Of a stretch of 64,000 bases of DNA, positions 1 to 64,000 are shown one piece after another. The DNA is taken from NCBI GenBank assembly GCA_016432485.1, contig CP066691.1, forward strand, positions 217,294-281,293, in the 5' to 3' direction. The stretch is from Candidatus Niyogibacteria bacterium. GTDB lineage: Bacteria > Patescibacteriota > Minisyncoccia > HO2-45-28. Both the position numbers and the translations under genes were made by a program. Within the stretch, counting starts at the first letter, position 1, and each line of letters opens with the position of its first letter. Below the pieces are notes generated by a model. The model did no database searches and was not told the DNA's origin. It saw only the letters and a program-made list of their open reading frames with translations.

Positions 1-43
1 CTAGTCCGCCAGCTGGCGGACGGATTCCTGGTGGGCGGACACT

Positions 44-1123
44 TTATAACCCCTCTTTTTTCAATTCCTCAATAATTTCTCTGGCTTTTTTGGATAATTT
101 TTTGGGATTTTTGACTTTAACTCTGAAAAGCAAATCCCCTCTTCCTCCTCTTTGTTTAGGCACGCCGCGGCCGCGGACTCTTAAAATATTTTCAGAATCA
201 ACACCGGCAGGAATTTCTATTTTTATTTTTCCATCCAAGGCCTCTATCTCTTTTTTTGAACCAAGCAAAGCGTCGGTCAAAGAAACATCAACATCCGCCA
301 GCAAATTATCACCTTCGCGCCTGAATCTTTTGTGCGGTTCAACCTGAACTTTTACGTAAAGATCGCCCGACAAACCGTTTTGTTTAGCCTCGCCCGCGCC
401 GGTTATTCTTATCATTTCACCGTTATTTATGCCGGCCGGGACCGCGATTTCTATCTCGTCTTGCCTGCGGACTATACCCGCGCCTCCGCAGGTCTTGCAC
501 GGATTTTTAAACACCTCGCCGCGGCCGCGGCATTTCGGACATTCGGAAAGACTGGTAAAAGTTCCGAAGATAGACCTTTTTGTTTCGCGCACGGTTCCTG
601 AACCGGAACAAGTAATACAGCTTGACGCCTCATCGTCTTTTCCTCCGGTTCCGCGGCAAACCTGGCAAGAACTTTTTTTGGTCAAAAGAATTTTTCGCGT
701 CGTCCCAAAAATGGCGTCATGAAAAGGCAAAATAATATCAATTGAAATATCCCTCCCTCTTGACTGTCTCTGACGTCCCGAAAAATCGAAACCAAAAAAA
801 TTTTCAAAAATGTCGGCGAAGTCTCCTCCGACAGCGCCATTAAAACCGCCTCCGAAGTTTTTCCAGATTTCTTCAAAACCAAAATCACCCCTGCCTTGAA
901 ATCCTCCGGCTCCTCCCCCGGGAAAAGAGCCGAATTGGTCATATTCTTCTCTGCGCCGGTCGTCGCCCAGAACATAATAAGCTTCGTTTATATGCTTGAA
1001 TTCGGCATCACTCCCGCCGTTTTTATCCGGATGGTACTTATGAGCGAGGCGCCTATAGGCCTTTTTAATCTCTTCTTTTTCGGCGCCTTTTTCAACGCCA
1101 AGAACCTTATAATAATCTTTCAT
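44..1123 (-). CDS. dnaJ: Molecular chaperone DnaJ (J-domain, G/F-rich linker, four CxxCxG zinc-finger repeats)
   Basis: N-term [10 protein letters not shown]...HPDKN J-domain motif; CxxCxGxG repeats; immediately downstream of dnaK. Confidence 0.95.
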
Positions 1124-1136
1124 CTTAATTTAAAAT

Positions 1137-3047
1137 TTAGGGTTTAGAATTTTTGTCATCCACATTCTCGTGTTTAACGTCTTTCGTTTCGCCGTTATCG
1201 CCGTCTTTCTTGGAGTCCTCTTTTGGTTGGGCTTTATAAATGGCCTCTCCTATTTTTGAAAGCGAGCGCGATAATTCTTCGCCGGCTTTTTTGATTTCCG
1301 AGGCGTCCAAGCCGGAATCTTTTATTTTCTTGAGATTTTCAACGGCGTCTTCAACGGCTTTCTTTTCCGTTTCGCCAATTTTGTCTCCGGCGTCCCGCAC
1401 GGCCTTTTCGGCCGTGTAAATAAGAGCGTCGGCCGCGTTTCTGGAATCAATCAATTCCCTTTTTTTGCGGTCCTCGGCGGCATGGAGTTCGGCGTCTTTT
1501 TTCATCCGTTCAATGTCGTCTTTGGCCAGGCCCGAAGAGGCCTCAATGCGGATGGATTGCTCTTTGCCCGTGGCTTTATCTTTGGCTTTAACGTTCAAAA
1601 TGCCGTTGGCGTCAATGTCAAAAGACACTTCAACTTGTGGCAAACCCCTGGGCGCGGGCGCAATGCCATCAAGAATGAACTTGCCAAGAGTCTTATTATC
1701 TTGAGCCATTTCGCGCTCCCCCTGCAAAACATGAATTTCTACTTGCGTCTGGTTGTCGGCGGCGGTTGAAAAAACCTGTGAGCGCGAAACCGGAATCGTG
1801 GTATTTTTTTCTATTATTTTGGTTGAAACTCCGCCCAAAGTTTCTATTCCCAAAGAAAGCGGAGTTACGTCCAAAAGCAAAACGTCCTTGACATCACCCT
1901 GCAATATCCCTCCTTGCGCCGCAGCTCCTGCCGCTACGACTTCATCAGGATTTATAGTCTTATTGGCCTCTTTCCCGAAAAGATTTTTTACGGCTTCCTG
2001 CATCGCGGGCATCCGCGTCTGTCCTCCCACCAAAACAATCTCGTTGATATCCGAAAGTTTAAGGCCGGCGGCTTCAATGGCCCTTCGCGTAATTTCAATG
2101 GATTTGTTTATGTATTCTACGACTAGTGATTCAAGCTTTGCCCTGCTGAATTTCAAAAGAAGATGTTTGGGGCCAGCTGAGTCCGAAGTGATAAAAGGAA
2201 TATTAATTTCGGTTTCGGCTGTACTTGAAAGTTCGTGTTTTGCTTTTTCGGCTGCCTCCCTAAGCCGCTGCAAAGCCAGAGTGTCTTTGGCAATATCTAT
2301 CCCCGAATCTTTCTTAAACTCGCTGATAATCCAGGAAATTATTTTTTGGTCAAAATCGTCCCCTCCCAAATGGGTATCGCCGTCCGTGGCTCGAACTTCA
2401 ATGGTATTATCCCCTATTTCAAGAACCGAGACGTCAAAAGTTCCGCCGCCAAAATCATAGACAACGATTTTTTCGTCCTTTTTCCGATTGAGGCCGTAGG
2501 CCAGCGCGGCGGCCGTCGGCTCATTCAAAATCCGGCGGACCTTGAATCCGGCTATTTCACCGGCGTCTTTAGTGGCTTTGCGCTGCGAATCGTCAAAATA
2601 CGCCGGAACCGTGATTATGGCTTCATCTATTTTTTCTCCGAGTTTGGCTTCGGCATCCGACTTAAGTTTAGCCAAAACCATTGCCGAAATTTCCTCGGGC
2701 CTGAACCATTTTTCTTCTCCGGAAGATGCGGACATTTTAACCTCAACTCCGCCGTTGGCTGATTCGCGTAATTCGTAGGGTAGGAGAGCTTTATCATGCC
2801 GAACCTCTTCATCCTTGAATTTCCTCCCTATCAGGCGCTTTACCGAAAAAATTGTATTTTTAGGGTTGGTTACGGACTGCCGTTTGGCCAAAAGACCCGC
2901 CAAACGATCACCGGTTTTGGAAATCGCGACAATTGACGGCGTGGTCCTGTTGCCCTCCGAGTTTTCTATGATTCTGGGTTCTCCGGCTTCAACAAAAGCC
3001 ATAGCCGAATTAGTAGTGCCCAAATCTATGCCTAAAATTTTTGCCAT
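1137..3047 (-). CDS. dnaK: Hsp70 chaperone DnaK
   Basis: [20 protein letters not shown]..., DLGGGTFD, C-terminal lid with EEVD-like acidic tail; 636 aa. Confidence 0.97.
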
Positions 3048-3068
3048 AATAATTTTTATTTTTAAATT

Positions 3069-3611
3069 TTATTTTTTAACTTGAAACTTTCCTATTTTAA
3101 CTTTAGCCGGCCTTAAAATCTTATCATGAATTTTATATCCCTTTTGAACAACCCGCAAAACAATTTGGTCCTTATCTTTGTCCAAAACTTCTTCTTCGGC
3201 AACGCTTTCGTGCTCGGCCGGATTGAAAATTTCGTCTTCAACTTCCAGCTCTCTGACGCCGCAGCCGCGCATTATCTGCAAAAGCTGATTACGGATATGG
3301 CGCAAACCATCTTTCCACCCGTCTTCCGGACCAGGTTCGGCCAAAGCTTTTTCAAAACTGTCCAAAACGTTAAGCATTTCGTATAAAAGCATGCTGTTGG
3401 CGTATTTTACGATATCCTCTCCGGCTTTTTCCTCATCCTTGCGGCTGTTTATCAAGTCGGCCTTGGCTCTTTGCCATCCGGCAAGGAATTCGGCGGAATT
3501 TTTACGGCATTCTTTCAGTTCATCTTTTAATTTCTTAACTTTGTTTTCGGCTTCGGGCCCAAATTCTTCTTCAATGATTTCCGGATCAATATTTTCTTCG
3601 TTTTTTTTCAT
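3069..3611 (-). CDS. grpE: Nucleotide exchange factor GrpE
   Basis: 180 aa coiled-coil N-terminus plus C-terminal GrpE-like beta domain; sits between hrcA and dnaK. Confidence 0.85.
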   Translation of the reverse strand: MKKNEENIDPEIIEEEFGPEAENKVKKLKDELKECRKNSAEFLAGWQRAKADLINSRKDEEKAGEDIVKYANSMLLYEMLNVLDSFEKALAEPGPEDGWKDGLRHIRNQLLQIMRGCGVRELEVEDEIFNPAEHESVAEEEVLDKDKDQIVLRVVQKGYKIHDKILRPAKVKIGKFQVKK

Positions 3612-3615
3612 TTAT

Positions 3616-4323
3616 TTAAAATTCATCCAAAAAATAATTTATGTAATTGGAAACTCTTTCATAATTCATTCTTTTGGGGCCTATCAGCAAAATTGTCTGC
3701 CGCCGGCCGCCCCTTCGCGAATCCAGATAACAGACGCCGAATTCCTGGCTATGACTTATCGGATTCTCGCGGCCGATAAAAACTTCACGATTATTTCCGG
3801 CCCGCGCGCGATAAAGACTCATTATATCTTCAACGTTATCAATAAGATAACCGGCATCACGCACCGATTCGTTATTTTGAAACTCAGGCTCTTTAAGTAA
3901 ATTTGAAAATCCGCATCCCTCAAAATGTTTATCATCGTCGGAAAGTAAACTCAAAAGGCGGAGTGATTCGGAAAAAACGCGCCCGATATTTTCATTTTCG
4001 CGCAATGCCGCCTGCCGTATTCTTGAAGCAACATTGATATTAAGATCGTGCTCGGACATTAAATTATCCACGAAGTAACGATAAGCTTTATCGGTCGGGA
4101 TGCGTCCGGATGAAATGTGGGGCTGTTCAAAAAAACCGTCTTCGTCCAAATCAGCCACGATATTGCGTATGGTGGCCGGACTTTCTTTAAGATTCATTCC
4201 TTCGCGTATGCGCAAAGACGAAACAGGCTCGGCCGTCTTTATGAAATCGCGAACAAGAAAATCCAGAATTCTGCTTTCTCGTTCATTAAGCAATATATCC
4301 GGCATATAATCTCCATTATACAA
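3616..4323 (-). CDS. hrcA: Heat-inducible transcription repressor HrcA
   Basis: 235 aa, N-terminal wHTH, first gene of hrcA-grpE-dnaK-dnaJ; perfect CIRCE operator directly upstream. Confidence 0.85.
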   Translation of the reverse strand: MYNGDYMPDILLNERESRILDFLVRDFIKTAEPVSSLRIREGMNLKESPATIRNIVADLDEDGFFEQPHISSGRIPTDKAYRYFVDNLMSEHDLNINVASRIRQAALRENENIGRVFSESLRLLSLLSDDDKHFEGCGFSNLLKEPEFQNNESVRDAGYLIDNVEDIMSLYRARAGNNREVFIGRENPISHSQEFGVCYLDSRRGGRRQTILLIGPKRMNYERVSNYINYFLDEF

Positions 4324-4351
4324 ATTAGCACTCTTATGTCAAGAGTGCTAA
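4315..4351 (-). promoter_or_regulatory. hrcA sigma70 promoter overlapping the CIRCE operator. On the minus strand: TTAGCACTC-ttgacataa-GAGTGCTAA, then 16 nt, then TATAAT, then the RBS GGAGATTAT and ATG
   Basis: CIRCE consensus TTAGCACTC-N9-GAGTGCTAA is perfect at 4325-4351. The -35 TTGACA lies inside the CIRCE spacer (fwd 4337-4342) and the -10 TATAAT at fwd 4315-4320. Confidence 0.9.
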
Positions 4352-4447
4352 CCGGAGTTAATCTCCTTCTTCAGACAACTGCGTTAACAAAAGCCGAATT
4401 GCAATGAGTCTCGCCCCGTTAGATAAGAAGTTATCTAATGGGGTCAA

Positions 4448-4456
4448 GAGTGCTAA
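4448..4456. promoter_or_regulatory. Isolated CIRCE half-site GAGTGCTAA, ~100 bp from the full CIRCE and just upstream of the -35 of the divergent plus-strand gene
   Basis: Exact 9-mer GAGTGCTAA preceded by gtcaa, as in the full site. Confidence 0.4.
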
Positions 4457-4529
4457 AATCTTTACTTTTATCGCATTTCTTGATATAATCTTCCCAGATT
4501 GATTTTCATTCAGAAGGAGGGCATTCCCC

Positions 4530-4970
4530 TTGAATAAGTACTGGACGAAAAGGGATGTATCGAAAGCAAAATCAGCCGAAACATTTGAGAAGCTCGCCGA
4601 AGTTGCTTTAAGAATAATTGACCGAATGCCCCAACCGGCTGAAATGGTCTGCGGCCCCCTGACCTCGGGCGGACTCGGGTCTTTAACAAAAAATACAAAA
4701 GCGCTCCGAAAATACATAAAAAAACTGGCCTCGGAAGGAAGAATCGTGTTCGATCAATTGCCTTTTGAGCCGCACCTGCATCGTATTGCCAAATCAGCGC
4801 GCCGCGAAGATGAAAACCGTCTGCTTGAAAAATTTTACGGCTCTATTTTCAAATCCGGAAAAGTAAAAAAACTTGATTTCATTCCGGGCTGGCAAAGTTC
4901 GGCTGGCGCGACATGGGAAAGAAAAATGGCCAAAAAGCTAAAAATAAAAACAGAGGACATAAAACCTTAA
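4530..4970 (+). CDS. Hypothetical protein (146 aa), TTG start
   Basis: RBS GAAGGAGG 8 nt upstream of TTG; extended -10 TGATATAAT at 4481-4489; followed by a hairpin terminator; no family recognised. Confidence 0.6.
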   Translation: MNKYWTKRDVSKAKSAETFEKLAEVALRIIDRMPQPAEMVCGPLTSGGLGSLTKNTKALRKYIKKLASEGRIVFDQLPFEPHLHRIAKSARREDENRLLEKFYGSIFKSGKVKKLDFIPGWQSSAGATWERKMAKKLKIKTEDIKP

Positions 4971-4971
4971 A

Positions 4972-5001
4972 CCCTCCGCCATGCGGAGGGTTTTGCGTTT
5001 T
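4972..5001. terminator. Rho-independent terminator (CCCTCCGC-catg-CGGAGGG then TTTTGCGTTTT), probably bidirectional, between the 4530 gene and rpsI
   Basis: 8-bp GC stem followed by a T-run. Confidence 0.7.
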
Positions 5002-5013
5002 ATCGGCCGCGAA

Positions 5014-5487
5014 TTATCGTTTGCTCCACTGCGGCGCTTTACGGGCTTTCTTCAGTCCGAATTTACGGCGTTCTTTCATCCGGGGGTCGCGCTTCAAAAA
5101 ACCAACCCTCTTAAGCTTCTTCTTTAACTCGGCGTCTTGCAGAACCAGAGCCCGCGCGAGAGCGTGCCTTACGGCTTCGGCTTGCGAATGCGAACCGCCT
5201 CCGAACACTTTTACCGAAGCGGAAAGAGAGCCGTCAAGTTTGGTTTTCTTAAAAGGATCTTCAACTATCCGCCGTGTCTCTTCCGTGGGAAAATAGCTCT
5301 GCAAATCTCGGTCGTTTATTTTTATCTCGCCTCTGCCCGAAAAAACGCGGGCTCTTGCCGTTGAAGTTTTCCTGCGGCCCACGGCTTCGGTGTATCGCCC
5401 GGCTTTAATAACCGGAGCTGTTTCGGCCGTCTTTTTTATGGCGGTCTTTTTTCCAATTTTTGCGATTTTTGCTTTTTTTACCGGCAT
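5014..5487 (-). CDS. rpsI: 30S ribosomal protein S9 with a basic N-terminal extension
   Basis: C-terminal ...GGGSHSQAEAVRHALARAL...RDPRMKERRKFGLKKARKAPQWSKR. Confidence 0.93.
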   Translation of the reverse strand: MPVKKAKIAKIGKKTAIKKTAETAPVIKAGRYTEAVGRRKTSTARARVFSGRGEIKINDRDLQSYFPTEETRRIVEDPFKKTKLDGSLSASVKVFGGGSHSQAEAVRHALARALVLQDAELKKKLKRVGFLKRDPRMKERRKFGLKKARKAPQWSKR

Positions 5488-5849
5488 TATGAAAAAATAA
5501 TATTTTTTATAAAATCTCTGCGTAATTTGTTATTCGGCAACATGCCCTTAACCGCTTTGATAAAAACTTCTTTGGGATTTTTTTTATAAAGTTCGCCGAG
5601 CGTAATTTTCTTAAGGCCCGACGGATAACCGCTGTAGCGTTTATACGATTTTTGGCCCGCTTTCTTATCGCTTATCCTTAGTTGATCCAGATTTTTTATT
5701 TCAATCTTAATTTTTGCTTTCTTATTGGGTGCAAAGTCCGCGCTGTTTTTCCCTCTCAAGGCCGCGGCAACGGCTGAAGACGCGCGTCCCAAGGACGCAC
5801 CTTTTAAATCTATAACAACTACTTTTTGGCTGTTTTTTGTCTCGGGCAT
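5487..5849 (-). CDS. rplM: 50S ribosomal protein L13
   Basis: 120 aa L13 fold; directly upstream of rpsI, the conserved rplM-rpsI pair. Confidence 0.9.
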   Translation of the reverse strand: MPETKNSQKVVVIDLKGASLGRASSAVAAALRGKNSADFAPNKKAKIKIEIKNLDQLRISDKKAGQKSYKRYSGYPSGLKKITLGELYKKNPKEVFIKAVKGMLPNNKLRRDFIKNIIFS

Positions 5850-5855
5850 ATTTAT

Positions 5856-6203
5856 TTATTTTACAAATTCCAAAATCGCCATCTCGGCTTTATCATGTTC
5901 CCTGCGTCTGGTACGCGTAATTCTGGTATATCCGCCGCGGCGATTTTTAAATGCCTGCGAGATTTCCAAAATTTTAGAGGTCTGGGACGGCGTAAGCCAA
6001 AACATTATTTCGCGCCGCTTGGACAGTCCCCCTTTTTTCGCTTTGGTCACCAGTTTTTCGGCCAATGACCCCACCGTTTTCGCTCTGGCTAAAGTGGTTT
6101 CTATTTTGCCGCGTTCAACGAAAGAACGCAACACCGACTTTAAAAAAGCCTTGCGCGTTTTTCTCACTCGTCCGAATTTCCTGCCTTTTTTACGATGACG
6201 CAT
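5856..6203 (-). CDS. rplQ: 50S ribosomal protein L17
   Basis: MRHRKKGRKFGR...; follows rpoA. Confidence 0.92.
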   Translation of the reverse strand: MRHRKKGRKFGRVRKTRKAFLKSVLRSFVERGKIETTLARAKTVGSLAEKLVTKAKKGGLSKRREIMFWLTPSQTSKILEISQAFKNRRGGYTRITRTRRREHDKAEMAILEFVK

Positions 6204-6227
6204 GCAAATTTTTTTAAATTCCTTAAC

Positions 6228-7202
6228 TTAATCCTTAAGAGTTAGTCCCAACTTGCCAACCGCCCTTTTTATCTCGGTCAAAGCCTTTTCGCCTATGCCT
6301 TCTAAACTCATCAGGTCGCGGGATGTTCTGCGCACCAAACCGCCAACGGTTCTTATGCTGGCTTCCGTTAGCGCCTTGGTTATGCGCTCGGACAAATCCA
6401 AATCTTCAATCCGGACTTTATTTCTGTCTTCCCCTGCAACTTCGCTTTCCGAAAGCTCCGCCTCTTTTTTCGGCTGTTCATCCGCCACTTTTTCAATTTC
6501 TTCTTCCGGCTCTTTAAAACCAACAATGGCTTTCAGCTGGTTAATCATAATTTTAATAGCTTCCTCCAGAGCCAGGCGAGGAACAATGGTGCCATCCGTC
6601 TGAATGGAAAGACGCAGACGATTAAAATCGGTGCGATCTCCCACGCGCATATTTTCCACCTCGTAATTTACCCGGCGAATTGGAGTAAAAACGGCATCCA
6701 GCACAACTTCGCCGACTTCGGCCTTTTCTTTCTGCAAAACATCTCTGGGCACATAGCCCAAGCCCCTTTCAACGATTAATTCCATTTCAAGCGCGGCGCT
6801 TTTGTCAGTAAGAGTAGCTATAATCTGGTCGGGGTTCGCAATTTCAATTTGCCCGGGCAAATCCAAGTCCTCGGCCTTAATAATTTTGGCCCCCTTGGTT
6901 TTTAATTTAACGGTTTGAGTTTCATCGGTAGCCATTCTGAAACGAAGCTTCTTAAGATTGAGCAAAATGGCGATAACATCTTCTTTTACGCCGGGAATGG
7001 TTGAAAATTCATGCGCCACACCCTCAATTTTTACTTTGGTAACCGCGGCTCCGGGCAGAGAAGACAAAAGAATGCGCCGCAAACTATTGCCTAAAGTATG
7101 GCCGTACCCGGGGTAAAGGCCGTCAATTTCATAAACGCCCTTGTCGGACGATTCCTCCGAAACTATTCTGGGCTTTGATGGCAAAACGATTGAAACTTCC
7201 AT
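6228..7202 (-). CDS. rpoA: DNA-directed RNA polymerase subunit alpha
   Basis: 324 aa with N-terminal dimerisation domain and C-terminal alpha-CTD; position between rpsD and rplQ. Confidence 0.93.
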   Translation of the reverse strand: MEVSIVLPSKPRIVSEESSDKGVYEIDGLYPGYGHTLGNSLRRILLSSLPGAAVTKVKIEGVAHEFSTIPGVKEDVIAILLNLKKLRFRMATDETQTVKLKTKGAKIIKAEDLDLPGQIEIANPDQIIATLTDKSAALEMELIVERGLGYVPRDVLQKEKAEVGEVVLDAVFTPIRRVNYEVENMRVGDRTDFNRLRLSIQTDGTIVPRLALEEAIKIMINQLKAIVGFKEPEEEIEKVADEQPKKEAELSESEVAGEDRNKVRIEDLDLSERITKALTEASIRTVGGLVRRTSRDLMSLEGIGEKALTEIKRAVGKLGLTLKD

Positions 7203-7228
7203 AAAATTATTTTATTTTATAATTTTTA

Positions 7229-7852
7229 TTAACGCGAATAAAATTCAATAACCGAGTTGAGGTTTGCGCCGGTATCAACCTCAGCGCTTGACGGCAGGGC
7301 GACTATTCGGCCTTCACGTTTGCCCTGATCCAAAGAAAGCCATGACGGAATCTGAGATTTTTTCAAACGCAAATCCAAATCGCGGAAAATGCCCCGGTCC
7401 AGACTTTGAGGCCTCAAGGACACGATTTTCCCGACCTTGAGCTGGCGAGAAGGAATTGTTGTCCTTTTGCCGTCAACTAAAATATGGCCGTGCCCGACCA
7501 TCTGGCGTGCGGCGTTTCTTGATGTCGCAAAGCCGAGGCGATAAACCACATTATCCAGCCTTGTTTCCAAAAGTTCAATGATGCGCCTTGAAGTTTCGGC
7601 GCTTTTGGCGGCAATAGCTTTTGAAACCAGATTTCCGAACTGCTTTTCCCTCAAACCGTACAGAAATTTAACCTTCTGCTTTTCTTTAAGCTGACTGCCG
7701 TATTCCGAAGACGCCGAACGCCTGCGCGAGCCGGCCTTTGAACGTCCATGCACTCCCGGCGGATAAGGTTTTCGCTTTAAAGCGCAATTTTGGCGGCCGC
7801 AAACTGAAAATCCAAGCCTACGGCATATTTTACAAGTAATTCTAGAAGTCAT
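7229..7852 (-). CDS. rpsD: 30S ribosomal protein S4 (zinc-ribbon form)
   Basis: CKICRRLGFSVCGRQNC... plus S4 domain. Confidence 0.93.
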   Translation of the reverse strand: MTSRITCKICRRLGFSVCGRQNCALKRKPYPPGVHGRSKAGSRRRSASSEYGSQLKEKQKVKFLYGLREKQFGNLVSKAIAAKSAETSRRIIELLETRLDNVVYRLGFATSRNAARQMVGHGHILVDGKRTTIPSRQLKVGKIVSLRPQSLDRGIFRDLDLRLKKSQIPSWLSLDQGKREGRIVALPSSAEVDTGANLNSVIEFYSR

Positions 7853-8283
7853 ACTCGCCTTGGTTTAGGGGGTCTGGGACCGTTATGAGGAATCGGCGTC
7901 ACATCTCTAATGACGTCTAAGTTTATATTTTGGCCCAAAAAAGAGCGAACCGCGGATTCTCTGCCGGCACCAACTCCTTTAACATTTATATTTACGCTTT
8001 TTAAACCTATCATCTTTGCCTTTTCAGCTACAAGCTCGGCGACTTTGGAAGCCGCATAAGGAGTGCCCTTTCTGGCGCCCTTAAAACCTAAAGACCCGCT
8101 TGATGCCCATATAATCGCGTTTCCTTTTTCATCAGTAAGCGTCAGCATGGTGTTATTATAGGTCGCCTGGATATTTAAAACTCCCTTTTCCAGCTTTTTT
8201 TTGGGCAAACGCCCCACGGCGCGAGCCCTTAACTCGTGGTCCACTCCTCCGGTTGTCTTTTTTATAACTCGTTTTTTTCCCAT
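7849..8283 (-). CDS. rpsK: 30S ribosomal protein S11
   Basis: 144 aa S11; 4-nt overlap with rpsD. Confidence 0.93.
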   Translation of the reverse strand: MGKKRVIKKTTGGVDHELRARAVGRLPKKKLEKGVLNIQATYNNTMLTLTDEKGNAIIWASSGSLGFKGARKGTPYAASKVAELVAEKAKMIGLKSVNINVKGVGAGRESAVRSFLGQNINLDVIRDVTPIPHNGPRPPKPRRV

Positions 8284-8289
8284 GTTCTC

Positions 8290-8676
8290 TTATTTCTTCT
8301 CAACCTTGCGTTTTCCGCTAATGGCCGTGCGACGGACATTGCCCCTTCTGGTTCGCGAATTAGTGCGCGTCCTTTGACCGCGAACCGGCAAATTTTTGGA
8401 ATGGCGCATCCCGCGATAACTTTTAATGTCTTTGAGACGTTTTATGTCCGATGATATTTTACGGCGCAAATCCCCCTCAACCCGATGGGATTTTTCTAGA
8501 ATAGAGCGGATGCGGTTCAGCTCGTCGGCCGTAAGGGCGCCGGCTTGTTTAGCGGGGTCAATCTTGGCCTCATTTAATATCTTTACGGCCAGAGTTTTAC
8601 CGACGCCGTAAATATACGGAAGAGAGAACTCCGCGCGCTTTTTATCTGGTATATTGACCCCAGCTATTCTAACCAT
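8290..8676 (-). CDS. rpsM: 30S ribosomal protein S13
   Basis: MVRIAGVNIPDKKR... Confidence 0.94.
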   Translation of the reverse strand: MVRIAGVNIPDKKRAEFSLPYIYGVGKTLAVKILNEAKIDPAKQAGALTADELNRIRSILEKSHRVEGDLRRKISSDIKRLKDIKSYRGMRHSKNLPVRGQRTRTNSRTRRGNVRRTAISGKRKVEKK

Positions 8677-8683
8677 AAAAAAA

Positions 8684-8797
8684 TCAACCCTGTTTCTGCT
8701 TATGCTTGGGATTTGAACAAATTATGCGCACCCGACCCTTGCGCCTTACAACTTTGCACTTCATACATATTGGTTTAACCGATGCCCTGACTTTCAT
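8684..8797 (-). CDS. rpmJ: 50S ribosomal protein L36 (38 aa: [37 protein letters not shown]). Translated by hand from the sequence; it falls below the cutoff of the ORF track
   Basis: Manual translation of the reverse strand at 8797..8684; C-x2-C...C-x4-H zinc ribbon; ATGA overlap with infA. Confidence 0.92.
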
Positions 8798-9015
8798 AAT
8801 CTTTGTATTATTCGGCCCCTGGTCTGATCATAAGGGCTTAATTCAAGCTTTACTTTATCGCCAATCAGAACTTTTATTCTGAAATGGCGCATCTTGCCGG
8901 CAAGATATGCCAGCAATACCGGACCGTCATCAAGCTGTACACGGAACATAGTGTCCGGCAAAGCTTCAATAACAGTTCCAAGCTTAATTTCCTTATTTTC
9001 TTTATCTGCGGCCAT
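8794..9015 (-). CDS. infA: Translation initiation factor IF-1
   Basis: 73 aa S1-like OB fold ...[32 protein letters not shown]... Confidence 0.93.
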
Positions 9016-9065
9016 TAAAATATACAGATTCTATCCTAAATCAAAAGAATAATTAAGTCAAGCCT

Positions 9066-10316
9066 TTAATAGGAACCGGATATAAGCACCTTATCGGCTG
9101 TATCCGGAAAAATTCTCCACCAAGACGGCTTATAAAATATTTCCGCCCTTCTTATTTGCGGATAACGCTCAAAAATTTTCAGTCTTTCGGCAGCCCCGGC
9201 GGCCAAAGCCAGCTCTTCGGCCAAACGCGGCGATTCAATATTCCAGACGGCTTTTGCCGAACCGGCCACCGTTAATTTCAACGCCGATGAATTAAAATCC
9301 ACGTTTGCCGCCAAAACTTTCAAGTCTCCAAAATTAGGTATATCAATGCTGTTAAAATCCGGATCGCTTTTATAGCCGTCCAAAATTTTATTTTTAATGT
9401 CGCCTCTGCGGATGAAAATGGCTTTTAAATTGCCTTCAAGCGTCAGTTTAAATTCGTCGGCTTTGGATTTTATCGCCGGTTCAACCGAAACAACTTTTAT
9501 TTCATACTGGTAAGCCCCTTCCGGCACTAAAAATTCACCCGGAATTTCGGATTGCATTTTGGAATAAAGATCGCTTCTTAATTTTTCTTCCATTGTCTTC
9601 TTCAGCGCTTCAACGTCATTTTCAGAAACGACATTGGCTCTTCCCGTAAAACCTCCGGACATGGGCGTTTTGGAACGAGCGTAAAATTTGCCGTATTTAA
9701 GACTGCCGCTAAACCCCGGAACACTGAAATCATTAAGCCCTATATTATATTCTTCGCCAGCCTTATCGGCAAAAACCCGAACTTCCAAAGAACTCGGCTC
9801 TATCTTGCCGTCAATAATTTTCGCGCCCGGAACGACGATTTCTTTCGCTATCCTGTAAATTTTTCCGTCTGTGGATTCAAAACGGGTTTGGGCGACTAAA
9901 ATCTGCGGCTCGGAACTGTAGGCATTATAAATGATAACTAATCCGGAGGCTTTTTCGCTAAAATCTTTGGATTCGGAGGTCAAAGCATTTGACTCGGCAT
10001 GATTTTGAAAAACAACCTTCTCGGCCGGCATTTCTGATCCGGCGCTCCCAGCGGATAAAACGCGATTGACGTCAAAATCTTCGTTTTTCAAAACCACATT
10101 GACTTCGGCTCTGGAAAAAAAGTTAAGCGTCGCCAGAATTGCGGCGTACAAAATAACGAAAGAAACAATAAACTTGAAACGACTGGGCCTTATTTTTATT
10201 GCCTTTCTTTTTACTTCCTCCTTTCTTTTTTCCGGTTTTTCCGGAGGCCTCGCGGAAGTAGCGGCCGGAATAATATCCCGAATAAAATTATTATTTTGCG
10301 GCATAATTTGCGGCAT
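9066..10316 (-). CDS. Hypothetical membrane-anchored protein (416 aa): basic Pro/Lys-rich N-terminus, one TM helix, large extracytoplasmic beta-rich domain. Possibly a PilN/PilO-like or divisome partner of the upstream actin-like ATPase
   Basis: TM segment FIVSFVILYAAILATLNFF; 26-nt overlap with the upstream gene implies co-translation. Confidence 0.5.
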   Translation of the reverse strand: MPQIMPQNNNFIRDIIPAATSARPPEKPEKRKEEVKRKAIKIRPSRFKFIVSFVILYAAILATLNFFSRAEVNVVLKNEDFDVNRVLSAGSAGSEMPAEKVVFQNHAESNALTSESKDFSEKASGLVIIYNAYSSEPQILVAQTRFESTDGKIYRIAKEIVVPGAKIIDGKIEPSSLEVRVFADKAGEEYNIGLNDFSVPGFSGSLKYGKFYARSKTPMSGGFTGRANVVSENDVEALKKTMEEKLRSDLYSKMQSEIPGEFLVPEGAYQYEIKVVSVEPAIKSKADEFKLTLEGNLKAIFIRRGDIKNKILDGYKSDPDFNSIDIPNFGDLKVLAANVDFNSSALKLTVAGSAKAVWNIESPRLAEELALAAGAAERLKIFERYPQIRRAEIFYKPSWWRIFPDTADKVLISGSY

Positions 10317-11472
10317 AAATCAAATAAAATCCAATTAAATCCAAATAGGGTTTATCTAAAATTTGGTCATAATTTTTAAAAAACCCCTTCATCTTATCAG
10401 ATGTTTGTTCAATGATTGAAAATGAACGGCCGTGCGCGGTGTAACGCTTGAAAGACGGGTCACTCAAAGCTTCGTGGAATGCGGATATTTTTCCATGGCC
10501 GGTCAACATAATTTTTTCGGGCGCCAAGTCCGGCAGTACGCGCTTTTCCAGCGCCTCTTTAAATAAATTCTGCCATTCTTTGACCGCTTCTTTCAATACC
10601 ACCTCAAGAGATCTTTTAAATTTATCATCAAGTTTATTTTCCATATAATTTGAAATCAGCTCCGAAACTTCGTTTAAATCCAGGCGCAGCGCCGAACCGA
10701 CACGGCGCGCCACGTAATTAATACCTCGGCCGAAAGAAGCCATTTTTAACATCTGGCCGCCTTTAATTAAAATTAAATCGGTTATCTCTCCTCCGATATC
10801 CACAACGAATAAATCTTTATAGCCCTCTCGCAGAAAGATATCGAAAAGAACCCGCGGCGAGCTTCTGAACTCCGTGGATTTAACGCCGTGATTTTCAAGA
10901 AGTTTTTTTATGCCGGCGGCCGCTTCGCTAAAAATGGCTGAGATATAAATTGAGACGAAAAATTCCACAGCCCGTTTGCCTAAAATATTTTGACGCGGCT
11001 CCCGGACCGGATAACCGTTTAATTTAGCGCTCATTATGAGTGAACGCGTCAAAGCCAAATCTTCCTGCAAGAAGCCGAAATAAGAAGATGTGTCTTTTTT
11101 AAAACTATTTTCTTGCGCAAGCATAATTTCGGCGATAAATTTTTTATCTATAACAATTGGCGGGTCAAATTTTTTAGACACTAAACGTGAATCGGAAAAA
11201 TACCACGGCGAAGAAAAAACGACCATCGCTTCATCGGCTTTCCGGCCGCTTTTCTCATATTCCCACATCACATTCTCAATCAACGCGTATATTTTTCGCC
11301 AGAGACCGCGTAAATTCACTTCCGGCATAATCACATTTTCGGACCGAAACAACCTTTTAACATCTATCTTTTCTCCGGAGCCGAAAGACGCCAGGACGCA
11401 ATTTACCCTGGAACTTCCTATGTCAAAAATCAGCTTTTGCTTTACCGATTTTCCCGCGCCGAATAAAAACAT
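10291..11472 (-). CDS. Actin-fold ATPase of the FtsA/PilM family (393 aa)
   Basis: N-terminal LIFDIGSSRV phosphate-1 motif and DIGGEITDLILIKGG phosphate-2 motif. Confidence 0.55.
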   Translation of the reverse strand: MFLFGAGKSVKQKLIFDIGSSRVNCVLASFGSGEKIDVKRLFRSENVIMPEVNLRGLWRKIYALIENVMWEYEKSGRKADEAMVVFSSPWYFSDSRLVSKKFDPPIVIDKKFIAEIMLAQENSFKKDTSSYFGFLQEDLALTRSLIMSAKLNGYPVREPRQNILGKRAVEFFVSIYISAIFSEAAAGIKKLLENHGVKSTEFRSSPRVLFDIFLREGYKDLFVVDIGGEITDLILIKGGQMLKMASFGRGINYVARRVGSALRLDLNEVSELISNYMENKLDDKFKRSLEVVLKEAVKEWQNLFKEALEKRVLPDLAPEKIMLTGHGKISAFHEALSDPSFKRYTAHGRSFSIIEQTSDKMKGFFKNYDQILDKPYLDLIGFYLIYAANYAAK

Positions 11473-11477
11473 TTAGG

Positions 11478-13181
11478 TTATTTTATAACGGCTCTAACAC
11501 GGCGCACCCCCGAAGCCACCGCCTCCTCTTTGATAATTGAAAATTTGCCTATCTCGCCGGTTTTAGCCACATGCGGTCCGCCGCATAACTCGCGGGAAAT
11601 CAAATTATCACCAACGCCGATGCTGTAAACCTTAACTTTTTTAGGGTATTTATGCTTGAAAAATGATAATGCTCCAGACTTAACCGCTTCTTCATAATCC
11701 ATCTCTTTCATTTTAACATTTAAATTTTTTTCTATCATCTTATTTACAAGCGATTCAATTTTTTTCAATTCTTCGGAAGTCAGTTTGCGCCCGAATGAAA
11801 AATCAAACCTCGCGCGTTCTGGCGTGATGTCCGAGCCCATTTGTTTAACATCCTTGCCCAAAACCTCGCGAAGCGCGGCTTGCAAAAGATGGGTCGCCGT
11901 ATGCAATCTTGTAACTTTTTGCAATTCTTCCTCACTCCCCGCTTTCAGCTCGCCCGTATCCAGAATAAGCCCGTGCCCGCCGAATTTTTTTTCTTGCCCC
12001 GCTTTTGAAATTTCCTGATGACGCGCAAATTCCTTGTCAAAATCCTCTCTTTTGAGCTTCGCCGCTTTTTCTCCCCCGACCTCTTTAATGATCTCGTAAG
12101 GCAGGCCGTATGTCTGGTATAAATCAAAGGCAATTTTGGCGTTAATGGCGTTCTGCTTTTCCAGTTCCTTAAGCCCGTGTTCAAGCGTTTTGGAAAATTT
12201 TTCTTTTTCTTCGCTCAAGACGGCAATTATCGCATCCGCGTCAAGTTTATAATGCGCATAGTTTTCGTTTTCAACGATAATTTTTATAACTTCCCCGATA
12301 TTCGCGCCGTAAAATATTATCCTGCGCATAAGTCGGCGTAAAACATAACCCTGTTCCTTGTTTGAAGGCAAAACTCCATCCGAAATCAAAAAGGCGGCCG
12401 CTCGGATATGGTCGGCTATTATTCTTTTCACACGAATGTTATCGTACTTTTCCGAGATTTTAATCGCATTTATGGTCGGCTCAAATAAATCCGTCTCAAA
12501 AATATTTTTCTTTTTTTGAACCAGCATCACCAAACGTTCAAATCCCCACCCGACATCAACGCCCTTTTGCGGCAGTAAAGTTAAACTCTGGTCTTTGGCG
12601 CAAAAATATTCCATAAAAACAAGGGTCGCTACTTCCAAATCGTCAACATACACCTCGTTTGCCGCTCCGCACGGTCCCTCGGCCCCGGCCGGTCCCCAAA
12701 TGTTATCCTTACGCGGACCTTTGCGGATATGGTCCGAAGGTAAAAATTTGGACCAGGCCTCGTATGACTCCGAGTCAAATGGAATTTTTTCATCACCTGC
12801 AAAAACTGTGGCTGAAATCCTCCCGGACTCAATATTAAAAACTTCGGTCAATAATTCGTAAGTCCACTTTATAGTTTCTTTTTTAAAATAATCCCCGAAA
12901 GAAAAATGTCCCAGCATTTCAAAAAAGGTAAGATGCGATTCATCGCCCACTTCATCAATATCCGAGGTGCGCATTGATTTTTGAATTGAAACAGTATTGA
13001 GCGAGCCGAAATCGCGCATCGGATCGGCTTCGCCCGTAAAATACGGCTTAAATTGCTGCATTCCGGCTGTGGTAAAAAGCACCGAGGGGTCGTCGGGTAT
13101 AAGCGAAGAAGACGGTCTAACCGTATGTCCTCTTTTTTTGAAAAAATCCAAAAATTTTTCTCTTATTTCTTGGGAAGTCAT
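11478..13181 (-). CDS. alaS: Alanine--tRNA ligase, short form (567 aa: catalytic, tRNA-recognition and editing domains, no C-Ala domain)
   Basis: MTSQEIREKFLDFFKKRGHTVRPSSSLIPDDPSVLFTTAGMQQFKPYF; editing-site HTATHLL...CGGPHV zinc ligands. Confidence 0.88.
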   Translation of the reverse strand: MTSQEIREKFLDFFKKRGHTVRPSSSLIPDDPSVLFTTAGMQQFKPYFTGEADPMRDFGSLNTVSIQKSMRTSDIDEVGDESHLTFFEMLGHFSFGDYFKKETIKWTYELLTEVFNIESGRISATVFAGDEKIPFDSESYEAWSKFLPSDHIRKGPRKDNIWGPAGAEGPCGAANEVYVDDLEVATLVFMEYFCAKDQSLTLLPQKGVDVGWGFERLVMLVQKKKNIFETDLFEPTINAIKISEKYDNIRVKRIIADHIRAAAFLISDGVLPSNKEQGYVLRRLMRRIIFYGANIGEVIKIIVENENYAHYKLDADAIIAVLSEEKEKFSKTLEHGLKELEKQNAINAKIAFDLYQTYGLPYEIIKEVGGEKAAKLKREDFDKEFARHQEISKAGQEKKFGGHGLILDTGELKAGSEEELQKVTRLHTATHLLQAALREVLGKDVKQMGSDITPERARFDFSFGRKLTSEELKKIESLVNKMIEKNLNVKMKEMDYEEAVKSGALSFFKHKYPKKVKVYSIGVGDNLISRELCGGPHVAKTGEIGKFSIIKEEAVASGVRRVRAVIK

Positions 13182-13260
13182 TTATATATTTATAATAGCA
13201 AAAAACAACCCGCGTTGAAACGGGCAAGAAACATACAGAATATCCAACAGAATATCCAAA

Positions 13261-13297
13261 GTAACATCTTTTGATACAATTGTCAGAAATATGTTAC
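13261..13297. repeat. Copy A (slightly degenerate, 37 nt) of the 36-bp palindromic element GTAACATATTTCTGACAATTGTCAGAAATATGTTAC, overlapping the 5' end of the Cas2-like gene
   Basis: gtaacatcttttgatacaattgtcagaaatatgttac; right half perfect, left half has 3 mismatches and 1 indel. Confidence 0.85.
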
Positions 13298-13300
13298 CAT

Positions 13301-13840
13301 ATGATTTATATGAAAAAATTGCCTATTACTGATAAGTTTTTGTGGAAATTATACGATCTGATAGAAAAGGCGGATGATGTGGTTGACTTTATCGGGCCGG
13401 GAACGATGTCCGAAACTGTTTACCCCGACACCAGACGTTTGCGGCACGAGTACAAGAAGGAAAACGCCAGACGAAAATTCAGCCAGTTTATGATGTACTT
13501 ACAAAATCGGGGTTATATAAAAACCAAAGCTCTGGAAGGAACAACGGGAGTGCTTTTAACGCCCAAAGGCAAGAAAAAGGTTTTACTGACAAAAAGAAAG
13601 TTTGGCGAGAAGAAAAAACGCAAAGACGGATCTTGGATTATGGTTATATTTGACATACCTGCAAAATTAGGGACGATAAGACACGTTTTGCGAGATCGTT
13701 TAAGGTGGCTTGGATATCAACAACTTCAAAAGAGTGTTTGGGTGTGCCCCTATGACACGCACAGAGAAACCGAGGAAATTATAAGAGAACTTCGCTTGAC
13801 CTCTTATGTCAAAATATTTTTTATAAAAGAGATAATTTAA
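13301..13840 (+). CDS. Small protein with an N-terminal wHTH-like region and a C-terminal Cas2-like (PaaX-C-like) domain. Orphan: no cas1 and no CRISPR array in the window
   Basis: C-terminal WIMVIFDIPAKLGTIRHVLRDRLRWLGYQQLQKSVWVCP fits the Cas2 strand-helix pattern (hydrophobic-YDI...R..L...G.R.Q.SV). The ORF track begins at a TTG at 13271 inside the repeat; the ATGs at 13301 and 13310 are more likely starts. Confidence 0.55.
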   Translation: MIYMKKLPITDKFLWKLYDLIEKADDVVDFIGPGTMSETVYPDTRRLRHEYKKENARRKFSQFMMYLQNRGYIKTKALEGTTGVLLTPKGKKKVLLTKRKFGEKKKRKDGSWIMVIFDIPAKLGTIRHVLRDRLRWLGYQQLQKSVWVCPYDTHRETEEIIRELRLTSYVKIFFIKEII

Positions 13841-13888
13841 AACATGTACAAAAAGAATTTGACGTCAATCGGCATTAAGTTAAACCCA

Positions 13889-13924
13889 GTAACATATTTC
13901 TGACAATTGTTAGAAATATGTTAC
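13889..13924. repeat. Copy B of the 36-bp palindromic element, 48 nt downstream of the Cas2-like gene
   Basis: gtaacatatttctgacaattgttagaaatatgttac, a near-perfect palindrome with one central mismatch. Confidence 0.9.
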
Positions 13925-13940
13925 TAGTATTTGGAATGGA

Positions 13941-15110
13941 TTATTTTATTATTCCGCCGCCGAGCATTTCTCCACATTTATAAAAAACAGCCGATTGGCC
14001 AGGGGTTGCGGCTTTTTGTGGCTCATTAAAAACAACCCTTACCTTCCCCCCGTCCGTGGACTTCCGAAGTCCACATTTTTGAAGGGGCTGGCGGTAACGG
14101 ATGCGCGATTCGCAATTTAACGGAAGCTCTGGTTTAATTCCTCCAATCCAATTTATATCAGTGATTTCAATTTCTTTTTCGTAAAGCGCGGGGTCTAAAT
14201 CTCCTTCAGCGACAATGAGGGTGTTAGTTGCGGCTTCTTTCGCGGCAACATAAAGCGGCTCGGAGGTGCCGCCGATTTTAATTCCGTGCCTTTGCCCCAA
14301 AGTGTAAAAATTAAGGCCGTCGTGCTCGCCTATTATTTTTCCGGAGGTAGTCGCAATCGGCCCCGGATTTTTTGGTAAAATTTCGCGTAAAAAATCGCTA
14401 AAATCAACCTTCCCCACAAAACAAAGACCTTGGGAATCCTTTTTATCGGCTGTCGGCAGTCCGAATTTCCTCGCCATTTCTCTGATTTCGCTTTTTAGAT
14501 AATCCCCTATCGGAAATAAGGCGTGTTTGAACTGATTTTGCGTAAGACGCCACAAGAAATAACTTTGGTCTTTCGCGCTATCGCGCGCAGCGTGCAAAGA
14601 AAAATTCGAAGCACTAATATCGAAACTCGAAACAAATTCCAAATTCGAATTTTCCAAATTCAAAACATTTCTTTTATTTAGGATTTGGGGGTTAGATATT
14701 ATTTCGGATTTCTGATTTCTGATTTCTGATTTTCGGACGTAGTGCCCCGTCGCCACAAAGTCCGCGCCAAGCGCCAGAGCTTTTTCCAAAAAAATACCGA
14801 ATTTTATTTCCGAGTTGCAAAATACATCCGGGTTTGGCGTTCTGCCAACAGCATACTCACGCACCATGTAATTAAAGACGCGCTCGCGATATTCTTTCTC
14901 AAAATCAAAAATATAAAATGGTATTTCCAGTTTTTCGGCAACCGCCCTCGCATCTTCAGCGTCTTTCTCAACACTGCACTGGTCCCACGCCGACCAGCAC
15001 TTCATATGGCATCCAACCACTTCAAACTTTCCGCTTTTTTTAAGCAAAGCGGCTGCGACCGAAGAATCAACTCCTCCCGACATCGCTACGAATACTTTTG
15101 GCCTTTTCAT
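13941..15110 (-). CDS. mnmA: tRNA-specific 2-thiouridylase MnmA, with an internal low-complexity insertion
   Basis: MKRPKVFVAMSGGVDSSVAA PP-loop; CHMKCW; the insertion coincides with a 7-bp tandem DNA repeat. Confidence 0.88.
   Translation of the reverse strand: MKRPKVFVAMSGGVDSSVAAALLKKSGKFEVVGCHMKCWSAWDQCSVEKDAEDARAVAEKLEIPFYIFDFEKEYRERVFNYMVREYAVGRTPNPDVFCNSEIKFGIFLEKALALGADFVATGHYVRKSEIRNQKSEIISNPQILNKRNVLNLENSNLEFVSSFDISASNFSLHAARDSAKDQSYFLWRLTQNQFKHALFPIGDYLKSEIREMARKFGLPTADKKDSQGLCFVGKVDFSDFLREILPKNPGPIATTSGKIIGEHDGLNFYTLGQRHGIKIGGTSEPLYVAAKEAATNTLIVAEGDLDPALYEKEIEITDINWIGGIKPELPLNCESRIRYRQPLQKCGLRKSTDGGKVRVVFNEPQKAATPGQSAVFYKCGEMLGGGIIK
14701..14736. repeat. Tandem heptamer (atttctg/atttcgg) x5 inside the mnmA coding sequence
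   Basis: atttcggatttctgatttctgatttctgattttcgg. Confidence 0.85.
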
Positions 15111-15138
15111 AACTTTTTATTATGAAGTAAAAATGGCC

Positions 15139-16098
15139 TTATCGCAAGTATGCGCGCTTATTCGACACGTGCTCTTCAAATGTTATTGCGTATCTGGGCT
15201 CGCTGTCTTTGCCGTGCAAATAATACCAATATAAAGTTTTTTCGGGATAAATCGCGGCGCGAATCGCGTCCAGTCCAGGGTTGCCTATGGGAGTTGGCGG
15301 AAGACCGCGATATTTATAAGTATTGTAGGGCGAATCCATTGCCAAATCTTTTTCAGTAAGTTCCGCTGAAGATTTTCCGGTTATATAAGTAAGAGCCGCA
15401 TCCACTTGCAAACCCATTCCGGCCTCAAGCCGTTTCCACAAAATGCCGGAAATTATTTTTTCGTCTTCAAAATCACTTGCCTCTTTTTCTATAATTGAAG
15501 CCATAACTACGACATCTTCAAAATCCCGCCTGCTTTTTTCAATTTCAGGCAGCAAAGGCGACGCCTTTGCGTTAAAATTATCTCGCATAATCCCTATTAT
15601 CTTTTCGGGCGAAGTGTTCGGCAGGAAAAAATAAGTGTCCGGAAAAAGATAACCTTCTTCTTTTTCGGCAAAACGCATCCAGTCCTTACGGCTGAAAAAT
15701 CCGAGTTTTTCAAAAAGTCCGCCCATCTGCCAGACGGTCCAACCCTCCAGAATCGTCACGCGAGTCGGCGAGAGCCCGTAAATACCGCCGGTTATTCGGC
15801 GCGCGATTCCGAAAGCCGAAAGCGGCTCGTCAAAAAAATAATCTCCGGCCTTGATATTTTTCTGGCCGGAAAAAATAAAAACCAAAAATTTGAAAACAAA
15901 AGGGGACTTTATAATATTTTCTTCGTTGAAATTGGCGGCTATCTTACTCAAACCCTCGCCTTGTTTTATGGTTATTAAACGATTTTTGCCGAAGCCGGAT
16001 GAAACAGAAAAAACAGAATAGGCCGCGAAAGAAATAACAAATAAAACCGCGCCGGTGAGCATTGCCAACTTTTTTATTTTTAAATCAATTTCATTCAT
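15139..16098 (-). CDS. mltG: Endolytic murein transglycosylase MltG (YceG family)
   Basis: N-terminal TM helix plus YceG-like domain (...GLPPTPIGNPG...). Confidence 0.8.
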   Translation of the reverse strand: MNEIDLKIKKLAMLTGAVLFVISFAAYSVFSVSSGFGKNRLITIKQGEGLSKIAANFNEENIIKSPFVFKFLVFIFSGQKNIKAGDYFFDEPLSAFGIARRITGGIYGLSPTRVTILEGWTVWQMGGLFEKLGFFSRKDWMRFAEKEEGYLFPDTYFFLPNTSPEKIIGIMRDNFNAKASPLLPEIEKSRRDFEDVVVMASIIEKEASDFEDEKIISGILWKRLEAGMGLQVDAALTYITGKSSAELTEKDLAMDSPYNTYKYRGLPPTPIGNPGLDAIRAAIYPEKTLYWYYLHGKDSEPRYAITFEEHVSNKRAYLR

Positions 16099-16105
16099 TT
16101 CGAAT

Positions 16106-16738
16106 TTATTCCTTGCCTTTTATAAACGGCACGAAAGCAAAACCGGGAAATTCACGCTTGCGCAATGTTCCGTCGGCTTGTTTGATAAAAAGCCAAATAG
16201 AATTACCTATGGGCACGACCATTTTCCCGCCGATTTTTAATTGTTCCTCCCACATTTTCGGCACTTTGTAATCCACTATGCTTGCGGCGACAATAATACC
16301 GTCAAAAGGAGCTCTGTCGGGAAGCCCGACCGAAGCGTCTTGACACATCCACTCCACAACGCCCTTCTCCAAAAAATTATATTTCGCGATATTTGTTCTG
16401 CCAAATTCGCAAAGTTCCGGCACACGCTCAACGGCGAAAACCTTGCCGCTTTCCCCCACGACATAAGCCAAAAGCGCGGTCTGCCAGCCGGAACCGGCGC
16501 CAACATCCATAATTTTGTCTCCCGCCTGCGGATCAAGAAGATTAAGCATAAACGCGACGGTATATGGCTGGGAAATAGTCTGTCCTTCTCCAATGGGCAA
16601 GGCCTCGTCGGCGTAGGCGGACGATTTTAATTCCTCGGGCACGAAATCAGCGCGGTCAATCGCGCCGAAGGCCTCCAAAATTTTCCCGGCGCCCAAAACT
16701 CCGGTTCGCAAAAGATAATCCGGTAACGGATTGGACAT
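16106..16738 (-). CDS. pcm: Protein-L-isoaspartate O-methyltransferase
   Basis: SQPYTVAFMLNLL, VLDVGAGSGW-type SAM motif (DVGAGSGWQTALLA). Confidence 0.88.
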   Translation of the reverse strand: MSNPLPDYLLRTGVLGAGKILEAFGAIDRADFVPEELKSSAYADEALPIGEGQTISQPYTVAFMLNLLDPQAGDKIMDVGAGSGWQTALLAYVVGESGKVFAVERVPELCEFGRTNIAKYNFLEKGVVEWMCQDASVGLPDRAPFDGIIVAASIVDYKVPKMWEEQLKIGGKMVVPIGNSIWLFIKQADGTLRKREFPGFAFVPFIKGKE

Positions 16739-16780
16739 TTTTACATCATAACAAAAAACAGGGCTCTTTACGAGTCCTGT

Positions 16781-17806
16781 TTATGACTCTTTTTCTTTTT
16801 TTTCTCGCTCTTTTCTTTTTTTTACAATTTCCTGATAGTATTCCTCAAACCTTTTATACATATGTTCCTTTTGAATTCTTGGCTGGTCTTCAAGATATCT
16901 TAGGCCCTCTCTAGCCATTTGTTTTTCTCGCTCCGTAGAAACCGGTTCTTTAATATCGATTTTCTTTTCTGGCGAACTGAGATCTTTCGCGCCTTGTTTT
17001 TCCGGCTCCTCTTGCGTGTCTTCTAAATATTCAATCGGCTCTTCCGTCTCTTTGTTATAAATAGACAACAGATCATTCAACAGAAGGACCATCCGTTTAA
17101 GACGAAAAAAAACGCGCTCTTCTTGCAGTATCACGGACGACGGAAATGTCAAAGGTACGGGCTCACCGCTAGCAGTTGTTATCTTCATCTGATTGAAAAG
17201 ATTCATCACGGAATCCACCGCAAGGGCAACCGTATCCGGAGTAAGGTTTTCCATATATGAGTGGGCATTTTGATAAAACGCCGTCTCGCCTAAAAATGAA
17301 TCAAGGTCGTAGGTCTGGCGAAATTCCTCAAAATTTTTCTGAAACATATCGAGCGCGGCATGAAATTCATCTTGGCTCGCTTCGTATTTGGATATCGGAA
17401 ACTCCGCCTTTTTTTCCCATTTATAAAACGGAGCGCCGGCATATTTATCGTTCGCTCCATACACGGCAAAGCTTACTCGGAACACCCCCTTCACCTGAAA
17501 TGACATATTGCCGTCTTTTTGCATTCGTATGCTGCGTAAACGCGCCAATGTGCCGACGCCAAGATGTTGCATACTATGCTCGTCTCGTAAAATGGGTACG
17601 ACAATAGCCCATCTTGTATCAACAAGCGCCTGTCTGTACTCTTTATACGCTTCGGCGCGCACATTCATGCCGACGGAAAATATCTCCGGAATGTATACAT
17701 CGCCCGGAAAAAGAGCACACTCGCCCATATAGCCGAGAGTCAGCAAGGGTACAATGGAGGGAGGAGGGTTTTCTCTGCCGCCGCCCCGCCGACGTTTATT
17801 AGGCAT
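16781..17806 (-). CDS. Lon N-terminal (LON substrate-binding) domain protein with a Lys/Glu-rich C-terminal tail (341 aa). Start set at MPNKRRRGG, which has RBS AAAGGAGG 6 nt upstream
   Basis: PLLTLGYMGECALFPGDVYIPEIF resembles the Lon-N start; no AAA+ or protease domain. Confidence 0.5.
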   Translation of the reverse strand: MPNKRRRGGGRENPPPSIVPLLTLGYMGECALFPGDVYIPEIFSVGMNVRAEAYKEYRQALVDTRWAIVVPILRDEHSMQHLGVGTLARLRSIRMQKDGNMSFQVKGVFRVSFAVYGANDKYAGAPFYKWEKKAEFPISKYEASQDEFHAALDMFQKNFEEFRQTYDLDSFLGETAFYQNAHSYMENLTPDTVALAVDSVMNLFNQMKITTASGEPVPLTFPSSVILQEERVFFRLKRMVLLLNDLLSIYNKETEEPIEYLEDTQEEPEKQGAKDLSSPEKKIDIKEPVSTEREKQMAREGLRYLEDQPRIQKEHMYKRFEEYYQEIVKKRKEREKKEKES

Positions 17807-17971
17807 TGGCCGCCTCCTTTCATATCTTGCTTCTGTCAAGATTCTTAATCTCCTTTCAGTATATCTTAAAAAAACAATTAATAAAATTTGCGATCGGAAA
17901 ATATTTATTGACAAATAAAAACGCTTAGCACAAACTTAAATGAGAAAACAAATGCGGAGGGGAAAAAGAAA

Positions 17972-18634
17972 ATGTCCGGAACTAAAACATCCGAGCCAAA
18001 GCGCCTTGAAATCTATTTTGCGCACACCCTGAACACCTATGACACGCCTCTGGAAGAGGCGCTTCGTCAATTGATTGCCCATACTTTTCGCGGCATCCGT
18101 GAAATAAAAATTGAGGACCCGAACCAGCCGCATCATCAGGAGGGATATGAAAGATTCAAACGCGAACAACCGGCGGACAAGGACGGCAAGCACGGAGGAA
18201 TGAATTATTTTTATGAAATTGTCCTAAAACCGATGCTGACAGCAGACGCGCAAAGCGCGTGCGTATGCCAAACATTTCTTGACGGAAAATGGGGGTCCGG
18301 TGTGGCGGGCGAGGCAAGAAAATTCATTCTTGCCGGAAAACCCATCTGGGAAATAAAAAGCTGTAAGGCACAGCGGACAAAAATCGCTGTTGAGACAAAC
18401 AGAAAACTAATAGAATCGTTTGCGCAAGATCCATTAGACGACTTGTTTTTCCTGCGAAGAATAAACCCGTGGGAAGAAAAAAGGATTTTAGAAAATGATC
18501 CTTGGCTTGTGGTCCAGCACATAGAAACCCGTCTTCGCACATGGAAAATCTACAACCGAGAAAAAAGGCCGTTTCAAGAAGCGCATCTTGCGCCAACAGA
18601 AGTATATCCCGGATTCTATACCGAAGATAACTAA
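17972..18634 (+). CDS. Hypothetical protein (220 aa), divergent from the Lon-N gene
   Basis: RBS GGAGGGG then ATG; no family recognised. Confidence 0.55.
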   Translation: MSGTKTSEPKRLEIYFAHTLNTYDTPLEEALRQLIAHTFRGIREIKIEDPNQPHHQEGYERFKREQPADKDGKHGGMNYFYEIVLKPMLTADAQSACVCQTFLDGKWGSGVAGEARKFILAGKPIWEIKSCKAQRTKIAVETNRKLIESFAQDPLDDLFFLRRINPWEEKRILENDPWLVVQHIETRLRTWKIYNREKRPFQEAHLAPTEVYPGFYTEDN

Positions 18635-18677
18635 TATGGAAAAAGCCCATTCGCATTACGCGATGGGCTCTTTTATT

Positions 18678-21545
18678 TTATGCCGGATTCGGCAAATATG
18701 CCTTCCAGTCAAACGATCTTGGATTATCCTCCACAAAATCCTTAATCACATCGTAAGGCAAAATCCTCAAAAGAATCGGCCCGCTATCCGGACCGTCTGC
18801 CGGCAAACCAACAAACGAAACGCCTGTGCTATTCGGCGGAAATCCATGCTCGCCATAGTTGTCGGTGTGGACGCCTGCCGGACACATATGATAGATGCAA
18901 TAAGATGTAATCACCAAACCGACAAAGTGCTTATCGCCGCAGTCGTTTTGGACTACTCTCCCGTTAAAAATTCGCGAGTAGTTTCCGCGAAGCGGGTCGT
19001 TGCGAACAGCGCCAAGCAAAGTGTCGCCCCACCCAGCCATTCTTGTCGGGGTCGAACGCATCACAGAACCGTATTCATACCCGTGCTTTACACGAATGGT
19101 TCCCCAACCGATGGATTGACCGCCGTAAAGCGGAGCAACCACGGCTTTTTCAAGAAATTGCTGGCGCTTTTTGAAATCAGAAATTTGTCCCAGGAAAGCG
19201 CGAAGATATTTAGCATAAAAAGGACCTTCAATAATTTCACCATTAACGGTGTGCGCGAGATGGTTGCCGGAGCCGAAATTAATAATACCAATATTTCTGG
19301 TATCAAAGCCGCCGAACTTTTCATTCACAAACTCGCCCACTCCGCGGACAATCAAGCCGGCCTTCTCAGCCCGACGCAGAATAGCCGCGAACACATCAAC
19401 ATACGATTCAACGTGTCTTTCTATCATCTGAAACATCTGGTCAAGAGGAAAATCCGAACCACGCTTCTCAATTTGGTATTTATAAAAATCGTCAATCGAA
19501 TTAAGAATTCTTCGCACTTCTCCCGCGTCAGAGGCCCGTTCTGCCTGAAGACGCATATTGTGCACATACTGCTCTATTTTGTGAGGCGGAAGCTGGTGCG
19601 GGTGCGGTTCCACCCTCGCGTTGAAATTCTGCCCTTGAACCGGGTCATCGGGAACAGAGAAGGTATGAACCGGCATGGAAAGATTTTTGGTCAAACCGGC
19701 TTTTCTCATCATCTGAAATACGGCCTCAACCATTCCAAGACGCTCGCCCGTGTCTTTGCAACTTACCATCTCTTTGGAGCGCCCGCCCCAGTGCGGGTCA
19801 GAGCCATACATTCTCCAAATGTATTTGGGGCCAACCGAATAAAATTCTTTTTCTTTCTTTCGTCCGGCTCTTACTTTCTTGTACTTATCTTCCTCAAACG
19901 ACTCTAGCGCTTCCAAAGGAATAATATCGCCCTCAACCAAGCCGTTTACGCAATTGAGGCGCAAAACACCGGTTCGGGCTTGTTCGCTGTGCGCCATCTT
20001 GGCTACATTGTGTACCTTGCGGACCGTATGCTCCATTGAACGGCGGATGCAAGCGTCATCAACACAGATAGGCGCTACAAAGACCTTGCTTGAGCCGCGC
20101 TTGCCGTCTTTGTCAACTTGCCGCTCGGTCATACGCGGATTTAGCGAATACGGATGGCAGATTACCACGGTTTTTGCCATATCTTCGCGCAAAACCTTGG
20201 GGCCGTATTGTTTGCAGTAATTGGCAAGTAAAGTGTCGGTAACTCTGTCGTGCTCTGGTATGTTGATTTCAATTGTCCCTGAATTTCCAATGCTTATGTA
20301 AGTCGTCCCCATTCCAATGACTTTGGAATTTGGAATCGCGCGCTCAATTTTGTTAACCACAAGCGACTTGGCATAATCAACAAATCTATGCCCCTCTTGG
20401 GTCGCGACTTGAGTGACTGTCGTTAACGCGAGTTCTTTTTGGGTAATCAGAAGTTCTGTTTCCAGTTTGTTGGCATGTTTAAAATTTCTTGCTTTGTCCG
20501 CCTTTTTTATTCCGCTTTTTATAGTTGAGATCTCACTCCTCAGCTCGTCCTGCCTTTGCTTAGTCTGAAAGTTAATTTCCCAATATGCTATCGTCTTAAT
20601 CAGATCTTCCTCGTTTATTCCCAAAACAACATGTATCGGTCTGTCATACTCCAGTCTTTTGTCCGGCTTTGTAAAAATTTTTTTCCAGCCGGCGAGCAGG
20701 TCATCAAGAAGATCTTCGGCTGTGCGATAAATTATTTTATCCATGGGGCTGTTTGCGAGAATTTCTTTTACCCGCTCTCTGTACGAGGGGGACGCGAAAA
20801 CATCCGGATTTATGTTGTCGCCCAAGGCAAGCATCCGGCCAAGCTTTTGCGGTCCGCCCGCTTTTTTCAGATCCATCACCAAAATATTTGTAAGTATGAT
20901 TGTGTCATCACCCCTGAAGTCCGCGTCCGAAAGAGCTCTGCGCACGGGGTTGCCAACAATATCCGACTCCGGATAAAGCACGCCGATGTTTGACCCGTTA
21001 AGACACATTATATGCCAGTTGGTGCGGTTATTTTCAGAGGGGATGTTCACGGGTTTTTTGCATGAAGAGCGGGGTATTTTTATTTTTTTCAGCTCAGTCA
21101 AACTTACATCGGCTCTAATCCTGAAAATACCGGTTTGATTTTGGCGAGCCTCGCGATAGGCACTGCTTATTCCCTTGTGCCACCTCTCGCGCGCTTTCAC
21201 CATCTCCATCGGAATATTGGGAAACGAAGAATAAAAGGTCTCAAGACCAATCCTCTCGCGCACAACTCTGCGCAGGGCTTTGTCTACATCGCTTGTCCAG
21301 ATAAATTTGTCTAACTTGCACGCAAACTTCTTTTTGGAAAAATCATAACCCAGAGCGCCAAAGGATTCGGCAAACTCTTTTTGAATCAGTTCACAAAGTT
21401 CATCCGCGCCTATTTTTTTGAGAGTTCCGTCTTTGATCAGTTCGGACATTCTTTTTCCAATTTTATCCCACAAATCTTTTACAGGATTTTTCGTGCTTTT
21501 TTGGTCGGACACCTCATTTCTCCTTTTTTGTTTGTCAACGAACAA
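18678..21545 (-). CDS. Large hypothetical protein (955 aa), convergent with the 220-aa gene. No transmembrane segment and no recognisable ATPase P-loop
   Basis: Long uninterrupted ORF with host-like codon usage; weak local resemblance (FVNEKFGG, HPHQ) to glycoside-hydrolase-57-like regions, not enough for a call. Confidence 0.6.
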   Translation of the reverse strand: MFVDKQKRRNEVSDQKSTKNPVKDLWDKIGKRMSELIKDGTLKKIGADELCELIQKEFAESFGALGYDFSKKKFACKLDKFIWTSDVDKALRRVVRERIGLETFYSSFPNIPMEMVKARERWHKGISSAYREARQNQTGIFRIRADVSLTELKKIKIPRSSCKKPVNIPSENNRTNWHIMCLNGSNIGVLYPESDIVGNPVRRALSDADFRGDDTIILTNILVMDLKKAGGPQKLGRMLALGDNINPDVFASPSYRERVKEILANSPMDKIIYRTAEDLLDDLLAGWKKIFTKPDKRLEYDRPIHVVLGINEEDLIKTIAYWEINFQTKQRQDELRSEISTIKSGIKKADKARNFKHANKLETELLITQKELALTTVTQVATQEGHRFVDYAKSLVVNKIERAIPNSKVIGMGTTYISIGNSGTIEINIPEHDRVTDTLLANYCKQYGPKVLREDMAKTVVICHPYSLNPRMTERQVDKDGKRGSSKVFVAPICVDDACIRRSMEHTVRKVHNVAKMAHSEQARTGVLRLNCVNGLVEGDIIPLEALESFEEDKYKKVRAGRKKEKEFYSVGPKYIWRMYGSDPHWGGRSKEMVSCKDTGERLGMVEAVFQMMRKAGLTKNLSMPVHTFSVPDDPVQGQNFNARVEPHPHQLPPHKIEQYVHNMRLQAERASDAGEVRRILNSIDDFYKYQIEKRGSDFPLDQMFQMIERHVESYVDVFAAILRRAEKAGLIVRGVGEFVNEKFGGFDTRNIGIINFGSGNHLAHTVNGEIIEGPFYAKYLRAFLGQISDFKKRQQFLEKAVVAPLYGGQSIGWGTIRVKHGYEYGSVMRSTPTRMAGWGDTLLGAVRNDPLRGNYSRIFNGRVVQNDCGDKHFVGLVITSYCIYHMCPAGVHTDNYGEHGFPPNSTGVSFVGLPADGPDSGPILLRILPYDVIKDFVEDNPRSFDWKAYLPNPA

Positions 21546-21637
21546 ATCAAATCTGGCTTAATTATAAAACTCCCCGGCAAAAAAATAAAATAAAATAAAA
21601 CCAGCCACGCCGAAAGCGCGGCTGTCAAGACCCGATT

Positions 21638-23077
21638 TTAATTCCTTGCTTGGCCTTCCTTGAAAGAGGCCTGGGTTATTTTTATGAATTCGGCGTTCCT
21701 GCGAAATTCTTTAAGATTTTTGGCGCCCAAATAACTCATTGACGAACGAAGCCCGCCGATTAAGTCGCCGACAACATTTTTGGCAGAGCCGCTGTAAGCC
21801 ACGCGGCCGGCCTTGCCTTCGGGCAAGCGCGAAAAACCGCCTGCCTCAAGCGCGGTCAAGGGGTCAATTCCGTCTAATTTATTTTTGTCCTCCGCCGCAT
21901 CGCGCGAGGCCATTCCGCGAAAAAGCTTAAACGACTGCCCGTCTTCCATAATATATTCTCCGGGCGCTTCGTCGGTGCCGGCAAAAAGCGAACCGGCCAT
22001 CACGGTATCCGCGCCGGCGGCCAAGGCCTTGGAAAAGTCCCCTGAATTTTTTACTCCGCCATCGGCAATGACAGGAATGCCGAATTTTGAAGCGGACCCA
22101 ACGCAATTTAGCACGGCCGTTAGCTGCGGAACGCCCACTCCCGTAACCACCCTTGTGGTGCAAGCCGCTCCCGGTCCAATGCCTACTTTGACCGCGTCGG
22201 CTCCGGCTTTAATCAAATCAAGGACGCCTTCCGGAGTGGCCACATTTCCGGCGACAACTTCAATACCTGCGAATTTTTTCTTTAAAATTTTCACCATTTC
22301 AAGGGCTCTTATGTTATGGCCGTGAGCAATGTCAACGACTATGGCGTCCGCTCCGGCTTCTAAGAGAGCTTTGGCGCGCTCTAGCGCGTCATCTTTAACG
22401 CCGATTGCGGCCGCCACCAAAAGCCGGCCCTTTTTGTCTTTTGACGCAAACGGATTCCGACTCTTTTTTAAAATATCTTTCAGAGTAATAAGTCCCTTAA
22501 CAACGCCGCTTTTTGAAACAATCGGCAGTTTCTCAATTCTATATTTATGCAAAATTTCTTTCGCTTTTGCCGGCGAAACCCCGACAGGAGCCGAAACAAC
22601 TTTTTTGGTCATAATTTCGCTTACTTTTTTGCCGTTTTCCCCCTCAAATAAAAGATCGCGCGAAGTTAAAATGCCGACTAATTTTTTCTTGTCATCCGCC
22701 ACTAAAAGGCCCGAAACGCCGGCCTTAGCCATTAGATCCCGGGCCTCGGCAATAGATTGATGCGGAAAAATCGTATAGGGGTCGTCTATGACGACATTTT
22801 CCGCTCTTTTAACTTTTTTAACTTCCTCAACTTCTCTTTCAACCGTCAAAAAGCGGTGAATTATTCCGATGCCTCCGACCTCGGCGAGAAACCTGGCCAT
22901 CCTGGATTCGGTCACGGTATCCATATTCGCCGAAACCAAGGGCAGAGAAAGTTCTATGTTTTTTGAAAAATTAGCTTTTAAAGAAACATCGCGACGCGAA
23001 AAGACCCGAGATTTCTTCGGGACCAATAAAACATCGTCAAAAGTTAGGCCCTCTGCCAAATTTTTATGAGTGCTCAT
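21638..23077 (-). CDS. guaB: Inosine-5'-monophosphate dehydrogenase with a CBS pair
   Basis: [10 protein letters not shown]..., [11 protein letters not shown] catalytic loop; start taken at [10 protein letters not shown]; the ORF track extends to 23128. Confidence 0.9.
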
Positions 23078-23169
23078 GAAATAAAAATTTATTAAAATTT
23101 GAAAACCCCGCCGGGCGGGGTTTTTCATATCCTCTTATGATTATACTCTTAAAGAACAACGGCGCAAAC

Positions 23170-25047
23170 TCACTTGTGCATATCTTCTATTAATTTAATC
23201 GTCGGAGAATCGTCCCACAGAAGCATGCTTTCTTTTACCGGCAATTCCAGAATTTCTATATTCATATCCTTGGCTCCCTCAATTGCCAGCCGAATTCTTA
23301 ACCCTGTCTGATTATGCAAAAACCTGTGCCAGAACTTTTTGGGAATAAACTCCGGTATTAACACCATGACCGAATCGTCCCGCCACAGGTCTTCAATGCT
23401 TTTAAGAAAACCAAGCACGGGCGAAATCAAGTCCCGATATTCAGAGATAAAAACGGTAAGCTTTATGTCCGGAAAACTCTTCTCCCATTCTTGTCTTATT
23501 TTTTCAGCGCCTTCATTATCAATTGCTACATGAAACGCCATAAGACTGACCGGCCGTAATGATTTTGCGTGTTGTATGGCGTATGAAGAAATGCCAACAT
23601 TGGAAACCAGAACTACTATGGTTTTTTTAGACGCGATCCTCGGTATGGCGGTATTATCCAAAGAAAAAATAGCTTCAACTCTCGCGTAATGGCGCTTCAC
23701 CTTCGTCATAAAAAAGATGATTGAGGCGATAGCGGGAATGAGAAACCAGGCGCCGTGTATAAACTTGGTGGAAAGCACAATCAGAAAAACAATCGTGGTC
23801 GCAAAACAACCTAAAGCGTTGATGGCTATATTTCTTTTGTGCCCGCCGATTCTCTTCCAGTGCCTAATCATGCCGAACTGCGACAGCGAAAAACCGAGAA
23901 AAACGCCCACGGCGTAAAGCGGTATAAGCGCGTGGACCCTGCCGCCGAAAACGAACAAAAGAAATGCCGACATAACAGCTAAAACTATGATGCCGTTGGC
24001 AAAAACCAGACGGGAGCCGAGGTTCAAAAACTGCTGGGGAAAATATCCGTCTCGCGCCAACTGCGAAGCCACTCTCGGAAAATCGGCAAACGGCGTATTG
24101 GCCGCCAAAAACAAAATTGAAAGAGTAGATGCCTGAATTATAAAGTAAGGAGCTGTCTTGCCGAAAAGCGCCCGCGCTATCTGGGATACAACCGTTTCCC
24201 CTTCCATTGGCTGAACATGCGCCCAGGATGCGAGAAAAGTAATCCCAAGAAATATACTTCCAAGAATCAAACCCATTCGCAGCATTGTTTTTTGCGCGTT
24301 TTCTCCTTCCGGCGGCTTAAACGCCTGCACGCCGTTGGAAGTCGCCTCAATTCCGGTAAGAGCCGTGCAACCCGAAGCAAAAGCGCGAAGTATAAGAAAT
24401 ATGCCGATAGCGTTGATCATCTGGGGCTGGACCGATTCGCCGTATGAAATAACCGGAAATGTTCCCGCCGCATAGCGCCAAAAGCCATAGCCAATCATTC
24501 CCAAAAAAACAACAATAAAAGCATAGGTTGGCAAAGAAAACATTCTGCCCGATTCTCTGGTGCCTCGTAAATTACCCCAAGCCAGAAAAATGATTATTGC
24601 TATACCGATAACTACGCGATACGGCAAAAATTCCTCAAACGCGGAAGTCAATGCCGCGACTGCCGCGGTAACAGAAACCGCGACAGTTAAAATGTAGTCC
24701 ACCATAAGTGATGCGGCTCCCAGCAGCGCCGGAAATTCTCCCAAATTTTTTTTGGCAACATTATAAACGCCCCCTCCTTGAGGGTAGGCCTTGATAACCT
24801 GCCTATAGGATATAACGACGATCAAAATCAGGCATACAATCGCGAGAGCCATTGGTATTGAAATGTAAGACGCGGCGGTACCCACGGCCGCTAAAACCAG
24901 CAGAATTTCTTCAGTCGCGTACGTGGTTGAAGAAATCGGGTCTGCGCTGAATATGGCCAGTCCCTGCGGATTGGTCAATCGTTCATGCGATATCGCTTTA
25001 GTGGACAGGGGGTCTTTAAGAATCGCCCGTTTTATCTTTGACCACAT
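23170..25047 (-). CDS. APC-superfamily permease with a ~180 aa cytoplasmic C-terminal domain
   Basis: About 12 predicted TM helices; start at MWSKIKRAILKD with RBS AAGGGGA; the ORF track extends to 25149. Confidence 0.7.
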   Translation of the reverse strand: MWSKIKRAILKDPLSTKAISHERLTNPQGLAIFSADPISSTTYATEEILLVLAAVGTAASYISIPMALAIVCLILIVVISYRQVIKAYPQGGGVYNVAKKNLGEFPALLGAASLMVDYILTVAVSVTAAVAALTSAFEEFLPYRVVIGIAIIIFLAWGNLRGTRESGRMFSLPTYAFIVVFLGMIGYGFWRYAAGTFPVISYGESVQPQMINAIGIFLILRAFASGCTALTGIEATSNGVQAFKPPEGENAQKTMLRMGLILGSIFLGITFLASWAHVQPMEGETVVSQIARALFGKTAPYFIIQASTLSILFLAANTPFADFPRVASQLARDGYFPQQFLNLGSRLVFANGIIVLAVMSAFLLFVFGGRVHALIPLYAVGVFLGFSLSQFGMIRHWKRIGGHKRNIAINALGCFATTIVFLIVLSTKFIHGAWFLIPAIASIIFFMTKVKRHYARVEAIFSLDNTAIPRIASKKTIVVLVSNVGISSYAIQHAKSLRPVSLMAFHVAIDNEGAEKIRQEWEKSFPDIKLTVFISEYRDLISPVLGFLKSIEDLWRDDSVMVLIPEFIPKKFWHRFLHNQTGLRIRLAIEGAKDMNIEILELPVKESMLLWDDSPTIKLIEDMHK

Positions 25048-25163
25048 TTGAGTCCCCTTTTTATCTTCATCAAGGATCAAAACTTCTTGATGGAGTATAG
25101 CAAATTTATGCCAAAAGAAAAGACGGAGAACATTCTCCGTCTTTATCAAAATTGAAGCCGCAA

Positions 25164-25853
25164 CTAAAACCGGGGGGATCTAAAATTTTCCAGAACATCC
25201 CACGCTTCAAGCATAATCAAAAGTTCTTTAAAATCGCGCGCGTTATAATCTGGCATTTCTGCTAAAACCAAATCTTCGGGAATATTTCCGTTGAGAAACG
25301 CGACCGCGCGCACGCCGGCTCTCTTGGCATGCATCATATCCGAAGGAGAATCGCCGACATAAAAACAATTCCCGGCCTCAGCTCTTTCGCGAAGCATTAG
25401 ACGCTTAATGGCCGCGAACTTATCGCCCGCTCCGAATTCCAGATGGTCAAAAGCGTTTTGGATTTCAAATTTCTCAAGCAAATTCATCGCGGTCTCGCGG
25501 CCACAGGCCGTAACCAAAACAATAATAAATCCCTTCCTGGGCAGAGTGAAAAGAAGGTCGTAGGCGCCGGGAGCTAAACTGAAATCATTTCTATGCGCTT
25601 CATAAACGCTGTCAAAAATTTTATGAATTTCTTCAGAAGTAATTTTAATCCCGAAAGCGCGATAAGTATCTACCACGGGGCCTCTATATTTTTTAAAGAA
25701 TTCTTCCGTTGTCGGCGGCTCTTTGCCGAATATCCTAAACAACACATCCGTAGCCAAACGCCATATTTTAAAATCGTTAAGCAGAGTGTTATTCAAATCC
25801 AACATTAAGATTTTTTTGTCCCGACCTTGCTCTTCAAAAATTCTTCGCCTCAT
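25164..25853 (-). CDS. HAD-superfamily hydrolase (phosphatase-like)
   Basis: Motif I LMLDLNNTL (DxN-type), motif IV YVGDSPSDMMHAKRAG. Confidence 0.75.
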   Translation of the reverse strand: MRRRIFEEQGRDKKILMLDLNNTLLNDFKIWRLATDVLFRIFGKEPPTTEEFFKKYRGPVVDTYRAFGIKITSEEIHKIFDSVYEAHRNDFSLAPGAYDLLFTLPRKGFIIVLVTACGRETAMNLLEKFEIQNAFDHLEFGAGDKFAAIKRLMLRERAEAGNCFYVGDSPSDMMHAKRAGVRAVAFLNGNIPEDLVLAEMPDYNARDFKELLIMLEAWDVLENFRSPRF

Positions 25854-26350
25854 TCCGACCTCCCGGAGAAACGCTCAATTCCACGGATGCTGAAAATCTC
25901 CTGCAAAATATATTTTCTGCAAAAAAGCCGGATTATTTCTTTCCTTAACTCATCGTAGGCCTCCGGATATTTTCTTTCGTCTCCCTTATAAGCCAAACCG
26001 GGAGATAAAAGTTTTGCTATTTCATCAGTATAGTCAAGTGTTTCGGCCGCAAGCGCTTTTTCAATACATTCGCTACCCGAAACACCCAATTCCTTGCTAA
26101 GTTCAAACAGGGCTTTCAACTTATCCCACAATACATCAAGAGCGCCTTCAATAGCAGATTCAACATGGGACTCCGGCTCATCCCGAAACGATTCAAAAAC
26201 ACTTAAATTCTCCCGCGCAAGCTCAAACATCTCAATTGCCTCTAGCCGGCACCCTTTAGGATCTCCCCGCGTAACCTCTTGTGTCAAAATACACTCTTCA
26301 AGCAAAAACCATTCAAGATTTTTTAATTCTTGATCGGCAGACACCGGCAT
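25850..26350 (-). CDS. Hypothetical acidic protein (166 aa), translationally coupled (ATGA overlap) to the HAD hydrolase
   Basis: ORF and overlap only. Confidence 0.5.
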   Translation of the reverse strand: MPVSADQELKNLEWFLLEECILTQEVTRGDPKGCRLEAIEMFELARENLSVFESFRDEPESHVESAIEGALDVLWDKLKALFELSKELGVSGSECIEKALAAETLDYTDEIAKLLSPGLAYKGDERKYPEAYDELRKEIIRLFCRKYILQEIFSIRGIERFSGRSE

Positions 26351-26504
26351 GGAGCGTCTCCCTAATGTCTTTGCAATATTCCAATTCTGACCTTAACATA
26401 AATAATCGCTCCGTAAAAGCGGGCGTTTTTGGGCGAAAAATTTTGGCGGGATATATTTGAAAATGATTAGAAAATTTACTGGTTTAGCGGCAAATTTTCT
26501 TTCT

Positions 26505-26545
26505 GGAAATAAAAGGAGGGGCGCAGCTAAGTGCTGCACCCCTCG
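26505..26545 (-). terminator. Rho-independent terminator of GC-rich cassette A
   Basis: Minus-strand reading GGGGTGCAGCACTTAGCTGCGCCCC then TCCTTTTATTT. Confidence 0.7.
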
Positions 26546-26552
26546 TGGACCG

Positions 26553-27146
26553 CTAGACGCGGCGCTTATTGAGGATTCTGCGGATTTTTTCCCTCGCCGT
26601 CGCCTTGGCACAGAACGGCCAGCCGTTCTTGAGCTCAAGGCAGAGCTCATCCAGATCAACCTTCAGGCCCTCGAGATTTCTGGTGCCTGACTGCATCCGC
26701 CCGAGTTCCGCCTCGAGCTCGGCGCGGGACATACCGCCTTGCTGTCCTTCGTAGCTCTGTTCGGGACGGATGGAGCCGACCCTGATCTTGCGGTAAAGCT
26801 CGAGCAAATCCTCCATCCTCTTCGCTCTGATGCGGATCATCCTGCCGCCACCGCTCTTGTCAACCTCCGCTTCTGCCGACTTGTGACGGTAGATGCCAAT
26901 TTCTCGTTGGGTATCCGCGTATTCGTGAAGCGAGACCTCATCAACGATGTCCGTTACTGCCTCAGGAATCGGGTCGGTCAGTTTGCCGAGGGAGATATAC
27001 CAACGCCCCTTGTCACGTAAGAGCTTGACGCCGGAAATCTCGTGCTCGTCCCACTCCTGAGGCGGTTTCCCACCCCACCTCTTCCTGGTTGTGAAGCCCT
27101 CGAGCTCCTGAACTTTGTTGCCCTTCAAGTACACGTTGACCGACAT
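26553..27146 (-). CDS. Hypothetical protein (197 aa), conspicuously GC-rich (about 55-60% by eye, against roughly 40-45% around it) with high-GC codon usage. Likely foreign
   Basis: Start MSVNVYLKGNKV with RBS AGAGGAG; the ORF track's upstream extension is rejected; own consensus promoter and terminator. Confidence 0.6.
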   Translation of the reverse strand: MSVNVYLKGNKVQELEGFTTRKRWGGKPPQEWDEHEISGVKLLRDKGRWYISLGKLTDPIPEAVTDIVDEVSLHEYADTQREIGIYRHKSAEAEVDKSGGGRMIRIRAKRMEDLLELYRKIRVGSIRPEQSYEGQQGGMSRAELEAELGRMQSGTRNLEGLKVDLDELCLELKNGWPFCAKATAREKIRRILNKRRV

Positions 27147-27261
27147 GATGCTTCTCCTCTCTTTGTGTCGCCAGGATTTCGTCAGGCTTTCTGGGCCTAT
27201 CCGTTCCGTGGTCGACTGGTTGGAATACAGTCCCACTGGACTATCCAATGAAACTATCAAA

Positions 27262-27290
27262 AGTATAGCATAGTGCAACTATTCTGTCAA
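27262..27290 (-). promoter_or_regulatory. Consensus sigma70 promoter on the minus strand: TTGACA-N17-TGcTATACT, driving cassette A
   Basis: fwd tgtcaa 27285-27290 and agtata 27262-27267, spacer 17, extended -10 TG. Confidence 0.7.
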
Positions 27291-27398
27291 GTTCGTTGGC
27301 AATAAGAAACACCTTTGTTGCAAGCTATTTTTGACCCTAACTCTTATGAAAAAAATTCTTTTGCCCTTATTGATAAATCCTTTTTGGCAGGGATGCAA

Positions 27399-27430
27399 GG
27401 AATCGCCCCGCAGCTGCGGGGTTGGAGATC
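27399..27430. repeat. 30-nt hairpin repeat copy 1 (ggaatcgCCCCGCAGCTGCGGGGttggaga), directly abutting the 3' end of tRNA-Trp
   Basis: Perfect 16-bp palindrome CCCCGCAGCTGCGGGG; second copy at 27530-27560. Confidence 0.85.
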
Positions 27431-27432
27431 TT

Positions 27433-27505
27433 TGCGGGAGCTGAGGGAATCGGACCCCCGACCGCGGTTTTGGAGACCGCCGTTATACCACTTAACTAAG
27501 CTCCC
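27433..27505 (-). tRNA. tRNA-Trp (anticodon CCA), discriminator G
   Basis: Hand-folded cloverleaf: GGGAGCT-TA-GTTA-AGTGGTA-TAAC-G-GCGGT-CTCCAAA-ACCGC-GGTC-GGGGG-TCCGATT-CCCTC-AGCTCCC-G. Confidence 0.85.
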
Positions 27506-27529
27506 TTAAAATTTTTAATCAACTTTATG

Positions 27530-27590
27530 GAATCGCCTCGCAGCTGCGGGGTTGGAGACCGACGTTCTGCCATTGAACCACACCCCCCCT
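27530..27590 (-). pseudogene. Truncated tRNA-like 5' half (acceptor stem, D arm and start of the anticodon stem, ending CTCCAA), fused at the anticodon loop to copy 2 of the 30-nt hairpin repeat
   Basis: Minus-strand reading GGGGGGTGTGGTTCAATGGCAGAACGTCGG then TCTCCAACCCCGCAGCTGCGAGGCGATTCC; no matching 3' acceptor strand anywhere nearby. Confidence 0.6.
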
Positions 27591-28033
27591 TGCGAAAAAA
27601 TAAGATTAAGCCGTTATTTTGGCTTCTTTGTGCAAAGTATGCTTTTTGCACCATTTGCGTCGCGGCTCGCTCACCTCAAGGGATTCGCTCGCGCTCCCCA
27701 GACACCTCTCGGTTTCTGGCGCTCGCTCCGCTCGCTGTTTTCCTACACGGGGAAAACTACAGTTTTCCCCGACCCCCTTTCGGGCAAATGGCACAAGGAA
27801 ACTCCTCATATAATAAATATATCAAAAATCAAGCAGTGATTTTAGATTCCTTATGAAGCGTATGTTTCTTGCACCATTTGCAATACTTTTTGAGCTCAAT
27901 TTTTCGCTCAACTTTTTTCTTGTTTTTGGTGCTGTAATAGTTCCCCCGTTTGCAAACGGAGCATTTTAGTTTGAATAAGTTCGGTTGCGGCATAATGTCT
28001 TATTTTAACAAAAAATAATAAAAAATCAACTTG

Positions 28034-28105
28034 AGCCGGAGGGGAGAATCGAACTCCCGACCTCATTCTTACCAAGAATGCGTTCTGCCACTGAACTACT
28101 CCGGC
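28034..28105 (-). tRNA. tRNA-Thr (anticodon GGT)
   Basis: GCCGGAG-TA-GTTC-AGTGGCA-GAAC-G-CATTC-TTGGTAA-GAATG-AGGTC-GGGAG-TTCGATT-CTCCC-CTCCGGC-T. Confidence 0.85.
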
Positions 28106-28124
28106 CTTTTCCCACTTTACAATA

Positions 28125-28152
28125 AAAAACGGGCGAATCAAAGATTCGCCCT
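28125..28152 (-). terminator. Rho-independent terminator (GGGCGAATC-tttg-GATTCGCCC plus a T-run) after the secreted-protein gene
   Basis: 9-bp perfect stem followed by TTTTTTATT on the minus strand. Confidence 0.75.
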
Positions 28153-28153
28153 A

Positions 28154-28753
28154 TCAGCCGCACTCATTCGGAGCATTTTGGAATTTATAGGATTTAAGCG
28201 ACATCGGAATAATTTCACTGCTTTTGAAATCGGGCGCGACATCAATAATATTCCCCGCGCACCGAGCGTACCAATAAAATATTGTGCCGCGCCAAGAGTG
28301 TTTGAGGCCGAGAAAGTACGCGTCTATTACCGCGCGGATTTTCAGCGCCTTAAAAACACCGGCGGGGACACGATGCGTTTCTTCCGCCAAAACTTCAAAA
28401 TCTGCTTTCACAAGCGCCGCCCGGCTCCATTTTCGCCAAGACCATTTCTTACCCGGATAAAGCGGGAAATCCAGTTTTTTATCTCCCCCGATCCGATTCA
28501 ATTGACTGTCGTAATTAATTTGTCCGCTTCCGATTTTAGTCGTCTCTTCAAAAACATAAATATCGCCTTGCTCCTTAATCATCTTCAAAGATATTTCGCT
28601 GGTGTTTCTCCGGTCAATAAAAATCCATTCATCTCCGACCTCAAAACGAGGGGGTTCGGTTGAGCCGATTTTAATGCCGGCTTCCAAATAATTAAAAATG
28701 AAAACCGATAAAAATACCGCCGCCATCCAAAGAAAGACGAGGCGCATCGCCAT
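28154..28753 (-). CDS. Hypothetical secreted protein (199 aa, signal peptide), native-like base composition
   Basis: N-terminal MRLVFLWMAAVFLSVFIFNYLEA; RBS GGAAGGAG; the second ATG at 28747 is the likelier start. Confidence 0.6.
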   Translation of the reverse strand: MAMRLVFLWMAAVFLSVFIFNYLEAGIKIGSTEPPRFEVGDEWIFIDRRNTSEISLKMIKEQGDIYVFEETTKIGSGQINYDSQLNRIGGDKKLDFPLYPGKKWSWRKWSRAALVKADFEVLAEETHRVPAGVFKALKIRAVIDAYFLGLKHSWRGTIFYWYARCAGNIIDVAPDFKSSEIIPMSLKSYKFQNAPNECG

Positions 28754-28814
28754 TCTCCTTCCTCAACGCAAAATATAAAGTGCTTTCAAAATGTATTTTA
28801 TGAAAAATTTAAGA

Positions 28815-28900
28815 GAAAATCAAAAAGAAGAAACCCACCAGATTGCGACCTGGTGGGTTCTGACCGAGCGCGAAGCTCGGCCGGTTAGGATTGGTCAGAA
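28815..28900 (-). terminator. Terminator module R1, one of two ~80-nt near-identical copies. Minus-strand reading: a CCGAGC/GCTCGG hairpin, then CCCACCAG-gtcgcaat-CTGGTGGG, then TTTCTTCTTTTTGATTTT
   Basis: Direct repeat of 29605-29692 with about 90% identity over about 75 nt. Confidence 0.8.
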
Positions 28901-28918
28901 CGCTCATCTCGTGGCTGG

Positions 28919-29107
28919 TTATGTGCAGAGCCATTTATTCATGTAATAAAAAGCGCTTCCAAAGAGTATATAGGTCAGCTTGTGGGTGAACTGGGCCCAC
29001 GCACCGACATCGGTGAACTTGACGCCGATGAAATAATCGATCACCGTGACGAACGCCGAAGCGATAAGCAGGAAAACGAGATAGCCGAGGAGCTTCTTGG
29101 CCTTCAT
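28919..29107 (-). CDS. Small hydrophobic protein (62 aa, 1-2 TM helices)
   Basis: MKAKKLLGYLVFLLIASAFVTVIDYFIGV...; RBS TAAGGAGA 7 nt upstream; structured leader; followed by module R1. Confidence 0.5.
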   Translation of the reverse strand: MKAKKLLGYLVFLLIASAFVTVIDYFIGVKFTDVGAWAQFTHKLTYILFGSAFYYMNKWLCT

Positions 29108-29246
29108 TATTTTGTCTCCTTAAGGTGCTGGATTACCACGATTCCCTCGTGGCAGGGTTACCGGATTTACAGGGTTTTCACCATGATTCCGATATCATTA
29201 ATAACAGTGTATTACATAATGAAAGTCAAGACAAACAAAAAAGGGT

Positions 29247-29558
29247 CTAAAATGCTGTTTGGATCGTATATTTTCCAACTTTTGTGGGCCAAGTTTTATT
29301 GGCAAGTCCCGGACTTCTTTTGCCGACCAAGTCATTTCTATAAGGTTCATTTTGGATGAAACCCATGGCAATGGTTGCGTTACATTCGGTTTCTTTGTGC
29401 AAAGAGCGGATATATTGTTCGGCTTCTTTAAGAATTGCTTCTGTGGGCCCTTCTCGAAAATCTATTTCTTCAAGATGATCAAAATCGCAGCAAGCGCACT
29501 TGCCGATAACAAATAGGCCCGTACCGACGCCTCCGGCCACGGCATATTCCTCCATCAA
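29247..29558 (-). CDS. Hypothetical Cys-rich protein (103 aa, ...GKCACCDFDH..., ...ETECNATIAMGF...)
   Basis: Preceded by a consensus promoter at 29580-29607; the competing plus-strand ORF 28982..29359 is rejected because it runs antisense across two better-supported minus-strand units. Confidence 0.45.
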   Translation of the reverse strand: MMEEYAVAGGVGTGLFVIGKCACCDFDHLEEIDFREGPTEAILKEAEQYIRSLHKETECNATIAMGFIQNEPYRNDLVGKRSPGLANKTWPTKVGKYTIQTAF

Positions 29559-29579
29559 ACTTTAAAGAATTCCAACGCT

Positions 29580-29607
29580 ATTATAATATTTTTTGGGAAG
29601 CTGTCAA
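29580..29607 (-). promoter_or_regulatory. Consensus sigma70 promoter on the minus strand, TTGACA-N16-TATAAT
   Basis: fwd tgtcaa 29602-29607, attata 29580-29585. Confidence 0.65.
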
Positions 29608-29692
29608 CAAAAAATCAAAAAGAAGAAACCCACCAGATTGCGACCTGATGGGTTCTGACCGAGCGCGAAGCTCGGCGGTTGGGGTTGGTTGG
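29605..29692 (-). terminator. Terminator module R2, duplicate of R1, directly after GC-rich ORF B
   Basis: Same hairpin and T-run as R1, with a G-to-A change in the stem. Confidence 0.8.
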
Positions 29693-29693
29693 C

Positions 29694-29951
29694 CTAGCGA
29701 GGACCGACGCGCCATCCGATCATGTTGGTGACTCGAATGGGCTCGACCAGTGCATCGGTGGTGAACTCGAGTCCACCTTTCGGATGGCGGTACGAGCTGA
29801 TCCGTATCGTCGCGCCGGATAGGATGTCCACCACGAAGAGTTCGCCCGCCGGGTTCGTGAAAACCCGCAGGTTGCCACCCTCGTAGTGGATCGGGAACTG
29901 GTCGCCCCCGAACCTGTCCTCCTTCGGCTTTTCCGTCGCGGTCTCTGGCAT
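29694..29951 (-). CDS. Hypothetical protein (85 aa), GC-rich and foreign-looking
   Basis: Start MPETATEK with a perfect RBS AAAGGAGAT; the ORF track extends to 29999; ...FGGDQFPIHYEGGNLRVFTNPAGELFVVDIL... Confidence 0.55.
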   Translation of the reverse strand: MPETATEKPKEDRFGGDQFPIHYEGGNLRVFTNPAGELFVVDILSGATIRISSYRHPKGGLEFTTDALVEPIRVTNMIGWRVGPR

Positions 29952-29984
29952 TGCGGCATCTCCTTTCATGGTTGGGGTTGAGTT

Positions 29985-30035
29985 CCTACGACACAGCAAC
30001 CAAGAAAATAAAATTTCTAAGCTATTGTGTCGTAG
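29985..30035. promoter_or_regulatory. 11-bp inverted repeat (CCTACGACACA...TGTGTCGTAGG) with a 29-nt loop, in the 5' leader of ORF B between its promoter and its RBS
   Basis: Perfect arms; candidate operator, attenuator or processing stem. Confidence 0.5.
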
Positions 30036-30082
30036 GAAAATAGGCCAAAATTCACAAGGTGCTATTTTAACTTACTGCTAGA

Positions 30083-30111
30083 AGTATAGCATATCTGTCT
30101 TATCATGTCAA
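30083..30111 (-). promoter_or_regulatory. Consensus sigma70 promoter on the minus strand, TTGACA-N17-TGcTATACT. Its -10 region is identical to that of promoter 27262-27290
   Basis: fwd tgtcaa 30106-30111 and agtatagca 30083-30091. Confidence 0.7.
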
Positions 30112-30136
30112 GCTATTGCCACTCACTTTGTTCGTG

Positions 30137-30220
30137 TGCATGGGGAGGGATTCGAACCCCCGAAGCCCATAGGGCGCTTGGTTTACAGCCAAGTGCGATT
30201 GACCACTCCGCCACCCATGC
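30137..30220 (-). tRNA. tRNA-Tyr (anticodon GTA), long variable arm, discriminator A
   Basis: GCATGGG-TG-GCG-G-AGTGGTCAAT-CGC-A-CTTGG-CTGTAAA-CCAAG-(variable arm CGCCCTATGGGCTTC)-GGGGG-TTCGAAT-CCCTC-CCCATGC-A. Confidence 0.8.
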
Positions 30221-30239
30221 GATTAAAATACCAAAACCA

Positions 30240-32915
30240 CTATACAACGCTTTTAACTCTTTTTGAAGCCCTTTTTACTGATTCGGTTTTTGTTTTTAGT
30301 TCAATTTCTCCGCCTTTTTCATCAATAACTAATCTATCTCCGGCTCTGGCGGAACCGGCGATCATGCGCTCGGCAATGGCGTTTAAAATTTTGGACTGAA
30401 TCAAACGCTTCAGCGGCCGCGCGCCGAAATTCGGCTCATAACCCTCGCGAGCCAAATAATCTTTGGCTTTGCCGGTCAATTCAAAACCAATGCCTTTTTC
30501 AGCCAACCGTCCTCTAACCTCATTAAGCTGAATATCCACTATTTTTGCTATTTCTTCGCGTCCCAAAGGATTGAAAATAATTATATCATCAAGCCGGTTT
30601 AAAAATTCCGGACGGAATCTCTGCTCAAGCGATTGCACAATTTTTTCTCTCAAATCTTTTCCGCGATTGCCGTCAATTTCTTTTTCTTCAGCGGTCTCAA
30701 AGCCCAGGCGGCCGAGTTCTTTGGCAAATTCCGAACCGACATTGGAAGTCATTATGACAACGGTGTTTTTGAAATTCACCATCCGGCCCTTGGCGTCGGT
30801 CAGACGGCCGTTATCCAGAATCTGAAGCATAATATGGAAAACTTCGGGATGGGCTTTTTCAATTTCATCAAAAAGCACCACGGCATAGGGCCTATGCCTG
30901 ATAAGTTCCGATAATTGCCCGCCTTCTTCATAGCCGACATATCCCGGCGGAGAGCCGATAATTTTGGAGACCGCGTGCTTTTCCATATATTCAGACATAT
31001 CAACGCGGATAAGCGCTTTTTCATCGTTAAACATAAACTCGGCCAGACGCCTGGCCAATTCCGTTTTACCCACTCCGGTAGGGCCCAAAAACATAAAAGA
31101 GCCGATGGGCCTTAGGGGGTCGCCGATTCCCGCGCGAGAACGCCTTACGGCGTTGGCTATTTTGGAGATGGCTTCGCTCTGGCCAACCACCTTTTTTTCC
31201 AATTCAATTTCCGTGCGAAGCAATTTTTTGACTTCCGCCTCCAAAAGATTGGTTACGGGAATTCCGGTCCAGCGCGCGACAACTTGCGCGATGTCTTCCG
31301 GCTCCACCTTTTGTTTTAAAATGCTCCGCGATGATTGAAGCTTACGCAAGCGCTGTTCTTCCGCCTTTAATTGCTTCTCGGTTTCCGGCACGCGGCCGTA
31401 GCGAATTTCGGCGACTTTGGATAAATCGGCCGAGCGTTCGGCGGCTTCCGCTTCCTGGCGCAACACGTCTAAATCCTTTTTAAGGCGGCGGATATTGGCT
31501 ATCGTCTCTTTTTCATTTTTCCATTTTAATTCCACTCCGGATGTCTTTTCGCGAAAACCCTCTATTTCTTTTTGCAGTTTTTTTATTTTTGACTTGCCGG
31601 CGGGCGTTTCCTCTTTTTTCAGGGCCTCTTTTTCAATTTCCAATTTCATAATGTCGTTTCTGGTTTTTTCCAATTCTCCGGGCATGCTGTCTAATTCCAG
31701 GCGCAGGGCGGACGCGGCTTCGTCCATCAGGTCAACGGCTTTATCGGGCAGAAATCTGTCGGTTATGTAACGCGAGGCAAGTTGCACCGCCGATTGCAGG
31801 GCGGCATCGGTTATCTGCACCCCGTGATGAATTTCGTAACGCTCTTTTATGCCGCGTAAAATCGCGACCGCGTCCTCCTGCGTCGGCTCTTCAATATAGA
31901 CCGGCTGAAACCTTCGGGTTAAGGCCGGGTCGCGCTCAATGTATTTTTGATATTCCTTTATCGTGGTGGCGCCTATGGCATGCAATTCTCCGCGAGCCAG
32001 CGCCGGCTTTAGCATATTTGAAGCGTCAATCGCTCCTTCGGCGGCTCCGGCGCCGACAATGGTGTGCAATTCATCAATGAAAAGAATAACTTTGCCTTCG
32101 GCTTTTTCAATTTCGCGCATAACCGCTTTCAAACGCTCTTCAAACTCTCCGCGGTATTTCGTGCCGGCAACCAATGACGCCAAATCCAGCGCGACCAATT
32201 CTTTATCTTTCAGGGCGTCGGGAACATCGTTTGCGGAAATTTTGCGCGCCAACCCCTCCACGACCGCGGTTTTGCCCACTCCGGCTTCACCGATTAAAAC
32301 CGGATTATTTTTTGTCCGGCGGCTCAATATTTGCATAATGCGCTTGATTTCTTGGTCTCTGCCGATAACCGGATCCAATTTATCCTCGCGGGCAAGATGA
32401 GTCAGATTGCGGCCGTAACGCTCAAGCACCTTTAGTTTTGTTTCCGGCTCAAGGTCGGTCACTCTGCCCGACCCTCTCAATTCTTCAAGCATCCTTTTGA
32501 CTTCTTCGCGCTGGAGATGATTGGCCGAAAGAATATTCTGCGCTTTTGAAGGCACGTCAAAAATAGCCAAAAACAGATGTTCGGTTGAAATAAATTCGTC
32601 TTTCATTGATTGCGTTATGCGATAGGCGACATCAAGTATGCGACCGAACTCCTGGCTTAAAAACATCTGGCTTGACGGCATTAAGACATTTGATCTTATT
32701 TTAGAATCCAAAGCCGACATCGCCGAATCGATCAAATCGTTTAAATCAACATCCATTTTTTCCAAAATGGAATTGACTATGCCCTCTTCCTGCAAAATCA
32801 GGGCGGCTAAAAGATGCAGGGCATCCACTTGATTTTGGCCGCGCTCAATAGCCAGTTCGTGCGCTCGACGAACGGCTTCCTGGGCTTTTATGGTGAATTG
32901 ACCGAATGGAGGCAT
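30240..32915 (-). CDS. clpB: ATP-dependent chaperone ClpB (two AAA+ modules plus M-domain coiled coil)
   Basis: 891 aa; Walker A GEAGVGKT and GPTGVGKT; long coiled-coil insert in NBD1. Confidence 0.92.
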
Positions 32916-32950
32916 ATTTCAAAAAATTTCTAATTACTAATATCTAATTT

Positions 32951-34213
32951 TTAAAGATTTTGCGGGCGTTCAACAAGTTCCGCTTCCACTTTTAATTCTT
33001 CGGCGTTGCGCAATACTTTCAATTCCACTTTTTCACCCACTCTCCTTTGGCTTATCAATTTGGCTAAAGTGTTATCTTTATTCACTCTCACGCCGCCGAA
33101 CTCTAATATTATATCACCTTCTTTCAGGCCTGCGGCCTGCGCCGGAGAATTGTTTATAATCGCGGTCCGGCCTTCGCCCGCAATCAAGAGCGCGCCGTAA
33201 TCAACCGACAATTTCTTTTCTTCTTTAATTTGCGGCGTAACTGAAAGATAATGAACGCCCAGATAGGCATAGCTTATCTTTCCGAAATCGCGTACGTCCG
33301 AGACGGCTTTTTTCACGGAATTTATCGGCAAAGCGAATCCGATGCTCTGGGCTTCGGAGGCGACAGCAGTATTAATGCCGATGGCCCGTCCGGCCGAATC
33401 CAGCAGCGGACCGCCGGAATTTCCAGGGTTGATCGCGGCATCGGTTTGGATTACTTCCTGCAAAACTTCAGGGCCGGAAGCGGATCCGGAAGCGACGATC
33501 GTCCGGCTAAGTCCGGCGATGACTCCGACTGAAACCGTATTTTGAAATTCACCAAGAGCGTTGCCGATGGCCACGACTGTCTGACCGACTTTAAGATTGT
33601 CTGAATTTCCAAGCGAAATAAAAGCAAACCCGCCGCCGTCCACTTTCAAAATCGCGACGTCCTGAACCGAATCTCGCGCCAAAACTTCAGCCTTCATTTT
33701 CCGGCCGTCGTTCATTAAAACCGTGTATTCAACGGTTTTATCTTCAACCACGTGGCGATTGGTGACCAGATATCCATCCTCAGTTACAAAAAATCCGGAG
33801 CCGGCTGAAATCTGCCTTTTTTCAGTTCCTTTTTGGCGGTATTGCGGAACTAAAATCTGCGGCATCTCTCCTGAAAAAAACCGCCGGAAGAAATCATCGT
33901 TTTCAAAGGGATTGATGAAATATTGTTCTATGACCGGAACGTCTTTGGAAGCGGTAATGCTGACCACCGCCGGCAAAGTGTCGGCAACAAGCTTGATAAT
34001 TAAACCTTCCGAAGTAATAATAAAATCCGAATTTTGCTTTTGGTTATCCGACTTATTGTCTATCACTTTCTCAATCACCCGATTGATGGTTTGGGTTATT
34101 GGAGCCGGCGCCTGATTAACCAAAGTCACGCTGACAATGCCGGTAACAAGCGAAGTTATAAAACTCACCAAAAGAACCAGCAAAACTAATTGTGTTTTTG
34201 TCAGATTTTCCAT
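32951..34213 (-). CDS. htrA: HtrA/DegP-family serine protease with an N-terminal membrane anchor and a PDZ domain
   Basis: GSGFFVTEDGYLVTNRHVV (His), D, GNSGGPL (Ser) triad context; C-terminal PDZ. Confidence 0.85.
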   Translation of the reverse strand: MENLTKTQLVLLVLLVSFITSLVTGIVSVTLVNQAPAPITQTINRVIEKVIDNKSDNQKQNSDFIITSEGLIIKLVADTLPAVVSITASKDVPVIEQYFINPFENDDFFRRFFSGEMPQILVPQYRQKGTEKRQISAGSGFFVTEDGYLVTNRHVVEDKTVEYTVLMNDGRKMKAEVLARDSVQDVAILKVDGGGFAFISLGNSDNLKVGQTVVAIGNALGEFQNTVSVGVIAGLSRTIVASGSASGPEVLQEVIQTDAAINPGNSGGPLLDSAGRAIGINTAVASEAQSIGFALPINSVKKAVSDVRDFGKISYAYLGVHYLSVTPQIKEEKKLSVDYGALLIAGEGRTAIINNSPAQAAGLKEGDIILEFGGVRVNKDNTLAKLISQRRVGEKVELKVLRNAEELKVEAELVERPQNL

Positions 34214-34315
34214 TTACCCAATTTACTTGACTTTTTATCCGCTTATATATATAATTGTAAGCGGAAGTGGTTATTTTGTCAACAATTCAGCTCACAAAAG
34301 CATGGGGAGAAAAAA

Positions 34316-35086
34316 ATGAACATTATTGAAATTCCCGATGGCGCGGAAATACATGTTGCAGGAGCTATATTTGAGCCAAAATTTTCACAGGTTTTACTTG
34401 TTAACAACAATGCCTATAAAGGAAAACCGTTGGGTGTTGGTATTCCTGGCGGCAGAACATCAACTTCTGCTCTACTTGAACGTTTACAATTTATATTGGG
34501 TAAAAAACAAGGGAATTGGTTAGAAACACAGCAAAAAACAGAGGAACCGGAAGATTGGACTACAATGTTAAATCGCCTTTTCAAATATAGCGACTTTATA
34601 AACGTATTAGACCAAATTTTTGAAGAGTTACAACGGTTGCAGCAAAAAAAATGTATATTATGGAGTGATCTTAGCCGCGGGGCAAGAGACATGCTTCTTC
34701 GCGAAAAACTTTGCGTGGAAGTAAAAAGCGAAACGGGCGTTGAAAAAGAGGAACTGGAAATTCTTAACCTGCTTTCTTACGATATTGTGACTTATCCGGA
34801 CAAAATCATACATAGAGTCATATATTTCTGCTCAACGGAAGCGGTCGGCATACCCAGAAAACATTATAAAGAAGAAGTGGACGAATCGCGCTGGTTTGAT
34901 GCTAGCTTCTTGCCGGAAACCATGTATCGCAATCACCGAAAAATCTTCGAAAATCCGGCAATTGGCCATCTTTCCGACCATTGGAGAAAAATAAAACGTC
35001 GGGAAAAAAGATATGAACGATTAGCAAAGCCCGAAGAACCGGACGAAGAAACTCTTAGAGCCCTTTTTGAATGGGCAAAACCATAA
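34316..35086 (+). CDS. NUDIX-fold protein with a degenerate Nudix box (256 aa) and an unknown C-terminal domain
   Basis: VLLVNNNAYKGKPLGVGIPGGRTSTSALLERLQ lacks the REx2EE catalytic glutamates; start at 34316 with RBS GGGGAGA; the ORF track starts at 34190. Confidence 0.4.
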   Translation: MNIIEIPDGAEIHVAGAIFEPKFSQVLLVNNNAYKGKPLGVGIPGGRTSTSALLERLQFILGKKQGNWLETQQKTEEPEDWTTMLNRLFKYSDFINVLDQIFEELQRLQQKKCILWSDLSRGARDMLLREKLCVEVKSETGVEKEELEILNLLSYDIVTYPDKIIHRVIYFCSTEAVGIPRKHYKEEVDESRWFDASFLPETMYRNHRKIFENPAIGHLSDHWRKIKRREKRYERLAKPEEPDEETLRALFEWAKP

Positions 35087-35111
35087 TAATTTTCAAACGC
35101 GAATTTCAAGT

Positions 35112-35210
35112 CCCGCCGCTCTGATAGAGTGGCGGGTTTTTTTACCCCCACACCAATTGAGCAATAGCGCCTCTGGCGCAAAATAAAAAATTGCTCAATT
35201 GGTGTGGAGG
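35112..35210. terminator. Composite element E1: a GC hairpin terminator (CCCGCC...GGCGGG plus T7), then an 18-bp perfect inverted repeat CCACACCAATTGAGCAAT (24-nt loop) ATTGCTCAATTGGTGTGG
   Basis: Second copy of the same architecture at 58735-58835. Confidence 0.75.
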
Positions 35211-35211
35211 T

Positions 35212-35445
35212 TTATGCTTCTTCAACGCTTTGGATTTGCGGAATTTTTGATTTTAATATTTTCTCAATACCAGCTTTAAGCGTAACGATGCTCAAGGGGC
35301 ACCCTTGGCAATTGCCTTTGAGCCGTAATTTTACAACTCCGTTTTCAAAACCGGCAAATTCCAAATCGCCCAAATGCATAGCGAGCATCGGTCTTACTTC
35401 CTTGTCCAAAATTTCTTTTATGCGTGATTCCATTTTGAATAACAA
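35212..35445 (-). CDS. NifU C-terminal domain (Nfu-type) Fe-S cluster carrier
   Basis: 77 aa ...LKGNCQGCPLSIVTLKAGIE... CxxC motif. Confidence 0.8.
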   Translation of the reverse strand: MLFKMESRIKEILDKEVRPMLAMHLGDLEFAGFENGVVKLRLKGNCQGCPLSIVTLKAGIEKILKSKIPQIQSVEEA

Positions 35446-35632
35446 CGCAAAATTAACTTTCGTTGGCTTGCGGAAAAACTTTGAAAATTAAAGAGTTTTG
35501 AAACGAAAAATAGCGAGTAGGAAATTCCTGAGCGCAGCGAGGGAGGAACGATGGAGCGTTATTTTTCGTGAACAAAACGACTATAATTTTCAAGTTTTGG
35601 AGCACTGTCATAAGAAAGTTAATTTTGCGTTG

Positions 35633-36268
35633 TTAAATTGAAAATCGTCTTTCAACCTCCTGCCAATTTACAACATTCCACCAAGCATCAACATATTCCG
35701 CTCTGCGATTTTGATATTTCAGATAATACGCGTGCTCCCAAACATCAATTCCTAAAAGCGGAATAAGGCCCTGTGAAATCGGACTGTCTTGATTCGGCGT
35801 TGTCATAATGGACAAGCTCTTCGACTCGCCTTGCTCGCTCAGAGCAAGCCACGCCCAACCGCTGCCAAAAACTCCTATGGAGGCCGCGGCGAATTTCTCT
35901 TTGAAATCCGAAAATCTGCCGAATTCTTTATCAATTCCGTCAGCCAGCGCGCCCGACGGTTCCATAAGACCGCCCTTCGATGCTCTCAGGGCCGGCGGAC
36001 TCATCGTTCGCCAGAAGATAGAGTGGTTAAAATGTCCTCCGCCGTGATTGCGAACGGCCGTTCTGATATCTTCCGGAATTGAATTTAAATCCTTTAGCAA
36101 CTCTTCAACTGATTTTTCCTGCAGGGCGGGATACTTTTCCAAAGCTGCGTTTAATTTATCAACATAGGCCTGATGATGTTTGGAATAATGAATTTCCATC
36201 GTACGCGCGTCAATATACGGCTCAAGCGCGGAATAATCGTATGGTAATTTTGGAAGTTCGTGTTTCAT
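35633..36268 (-). CDS. sodA: Fe/Mn superoxide dismutase
   Basis: [32 protein letters not shown]...DVWEHAYY. Confidence 0.93.
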
Positions 36269-36356
36269 ATAAAATCGATGCTAATATGCGAATTTATGCT
36301 AATAATACTAATAATTTATTTGTATAATTCGTATGCATTTGTATATTGGTATCGCA

Positions 36357-36590
36357 TTATTCCGGAAATATCTGCTTGCCTTCTTCGTCGTATAAAATAA
36401 TCGCTTTTGTGGGGCAGGATTTCGCGGCGTTCAGTATGGTTTCAAAGTCCGCCGCGTTTTTATCCACGATATAGGCCTTATTTTCCTGGTCAAGCGCGAA
36501 TACGCCCGGTGCTATCGCCACACAGCTAGCAGCACCTATACAAAGCTCCCGGTCAATTTCTATTTTAGAGATTTCTTTGCCCTCGGCCAT
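36357..36590 (-). CDS. Small 4Fe-4S ferredoxin
   Basis: 77 aa with CIGAASCVAIAP and AAKSCP cysteine ligands. Confidence 0.7.
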   Translation of the reverse strand: MAEGKEISKIEIDRELCIGAASCVAIAPGVFALDQENKAYIVDKNAADFETILNAAKSCPTKAIILYDEEGKQIFPE

Positions 36591-36599
36591 TCTTCAATT

Positions 36600-37052
36600 T
36601 TATATCCCACCCCTTTCAAGAGCAAGTTTTACGGCCTCAAGTCCAAACAAAACGCAATTTTGGCGAGATGGCGAGGGGGTCCCGCCGACCATTTTAAAAA
36701 TATCTTCGTTTTTGATTTTTTTGATAAGAGAAATGGGCCTGCCTTTGATGTGTTCCGAAAAAATTGACAGAGCCGCCCGCGATAAAATACACCCCTGAAT
36801 CTGATATTTAATGTCGGCGATTTTGCCGTTTTTAATTTTTAAAAAAATCTCCGCCTCATCCCCGCAAAAAGGATTTTTAGCCGAAATCTTTTTTGTGCCG
36901 TAAATCACCCCGACATTCCGCGGATTCCTCGCATGCTCCATTATCAACTCCTGATAAATCCCATTAGAAAACCCTTTATCGGGAGTCATCAGAAAATTTT
37001 TGTTTGAGTTATTCATATTGTCTGTCTTTATAAATATCCGCCGTGAAATCAT
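36600..37052 (-). CDS. sufU: SufU/IscU-like Fe-S cluster scaffold (NifU N-terminal type)
   Basis: MEHARNPRNVG...FCGDEAEIFLKIKNGKIADIKYQIQGCILSRAA; the true start is probably internal (MNNSNK or MTPDKG). Confidence 0.8.
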   Translation of the reverse strand: MISRRIFIKTDNMNNSNKNFLMTPDKGFSNGIYQELIMEHARNPRNVGVIYGTKKISAKNPFCGDEAEIFLKIKNGKIADIKYQIQGCILSRAALSIFSEHIKGRPISLIKKIKNEDIFKMVGGTPSPSRQNCVLFGLEAVKLALERGGI

Positions 37053-37080
37053 AAAATCATGAAATTATAAAATCATAAAA
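37045..37080. repeat. Tandem octamer (atcataaa) x4.4, just upstream of sufU
   Basis: atcataaaatcatgaaattataaaatcataaaatc. Confidence 0.8.
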
Positions 37081-37096
37081 TCTATTAAAAGACCCT

Positions 37097-37120
37097 CAAC
37101 CCATTCAACTATTCGAGCGA
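37097..37120. promoter_or_regulatory. Candidate ArsR-family operator 1: TCAACTATTCGAGCGAATGTGAAA, centred on the palindrome CATTCG-agc-GAATG, between arsR and sufU
   Basis: Near-identical second copy upstream of arsR. Confidence 0.55.
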
Positions 37121-37384
37121 ATGTGAAATATATTTGGCTATGTGGTGGCATTCCGAAGAAAGACGATACCACATCTCCGAACTCCTCTGTTCTTTCTCCG
37201 TAATGTCGGCGGCGGCCAGCACTCCCAGATGTTTTGAGGTGGCCGTAAAAGATATTTTGATTTCTTCGGCAATATCGCCGACAGTCGCTTCTTTTTCTTT
37301 TTTTAGATATTTAACAATGGCCAACCTGCGCCTGTTGGCTAGGGCTTTCAAAATTCTTTCCGTTGCTTTTATATTATCTTTCAT
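37109..37384 (-). CDS. ArsR/SmtB-family HTH transcriptional regulator. A SufR-like role is inferred from its position in front of sufU
   Basis: 91 aa ...LANRRRLAIVKYLKKEKEATVGDIAEEIKISFTATSKHLGVL... Confidence 0.8.
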   Translation of the reverse strand: MKDNIKATERILKALANRRRLAIVKYLKKEKEATVGDIAEEIKISFTATSKHLGVLAAADITEKEQRSSEMWYRLSSECHHIAKYISHSLE

Positions 37385-37419
37385 ATCTCACCGTCCTGTT
37401 GATTCTATCACGATATCCA

Positions 37420-37443
37420 TACTCATTCAACCATTCGAGCGAA
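37420..37443. promoter_or_regulatory. Candidate ArsR-family operator 2: TCAACCATTCGAGCGAATGAGAAA, upstream of arsR
   Basis: Identical at 21 of 24 positions with site 1, including the full CATTCGAGCGAATG core. Confidence 0.55.
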
Positions 37444-37464
37444 TGAGAAAGAGGAAGGAAAAAT

Positions 37465-37515
37465 TTAGGGAGAATTTGGGGAGAATTTAGGGAGAACTTG
37501 GAGGAGAATTTTTTG
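37465..37515. repeat. Tandem 11-mer (atttRgggaga) x4, directly in front of the exonuclease promoter
   Basis: atttagggaga atttggggaga atttagggaga acttggaggaga. Confidence 0.8.
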
Positions 37516-37541
37516 ACAATAAATATTTACTACATTAGCAT
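37513..37541 (+). promoter_or_regulatory. sigma70-like promoter TTGACA-N17-TAGCAT(ACT) for the exonuclease gene. It shares the TAGCATA -10 variant with the promoter of the GC-rich ORF at 39461-39489
   Basis: ttgaca 37513-37518, tagcat 37536-37541. Confidence 0.55.
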
Positions 37542-37570
37542 ACTTTCAGCATCCAAAGGAGGCCAAAGTC

Positions 37571-38119
37571 TTGAAAAAAGAAATATACATATCAGTAGAT
37601 ATCGAAACTGACGGTCCAATCCCGGGTGATTATTCAATGATGTCGTTTGGCGCATGTGTTGTCGGTTCTCCCGAAATTAGTTTTTACCGGGAACTCAAGC
37701 CTATTTCGGATAAATTCATACCTGAAACCGTCGCGGTACCCGGGTTAAACAGAGATCAGCTAATTGAAACTGGCGTAGATCCCGCAATTGCCATGCAAGA
37801 ATTTGTTCTGTGGCTTAGTGATACTTGCGGACAAACTGCATGTCCTATTTTTATAGCATTCAACGCAACTTTTGATTGGATGTTCATAAACTGGTATTTA
37901 ATTCACTTTGTCGGCAATAATCCGTTCGGAATCTCCGGTTGGGATATCAAAGCGTACTATGCCGGCATCACACGGAGCAATTCCTGGTCTGACACTTCAA
38001 AGAAAAAAATGAATAAGAGATTTCTTTCTCCCAGACCACACACCCATAACGCTCTTGATGATGCTCGTGAACAAGCAGAAATTTTTATGCGCCTCCGCGA
38101 AGAAGCCAAATCATGTTAA
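37571..38119 (+). CDS. DEDDh-family 3'-5' exonuclease (DnaQ/RNase T-like), TTG start
   Basis: Exo I ISVDIETDG, Exo III ...HNALDDAREQA; RBS AAAGGAGG; AT-rich, non-host-like codon usage; followed by terminator 38130-38158. Confidence 0.75.
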   Translation: MKKEIYISVDIETDGPIPGDYSMMSFGACVVGSPEISFYRELKPISDKFIPETVAVPGLNRDQLIETGVDPAIAMQEFVLWLSDTCGQTACPIFIAFNATFDWMFINWYLIHFVGNNPFGISGWDIKAYYAGITRSNSWSDTSKKKMNKRFLSPRPHTHNALDDAREQAEIFMRLREEAKSC

Positions 38120-38166
38120 CTCCTCACCTCAAGACCCCGAAATAGGGGGTCTTTTCTATAAGAATT

Positions 38167-38475
38167 TCATTTCAATCCGGATTGCTTTCTTCGTTCTTCA
38201 ATAATCCGCTCTTGCTCTAACCTTCTTCTTTCCACATCCTTATCAATTTCTTCCAGTGCTTTTATCGCTCCTTCTTTATGCTCCGGGCAGTAAAATTCTC
38301 CTTCGATAAACCATCCATCTTCGTAAAATGCGAAATTATTATTTTCGCCCATACACTTATCACATTGCCTGGTTTCATCTTCTTGCAACCGCGCTCTTTC
38401 AATATAAAAGCCCTTTCCACGAAGTTCTTCTTCCAAACTTTTATCAATTTTTGGTTCCCCTTCCATATTTTTCAT
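38167..38475 (-). CDS. Hypothetical protein (102 aa) with a C-x2-C...C-P-E-H zinc-ribbon-like motif and a charged C-terminal tail
   Basis: A TATAAT only 7 nt before the ATG suggests a leaderless mRNA. Confidence 0.5.
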   Translation of the reverse strand: MKNMEGEPKIDKSLEEELRGKGFYIERARLQEDETRQCDKCMGENNNFAFYEDGWFIEGEFYCPEHKEGAIKALEEIDKDVERRRLEQERIIEERRKQSGLK

Positions 38476-38589
38476 TATAGCTTACTCCGACACCCCACGA
38501 CACTCTTGTTATTTATTGACCAGATCGCACGAATTGTTATACTAAATTCAGTAATTGATACATCAAAACTTCGAACAGGGAGGCAGAAA

Positions 38590-38829
38590 ATGACGCTACA
38601 CCTTATCAACAACGGATGGATTCAACAATTTCTGATTTCACAGCCAGAAAGTGGTATGGGTTTTCAACAGATAGAACTTCATTTGAAGGACGGGAGAATA
38701 ATCCCGCAGCTTACAGCTGCTAACGCCGAATTCATTGAAATTCCGAGTCACTGTGGAAATATCACCGAGGACGACATTTTAAGAATCGCGATGCTTCATG
38801 GAGGGGTTGGACAAAAACCAACACCTTAA
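38590..38829 (+). CDS. Hypothetical protein (79 aa)
   Basis: RBS GGGAGG 7 nt upstream; promoter TTGACC-N16-TATACT at about 38530-38560; terminator GCCTGCC-ttt-GGCAGGTC plus T6 at 38844-38870; the longer 38278 ORF is rejected. Confidence 0.5.
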   Translation: MTLHLINNGWIQQFLISQPESGMGFQQIELHLKDGRIIPQLTAANAEFIEIPSHCGNITEDDILRIAMLHGGVGQKPTP

Positions 38830-38964
38830 ATGTTTTTCAATATGGCCTGCCTTTGGCAGGTCTTTTTTATCCTCACGCGCCGTGACATCTCTTGATGTGT
38901 GATACGGATGGAAACATACAATAATCTCAATTTAGTTCAAAAAGTTTTGGTAAGCAAACTGGTA

Positions 38965-39012
38965 TAAAAAGACGGGTTAGCAGGTTTCCCCACTAACCCG
39001 TCTGTGTTGTTT
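38965..39012 (-). terminator. Rho-independent terminator (10-bp perfect stem GACGGGTTAG / CTAACCCGTC) after the GC-rich ORF 39047-39439
   Basis: Hairpin followed by TTTTTAT on the minus strand. Confidence 0.7.
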
Positions 39013-39046
39013 GCCGCATTGCACGGCCCTACTTCTGGCTGGCGAG

Positions 39047-39439
39047 CTAGGCCAGAAGCTTCTGGAGTGCCGACACCTCTGGTGTCACGATGTTGATGGG
39101 CTTGCAGAGGAACGCAATCAGCTCCTCGAGCGGGTGCCGGGGACCGGGCAGCAGGGCGCTGAAAACGTTCTCCTTGACAAGGAGCGCGCCGTCCGCGTCC
39201 ATGATGCGGACCTCGCAGTAACTGCCCTCCTCCCAGTGCTTGGCCTCCACCCGCACGGAAACGACGCAGGCACCGTTGGCGCCGAAGAGGCGGTAGAGAT
39301 TGGGATCGCTCTCGTCTTTCTCCGGGCGCAGGGCGCAGAACTTCTCGGCCACCTTCTCCCACAACCGCATCACCATGGTTCGGTTCTGTTGATCGTAATA
39401 TCTCATGAAATCACCTCCTCCCTTTTTTGTCTCGGTCAT
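39047..39439 (-). CDS. Hypothetical protein (119-130 aa), strongly GC-rich (about 60% by eye). Foreign-looking mini-cassette inserted downstream of sufS
   Basis: Two in-frame starts: 39439 (RBS AAAGGAG, spacing 11) and 39406 (RBS GGGAGGAGGTGA, spacing 4). Confidence 0.55.
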   Translation of the reverse strand: MTETKKGGGDFMRYYDQQNRTMVMRLWEKVAEKFCALRPEKDESDPNLYRLFGANGACVVSVRVEAKHWEEGSYCEVRIMDADGALLVKENVFSALLPGPRHPLEELIAFLCKPINIVTPEVSALQKLLA

Positions 39440-39460
39440 TTATGTGCTACTCCTTTATAT

Positions 39461-39489
39461 ATGCTACACCCTTATTGTTATTTTGTCAA
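39461..39489 (-). promoter_or_regulatory. Consensus-like promoter on the minus strand, TTGACA-N17-TAGCAT(ATA)
   Basis: fwd tgtcaa 39484-39489 and atgcta 39461-39466. Confidence 0.6.
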
Positions 39490-39510
39490 GCCCACAACGT
39501 TTATATTTAT

Positions 39511-40791
39511 TTACCACACCGTGCGAACAAACTTTTTGTGAATTTCTTTAAGCGCGCGGATAAAATAATCTATTTCTTCTTTGGTATTGTAAATATAAAA
39601 ACTTGCTCGTAATGTCGCGAGAACGCCCAAATGCTTCATCAAGGGTTGGGCGCAATGGTGGCCGGCGCGAACCGCTATGCCATATCGGTCAAGCATGGTT
39701 GCCGCATCATGCGGATGAATCCCGTCCCGGTAACATATTTTCGACAATTGTTGAAAATATGTTACTCCGCAAATATTAAACGAAATAATTCCGGTGCGGT
39801 CCTTTGTTTTTTCAAATCCGAGCAAGTCCACAAACGGCAGTTTTTTCATTTTTTCCAGCGCGTATTTTAAAAGTTCGCGCTCGTGATGCTCAATATTTTT
39901 CATTCCGATTTTTTTCAAATAATCAATTGCTTCGCCGAACAAAATCGCGCCTTCTATATTCGGTGTGCCCGCTTCAAACTTCCACGGCAAATCATTCCAA
40001 GTTACGCTTTTAGCCGTAACCTCGCGTATCATCTCGCCTCCTGACATAAACGGCTCCATACTTTCCAAAATTTCAGATCTCCCCCAAAGCGCGCCGATGC
40101 CTGACGGCGCTAGCATTTTATGACCCGAGAAAGCGAAAAAATCGCAGCCGATTTTACGAACGTTCACCGGAATGTGTCCGGCAGATTGAGCGCCGTCAAT
40201 CAAAATCAAAGCCCCGACTTTATGCGCCTCTTTACATATTTTTTCAACCGGATAAATATAGCCGGAGACGTTTGAAATGTGGGCTACGGCGACTAATTTT
40301 GTTTTTTTAGTCAATTTTTTTCTGAAATCCGTGAAATCAAAATCGCGCGTTGATGTTAATTTGACGATATCCAGTTTTAATCCGCGCTCGCGAGCCAGAC
40401 GCAGCCACGGCACAAAATTGGAATGATGCTCCGAAATCGTCGTCAGTATTCTATCGCCTCTTTTAAATTTTCGCCCCAAAGAGTAAGCGACTAAATTGAC
40501 GGCTTCGGTGGCGTTACGGGTGAAAATTATTTCTTTAGAACTTTGCGCGCCGATAAAATCGGCGGCTTTTTGTCGGGAGAGCTCAAATTCTTTCGTGATT
40601 TCTTCGGCCATCTGATAGGCCCCGCGATGCACATTGGCGTAAGAATGCGCGTATAGTTTTTTCAGCCGCTCCGTAATAATTTTCGGCTTCTGGGTAGTGG
40701 CGGCGTTGTCAAAATAAACAATAGCGCGTCCGTTTATTTTTCGCGTAAGTACCGGAAAGTCCTTTTTTATTTTTTTGAAATTAAAAATCAT
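39511..40791 (-). CDS. sufS: Cysteine desulfurase SufS (class V aminotransferase, PLP-dependent), carrying a 12-residue in-frame insertion encoded by the palindromic element
   Basis: ...HKMLAPSGIGALWGR..., active-site region RAGHHCAQPLM; the insertion ...SFNICG[VTYFQQLSKICY]RDGIHPHD... sits where canonical SufS has about 4 residues. Confidence 0.88.
   Translation of the reverse strand: MIFNFKKIKKDFPVLTRKINGRAIVYFDNAATTQKPKIITERLKKLYAHSYANVHRGAYQMAEEITKEFELSRQKAADFIGAQSSKEIIFTRNATEAVNLVAYSLGRKFKRGDRILTTISEHHSNFVPWLRLARERGLKLDIVKLTSTRDFDFTDFRKKLTKKTKLVAVAHISNVSGYIYPVEKICKEAHKVGALILIDGAQSAGHIPVNVRKIGCDFFAFSGHKMLAPSGIGALWGRSEILESMEPFMSGGEMIREVTAKSVTWNDLPWKFEAGTPNIEGAILFGEAIDYLKKIGMKNIEHHERELLKYALEKMKKLPFVDLLGFEKTKDRTGIISFNICGVTYFQQLSKICYRDGIHPHDAATMLDRYGIAVRAGHHCAQPLMKHLGVLATLRASFYIYNTKEEIDYFIRALKEIHKKFVRTVW
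39730..39765. repeat. Copy C of the 36-bp palindromic element (GTAACATATTTTCGACAATTGTTGAAAATATGTTAC), codon-aligned and in frame inside sufS
   Basis: Hand translation of the minus strand gives exactly 12 codons, VTYFQQLSKICY, with no stop. Confidence 0.9.
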
Positions 40792-41388
40792 TTAAACTAA
40801 AAGTGTTTTTATAATTTTCTCCGTTTCCGCCAAACCCAAACCGGCCCGCGAAAGGGGCGCTGATAAAAATCCCGCGCTTTTCAGCCGCTCCGCCTTAATC
40901 CGGTCAACTCCTCTTGTCGCCATATAAAAAATATCTTCGTCGGATATTTTAGATACGGTTGCCGCGTGTCCCGCCCGTTCAACTTCGCTTGTCAGTATTT
41001 CCAGACGGGGGTCTACGCGACAGCTTGCCTCATCAAAAATAATCGCCCGTCCGTCAAACCATGCGCTGGAATTCTTCGCGGCGCTACCAACCTTCACGTT
41101 CCCGGCAATCTCTCCCGATGAATCGTCTCTGCCGATGCAGCGAACCATAGTGTTTGAAAAAGAATTTTCTCCCAGATGGTTCACGCGTATATTTATGCTT
41201 ATTTTATCCGTTTTACTCGCCGAAAACAAAAAAATATTGGTCAACTTTGCCCATTCGGCCAGATTGAATTCCAGATTCCCCGCGAAACTTTTTACCCCAC
41301 CTAAAAGCCAGACAAAGGTTTTTTTTTGGTTGGAGGAGATGCGAAAATTTTTGTCTATTTTTTTACTTTTAATAAATTCTATTTTCAA
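40792..41388 (-). CDS. sufD: Short SufD-like protein (SufBD family, 198 aa, C-terminal beta-helix region only)
   Basis: ...AGHAATVSKISDEDIFYMATRG..., similar to the SufB/SufD C-terminus; placed between sufB and sufS. Confidence 0.65.
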   Translation of the reverse strand: MKIEFIKSKKIDKNFRISSNQKKTFVWLLGGVKSFAGNLEFNLAEWAKLTNIFLFSASKTDKISINIRVNHLGENSFSNTMVRCIGRDDSSGEIAGNVKVGSAAKNSSAWFDGRAIIFDEASCRVDPRLEILTSEVERAGHAATVSKISDEDIFYMATRGVDRIKAERLKSAGFLSAPLSRAGLGLAETEKIIKTLLV

Positions 41389-41426
41389 AATTTTTAGAAA
41401 TTAGAAATTAGTAATTAGAAATTGCA

Positions 41427-42818
41427 TCATCCCACGCTTCCTTCCATTTCCAATCTTAATAAATGATTGAGCTCGGCAGCGTATTCCATCGGCAGTTCCC
41501 GCGTAAGATCGCTTAAAAATCCGGAAACCAAAAGGCCGAGCGCGTCCGATTCCTTTATTCCGCGCGAGCCAAGATAAAAAATTTTATCCTGTCCGACCTT
41601 TGAAACCGAGGCCTCATGCTCAATACTTGAAGTCGGTTCTTTAATATCCATTGTCGGGTAGGTATCGGAGCGCGAAAGTTCATCAAGCAATAAAGCGTCG
41701 CATACCACTTTACTTTTGGAATTTTTAGCGCCCTTAATTATTTTAACCATGCCCCGATAACTTGTCCTTCCGCCGCCGGAAGCCACGGATTTTGAAATAA
41801 TCCGGCTTGATGTCTCCGGCGCCAGATGCACGGCCTTACCTCCGGCGTCCTGATGCTGGCCGGCGCCCGCGTAAGCCAAAGACAATACCGAACCGCGCGC
41901 CTTTGGACCGCGCAAAAAAATACTCGGATATTTCATGGTTGCGCCCGAGCCGATATTTCCGTCAATCCATTCAACATTAGCTTCTTCTTCCGCGAAAGCG
42001 CGTTTGGTCACAAGATTATAGACATTTTTAGACCAATTTTGAACGGTGGTGTAGCGCACATTCGCTCCTTTTTTTGCGATGATTTCAACTACGGCCGCGT
42101 GCAAAGACGCGGTTGAATAATTAGGCGCGGTGCATCCTTCAATATAGTGCACGCTTGAGCCCTCTTCGGCAATAATCAAAGTCCGCTCAAATTGGCCCAT
42201 ATTTTTGGCGTTAATCCTGAAATAGGCCTGCAGGGGAATTTCAACTTTTACTCCGGCCGGAACATAAACGAAACTTCCGCCCGACCAGACGGCGGAATTA
42301 AGAGCCGATAGCTTGTTATCCGCGGGAGGAATAACCGTGCCAAAATATTTTTTGAAAATTTCAGGATATTTTTTATAGCCGGTGTCGGTGTCGCAAAAAA
42401 TAACCCCCCTGCTTTCCCAATCGCCTTTTATATTGTGATACACGACTTCCGAATCGTATTGCGCCGAGACCCCCGCCAAATATTTTCGTTCGGCTTCAGG
42501 TATCCCCAATCGCTCAAAAGTATTTTTTATGTAAGGCGGCACTTCGTCCCAACTTACGCTTTGGCGCTCGGCTGGACGGACAAAATAAATAACATCGTTA
42601 AAATCAATACCCGATAAATCCGCGCCCCACTCGGGCATTTTTTTGTCATTAAAAATTTGAAGCGAGCGCGAACGAAAATCGCGCATCCACTTATCTTCGC
42701 CTTTTATTGCCGAGAGTTCCCTCACGACATTTTCAGAAAGTCCCGCCCGAAAAGCGCTCACCGGCTTTTCCTTATCAAAAAATCCGTATTTGTATTTGAA
42801 TGTTTTTATATTGGGCAT
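41427..42818 (-). CDS. sufB: Fe-S cluster assembly protein SufB
   Basis: 463 aa, ...SVHYIEGCTAP..., SufBD beta-helix. Confidence 0.9.
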   Translation of the reverse strand: MPNIKTFKYKYGFFDKEKPVSAFRAGLSENVVRELSAIKGEDKWMRDFRSRSLQIFNDKKMPEWGADLSGIDFNDVIYFVRPAERQSVSWDEVPPYIKNTFERLGIPEAERKYLAGVSAQYDSEVVYHNIKGDWESRGVIFCDTDTGYKKYPEIFKKYFGTVIPPADNKLSALNSAVWSGGSFVYVPAGVKVEIPLQAYFRINAKNMGQFERTLIIAEEGSSVHYIEGCTAPNYSTASLHAAVVEIIAKKGANVRYTTVQNWSKNVYNLVTKRAFAEEEANVEWIDGNIGSGATMKYPSIFLRGPKARGSVLSLAYAGAGQHQDAGGKAVHLAPETSSRIISKSVASGGGRTSYRGMVKIIKGAKNSKSKVVCDALLLDELSRSDTYPTMDIKEPTSSIEHEASVSKVGQDKIFYLGSRGIKESDALGLLVSGFLSDLTRELPMEYAAELNHLLRLEMEGSVG

Positions 42819-43564
42819 TTTAAGTATGAATAGCCCGACTCGCCTATACGCTCGGCCAAATCCGCACTACCGCTTTTAACGATTTCGCCATCAATCATAA
42901 TATGGACTTTATCCGGCTTGATATATCGCAAAATTCTTTGGTAGTGCGTAATTAAAATCACCGCCATGCCTTTGTCTTTAAAAACCGATATTTCCTCGCC
43001 GATTTTTTTTAAGGCGTCAACGTCAAGACCCGTGTCAATTTCGTCAAAAACGGCAAGGCGCGGCCCGAGCATCTGCATTTGCGCGAGTTCCAGTTTTTTT
43101 CTCTCGCCGCCTGACGCCCCGTCGTTAACGGCGCGCATTATGAAATCGTCCGCAAGCCCTATTTTTGAAAACCTTTTTCCGATTTCGTCTCTTAATCCGA
43201 AAATGTCGGTATTATTTTTCGTTTTTCGTTTTATGCTTCGCGCTTCGCCCGCCGCCTGCATTAAAGAAAAAAAACTCACTCCTTCAAGGGCGGGGGGCGT
43301 TTGAAATCCTAGAAAAATTCCGAGGCAAGCGCGCTTTTCGGGCTTTAAACCGTTTATTTTTTTCCCGTTGAAATTTATCTCCCCTTTTTTAATTTTATAA
43401 TCGGGGTGTCCGGCAATGCTCATAGCCAAAGTGCTTTTGCCCGAACCGTTAGGGCCCATTATCACATGGGTTTCGCCGGAATTCAGCGTGAAATTTATGT
43501 TTTTTAAAATCGGCTTACTTTCAATGCCGACACGCAAATTTTTTATTTCCAAAAGCCGGGGCAT
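42806..43564 (-). CDS. sufC: Fe-S cluster assembly ATPase SufC
   Basis: Walker A GPNGSGKST; ABC signature; overlaps sufB. Confidence 0.92.
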   Translation of the reverse strand: MPRLLEIKNLRVGIESKPILKNINFTLNSGETHVIMGPNGSGKSTLAMSIAGHPDYKIKKGEINFNGKKINGLKPEKRACLGIFLGFQTPPALEGVSFFSLMQAAGEARSIKRKTKNNTDIFGLRDEIGKRFSKIGLADDFIMRAVNDGASGGERKKLELAQMQMLGPRLAVFDEIDTGLDVDALKKIGEEISVFKDKGMAVILITHYQRILRYIKPDKVHIMIDGEIVKSGSADLAERIGESGYSYLKCPI

Positions 43565-43608
43565 TATCAGCCAAAACTACCACTTAAAACCCATGAAATC
43601 AAAGGCCC

Positions 43609-44841
43609 CTAAAACCTCGCGCCGTAAAGCCATATTTTTAACGCTTTCTTAAAAGGCAAAATGCTCAAAAAATAGCCCAAAGCGATGAAGCGTTTTAAAA
43701 ACCAGCCAAAAAGTCCGCTTAATTTTAACCAACCCAAATCAATTACGGCGTATTTTCCTCCGAGGGGCATGACAAAACGCGACTGGCGCGGATGGTATTT
43801 AAAAACCTTCCGGCCGCAAAGTTTTCTTTTTACGGAATAAGCGGCGTAAATTCCATGCGAAATCGCCGTTTGAGCCGTCATGGGAAGCGGCTTTTTGTCA
43901 AAACCCTCGCAATAAGCGATATCTCCCAAGACAAAAATATCCTCGCGCTTGTCCGGATGCAGATATTTATCAACGACGATGCAAGAACCTTTACTTTTTT
44001 CAATATCGGTTATTTTTTCCGCAAGATCATTGGCTTTGACTCCGGCAGTCCATATCAAAACATCGTAAGCGACGGGCCGTCCGCTTTTTAAAGAAATAAT
44101 TCCGTCTTGAACGTCCACCACCGGATCGCTGACAATGATTTTCACTCCCAAATTTTTCAGGCGCTCCTCGGCTTTTTTTCTGGCCCACTCGCCCAAGGCC
44201 CCTAGAATCATAGCCGAACCCTCAATGATTGAAACGCGGACGCTGTCTTTCGGATGGCCATGCAAATACGAAAGCTGGTCCGTGAAATTAATAATTTCCG
44301 AAGCAACCTCGCAGCCGGTAAAGCCGCCTCCACCAACCACGATGTTAATCGCCTCCTGCTTGGCCTTACGCGAAAAAACTTCGTCAATGGCGTTTCTGAC
44401 ATTTAAAGAATCGGCCGTGGTTTTAAATTCCAAGGCGCGCGATTTCAGACCCGGAATGCCGTAAAAATTGCTGACTGACCCGGCCGCGATAATCAGCCAA
44501 TCGTATTTTATTTCTTCTCCCGAAGCCAGTTTGACGGATTTATTTTTAAAATTGAATCCGTCCGCTTCGGCAATCATAATTTCAACATTTTCGCTGCCCT
44601 CAAAAATTTCAGCAAGCGGTATAGTTACGCTTGAAAACATCAGACGGAATTTAGCCCGACTAAAATGCTCTTTGTGGTCGGGTGACGGAGAAAGAAGTTT
44701 GTAATAATCCGGCGTATAAGAGTGATATCCGTTTTTATCAATAAGAATTATTTTAAGGTCGCGTTTATGCCGCGCCAAGTCCAGCGCGGCTCTGACGCCC
44801 GCGAATCCTCCGCCGATAATCGCCACTATTTTTTCTCGCAT
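43609..44841 (-). CDS. ndh: Type II NADH dehydrogenase-like FAD/NAD(P)-binding oxidoreductase with a C-terminal membrane anchor
   Basis: IVAIIGGGFAG Rossmann motif; second dinucleotide-binding motif VVGGGGFTG; hydrophobic C-terminal helix. Confidence 0.75.
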   Translation of the reverse strand: MREKIVAIIGGGFAGVRAALDLARHKRDLKIILIDKNGYHSYTPDYYKLLSPSPDHKEHFSRAKFRLMFSSVTIPLAEIFEGSENVEIMIAEADGFNFKNKSVKLASGEEIKYDWLIIAAGSVSNFYGIPGLKSRALEFKTTADSLNVRNAIDEVFSRKAKQEAINIVVGGGGFTGCEVASEIINFTDQLSYLHGHPKDSVRVSIIEGSAMILGALGEWARKKAEERLKNLGVKIIVSDPVVDVQDGIISLKSGRPVAYDVLIWTAGVKANDLAEKITDIEKSKGSCIVVDKYLHPDKREDIFVLGDIAYCEGFDKKPLPMTAQTAISHGIYAAYSVKRKLCGRKVFKYHPRQSRFVMPLGGKYAVIDLGWLKLSGLFGWFLKRFIALGYFLSILPFKKALKIWLYGARF

Positions 44842-44959
44842 AAAATCATTTTAACGCATTTATCAATATAAGCATATCGCGTATTTCTACCTTTGACTTT
44901 TGAATTCGGGGAGGTACGATTGAAATAGATAAAATAGATAATTTGAAAAGGAGTAGACA

Positions 44960-45457
44960 ATGCTAGCGCTGAAAATGTTGGGTGCCAGAATGGCCGGCGT
45001 AATTTATGTCTGGGCTCTCTTTTACTGTTTCTTGACGGTGATGCAAAAAAATCTTGAAACAATGAAATTTTTTGCCGGCGCAAAAGATATTCAAACATTC
45101 ATCATTATTTCAAGCCTTATATACACGGGAATCGCGCTCATCATAACGGACTGGGCGGTTAGTTGGATTTTTTACAAAGTCAAAAGCGGATTCGTATATA
45201 TGGCTGCCGTGTCTTTAATCTATAGCGCGCTTATACTGATACCGAGCATCAAACTGCCGTCTCAAACAATGGTGCCTCTTATACTGCTTGCCGTAGTCGG
45301 AATGATAATCTGCATAATCAGAATCAATAACTATATGGAAAAATTGAAATTCGGACTCAAAGCAAAACTCTTTATCGGTGTGTATGTCATCATAGAATTA
45401 ATAATTATGACAGCCGGCATCGTCATGATATCCATAGCCCTGCGTCCGCCCGCCTAA
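44960..45457 (+). CDS. Hypothetical integral membrane protein (about 4 TM helices, 165 aa)
   Basis: Hydrophobic ORF only. Confidence 0.5.
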   Translation: MLALKMLGARMAGVIYVWALFYCFLTVMQKNLETMKFFAGAKDIQTFIIISSLIYTGIALIITDWAVSWIFYKVKSGFVYMAAVSLIYSALILIPSIKLPSQTMVPLILLAVVGMIICIIRINNYMEKLKFGLKAKLFIGVYVIIELIIMTAGIVMISIALRPPA

Positions 45458-45502
45458 ATTGCAAACGGCTAAACCCTCTCTGGTTTAGCCGTTTTAATAT
45501 TG

Positions 45503-45577
45503 TGGAGCCGCCCCCGAGATTCGAACTCGGAACCTACGGTTTACAAAACCGTTGCTCTGCCATTGAGCTAGGGCGGC
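45503..45577 (-). tRNA. tRNA-Thr (anticodon TGT), CCA encoded
   Basis: GCCGCCC-TA-GCTC-AATGGCA-GAGC-A-ACGGT-TTTGTAA-ACCGT-AGGTT-CCGAG-TTCGAAT-CTCGG-GGGCGGC-T-CCA. Confidence 0.85.
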
Positions 45578-45585
45578 AATTTATT

Positions 45586-46104
45586 TTATTTTTGAGAATC
45601 ATCTTTTTCGCGCCCATCGCCGCCGTTTTTCAAGCCGTTTTTGGCCTCGCGCATTTCATTCCAAAATTCCGCGTTCTTACTATTACCGTTACCATTGCCA
45701 TTACCGTTACTCTCGTTCACGGACAAATTATTGCCGTTTACTTCGCCGTTGCTCTGCTGCGCGTGCGGGCCATTGCCATTTTTAATGGCAACTCTGCGCC
45801 CGTGAAAATAATCCGAGAGACGATGCAAAAGAGTTTCGGTTTTCAAAGTTATGAGCCGAGAACGCCTTAATATTTTCTCCCCAACCTTAAACAAGGCCGG
45901 CCTGACTACGCTCGCGATAAATCCTTCAAACGGCTGAACCACGTCCTTACGGACAAAGTCAAAAAAGGGAGGCTGGTTTTTTATTATGGCCTCGCGTTCT
46001 TCTGCCGCCAGAAAACGCAAAGACATAATCCTGCGCCCCGCCAAAAAAACAATTCCGATGAAGCTTAAAAAACCCAAAGACGCGAAAAATATCGTGGCGA
46101 ACAT
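45586..46104 (-). CDS. Hypothetical membrane-anchored protein with an Asn-Gly repeat tract (NGNGNGNGNGNS) near the C-terminus
   Basis: N-terminal TM helix; the DNA carries ccatta/ccgtta hexamer repeats at about 45690-45720. Confidence 0.5.
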   Translation of the reverse strand: MFATIFFASLGFLSFIGIVFLAGRRIMSLRFLAAEEREAIIKNQPPFFDFVRKDVVQPFEGFIASVVRPALFKVGEKILRRSRLITLKTETLLHRLSDYFHGRRVAIKNGNGPHAQQSNGEVNGNNLSVNESNGNGNGNGNSKNAEFWNEMREAKNGLKNGGDGREKDDSQK

Positions 46105-46109
46105 AATGT

Positions 46110-46559
46110 TTATAAAGTTATTCTATAAAACTTAGCGATTTCTACGTTCTCGCCGAATTTGGAAATAATTTCTTTGAGATAATCCCCGACCGTTTTTGAT
46201 TGGTCTTTTATAAACGGCTGGCCCATCAGATCTTCAATTTTTTCGGCTTCCATGGCTGCCGCCTGCATAGCTAAATCGTGGACAAAAGTTCTGAACTCCG
46301 GGTTTCTGGACACAAAATCGGTCTCGGTCCTGACCTCAATCAAAACTCCGAGCTTCCGGTCACTATGGATATAAGCGTCAACCACTCCGGCACGCGTTTC
46401 CCGCTGCGATTTTTTAGCAGCGAATTCAACTCCTTTCCGCTTCAAAATTTCAAGAGCTTTATTGAAATCGCCGCCGGATTCATCCAGAGCCTTTTTACAT
46501 CCGGTTATGGACGCGCCGCATAGCAGACGCAATTTTCGCACCGTATCCAAATCAGACAT
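46110..46559 (-). CDS. tsf: Elongation factor Ts, short form (149 aa)
   Basis: N-terminal UBA-like LRLLCGASITGCKKALDESGGDFNKALEIL plus a single core domain ...TDFVSRN...; follows rpsB. Confidence 0.85.
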   Translation of the reverse strand: MSDLDTVRKLRLLCGASITGCKKALDESGGDFNKALEILKRKGVEFAAKKSQRETRAGVVDAYIHSDRKLGVLIEVRTETDFVSRNPEFRTFVHDLAMQAAAMEAEKIEDLMGQPFIKDQSKTVGDYLKEIISKFGENVEIAKFYRITL

Positions 46560-47349
46560 CTTTTTTTGACCCTTCTTCGGTTTTAACCCGGATTAATTCC
46601 GCGCCGGATTTAAAAGCCGCAACCAATCGATCCAAAATATATTTTATACTTGAATGAGCCGAGTCATTGGCCGGAATGATATAAACCACCGAATCAGGAT
46701 TGCAATCCGTATTCACGATACCCACTGTTTTCAGACCGATCTTTTTGGTTTCGCGGGTGGCTGTTTTTTCCTCACACGGGTCAATAATCAAAACGGCATC
46801 AGGTATTTTTTTTAACGAAACCAGACCCGCGAATTTACGCTCAAGATTGGCGATTTCGTCGTTTAAAACCAGCTGTTCTTTTTTAGTGTATTTGGCCAAT
46901 TCTCCCGAAGATCTTTTAATCTTCAAATCCTCAAGGTAATCAAGACGTTTGCGCATAACGCTGAAATTAGTCAAAAGCCCGCCGGGCCAGCGCCTGGCAG
47001 AATAAGGCATTCCCAATTCCTCGCCGGCTTTTTCCACCAAAAGCGCGGCCGACGGCTTGGAGCCAACCAAAAGCAATACCCCTCCTTCGGAAGCAATTTT
47101 TTTTAAAATCTCCTCGGCTTCGCGCAGTTTCCCCCTGACTTTCTCCAGATCAAAAACCTCAACATTATTGCGTAAACCGAATATATAAGCCTTCATTTTG
47201 GGATGACGCCGCGTTCGGGAATAACCTAAATATAAACCGGCCCGAAACATTTCTTCTATTTCGGGATCAACGACCGCGGCTGTTTGAGCCTCTTTTACAT
47301 CTACTTCAGGCATAGGAGCTATTTTAAGATATATTGATAGATTGCGCAA
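46552..47349 (-). CDS. rpsB: 30S ribosomal protein S2
   Basis: ...MFRAGLYLGYSRTRRHPKMKAYIFGLRNNVEVFDLEKV...; alternative start MPEVDV at 47313. Confidence 0.92.
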   Translation of the reverse strand: MRNLSIYLKIAPMPEVDVKEAQTAAVVDPEIEEMFRAGLYLGYSRTRRHPKMKAYIFGLRNNVEVFDLEKVRGKLREAEEILKKIASEGGVLLLVGSKPSAALLVEKAGEELGMPYSARRWPGGLLTNFSVMRKRLDYLEDLKIKRSSGELAKYTKKEQLVLNDEIANLERKFAGLVSLKKIPDAVLIIDPCEEKTATRETKKIGLKTVGIVNTDCNPDSVVYIIPANDSAHSSIKYILDRLVAAFKSGAELIRVKTEEGSKKDV

Positions 47350-47377
47350 GATCGGTTTTTATGCTAGGGTATAAGTT

Positions 47378-47614
47378 ATGAAAAAAGATATCCATCCGGC
47401 TTATTTCCCCAGTGCCGCAATAAAATGCGCCTGCGGCAAGACATATAAAGTCGGTTCAACCAAAGAAAAGATAGAGATTGAAATATGCGCTAATTGTCAT
47501 CCGTTTTTTACCGGAAAGGAAAAACTCATTGATACCGCGGGCCGCGTAGAAAGATTCAAGGCTAAAAGAGAAAGGGCGGCTAAAATCGCGCCGAAAAAGA
47601 AAGGTAAAAAGTAA
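47378..47614 (+). CDS. rpmE: 50S ribosomal protein L31 (zinc-ribbon type)
   Basis: [23 protein letters not shown]...[11 protein letters not shown]. Confidence 0.92.
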
Positions 47615-48354
47615 TGGCGGAACTAACACCTCAATCAATAATTCTTGAAATAAGAGCCGGCGCCGGCGGACAAGAGGCGTCGCTTTTTGCCGCAGAACTC
47701 GCGAATATGTATACCAAATACGCCCAGAAGCAAAACTGGAAAATAACGCTGATTAATTCTTCGCCAAGCGAGTTAGGCGGATATAAAGAAGCCATTATTG
47801 AAATATCAAATCCCGAGGCTTACGCCAAACTCAAGCAGGAGGCCGGAGTGCATCGGGTTCAACGGATTCCAGCCACGGAAAAATCCGGACGCATCCACAC
47901 TTCAACCGCGTCAGTCGCTATTCTGCCTATTTATCCGGCACAGTCTTTTGAAATAAAACCGCAGGATATTGAAGTGGAATTCACCCGTTCCGGAGGTCCC
48001 GGCGGACAAAATGTAAATAAAGTTGAAACAGCCGTAAGAATAACCCACAAGCCGTCGGGTATCGCGGTGCTTTCGCAGGATCAGCGCTCGCAGCAGTCCA
48101 ACCGCGAAAAAGCAATGAACATTTTGCGGGCAAAATTGATTGAAATGGAGACGGAGAAAAAATCCGGTTTAATTACCGAACAAAGGCGGGAACAAATCGG
48201 CACTCAAGACCGCTCGGAAAAAATACGCACTTATAATTTTCCGCAAGACCGCATCACCGACCACCGCATCGGCAAGAAATGGCACAATATTGAACGCATT
48301 TTGGCCGGCGATCTGGACCCGGTTGTTAAAGCTTTTCAACGGCAGGAAAAATAA
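47614..48354 (+). CDS. prfA: Peptide chain release factor 1, N-terminally truncated form (246 aa, lacks domain 1)
   Basis: PAT tripeptide in [19 protein letters not shown] motif [20 protein letters not shown]; TAATG overlap with rpmE. Confidence 0.8.
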
Positions 48355-48409
48355 AAATGGGGAAAATAAGAAAAATAAAAACTTGGACACGCCGTGTCCA
48401 AGTTTGCCT

Positions 48410-49192
48410 CTAACTCGCGAGATATCCGCCGTCAACCGGAAGAATCATTCCATTTATGAACTGGGAGGAGGTAATTAAAAACCGCACGGCTTCGGCCACT
48501 TCTTCCGGCGCGCCTTTTCTATGAAACGGCACGCGCTTTTTGTATTCTGCCCAAGCCGCTTCCGGAAGGCCGGCGGTCATAGAAGTATCAATAATACCCG
48601 GAGCAACCGCGTTGACAGTGATGTCAAAGGGATGTCCGTTTTTATTAAACGGCGCCTCTAGAGCAAGGGTCTTAGTTAAACTCTCAAGCGCCGCTTTTGA
48701 TGCCGCGTAAATCGCGTTGCCGGCATCGCCTCGGGAGCCCATGACTGATGAAAAATTAACTATTCTGCCGTAACCGCGCTCGCGCATAATCGGTAAAACC
48801 GCCTTAATCCATTCAAAAGTCGTCAAAAAATTGACGCTAAAAACCCTTATTACTTCTTCCGAGTCGGTCTTAATCAGCGGGGCCGGTTTTTGCAAAACTC
48901 CGGCGGCATTAATTAAAACATCAATTTTCCCGGTGCTCTCAAGAATCAGCGAAACATTTTGCTCAACCGAGGCCTCGGCTCCCATCAATCTTAAAAACGC
49001 TTTTCTCTCCGCTTCTTTTAAAAATGCCTGAAATCCGCCGTCCTGAAATTTTTCCGAGCAATCGCAAAGAAAAAACATGGATTCGCGCGTCCAAGCGTCA
49101 TCAATCAAAGCCAAATTCCTCGTAATCGCTCTTCCAATGCCTCCGGCCGCGCCCGTAATCACTATCGTCTTGCCCACGCGCATCCTCCTCAA
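48410..49192 (-). CDS. Short-chain dehydrogenase/reductase (FabG-like)
   Basis: TGAAGGIGRAI Rossmann motif; YAASKAAL catalytic YxxxK. Confidence 0.8.
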   Translation of the reverse strand: MRRMRVGKTIVITGAAGGIGRAITRNLALIDDAWTRESMFFLCDCSEKFQDGGFQAFLKEAERKAFLRLMGAEASVEQNVSLILESTGKIDVLINAAGVLQKPAPLIKTDSEEVIRVFSVNFLTTFEWIKAVLPIMRERGYGRIVNFSSVMGSRGDAGNAIYAASKAALESLTKTLALEAPFNKNGHPFDITVNAVAPGIIDTSMTAGLPEAAWAEYKKRVPFHRKGAPEEVAEAVRFLITSSQFINGMILPVDGGYLAS

Positions 49193-49229
49193 TCAAAGTT
49201 CAAAGACCCATCAAACCTTATCGCAAAAC

Positions 49230-50546
49230 CTATCTTTGCGCAAGAATTATATTCATCTGTTCTTGATATTTTGAGGCCAAAGACATCACATCATCTCCGT
49301 AAAAAGCGTAAGCCGGCTTAGACCAATTTCCGCCAGCCAAGTATCTCAAGGCCGCGCGGCGTTCGGCCTGATATGTCCCTTCGGCCGCGCCGTTGTCTTT
49401 CAAAAGAAGAGCTGAAGCCATAAAAGCGTCCTCGGCGTCCCAGGGATTTGGCGGATTGTGGCCGGTATGACGCGCGACTAAATTTTTATACAAAAGCCAG
49501 GTTGTGGGTATGAATTGCGCGGGGCCCATGGCGCCTCCGCAATATCCATACCAGGCCTTTTTTGAAACGGGCATTAAATCCGGGTTTAATCCCAATTCGG
49601 ATGTAATTTCCTGAAAAGCCGTACGCTGTTTGGCGCATCTGGAATGGCTCAAATCTTCACGCCAGTTTCCGGTCCCGACATTGGCGCCAAGATTTGATTC
49701 TTCGGCAATTACGCCAAGCAAAAAAGCCGGCCTGACGCCTGTTTTTTGGAAGGCCTTATTGGCAAGTTCCACTGCGCGCTCAAAAGGAATATCGGGAGAA
49801 CCGGTTAAAAGAAAAAGCTGGCTGCGAATGGTGGCGGCGTCTTTTTGTTTGGCCGAGAGAACTTTCTGATATTCGGCTTCTTTGCCCTTGGTAATTTTCA
49901 GCAGATTTTTCTTTTCGGTCTCCCGTTCCTCAATCCTGTTTTTTTCCAAAACCTGCAGGGATTTTAACTGATTTTCTTCGGCCTTGCGGGCCTCCAAATC
50001 GTCTATTTCGTTCTCGGTAATCAACTTTGTCTCTCTGATTAAAGCTATGGATTCGTGAATTGACTGCTGTACGGCTTCCATATTATCAAGTTCGGCGAAA
50101 AATTCCGAAAGATCATCTCCTCCGATAAGCGTTTCAATCAAAGAAGTATGGTCCAGCTCGTCAAGACGGCGCAAAAGTTCAGACAAAGAATTTTTCTCGC
50201 GCCCGACTTTAGATAAGAGTTCGTCTATCTTGACCGACTTCGCGCCGATGCTGTTTATAATATTTTTAATGGCAATATCCCGCGCCTTAATTTCAAGCTG
50301 GGCTTTTTTTATTTGGGCATCAAGTATGGAGATATCGCGCTCAAAACTTGCCGATTCCTGCTGTTTTCCTAAAATCAGCGAGCGAAAACCGTCTATCTGC
50401 CCTTCTAAATCAGAAAGCTCCTTTTCAAGTTCCGCCCGCCTGTTACCCACATCTTCCGGACTTACGGTTTGGGCCAAAGCCGTAATCAAGAAAATTCCAA
50501 CGCTAACTGCCGCGGACACTACGGCGAGTAATGTTCTTTTACGCAT
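49230..50546 (-). CDS. Secreted coiled-coil protein with a C-terminal lytic-transglycosylase/lysozyme-like domain
   Basis: Signal peptide, about 250 aa coiled coil, C-terminal ...IAEESNLG... domain with a candidate catalytic Glu. Confidence 0.45.
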   Translation of the reverse strand: MRKRTLLAVVSAAVSVGIFLITALAQTVSPEDVGNRRAELEKELSDLEGQIDGFRSLILGKQQESASFERDISILDAQIKKAQLEIKARDIAIKNIINSIGAKSVKIDELLSKVGREKNSLSELLRRLDELDHTSLIETLIGGDDLSEFFAELDNMEAVQQSIHESIALIRETKLITENEIDDLEARKAEENQLKSLQVLEKNRIEERETEKKNLLKITKGKEAEYQKVLSAKQKDAATIRSQLFLLTGSPDIPFERAVELANKAFQKTGVRPAFLLGVIAEESNLGANVGTGNWREDLSHSRCAKQRTAFQEITSELGLNPDLMPVSKKAWYGYCGGAMGPAQFIPTTWLLYKNLVARHTGHNPPNPWDAEDAFMASALLLKDNGAAEGTYQAERRAALRYLAGGNWSKPAYAFYGDDVMSLASKYQEQMNIILAQR

Positions 50547-50566
50547 TAAATATATTATATCAGAAA

Positions 50567-51286
50567 TTATTTAGCTTCCTTAGCTCTTTTCTCTTCTTTC
50601 GCTTTCACGGGCGGCCCTGCTTTCGTTCCTGATTTTTCTTCAACCGCCGCTTCTTCAGCTATTTCTTCTTTTTTACCCTTCTTATCTACTACTTCTATTC
50701 CCTCAAGAGTCGGGGCTTCGGACGGAGCCTCTTCTTCGGCTTTAGGTTCTTCCACCAGCGCCATCACGTCTTCGGAACCGGCCAAAACTTTAACGCCCGC
50801 GGGCAATTTCAAATCTTTAATTAAAAATCTGTCGTTAAAAGCGACTAGTCCTGAAATATCCACTTCAAGCTCGTGAGGCAAATCTTTAGGCAGGGCCTCA
50901 ATTTCAATTTCGTGCATTACTTTGACAAGCGAACCGCCTAAGTTTTTGACTGCCGGAGATTCACCTATAAATGTAATAGATACCATGGCTTGAATCGGCT
51001 TATCCATTCGCACGGCGTAAAAATCAACATGTATAGGTAAACCGTTTATAGAGTCGCGCTGAATGTCTTTTATCAAAACATTTTTTTTCTGCCCGTCAAA
51101 ATCCAGTTCAATCAAGCTTGATTCTCCGGCTTCTTCCCAAGTTTTTTGGAAATCTTTTAAATCAATTTCCAGCGGCTGCGGCTTTTCCGTTCCGCCATAA
51201 ACTACGGCGGGTATCAGGCCGCTCTTTTGAAGGGTCTTGGATTTTTTGCCAAAAACTATTCTGGTTTTTGCTTTAATGACCAGCAT
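50567..51286 (-). CDS. rplY: 50S ribosomal protein L25 (general stress protein Ctc form) with an acidic/Lys-rich C-terminal tail
   Basis: MLVIKAKTRIVFGKKSKTLQKSGLIPAVVYGG. Confidence 0.88.
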   Translation of the reverse strand: MLVIKAKTRIVFGKKSKTLQKSGLIPAVVYGGTEKPQPLEIDLKDFQKTWEEAGESSLIELDFDGQKKNVLIKDIQRDSINGLPIHVDFYAVRMDKPIQAMVSITFIGESPAVKNLGGSLVKVMHEIEIEALPKDLPHELEVDISGLVAFNDRFLIKDLKLPAGVKVLAGSEDVMALVEEPKAEEEAPSEAPTLEGIEVVDKKGKKEEIAEEAAVEEKSGTKAGPPVKAKEEKRAKEAK

Positions 51287-51307
51287 AACAAACTGAGTAT
51301 ATCTTTT

Positions 51308-52285
51308 TTACTTATTTTTTACAATATCCGGCGGCTCGCGGCCTTCAAGGGCGGCAATGATATTTTCGGCGGCAAGTTCGGACATGGCCGAGCGGGTCTC
51401 CTCGGTGGCTGACGCGATATGAGGAGTTAAAATCACATTTTCGAGTTCAGTTAGCCCCGGCGCAAGTTTTGGTTCCCGTTCAAAAACATCAATGGCCGCG
51501 CCGCGTATGGTTTTATTTTTAAGCGCTTCCGCCAAAGCGGTTTCGTCTACGATCGGCCCGCGGGAAGTGTTTATCAAATACGCAGTCGGCTTCATCTGGC
51601 TCAATCTTTCAGTGTTAATCAGATGTTGAGTGGATTCCAAAAGAGGCACATGAATAGAAACATAATCGGCTTCTCGCAATAAATCCTCCAATTTTTCTTT
51701 GTAAATCGCGCCGAACTCGCGCTCAAAATCCCCGTTTCGTTTTATATCGTTATAAATGATTTTAGCGTCAAATCCTTTTACGGCGTGATGCGCGACGCGA
51801 GAGCCAATTCTGCCAAGGCCGACAATACCGATTGTTTTGCCCGATAAATCGTTTCCCAAAAGCATCATCGGCGCCCAGCCGTCGTATTTTCCCGCTCTTG
51901 TGAATTTATCCGCTTCAACTACGCGGTGAGAAATCGCAAGCATAAGCGCGAAGGTGTGTTCGGCTACGGTGTTTGTCAAAACACCGGGGGTATTTGAAAT
52001 CATAATCCCCCGTTCCTCCGCCGCTTTCAAATCAATATTATCAAAACCGACGGCGTAATTCGCGAAAATTTTTGCGCTTTTGCCCGCCGCGTCTAGTACT
52101 TCGCCGTCAATTTTATCCGTCAGCAAACATAAAACCGCGTCGTATTTGTCGGCTTTGAGGGCTGTTATCAGCTCTGATTTATCCAAAACTCTGTCTTCTG
52201 GATTCACCACCACTTCATGCCCCGCCTCTTTTAATTTACTGATTCCGGCCTCAGGAATCATTCTGGTAACAAAAACTTTTGCCAT
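51308..52285 (-). CDS. D-isomer-specific 2-hydroxyacid dehydrogenase (glyoxylate/hydroxypyruvate reductase-like)
   Basis: NAD-binding GIVGLGRIGSRVA; catalytic R, E, H triad context. Confidence 0.82.
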   Translation of the reverse strand: MAKVFVTRMIPEAGISKLKEAGHEVVVNPEDRVLDKSELITALKADKYDAVLCLLTDKIDGEVLDAAGKSAKIFANYAVGFDNIDLKAAEERGIMISNTPGVLTNTVAEHTFALMLAISHRVVEADKFTRAGKYDGWAPMMLLGNDLSGKTIGIVGLGRIGSRVAHHAVKGFDAKIIYNDIKRNGDFEREFGAIYKEKLEDLLREADYVSIHVPLLESTQHLINTERLSQMKPTAYLINTSRGPIVDETALAEALKNKTIRGAAIDVFEREPKLAPGLTELENVILTPHIASATEETRSAMSELAAENIIAALEGREPPDIVKNK

Positions 52286-52365
52286 ATATTGATTTTACAT
52301 TAAATACGTAATAAATCAAAAATGCCCCGCGAGCAATGCCCGCGGGGCGAAATTTATTCCGGATA

Positions 52366-53376
52366 TCACAAAGATTTTTCAAAAAATCTTAATAGGTTTT
52401 TGCCAAGAACTCCGACTATCCTTTTCCAGAGAGACGCGCTTAAACTAATTTCGTCTTCAATTTTTTCCATCATATCCGGCCCGGTCAAATCTTCAACATA
52501 TTCTGGGAAACGAACCCGCATTTTTCCATCGGGGTCCAGCTTTGATTTCTTCATATTAAAGTTTTTCCTGGCTTCTTCCGAACCGACATTTACGTGCGGA
52601 GCATCACTGCCAATGCAGACGCTGTCAGCCGGCAGTTCTCGAATGGCGTACCGAAAATGCTTAATAAAGGCCTCGGGACTGTTGTCCTTCTCGTCAAGCA
52701 AAAAGGTCTGAATAAGTAAACCGACTACGCCCCCCATATCCGCGATTTGTTGAAGCAGACTTATGGAGAGATTACGCGGATGTTTATAAACCTGAAAAAC
52801 GCCCGTGTGTGACGCAAACACCGGCAAACCAGCGAAATTTTTTATGACGAATACAATGGCATCTTGCGCCGTCTGATGGCTGGCATGAGAAAGATCAAGA
52901 ATCATTCCGTTTTCCGCCAAGGCCTTAAGAAATTTTTCGCCTTCCTTTGTTAGTCCCATGTCAGGATTTTTCCATCCGCTGCCAAAAGAATTCTTTTCAT
53001 CATAAGCAATTCCCATTACGCGAATTCCTGCCTGATAAAGTTTACCGATATCGTCGGGCTCGGCATCTTCGGGCACGTGCTGCATACCAAGAACAACGGC
53101 TGTTCTGTTATTATAAGTGTCAACTGTATTAAACTCGTCTAACTCTTCTTTCGACCGTACAACCCTCAATCTCGGCTGATTTTCAATCTGTTTCAAAAAA
53201 TCATTATGCGCCTTAAGCGCCTCGTCCATCGTCTTTGCCCACGGCGGCACGGAAGTTAAATGCACCAAATCAAGCCGTAATTCAGGGTCAACTTGAATTT
53301 TTCCGCCGGGCAGGCCCAAAAACCCAAGAGAATCGGCGTAATACATCTCTTTACCTCCTTTCTTTTTTCTAGGCAT
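52366..53376 (-). CDS. Membrane dipeptidase (peptidase M19 family)
   Basis: M19 fold conserved segments (...LDLSHASHQT..., ...HTGVF...); start possibly at the internal MYYADSLG. Confidence 0.7.
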   Translation of the reverse strand: MPRKKKGGKEMYYADSLGFLGLPGGKIQVDPELRLDLVHLTSVPPWAKTMDEALKAHNDFLKQIENQPRLRVVRSKEELDEFNTVDTYNNRTAVVLGMQHVPEDAEPDDIGKLYQAGIRVMGIAYDEKNSFGSGWKNPDMGLTKEGEKFLKALAENGMILDLSHASHQTAQDAIVFVIKNFAGLPVFASHTGVFQVYKHPRNLSISLLQQIADMGGVVGLLIQTFLLDEKDNSPEAFIKHFRYAIRELPADSVCIGSDAPHVNVGSEEARKNFNMKKSKLDPDGKMRVRFPEYVEDLTGPDMMEKIEDEISLSASLWKRIVGVLGKNLLRFFEKSL

Positions 53377-53431
53377 TTTTCAAATCCGGCATAAAGTTAG
53401 CACATTACTTAACTATTGTCAAATCTTTTTA

Positions 53432-54358
53432 TTACTTTTGGATTTTGGCCAAATCCGGATCATCAAAAATTTCAGTAGTTTTCCATCGATCTTCCCGCTC
53501 ATTAAAATCAAGCCGCGCGATTTTGGCAATCTTTTTTCTGGCCTCTTCAAGACCGGGCTGCTGAAGTATTTTTTCAATTATCCTCATTAGTTCTTTGTCC
53601 TCTTTTTGCAAGGCCCGCTCAATACCATGATGAGCGGCGCCAAAAATGGCGGCCAGTTCCGGCTTTTCTGATACTTCTCCGGATTCGGCTCTTAAATGTC
53701 CGGCTATGGCGCGCATTTTTTTAGCAGCAAGATGATTGCGCAAAGTTAAAATTATTTTCTCGGTTTCCGGATGAATCCTTTCGTTTAAATCCATTAAAAA
53801 TCTGCTAACGGCGCGGGTGGCGCTTTGTTCATCTACTCTTTTCCTCTCTAAAATTGCTGATATGGACATCGATGTGTGACTAAAAAAATAAAGCCCGGCG
53901 GCTGCCTTTGCTGACTTTTTTAAAAACTCGCGCCGACTTATCTTTTTCTCCGAAGTAAAATCTTTGGACAAAGATGCCAATAAGAAAATTCCCAATGTAG
54001 GTTCAACAATCTGTAATATCGTCTCTATATTCATACGCATTTCTGCTTCAGAAATATCAGCCAAAAAGACAGGTCTTTTTTCTTTTTCAATGCGCTCTAT
54101 AACAGGACGATACTGGACAAAATGCCTCGCCCAAGAGTTCATTGTATTTTCAGCTCGGACGGGTGTTGAATAATCTCCTATCGTTTCCAAAAAAACCGCG
54201 TCTGCTTTACCGATATCCTCCGGCTTTTGAGGAACAGTGTGCACGCCGTAAACAATACGAAATTTTGCTTCTGGCGATTCAATCAAAACCGCGTTTTCAG
54301 TTAATCCCTCTTTGATATCCGGCCCTTTTTTAATTTCCAAACCCTCAAAACCTTTCAT
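53432..54358 (-). CDS. Hypothetical protein (about 309 aa from MKGFEG)
   Basis: ORF only; the ORF track's longer version would overlap fba by 140 nt. Confidence 0.45.
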   Translation of the reverse strand: MKGFEGLEIKKGPDIKEGLTENAVLIESPEAKFRIVYGVHTVPQKPEDIGKADAVFLETIGDYSTPVRAENTMNSWARHFVQYRPVIERIEKEKRPVFLADISEAEMRMNIETILQIVEPTLGIFLLASLSKDFTSEKKISRREFLKKSAKAAAGLYFFSHTSMSISAILERKRVDEQSATRAVSRFLMDLNERIHPETEKIILTLRNHLAAKKMRAIAGHLRAESGEVSEKPELAAIFGAAHHGIERALQKEDKELMRIIEKILQQPGLEEARKKIAKIARLDFNEREDRWKTTEIFDDPDLAKIQK

Positions 54359-54359
54359 A

Positions 54360-55226
54360 TCAGACCCTGTTTTTACTCCCGAAAAGTTCCAGCTTTTCCG
54401 AAACTTTAGCGGAAACCGCCTCAACCACCGGTTTATAAATTTTATAAGGCGTTGTCTCTTCGGGCGCGGCTTGAAGCATTTTGCGAAGAGCGTCAACATA
54501 TGCCGCGCGGATTTCGGTTGAAATATGGATATTATTGAATCCCGACTTCACGGCCTCCCGCATTTGCTCATCGGAAACGCCTGAGCCGCCGTGTAAAACC
54601 ATGGCCGTATCAGAAGGCAAAACCGCGCGCAGTTTTTTAATAAGTTCAAAATCAAGTTTCGGTTCGTTGGCCGCAATACCATGAAGATTTCCTACGGCCG
54701 GCGCGAAACGGTCAACGCCGGTTTCCTGCACGAATTTCAGCGCCTCTTCCGGTTTGGTCAAACTTTCCTGCGGAATTTCAAATGACTCTTTATAAATTTT
54801 TGACGATTCGGTGACCAGATAGCCGAGCTCGCCCTCAACGCTTATCTCCGGATTAACGGATTTGGCGTATTCAACAACTCTTTTTGTTTCTTCCAGATTT
54901 TTTCTGTAATTTTCGCGCGACAAGTCAATCAAAACCGAATCGTATCCGGAGTCAATCGCCTCACGCGCTTTTTCAAAACCGTGAAAATGGTCGGCGTTTA
55001 AAAAAATGGGCAGGCCCGCTTCTTCTTCAGCCGCGTCAATCATGACCCTAGCCATTTTAAAGCGGATGAAATCGGCCTCTCCTTCGGATGTGCCTATCAT
55101 TACAGGCGAACGCGCGCTTAAACAAGCCGAAACGACCCCTTTTAACTGGACGAGATTAGAAATATTAAAATGCGGCATTGCCCACCCCTCATCCAAAGCT
55201 TTAGCCAACCATTCCTTTAAACCCAT
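54360..55226 (-). CDS. fba: Class II fructose-bisphosphate aldolase
   Basis: 288 aa; AMPHFNISNLVQLKGV...; zinc-binding His residues. Confidence 0.88.
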   Translation of the reverse strand: MGLKEWLAKALDEGWAMPHFNISNLVQLKGVVSACLSARSPVMIGTSEGEADFIRFKMARVMIDAAEEEAGLPIFLNADHFHGFEKAREAIDSGYDSVLIDLSRENYRKNLEETKRVVEYAKSVNPEISVEGELGYLVTESSKIYKESFEIPQESLTKPEEALKFVQETGVDRFAPAVGNLHGIAANEPKLDFELIKKLRAVLPSDTAMVLHGGSGVSDEQMREAVKSGFNNIHISTEIRAAYVDALRKMLQAAPEETTPYKIYKPVVEAVSAKVSEKLELFGSKNRV

Positions 55227-55253
55227 TATTTTTTAAAATTGATAATTGATAAT

Positions 55254-56525
55254 TTACAACGTTACATATCCCTTTGAAAAATTCTTTATGACCATCCTGC
55301 GCGTTTCTTCTTTGCCGACATAAGAAGCGAAGATTTTATTCCAAAGCGCTTCCTGATGATGGTAAAGATATTTTATCATCTCCTTTTCTTTGACCAAAGC
55401 CATTACCGTATCAATCAGATTGAAACTGACCAGGATGTTGGCGCCGGATTCAGTCGGAAAATGGTTCCCCACCCAACCCAAATCGTGCCAAAAACTCAAA
55501 TCAAGCCCCGGAAATTTTTCATTGATGTGCGCGATATTCTCTTCGGCCTTGGACCAATGGATGGCCTCCGGGTTAATATGCGGCTCAAAAAGCCGCCAGT
55601 CATTCTCGTCGTCTTTAGCCAAATATCTTTGTACTATCATCCAATTCAGCTTACGGCTGTCAGGAAGGCGTTTATCCAAAACATCACCCCTAAGGGAAGC
55701 CGTCAAAAAATTGGAAAATGTTTCGGAAAACCACAGCGGGTCTTGAGGGTGTTCGGCGTGTTCATAAAACATATCGGAATAAAAAGTTATTTCGTGCAAA
55801 TAATGCAAAATAAGGGTAAAGAGCCGCAGGGATTCGCCGGGCGTTTTAATGTCTTGGGGCAAAACGAAAATCAGCCCCAACTCTTTTAAGTGGCTGACAT
55901 TGTGATATTTCTTTTCCATAAATTTTTCAGCCAATCGTATCCAATTGTTGCCCAAAACCAAAAGGTCTATTTTTCTTCTTTCAAAATCATCCGGCGTCAA
56001 TTCGGAATATGGAGCGAAAAAAACATTGTTCAGCCAATCTCGGTCTTCGGCAAAACGAAGGGCCGAAAAAACCTTTCTTATATCTTCTTTGGCCAAAAGG
56101 TCTTTGATGTCGCCTGCGCCGAAAAAAGACATAATATTTTTCGGCGGATTCATCCGAAGCAGCTCTTCGGCCTTTGACCATTTAAGAAAAAATCCTTCAC
56201 CGACCATGGACAACTCATCCGCTTTTTCGGTTAAAATGCGATAACTTTCGGGGTCGGTTCCGGCGCGTATTCCAAAAGCGCGCGCAAGAGATTCATCGTC
56301 TTCCTGAACTTTTTTAATCAGCGCGCGGTATATCGTGACCGCATGTACATCGCTGATTTTTAACTCCTTTAAAACGGACTCTATGCGCCTGTGATTTTCT
56401 AGGCATACGCTCGCGACAACCCCGGATTTACCGAAACGCTTAGCCATCATTTCATCCATATGCGCGAGAGTATCCTGGTCAACGCGCAAAATCCCGGCAA
56501 GGCATTTTAACGGGTCTTCATTCAT
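55254..56525 (-). CDS. Hypothetical protein (423 aa)
   Basis: ORF only; overlaps the pfkB-family gene by 4 nt. Confidence 0.5.
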   Translation of the reverse strand: MNEDPLKCLAGILRVDQDTLAHMDEMMAKRFGKSGVVASVCLENHRRIESVLKELKISDVHAVTIYRALIKKVQEDDESLARAFGIRAGTDPESYRILTEKADELSMVGEGFFLKWSKAEELLRMNPPKNIMSFFGAGDIKDLLAKEDIRKVFSALRFAEDRDWLNNVFFAPYSELTPDDFERRKIDLLVLGNNWIRLAEKFMEKKYHNVSHLKELGLIFVLPQDIKTPGESLRLFTLILHYLHEITFYSDMFYEHAEHPQDPLWFSETFSNFLTASLRGDVLDKRLPDSRKLNWMIVQRYLAKDDENDWRLFEPHINPEAIHWSKAEENIAHINEKFPGLDLSFWHDLGWVGNHFPTESGANILVSFNLIDTVMALVKEKEMIKYLYHHQEALWNKIFASYVGKEETRRMVIKNFSKGYVTL

Positions 56526-57529
56526 ATTTTTTCAGACGAAATCTTTAATTTAGACCAGCGCGCTTTTAAGAATTCTTTTTTGGTAATAAGTCCGGCTTTG
56601 GCCCCCACGCGCTCAACTTTGGAAGTGGCATTGGCATTAGCCAGACGAAGAGCAAAAATAATATTTTTGGGCTTTCGCATAAGGCCGGCCGTAAACCCCG
56701 AACCAAAGGCATCGCCAGCTCCGGTGCGGTCAACGATGGCTTTTTCTTTGAATGTGCCGCTTCGCCAAATAGTTTTGCCGTCGGAAACGAACGACCCTTC
56801 GGGCCCCCTGGTCATCACGGCAATGCCGTCAATAATCTCGTCAAATTTTTTAAAAATCTTTTTTGTGTTTTGATACGGAATTTTCAAAAGGTCCGCGGCT
56901 TCTTCCTGATTGATTATAAAAATGTCAATGTGGCGTAAATACGGCTTCAGTTTGGCCAAACCTAGTTTCAAATCATTGCCTCCGGGATTCCAGGCGATAC
57001 GCGCGCCGTATTTTTTCTTAAGGTCCATCGCGCTTTTCACGATGTCCAAATCCCCCGATAATGAACTTAAATAAATCCAGCGGGCTTTAATTTTAGCCCA
57101 CGGAATTTCACTGGCGTTCAGGCGCCAATTGGCGCCTCGATGAGTTAAAATTGTCCGCTCTCCCGATGGATGTTCCAAAATAACCGAGTAAGCCGTGGAC
57201 AATTTTGAATCGCGCTGGATAAAACCGGTGTCCACTTTTTCTTTTTTCATCTCGCGCAAAACCGCTTCTCCCGAAACATCATTGCCGATTCTGAAAATTG
57301 CCGATGTTTTAAAACCTTGTCGGGCAAAGGTAGCGGCGGTGTTTGTGCCGGCGCCACCCGTTGAAAAATGAACTTCGTCAATGGCGATTTTTGTGCCCAA
57401 ATCAAAACCTAAACCCCTGCCCGTAAAAAATTTCGGGCTTTTTAGAATTTTGAAACTCTTTGACCTAAAAAGCGCGTCACGGGTAGCCGAGCCAATGGTA
57501 ATAACATCAAACATAAATACATTATACAT
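56522..57529 (-). CDS. PfkB-family carbohydrate kinase (ribokinase/fructokinase-like)
   Basis: ITIGSATRD...; C-terminal DRTGAGDAFGSGF anion-hole motif. Confidence 0.82.
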   Translation of the reverse strand: MYNVFMFDVITIGSATRDALFRSKSFKILKSPKFFTGRGLGFDLGTKIAIDEVHFSTGGAGTNTAATFARQGFKTSAIFRIGNDVSGEAVLREMKKEKVDTGFIQRDSKLSTAYSVILEHPSGERTILTHRGANWRLNASEIPWAKIKARWIYLSSLSGDLDIVKSAMDLKKKYGARIAWNPGGNDLKLGLAKLKPYLRHIDIFIINQEEAADLLKIPYQNTKKIFKKFDEIIDGIAVMTRGPEGSFVSDGKTIWRSGTFKEKAIVDRTGAGDAFGSGFTAGLMRKPKNIIFALRLANANATSKVERVGAKAGLITKKEFLKARWSKLKISSEKI

Positions 57530-57580
57530 TCTGTTTTCTTTAAAGTATAATAACTATGGATATTCTCGTATAGTAAGAGG

Positions 57581-57701
57581 GGCGCAGGCAATGGTCGGAC
57601 CTGGCGGATGTCATGTTGATGTGGAAGAATGTCATTGTTCTTGCCATGAACCCGGCTCTTCCAAAGTTCATATGAAAAAGAAATTCAATAAGGTTAAATA
57701 A
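57581..57701 (+). CDS. Small Cys/His-rich peptide (about 39 aa: MVGPGGCHVDVEECHCSCHEPGSSKVHMKKKFNKVK)
   Basis: RBS AAGAGGGG; followed by the terminator GCCGCGAA-tt-TCGCGGC plus a T-run at about 57733-57765; below the cutoff of the ORF track. Confidence 0.4.
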
Positions 57702-57800
57702 GGACTAAATGTCACCGTCTATAAAAACTATGCCGCGAATTTCGCGGCACTTTTATTTTTTTAATCCAAGAGCCCTTAGTTTAAGGCATTTTTTATTCTA

Positions 57801-57829
57801 TTGACAAAATAATGACTTTGATATATAAT
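57801..57829 (+). promoter_or_regulatory. Perfect consensus sigma70 promoter TTGACA-N17-TATAAT
   Basis: ttgaca 57801-57806, tataat 57824-57829. Confidence 0.7.
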
Positions 57830-57878
57830 TAAGTAGGAAAATCTGGTTGCTGTACACCAACCATAGGGAGAAAAACAA

Positions 57879-58040
57879 ATGGAAGAAGATAGGTGGTTTC
57901 TTGTTTCGCTGTTTGGAACGTTGCTACTGATGTTACTCCCGCTCATCGTCCAGATCATCGCCCCACAGCTCCATCAAGACCCTTCCCCGGCCCACATCTA
58001 CCCCGCTGACCGCGTCTTGGAACAACTGTCGTTTCGGTGA
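57879..58040 (+). CDS. Small hydrophobic peptide (53 aa, one TM helix), GC-rich. MEEDRWFLVSLFGTLLLMLLPLIVQIIAPQLHQDPSPAHIYPADRVLEQLSFR
   Basis: RBS GGGAG 9 nt upstream; found by hand (below the ORF-track cutoff); the minus-strand ORFs 57776..57958 and 57933..58145 are rejected. Confidence 0.45.
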   Translation: MEEDRWFLVSLFGTLLLMLLPLIVQIIAPQLHQDPSPAHIYPADRVLEQLSFR

Positions 58041-58300
58041 TCGCCTCGCGGTCAATAGAACAGGAACAAGCGGGTTCGGCAGAAAACTTCTGAACCCGCT
58101 CCCACCAAAGTTTTTAAGAAGTGGTCCAGGTCCGACTTGGACCAAATATCTCGAAAATTTTGGTGGGAAGTTCTTTTACAACTTCAACATAATCCACGAC
58201 AGCAGATGGGAAATAACAAATTATTCTTTTAACTATTTTGTTTCTCGTCTGCTGTCGTGAGGACAGCAAGCTAAAACTCAAGCTAGAAGCGTGAGGCTTC
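58041..58300 (+). ncRNA. Highly structured 260-nt intergenic segment with three strong stems: AGCGGGTTC/GAACCCGCT; CCCACCAAAGTTTT/AAAATTTTGGTGGG enclosing GGTCCA/TGGACC; and a 12-bp CACGACAGCAGA/TCTGCTGTCGTG. Candidate leader or sRNA
   Basis: Stems identified by eye; no protein-coding potential with an RBS. Confidence 0.3.
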
Positions 58301-58314
58301 TAAAGGAGGTTGCG

Positions 58315-58716
58315 ATGTCCGCAAAACATGTAGTAGTCGCAAAAACCTGGGTCGTGATTGATGTCATTAACCAATTTCTCCACGCCTTTTGGCTAAACAG
58401 GGTGATAGATGGAGACATTATCTATGAATATACCTCCCCTGATGAAAACGAAGTAATTGCCCGTGTGGAGGCATACAATGCATCAGAGGGATGGGAGATG
58501 TGTATTTCAATTCTGCTTTCCCAAATACCCGGTGGGTGGGAGCCAAAAGAGATAGAAATTTTGGGAGTCGGAATCGCATACGACGATCCGCTGGCTTCTC
58601 TTCGGTTTCGCAAGTTTACAGTACAAAGACGGTGGCAAACACAGGAATTCATAAGGCACGGCATAACTGGCAATAAAAAGAGATCCGAATTTACTTTCTT
58701 GCCGGTGATTCAATAG
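58315..58716 (+). CDS. Hypothetical protein (133 aa)
   Basis: RBS AAAGGAGG 6 nt upstream of the ATG at 58315; the ORF track starts at 58291. Confidence 0.55.
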   Translation: MSAKHVVVAKTWVVIDVINQFLHAFWLNRVIDGDIIYEYTSPDENEVIARVEAYNASEGWEMCISILLSQIPGGWEPKEIEILGVGIAYDDPLASLRFRKFTVQRRWQTQEFIRHGITGNKKRSEFTFLPVIQ

Positions 58717-58734
58717 AGATACCAGCAAAACCGC

Positions 58735-58835
58735 CCGCCGCGGGTCAGCAAGACCGCGGCATTTTTTTACCCCCACACCAATCTGGCAATGACGCTTTTA
58801 AGCGCGTGAGAAAAATTGCCCGATTGGTGTGGGGG
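58735..58835. terminator. Composite element E2: a GC hairpin terminator (GCCGCGG...CCGCGGC plus T7), then a 21-bp imperfect inverted repeat CCCCCACACCAATCTGGCAAT (24-nt loop) ATTGCCCGATTGGTGTGGGGG. Same family as E1
   Basis: Shared TTTTTTTACCCCCACACCAAT...ATTGGTGTGGRGGTTTAT framework. Confidence 0.75.
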
Positions 58836-58847
58836 TTTATTTTCTCA

Positions 58848-58881
58848 AAACATTCCAACATTCTGCAGAATGTTGGAATGT
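58848..58881. terminator. Perfect 34-bp palindrome AACATTCCAACATTCTG|CAGAATGTTGGAATGTT (central CTGCAG), flanked by T-runs on both strands. Bidirectional terminator between E2 and tkt
   Basis: 17-bp arms with no loop. Confidence 0.6.
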
Positions 58882-58882
58882 T

Positions 58883-59881
58883 TTATTTCCTTTTTATTAC
58901 TCTGCGAGCCGCCTCAATTATGTGTTTGGGGCCCATTCCAAAATATTCTATAAGTTCATTTGGCTCGCCGGATTCGCCGAAACGATTGCGAACTCCCACA
59001 AATTCAATGGGAACAGGATAATTACGGGCGACTATTTCGGCTACGGCCGAGCCCATTCCCCCATTTATTTGATGCTCCTCAACAGTTACTAAACATCCGG
59101 CGTCTTTAGCCGCTTTCAAAATAGTACTCTCATCCATTGGTTTTATCGTGTGATTATTTATTACGCGGACTTTAATCCCTTTCTTTTCCAATTCTGCCGC
59201 GGCCAAAAGCGCGTTATGCGTAAGCGGCCCGCAAGCAATAATCGCCACTTGCAAAGGCATCGCCTTTGCATCCCAGAGAATTTCGGCGCGGCCTACTTTA
59301 AACGGAGTTTTATCGGTCGTAAAAACAGGCGTTTTTTCTCTAGCAAAACGCAAATAAACCGGCCCTTCCAAGCCAGCGGCCTCTATAGTCGCCTTTTTTG
59401 CCTCCACTGCGTCACAGGGCACAATAACGGTCATATTGGGAATTACGCGGGTTATGGCAATATCTTCAATCGCCTGATGAGTCGCGCCGTCAGGACCCAC
59501 CGAGACCCCGGCATGCGCTCCGGCAATAATGATATGACGTTCATTATAAGCAACGGTCGTCCGTATCTGCTCCCAATTCCTGCCGGGACTGAACATAGCG
59601 TAGGAAGAAATGTAAGGAATTTTTCCGGCGGCAGCCATACCCGAAGCGACTGAAGCCATATTTTGCTCGGCCACGCCCATTTCAACAAACCTTTCGGGAA
59701 ATTCTTTGGCAAACGCCTCCGAGCGCGTGGATTCGGTTAAATCCGCGCAAAGCACCACAACATTTTTATTTTTCTTGCCCGCTTCCACCAAACCCTCGCC
59801 ATATCCGTTTCTCGTCGGCGCCTGCGCGACTTTTTTTAAATCCAAAACCTCTTTTACTAATTTTGATTTAATATTTATCAT
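58883..59881 (-). CDS. tkt: Transketolase, C-terminal subunit (pyrimidine-binding and C-terminal domains) of a split enzyme
   Basis: 332 aa; overlaps the N-terminal subunit gene by 4 nt. Confidence 0.88.
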   Translation of the reverse strand: MINIKSKLVKEVLDLKKVAQAPTRNGYGEGLVEAGKKNKNVVVLCADLTESTRSEAFAKEFPERFVEMGVAEQNMASVASGMAAAGKIPYISSYAMFSPGRNWEQIRTTVAYNERHIIIAGAHAGVSVGPDGATHQAIEDIAITRVIPNMTVIVPCDAVEAKKATIEAAGLEGPVYLRFAREKTPVFTTDKTPFKVGRAEILWDAKAMPLQVAIIACGPLTHNALLAAAELEKKGIKVRVINNHTIKPMDESTILKAAKDAGCLVTVEEHQINGGMGSAVAEIVARNYPVPIEFVGVRNRFGESGEPNELIEYFGMGPKHIIEAARRVIKRK

Positions 59882-60762
59882 TGGTGCTCACTCTTTATCC
59901 TGCCCCATAATGTTCTTAATTCTTTAAGCGCTTCAATGCCCTGTTTGTCTTTTGGAAATCTGTCCTCGGGACCTTTACCGGGTGGGTTGCCGTGCCAGCG
60001 AAAATCGCGCTCCATATATTCCACGCCCTTTCCGGGAATGGTGTGCGCGATAATCATTGTCGGCTTTTCATAAACCGCTTTGGCTTCGTCAATCGCCGAG
60101 TTCAATTCCTGAAAATCGTGCCCGCCAACTTCAATGACATGCCATCCGAACGCTTCATATTTGGCGCGTAGCGGCTCAAGCGGCATTATATCTTCGGTAT
60201 TGCCGTCTATCTGGATATTATTTCTATCCATAATCGCGACCAGATTCCATAATTTTTCACGGCCCGCGAGCATAGCCGCTTCCCAAGTTTGGCCCGCGTC
60301 ATGTTCGCCGTCAGACATCAGGCAGTACACAATATTTTTCTTACCATCCATTCTTAACGCAATCGCCATGCCGACTGCCTGCGAAAGTCCGGAACCCAAA
60401 GGACCGGAAGTTGTCTCAAGCCCCGGAAGCGAAGTGCGGTGAGGATGCCCCTGCAAACGCGTACCCAATTTGCGAAGCGTTTTTGTTTCTTTAACCGGAA
60501 AATATCCGGCATGAGCCATTGCGGCGTACTGCACCGGACAAATGTGGCCGTTGGAAAGCACCAGCCGGTCGCGCTCGAACCAATCCGGCTTTTTTGGATT
60601 ATGACGCAAAACATGAAAATACATCAGCGCAAAAATATCGGCCATGCCCAAAGGGCCGGCCGAATGGCCCGACCCCGCTTCAATAAGCGATTCAATCAAA
60701 GTTTGGCGAATTTCATTCGCTTTTTTTTCTAAAAATTTTACTTTATCCTCGTGAAGATGCAT
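59878..60762 (-). CDS. tkt: Transketolase, N-terminal (thiamine-diphosphate-binding) subunit
   Basis: 294 aa; ...GHSAGPLGMADIFALMYF..., GDG TPP motif CLMSDGEHDAGQ. Confidence 0.88.
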   Translation of the reverse strand: MHLHEDKVKFLEKKANEIRQTLIESLIEAGSGHSAGPLGMADIFALMYFHVLRHNPKKPDWFERDRLVLSNGHICPVQYAAMAHAGYFPVKETKTLRKLGTRLQGHPHRTSLPGLETTSGPLGSGLSQAVGMAIALRMDGKKNIVYCLMSDGEHDAGQTWEAAMLAGREKLWNLVAIMDRNNIQIDGNTEDIMPLEPLRAKYEAFGWHVIEVGGHDFQELNSAIDEAKAVYEKPTMIIAHTIPGKGVEYMERDFRWHGNPPGKGPEDRFPKDKQGIEALKELRTLWGRIKSEHQ

Positions 60763-60786
60763 AAAATAGCTGTTAGCTTGCAGCTG

Positions 60787-61443
60787 TTAGCTTTTAGTTA
60801 TCGCTGACTGTAAATTTTTTATTGCTTCTTTTGGGTCCGTAGATCCGAATATCGAGGAAGCCGCCACTATTATATTTGCCCCGGCCTCAACAAGTTCTCC
60901 GGCATTATCAACGCCGACCCCGCCGTCAACTTCTATTATACACTCGAGACAAGCCTGCCGTAAGGCGCGAATTTTATCCGTAATCTCCGGCTGCATTTTT
61001 TGTCCGGCAAGACCGGGATTAACTCCTAAAATCTGAATTAAATTAACCATGTCCCAATGTGGTTTGGTTTTAAGCCAGGAGGTTTCGGGCTTAATCGCGA
61101 TGCCCGCCTCAATGCCCGCTCCGATGCATTTTTGGATAATAAGTTTGGGGTCATGTCCGGCCTCAAGATGAAAAACAATTCTACTCACGGGCTCAAAGAG
61201 CCAATCGTCAATTCGGCGGTCAATGTCGGAGATCATTAAATGAAGTTCAAGATCAAAAATCGTCTTGAAACCGACTAAGTCCTTCGGGTCGTGCCAAATT
61301 GAGTTTTTGGTAAAAGTGCCGTCAGCTACGTCAATATGGACATATTTTATGCCGAATTTTCGCGTAAGGGGCTCAATCAAGCGAACGCGCCTTTCTATTT
61401 CCTCAAAATTATCGGCATTAATAGCCGGAATGAATTCGGGCAT
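60787..61443 (-). CDS. rpe: Ribulose-phosphate 3-epimerase
   Basis: 218 aa TIM barrel; ...HIDVADGTF..., ...HLMI... Confidence 0.88.
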   Translation of the reverse strand: MPEFIPAINADNFEEIERRVRLIEPLTRKFGIKYVHIDVADGTFTKNSIWHDPKDLVGFKTIFDLELHLMISDIDRRIDDWLFEPVSRIVFHLEAGHDPKLIIQKCIGAGIEAGIAIKPETSWLKTKPHWDMVNLIQILGVNPGLAGQKMQPEITDKIRALRQACLECIIEVDGGVGVDNAGELVEAGANIIVAASSIFGSTDPKEAIKNLQSAITKS

Positions 61444-61518
61444 AAACTTATTTTACTAAAATTTGCCGAAAAAATAAAAAGCCGGCGATCTTGCTGATCG
61501 CCGACACAAACAAACGCG

Positions 61519-62088
61519 CTATCTTTTCGGGACAGGAAATTTTCCTAAAATCTCTCTATCCGCGCCGTTCTTTTCAGAAACAAAGAGGCGGGCGTCAACG
61601 GCAAACGGCAGAGGGGAAAGCTCCGGATAATCCTTGCCCTCGGAGGGAGAAATCTCGGGATAATCTATTTCAACGTATATTTCGCCGTCGGCAAAAGCCG
61701 CGTAGGCGCATTCTGTTCCGTCTTCAAGCTTCAGCGCCCAGCGATATAAAAACACCTCGCCCTCTTCACCCCCAATATAAAATGTGTAGAGGAATGTCGA
61801 ATCAACTACCCCAGGAACCATTAAACCGCCCTTATCAACCCAGGGCGGAGGCGCCTCTCCCGGATAACGCCATCCTTTTACCGCAATAAACCTGCCTGAG
61901 TCCTTAAAAATTTCCGTTTCGTCAGACATGGCCAAAACGAGCTTGCTTGTGTCGGGCCTGGAAGCCGGCTTTAATTTTTCACAAACGAGGGCGACTGATT
62001 TCTCATGCGAGGCAGCAACACCGCTCGTAAAAAGCATAGCCACAAAAAAAACAACAAACGCTCCGGCAAGACCTCTGAAAGATTTCAT
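61519..62088 (-). CDS. Hypothetical secreted protein (signal peptide, 189 aa)
   Basis: N-terminal MKSFRGLAGAFVVFFVAMLFTSGVAAS. Confidence 0.5.
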   Translation of the reverse strand: MKSFRGLAGAFVVFFVAMLFTSGVAASHEKSVALVCEKLKPASRPDTSKLVLAMSDETEIFKDSGRFIAVKGWRYPGEAPPPWVDKGGLMVPGVVDSTFLYTFYIGGEEGEVFLYRWALKLEDGTECAYAAFADGEIYVEIDYPEISPSEGKDYPELSPLPFAVDARLFVSEKNGADREILGKFPVPKR

Positions 62089-62130
62089 TGCTTTCTTCCT
62101 CCTTAATTGCGGAACTCTTTCGTCAGGATA

Positions 62131-62577
62131 TTAAAACGAATCTATTTTGTCAATACGTCTTTTGTGCCTCTCTTCGCCGGAAAAAGGCGTCTCAAGCCAA
62201 ATTTTGACTATGCGTTTTGCCGTCTCCTCATCAATAAATCTTGCTCCTAAAGATAAAATGTTAGAGCCGTTATGTTCGCGCGACAGCTTCAAAATTTCTT
62301 CAGGCCCTCCGTAATATACCGCCGCTCTTACGCCTTTTACGCGATTGGCAACCATCGCTTCACCCTGTCCGGAACCGCCAAGAACAATCCCTTGACTGCG
62401 CTCGGGGTCGGCGGCCACGGCCTCAGCGGCCTTGCGAACGAAATCCGGATAATCATCTTGTTCATCATATTCAAAAGCGCCGTGATCTATAACTTCGTGC
62501 TCCAACTTTTCCAAAAACGGCTTAAGTTTTTCTTTAAGCTCAAATCCGGCATGATCCGTTGCCAGATGAATTATCAT
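62131..62577 (-). CDS. rpiB: Ribose-5-phosphate isomerase B
   Basis: MIIHLATDHAGFELKEKL...; start at MIIH gives an ATGA overlap with the gap stop codon; the ORF track extends to 62631. Confidence 0.85.
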   Translation of the reverse strand: MIIHLATDHAGFELKEKLKPFLEKLEHEVIDHGAFEYDEQDDYPDFVRKAAEAVAADPERSQGIVLGGSGQGEAMVANRVKGVRAAVYYGGPEEILKLSREHNGSNILSLGARFIDEETAKRIVKIWLETPFSGEERHKRRIDKIDSF

Positions 62578-63587
62578 AGGTAATCCTCCAGCGCCTCCAC
62601 ATGCTTCAAAAGCATGCTGCCGTATCCCCATTCATTGTCATACCACGAAAGAACCTTGACAAGATCGCCGTCAACGACGCGGGTAAAATCCAAATCCACG
62701 ATTGAGCCGTAGGGCTCGCCTAAAATATCTGCGGAAACCAGCGGTTCTTCGCAAACGCGCATTATGCCTTTCCATTCCGGAGACGCGGCGGCTTTTCTGA
62801 AAATATCATTTATTTCTTCAGCCGAAGTTTCGCGGCCGGCAACAAAAGTAAAATCAATAAGCGAACCCGACAGCACCGGCACGCGCATGGCAATTCCGTC
62901 AAACTTGCCTTTCATAAAAGGCGCGGCTTTAATCACGGCTTCAGCCGCCCCCGTGCTTGAGGGCACGATATTGACTGCCGCGGCTCTTCCGCGCCTGAAA
63001 TCTTTTTTAGCCGGACCGTCAACCAAATTTTGGGACGCCGTATAGCCGTGGACGGTATTCAAAAGAGCTTTTTTTATGCCCGGATTTTGCATCATTATGG
63101 CCGTAACCGGAGTCGCGGCATTAGTGGTGCAGGACGCGTTGGAAGTAATGCGGGACTTTTTAATCAGCTCCGTTCCGACATTGGGAGTAAAAGTTACCGA
63201 AGCGTTATCGTCTTTGGCGGGCGCCGTAATGACCACTCGTTTTGCGCCAGCATCCAAGTGAGGACTCGCCTTTTCAAAAGAATCAAAAACGCCCGTGGAT
63301 TCAACAACCACATCAATATCCAATTTTTTCCACGGGAGATTGGCCGGATCTTTTTCCTGAAAAAACCTTATCTCTTTGCCGTCAACCACAATATGATGCT
63401 CATCGTCAATTTTATGGCCGACTTCTTTGTCGTATTTGCCGTAAACAGAATCATATTTTAATAAATACGCCAAATTTTCAACGCTGCCCAAATCATTTAT
63501 GGCAACGACTTCAACATTTTTATGGCCGAACGCTTGGCGGAAAAATACGCGCCCAATCCTTCCGAAACCGTTTATTGCTATACGCAT
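62574..63587 (-). CDS. gap: Glyceraldehyde-3-phosphate dehydrogenase
   Basis: MRIAINGFGRIGR...; ASCTTN catalytic Cys. Confidence 0.93.
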   Translation of the reverse strand: MRIAINGFGRIGRVFFRQAFGHKNVEVVAINDLGSVENLAYLLKYDSVYGKYDKEVGHKIDDEHHIVVDGKEIRFFQEKDPANLPWKKLDIDVVVESTGVFDSFEKASPHLDAGAKRVVITAPAKDDNASVTFTPNVGTELIKKSRITSNASCTTNAATPVTAIMMQNPGIKKALLNTVHGYTASQNLVDGPAKKDFRRGRAAAVNIVPSSTGAAEAVIKAAPFMKGKFDGIAMRVPVLSGSLIDFTFVAGRETSAEEINDIFRKAAASPEWKGIMRVCEEPLVSADILGEPYGSIVDLDFTRVVDGDLVKVLSWYDNEWGYGSMLLKHVEALEDYL

Positions 63588-63610
63588 AATTCCATTATAT
63601 CAAATGTCTA

Positions 63611-63705
63611 AAGGTTTAAAAGTTTAAGGGTTTAAAAGTTTAAGGGTTTAAAAGTTAAAGGGTTTAAAAGTTTAAGGGTTTAAAAGTTTAAAGGTTTTAT
63701 TATAA
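63611..63705. repeat. Tandem 16-mer (gggtttaaaagtttaa) x about 6, intergenic between gap and trxB
   Basis: aaaggtttaaaagtttaagggtttaaaagtttaagggtttaaaagttaaagggtttaaaagtttaagggtttaaaagtttaaagg. Confidence 0.9.
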
Positions 63706-63711
63706 AAAGTT

Positions 63712-64000
63712 TCATTTTCCTTTTTTCAATAAATAGTTATAAGCCGCGAGCGCGGCCTTGACCGCATCACCCGCCGAAATGTTGTTTTGCTTGTAAGGGT
63801 CGTCAGTAATGTCTCCGGCGGCATATATCCCGGGAACGCTAGTTGAGCCGTGTTTGGAATCAATGACAATCTGCCCGAATTTATCCAATTCAGCCAGGTC
63901 TTTAACCATTTCCGAATTTGGAATTGAACCTATTTCCACAAACACGCCGTCTAAAGCCAATTCTTTTTCTTGGCCCGATTTGCGGTTTTTGTATTTAAGA
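63712..64000 (-). CDS. trxB: Thioredoxin-disulfide reductase, C-terminal part only (gene continues beyond the window end)
   Basis: ...GVFVEIGSIPNSEM...IYAAGDITD...; partial. Confidence 0.75.
   Translation of the reverse strand, partial: LKYKNRKSGQEKELALDGVFVEIGSIPNSEMVKDLAELDKFGQIVIDSKHGSTSVPGIYAAGDITDDPYKQNNISAGDAVKAALAAYNYLLKKGK

Follow-up and report, generated by a model that had tools for sequence, protein, structure and literature searches.

In-frame insertion of palindromic DNA into housekeeping genes is best documented in Rickettsia, where the Rickettsia palindromic elements (RPEs) are about 150 bp long and fall into about ten families, each element encoding a conserved peptide; a genome can hold dozens of copies, and R. 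conorii has 44 insertions (PMC10969869). REP sequences are tagged at one end by a conserved tetranucleotide, GTAG or CGTC (PMC3733652). A site with inverted arms is also bound by the E. coli regulator PaaX, which recognizes TGATTC-N27-GAATCA and represses its own promoter, Px (PMC9493321). The same outcome as in Rickettsia, a palindrome inserted in frame into a housekeeping gene, is now found in the unrelated and equally reduced CPR bacteria, here in the essential cysteine desulfurase gene sufS of Candidatus Niyogibacteria. Compared with the Rickettsia elements, the CPR element is much smaller, present in low copy number and tied to a conserved PaaX/Cas2-like gene.

The DNA analyzed is a stretch of 64 kb, referred to as the window, in which the following features of the suf locus are relevant.

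36618 to 36959, minus strand: SufU (NifU_N type), the sulfur acceptor docking beside the insertion site; matched by tblastn at 72% identity with the NifU_N gene of the relative L014
39511 to 40791, minus strand: sufS, type II (SufU-type) cysteine desulfurase, 426 aa, intact, with Lys225 (PLP) and the catalytic Cys380 conserved
39706 to 39717, minus strand: HPHD motif, His359 to Asp362, located by alignment; His361 is the counterpart of B. subtilis SufS His342
39727 to 39771, minus strand: full insertion, 45 nt or 15 aa, CGVTYFQQLSKICYR, residues 341 to 355, delimited by homologue alignments
39730 to 39765, no strand assigned (sense is minus): 36-nt palindrome, sufS copy, read as VTYFQQLSKICY, residues 343 to 354
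40792 to 43564, minus strand: sufC-sufB-sufD, same operon, upstream of sufS

On the minus strand, positions 39730 to 39765 read GTAACATATTTTCAACAATTGTCGAAAATATGTTAC, a near-perfect 36-nt palindrome with self-complementarity at 17 of 18 positions. As the sequence-only reading of this DNA had stated, the palindrome is codon-aligned with its host (GTA ACA TAT TTT CAA CAA TTG TCG AAA ATA TGT TAC) and the 426-aa open reading frame continues through it with neither stop nor frameshift. The same reading had equated the insertion with these 12 codons, whereas the alignments place its limits wider, at 15 residues or 45 nt, comprising the palindrome plus flanks of 6 nt (5′) and 3 nt (3′). This 15-residue gap appeared on comparison with 20 close homologues as well as with solved SufS structures, and was consistent between a MAFFT alignment of 21 SufS sequences, HMMER alignments with 1t3i and 5xt5, and a codon alignment with empty sites. 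Since the insert measures 45 nt, the 36-bp length to which its tolerance had been attributed does not by itself explain that tolerance.

The distribution of the insert was surveyed in 123 SufS sequences, consisting of the 120 best hits and three further sequences that share the query's 90% cluster. A canonical span of 16 residues was found in 117 of them. Only four, all from the query's own cluster, carry the present insert, and it is missing from 119, including relatives that are 77-78% identical (BLASTP). Two sequences, P0061 and P0095, have unrelated inserts of 5 and 11 aa in the same loop. The insert is lineage-specific, as had been proposed, and so does not represent an ancestral loop. 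An identical 426-aa SufS is encoded on eight independently assembled contigs derived from at least four SRA runs (SRR12113422/24/26/28), and the sufS of the sister strain CAZNNT01, which has 97.8% nucleotide identity and differs by 19 synonymous and 8 non-synonymous codon changes, also contains the insert. These assemblies dispose of the misassembly that the earlier reading had named as a danger. An origin by artefact or chance (misassembly of a hairpin, a loop ancestral to SufS, a coincidental palindrome) has in its favor no more than the general expectation that MAGs contain errors; it is effectively refuted by the independent assemblies and the diverged sister strain, by the absence of the insert from nearly all homologues, by the failure of any of 100 dinucleotide-preserving shuffles to yield a match to the palindrome, and by related copies elsewhere that differ in a compensated manner. 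On this sequence evidence the insertion is confirmed as real, in frame, translated through and lineage-specific.

The host protein has the hallmarks of a SufU-type SufS. H224-K225 and C380 occupy invariant alignment columns, similarity to B. subtilis SufS is high (E 1e-119, 44-46% identity), and an AF2 model superimposes on the B. subtilis enzyme with a TM score of 0.90-0.93. In B. subtilis, SufS His342 is a zinc ligand at the SufS-SufU interface and swaps into the zinc site of SufU (PMC8918507). The PLP lysine, the catalytic cysteine and this SufU-specific histidine are all kept, and a SufU gene lies nearby; in contrast to the B. subtilis structure (PDB 5xt5), the protein has a 15-residue loop leading from the FNI strand to the HPHD helix that is seen in no solved or close homologue outside the query cluster. 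The insert is located where the strand that ends in ...SFNI gives way to the helix that begins with HPHD, with His361 six residues past the end of the insert, and the AF2 pLDDT falls below 50 at residues 344-354. Low pLDDT and the different inserts of other lineages indicate that this strand-helix connection is a permissive, insertion-tolerant loop, and the model suggests that the 15-residue surface loop beside the SufU-docking histidine is probably disordered. The earlier proposal of a surface-loop site holds in this respect, but the site is not neutral ground. Because the insert adjoins the SufU-binding histidine, its description as a harmless passenger is an assumption, and this SufS offers a natural experiment on the tolerance of the interface.

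At the level of the operon, sufS is the last gene, and the palindrome lies 216 nt before its end. A strain-specific insert of about 970 nt is found downstream of sufS. The relative L014, whose sufS lacks the insert, has a perfect 42-nt palindrome with a CGATCG center directly upstream of sufC, a position at which the window contains no such CGATCG-centered palindrome.

A second in-frame case was found on another CPR contig (L020), where a related dyad lies inside gltX and is read in a frame different from that used in sufS, giving NTFSSIDKNVL. The corresponding alignment gap spans TFSSIDKNVLH, and these 11 residues are missing from all 15 aligned GluRS homologues. The sufS and gltX cases resemble RPEs in that a palindromic repeat stands in frame in unrelated housekeeping genes, with the frame kept, is translated as an extra peptide and apparently leaves function intact (PMC10969869). 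The resemblance stops at size (36 bp within a 45-nt insert, neither in the range of about 100-150 bp), copy number (3-4 per genome rather than tens), phylum and sequence, to which RPEs show no relationship; no conserved peptide is encoded, as the frames of sufS and gltX differ, and the element is linked to a specific regulator-like gene. The parallel with RPEs drawn in the earlier reading is consequently upheld for in-frame insertion into protein genes and lost for size (36 against about 150 bp, PMC10969869) and copy number. The palindrome does carry a stop codon (G|TAA|C), confined to one of the three frames on either strand. In one genome (L011) efp and mutM both terminate at the palindrome TAA, and in two others (L021 and L040) the regulator gene itself terminates there. 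That sufS remained open can be attributed to an insert length that is a multiple of three, to the restriction of the stop to a single frame and to the insertion-tolerant loop.

Relatives with empty sites read TTT AAT ATA AAA AAC GTC CAT or TTT AAT ATT AAG GGT TTA CAT, and the filled site reads TTT AAT ATT TGC GGA [36 nt] CGG GAC GGG ATT CAT. No convincing target-site duplication could be recognized between them, the closest approach being a resemblance of CGGA to CGG(A/G). The combination that defines a MITE, namely terminal inverted repeats, a target-site duplication and a related autonomous insertion sequence, was not found. There is no transposase in the window or adjoining any copy, and neither an HUH nor a DDE transposase is linked to the element.

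The palindromic element of which the sequence-only reading had spoken does recur in the window, in a copy at 13889-13924 and a degenerate one at 13261-13297. What that reading had missed is a family of dyads that brackets a PaaX/Cas2-like gene across CPR genomes. The features of the window concerned are as follows.

13261 to 13297, no strand assigned: degenerate 37-nt copy, separated by 12 nt from the PaaX/Cas2-like start codon that follows it; 37.1 bits with family model R1
13310 to 13840, plus strand: PaaX/Cas2-like gene, about 176 aa; Pfam PF20803 4e-21, TIGR02277/TIGR01573
13889 to 13924, no strand assigned: 36-nt copy, 48 nt downstream of the PaaX/Cas2-like gene
13941 to 15110, minus strand: mnmA-like gene, convergent neighbor of the 13889-13924 copy

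The family consensus is a tripartite 36-bp dyad, RTAACAY-N9-(CGATCG/CAATTG/CGGCCG)-N9-RTGTTAY. Model R1 identified three sites in the 64 kb of the window, one of them intragenic (the sufS copy, 48.9 bits), and the draft contigs of the sister strain in the genome collection yielded only three copies with exact arms. The copy at 13889-13924 differs from that in sufS by a compensated swap (CT/AG against TC/GA). Over 19 sites, 88% of dyad positions were complementary and 47 double-change cells were counted, compared with 17.6 ± 3.4 in shuffles, none of 500 of which reached 47. At the variable positions, copies from the same genome agree with one another. Linkage to the PaaX/Cas2-like gene was assessed in seven CPR genomes: that of the window (to which the sister-strain locus L005 is orthologous), L021, L033, L034/39, L035/38, L036 and L040. 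In all seven, a dyad ends 1-13 nt before the start codon, and in six a second dyad lies between 9 nt before and 48 nt after the end of the stop codon, while the neighboring genes vary among the genomes. In L036 a downstream candidate was seen by eye only and was not recovered by the scans. In several genomes the gene belongs to a pentose-phosphate cluster, and in several the downstream dyad is also directly upstream of tkt.

The arms alone (GTAACATATTT-N13-16-AAATATGTTAC) were considered as the signature of the family and rejected, as scans of the collection returned unrelated-looking matches. One was a repeat of about 90 nt that a 'Coriobacteriaceae' bin carries at 10 loci; others were a marine-phage sequence of 35 nt and several AT-rich hairpins whose centers are non-palindromic. 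Lacking the central 6-bp palindrome, these matches are probably unrelated, and with billions of bases scanned a given pair of 11-nt arms can recur by chance. A phage origin found no support, the tripartite CGATCG-centered motif having no match among the viral contigs.

The predicted protein of the bracketed gene has 433 homologues and is conserved across Patescibacteria, where it is commonly mis-annotated as 'Cas2'. Its Cas2-like ferredoxin domain is confidently predicted (PF20803, 4e-21; pLDDT 85-91), with a TIGR01573 (Cas2) match of 26.1 bits against a cut-off of 24.5 and an invariant Asp in an FDIP motif. The N-terminal half, predicted as a winged helix with a helix and a beta-hairpin 'wing', is of low confidence (pLDDT 35-65). 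Among PDB structures the fold comes closest to that of E. coli PaaX (8a39, E 5e-5), with Cas2 proteins next, and the C-terminal effector domain of PaaX is absent, the profile match covering positions 47-149 of 279. Literature searches on PaaX- and Cas2-like proteins in Patescibacteria and on palindromic insertions in CPR returned nothing relevant, the palindrome family being undescribed in what they covered.

From the position of the dyads and by analogy with PaaX, the PaaX/Cas2-like protein is most likely the binder of the palindrome. It appears probable, by the same combination of position and analogy, that the palindrome is the recognition site of this protein and was copied into sufS, where it is tolerated. 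The bracketing of the gene across CPR (Paceibacteria-type) genomes would fit a site recognized by a protein better than it fits an anonymous selfish repeat. Similarities to PaaX and its operator include the Pfam PaaX_M domain, the best solved-structure match, a comparable arrangement of two far-apart inverted hexamers and a site at the start of the regulator's own gene in all seven genomes; this long-spaced arrangement would support recognition by analogy. The two systems differ in that the CPR protein, at about 176 aa, lacks the phenylacetyl-CoA-binding domain, the hexamer is TAACAY, the spacing is 22-24 bp instead of 27 bp, a central 6-bp palindrome forms a third conserved block, additional sites are placed downstream of the gene, in between convergent genes or within coding sequences, and the gene resides in a pentose-phosphate cluster in several genomes, not in a paa operon. 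The spacing, the extra central hexamer, the missing effector domain and the low confidence of the N-terminal half of the protein model count against a recognition site, as do the sample of only seven genomes behind the linkage and the 9 nt beyond the palindrome, which such a site does not account for. It would also be unusual for an operator to originate as a 45-nt insertion within a gene or in the space separating two convergent genes; some copying mechanism would be needed.

The proposed sequence of events is that a copy of the site, with 9 extra nt, entered sufS in an ancestor that both Niyogibacteria strains share, and landed in the connection between the ...SFNI strand and the HPHD helix. 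The PaaX/Cas2-like protein would bind the site, which would have been copied into sufS, and the sufS copy would be mainly a tolerated passenger and not a working regulatory site. The proposal supplies a defined 36-bp candidate site for a protein widespread in Patescibacteria, and thus a testable protein-DNA pair.

Shared with REP and REPIN sequences and their RAYT transposases are palindromes of 20-40 bp that form short imperfect hairpins (here 36 nt, 17/18 paired), a conserved single-copy gene flanked on both sides, a genome-specific sequence variant, and further dispersed copies, commonly between convergent genes. The flanked gene, unlike RAYT, encodes a PaaX-type protein, Cas2-like with a predicted winged helix, and not an HUH Y1 transposase; copy number is lower by an order of magnitude or more, and some copies are intragenic; and the ends are (G/A)TAAC ... 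GTTA(C/T) with neither GTAG nor CGTC. A possible but less favored explanation is that the dyad is a selfish REP- or MITE-like element mobilized in trans, with the bracketed gene in the role of RAYT and the sufS and gltX copies as neutral transposition scars; within this tentative scheme, the retained Cas2-type Asp of the winged-helix/Cas2-like protein might act as a nuclease. The REP-RAYT topology, the placement of dispersed copies between convergent genes or inside genes and not at promoters, the variable positions common to copies of one genome, and the conserved FDIP Asp and Cas2 match would all fit mobility, as would a 501-aa ORF flanked by two copies in one genome. Against it are the very low copy numbers in the window and the sister-strain contigs, the missing target-site duplication, end tag and linked HUH or DDE transposase, and the operator-like place of the downstream copy before tkt in several genomes. 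Cas2-like domains in PaaX proteins moreover serve as dimerization modules (PMC9493321).

In a less favored but possible reading, CPR bacteria would have a REP/RAYT-like system of their own, in which the conserved single-copy winged-helix/Cas2-like protein would itself copy or seed its 36-bp tripartite palindromes, among other places in frame into essential genes such as sufS and gltX. If the protein did disperse copies of its sites, the system would be of a new kind; the REP/RAYT-like reading, if true, would establish a new class of partnership between a protein and its palindromes, one that could also supply reduced genomes with loop insertions in proteins.

Returning to the favored recognition site, tolerated in sufS, a regulatory role for the sufS copy was weighed against it. 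The copy could be a selected intragenic site that tunes the suf operon or downstream genes by roadblock or looping, which we consider unlikely. The palindrome is identical in both Niyogibacteria strains while its flanks have changed, and PaaX-type repressors hinder RNA polymerase sterically (PMC9493321), and the palindrome upstream of sufC in L014 might be a counterpart in an insert-free relative. At 97.8% identity, however, a 36-nt stretch should contain no more than about 0.8 changes, which makes conservation between the two strains uninformative on function. The L014 palindrome has different arms and a weak match to R1 (21.5 bits, E 0.16). A site so close to the end of the operon's last gene leaves little to regulate, and what lies downstream is the strain-specific insert.

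Lower still in probability, and in our view very improbable, is a function at the RNA level, with the hairpin acting as a terminator, a stabilizer or a site for an RNase or RNA-binding protein and the sufS copy as an mRNA structure that ribosomes read through. Predicted RNA hairpins of the palindromes are stable (-14 to -19 kcal/mol, z -7 to -8.6), pairing is kept by compensatory changes, and copies occur at gene 3′ ends and 9-13 nt before a start codon. The upstream copies, on the other hand, are poor hairpins (-10.4 kcal/mol, z -3) in which the outer and central hexamers are kept, a pattern more in keeping with duplex DNA being recognized by its sequence. The sense-strand hairpin of sufS contains an A-C mismatch, no U-tracts follow the palindrome stems, and no Rfam family matches the palindrome, the window yielding four tRNAs only. 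A role as promoter or terminator gained no support, matches near the copies at 13.2-13.9 kb being no commoner than in shuffles.

A RAYT was considered as the mobilizer in the window and rejected, because no homologue of the RAYT-like protein encoded in L038 is found there. In L038 itself, a RAYT-like gene with GTAG-tagged hairpins occurs in the same locus as a PaaX-like gene with its own dyads, the two being distinct systems. The 501-aa ORF flanked by two dyad copies also belongs to L038 and is absent from the syntenic L039, and the palindromes might in this way mark points of gene insertion.

The sequence-only reading had described a codon-aligned palindrome lying in frame within sufS, and this holds, the sufS ORF (39511..40791, minus strand, 426 aa) being free of stops and frameshifts. 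The ORF corresponds exactly to QQG46469.1, 'SufS family cysteine desulfurase [Candidatus Niyogibacteria bacterium]', on an 836,981-bp contig, and is the final gene of a sufC-sufB-sufD-sufS operon near which genes for SufU and an ArsR-type regulator are found. The palindrome has no spacer and 17 of 18 positions complementary by palindrome scan; when the window was shuffled 100 times with dinucleotides preserved, no match arose. Misassembly, a concern raised in the earlier reading, was ruled out by the identical 426-aa product on eight independently assembled contigs from at least four SRA runs and by an orthologous sufS with the same palindrome in a sister strain (CAZNNT01, record label 'Saccharibacteria'). 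The two strains' sufS genes are 97.8% identical and differ at 19 synonymous and 8 non-synonymous codons, the pattern expected under purifying selection, by which a pseudogene was ruled out. An artefact or chance origin of the sufS palindrome is thus effectively excluded. Directly downstream of sufS, a ~970-nt stretch (38532-39503) that is missing in the sister strain (locus L002) has a core, 39001-39400, with a GC content of 0.57-0.67 against ~0.45 window-wide, and has the appearance of foreign DNA inserted in this strain only.

Palindrome copies and associated ORFs in the window
39730-39765, minus strand GTAACATATTTTCAACAATTGTCGAAAATATGTTAC, sequence read directly: 36-nt palindrome, sufS copy
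13889-13924: second 36-nt copy, from the palindrome scan
13261-13297: degenerate 37-nt copy
13310..13840, plus strand: PaaX/Cas2-like gene, between the copies at 13261-13297 and 13889-13924
39047..39439, minus strand: ORF of 130 aa in the ~970-nt stretch, no Pfam match

The palindrome itself fills 12 codons, as first read, and encodes VTYFQQLSKICY (residues 343-354); the insertion relative to homologues is larger, at 45 nt or 15 aa. The 15 residues CGVTYFQQLSKICYR are missing in 20 of 20 aligned homologues (406-407 aa long), including relatives 77-78% identical by BLASTP (78-81% in the alignment), and HMMER alignments place the same gap against the solved SufS structures 1t3i (Synechocystis) and 5xt5 (B. 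subtilis), between FNI/FNL and (D)D-V-HPHD. Empty sites in two homologues read TTT AAT ATA AAA AAC GTC CAT (P0002) and TTT AAT ATT AAG GGT TTA CAT (P0003), while the filled site reads TTT AAT ATT TGC GGA [36 nt] CGG GAC GGG ATT CAT; their codon alignment gives an insertion of 45 nt (39727-39771), made up of the palindrome, 6 nt and a further 3 nt. No convincing target-site duplication was found when empty and filled sites were compared. In a census of 123 SufS proteins (120 best hits and the remaining three proteins of the query's 90% cluster), the span is the canonical 16 residues in 117, and the palindrome insert is confined to the four members of that cluster, in agreement with the expectation that it is lineage-specific.

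Structure mapping likewise supported the guess of a surface loop. The AlphaFold2 model of SufS (mean pLDDT 83; TM 0.90-0.93 on B. subtilis SufS) places the insert between strand 335-340 and helix 360-369, with residues 344-354 at pLDDT below 50. The same loop carries different inserts before HPHD in two unrelated SufS lineages (P0061, +5 aa, IKSGE; P0095, +11 aa, PSTHSVRSGPL), so that it is demonstrably insertion-tolerant and a recurrent hot spot of insertion. HPHD opens helix 360-369, and its second His, His361, aligns with His342 of B. subtilis SufS, which is needed for the SufS-SufU interaction and in the complex takes the place of one of SufU's zinc ligands (PMC8918507). The loop directly adjoins this SufU-docking site, and harmlessness of the insert is an assumption.

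The product of the ORF between the other two copies (~176 aa) matches Pfam PaaX_M, 'PaaX protein central Cas2-like domain' (4e-21), and, in NCBIfam, PaaX (profile positions 47-149 of 279) and cas2 (26.1 bits, cut-off 24.5). It has 433 homologues at E <= 0.001, of which the best 120 are mostly 174-183 aa long and, where the source is named, nearly all from Patescibacteria. The family is strongly conserved, with an invariant Asp in an FDIP motif at the place of the metal-binding Asp of Cas2, the catalytic residue of that protein. The AlphaFold2 model is confident for the Cas2-like half but not for the N-terminal half; among solved structures it matches E. coli PaaX best (8a39, E 5e-5) and Cas2 proteins next.

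Linkage of this gene to the dyad was assessed in seven genomes: the window, to which the sister-strain locus L005 is orthologous, and six further CPR genomes, L021, L033, L034/L039, L035/L038, L036 and L040. The neighbouring genes vary. A 36-37-nt dyad ends 1-13 nt 5′ of the start codon in all seven, and in six a further dyad starts at a point ranging from 9 nt short of the stop codon's end to 48 nt past it; the downstream candidate in L036 was seen by eye only and was not recovered by motif and model scans. The consensus is tripartite, (R)TAACAY-N9-[CGATCG | CAATTG | CGGCCG]-N9-RTGTTA(Y). Complementarity was found in 88% of dyad cells, with 47 double changes compared to 17.6 ± 3.4 in shuffles (0 of 500 reach 47); compensatory changes keep the dyad symmetry. 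The 13889 and sufS copies themselves differ by a compensated swap (CT...AG versus TC...GA). Such changes, and the stability of the predicted hairpins, might suggest a role at the RNA level, but upstream copies lose pairing yet retain the hexamers, and neither terminator features nor an Rfam match were found, making this role very improbable.

The tripartite form, not the arms alone, is diagnostic. Several exact-arm metagenome matches (L020, L021, L022) have the CGATCG centre, and in L021 the PaaX/Cas2-like gene adjoins the site. Arm-sharing marine phage contigs, AT-rich hairpins and a ~90-nt 'Coriobacteriaceae' repeat are without the central palindrome and were taken as unrelated. The last, ending GTAACATATTTCCGCACAACTGCTGAAATATGTTAC and present at 10 or more loci of bin CAVKHB01 (L001, L003, L004, L006-L010, L012, L013), has the 11-nt arms of the window palindrome but no 6-bp palindrome at its centre and is probably an unrelated MITE/REP-like element. 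A second repeat family in the window comprises two ~68-nt hairpins (35144-35211 and 58769-58836; ACCCCCACACCAAT...N24...ATTGGTGTGGGGGT), the first preceded by a GC-rich terminator-like stem and T run. Right after the other, between convergent ORFs, lies a 38-nt perfect palindrome (58847-58884, AAAACATTCCAACATTCTGCAGAATGTTGGAATGTTTT, centre CTGCAG), loosely like the dyad family in layout and not picked up by R1, a covariance model built from 19 dyad sites.

R1 recovers three sites in the 64-kb window, all already known, and the exact-arm pattern occurs three times in the sister-strain draft contigs of the genome collection.

Copies in the sister strain
Copy 1: within sufS
Copy 2: 3′ of the regulator gene
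Copy 3: between convergent efp and mutM, where the palindrome's own TAA ends both genes

On each strand, just one of the palindrome's three frames contains a stop (G|TAA|C). In L020 a copy lies within gltX in a frame different from that in sufS, reading NTFSSIDKNVL; the 11 residues TFSSIDKNVLH, in a variable linker, are missing in 15 of 15 aligned GluRS homologues. A possible third in-frame case, and a weaker candidate, is the palindrome GGTGTATTTTCTACGGCCGTAGAAAATACACC at L036 2754-2789 (R1 25.9 bits, E 0.02), read as YGVFSTAVENTP within a DegT-type aminotransferase gene and sharing the CGGCCG centre of that genome's regulator-linked site. Rickettsia palindromic elements (RPEs) are likewise translated within housekeeping enzymes (PMC10969869), and what is new about the in-frame insertion as such is the lineage. 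The proposal of an RPE-like element did not survive, since the dyad departs from RPEs in size, copy number (three R1 sites in 64 kb) and conserved peptide (two frames, in sufS and gltX).

On the simplest reading, the PaaX/Cas2-like protein would recognise the dyad, and one such site would have been copied into a tolerant loop of SufS and then kept because the 45-nt insert stayed in frame without a stop. We consider this composite of recognition site and tolerated copy probable. The target of E. coli PaaX is TGATTC-N27-GAATCA, and the protein acts there as a repressor of its own promoter (PMC9493321); the dyad resembles this operator in its two far-apart inverted hexamers and its place at the regulator's own start, but its spacing is different, it has a third block that is conserved, and the CPR protein is truncated. 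Selection of the sufS copy as an intragenic operator seems improbable. A Niyogibacteria relative without the insert does have a 42-nt perfect palindrome centred on CGATCG directly upstream of sufC (L014 7191-7232, AAAGTACCCATTCTCTTGCGATCGCAAAAGAATGGGTACTTT), which may be a suf operator there, but its arms are different and its R1 score poor; upstream of the window's sufC there is a 44-nt gap only, with no palindrome.

Since operators do not as a rule arise as insertions within genes or between convergent genes, a tolerated copy of a recognition site needs some copying process. The Cas2-like protein could itself be the mobilising enzyme of a REP-RAYT-like system, whose topology is strikingly similar. 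A genuine RAYT-like gene for comparison, encoding a Y1 transposase (HUH motif HYHLIL), is conserved in a pentose-phosphate cluster at L038 14787-15506 and L039 14004-14726; in L038, where it shares a locus with the PaaX/Cas2-like gene, it has GTAG-tagged hairpins (GTAGTAAGGCTTAGCCTTACTA) on both sides and so forms a classical REP-RAYT unit of a CPR bacterium. The dyad, however, lacks the end tag, RAYT linkage and abundance of REPs, its copy number being very low; no target duplication was seen, and in PaaX the Cas2-like domain is reported to serve as a dimerisation module, so that a mobilising role is possible but rather unlikely. Full-text literature searches found neither the PaaX/Cas2-like family of Patescibacteria nor its palindromes described; the conserved protein-palindrome pairing thus appears undescribed, and it is directly testable.

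In L034/L039, L035/L038 and L040 the PaaX/Cas2-like gene is placed directly upstream of the transketolase gene, and in L038 and L039 it belongs to a G6PD-6PGD-tkt-6PGL-transaldolase cluster with a dyad right before tkt, which hints that the protein regulates pentose-phosphate genes in these lineages. A dyad copy is directly upstream of tkt in L039, L040 and L038, in the last after an inserted ORF. This ORF (L038 10534-12146, 501 aa, weak PsbP_2 and TIG matches) lies between two dyad copies and is missing in the syntenic L039, and the dyad could thus mark gene insertion points.
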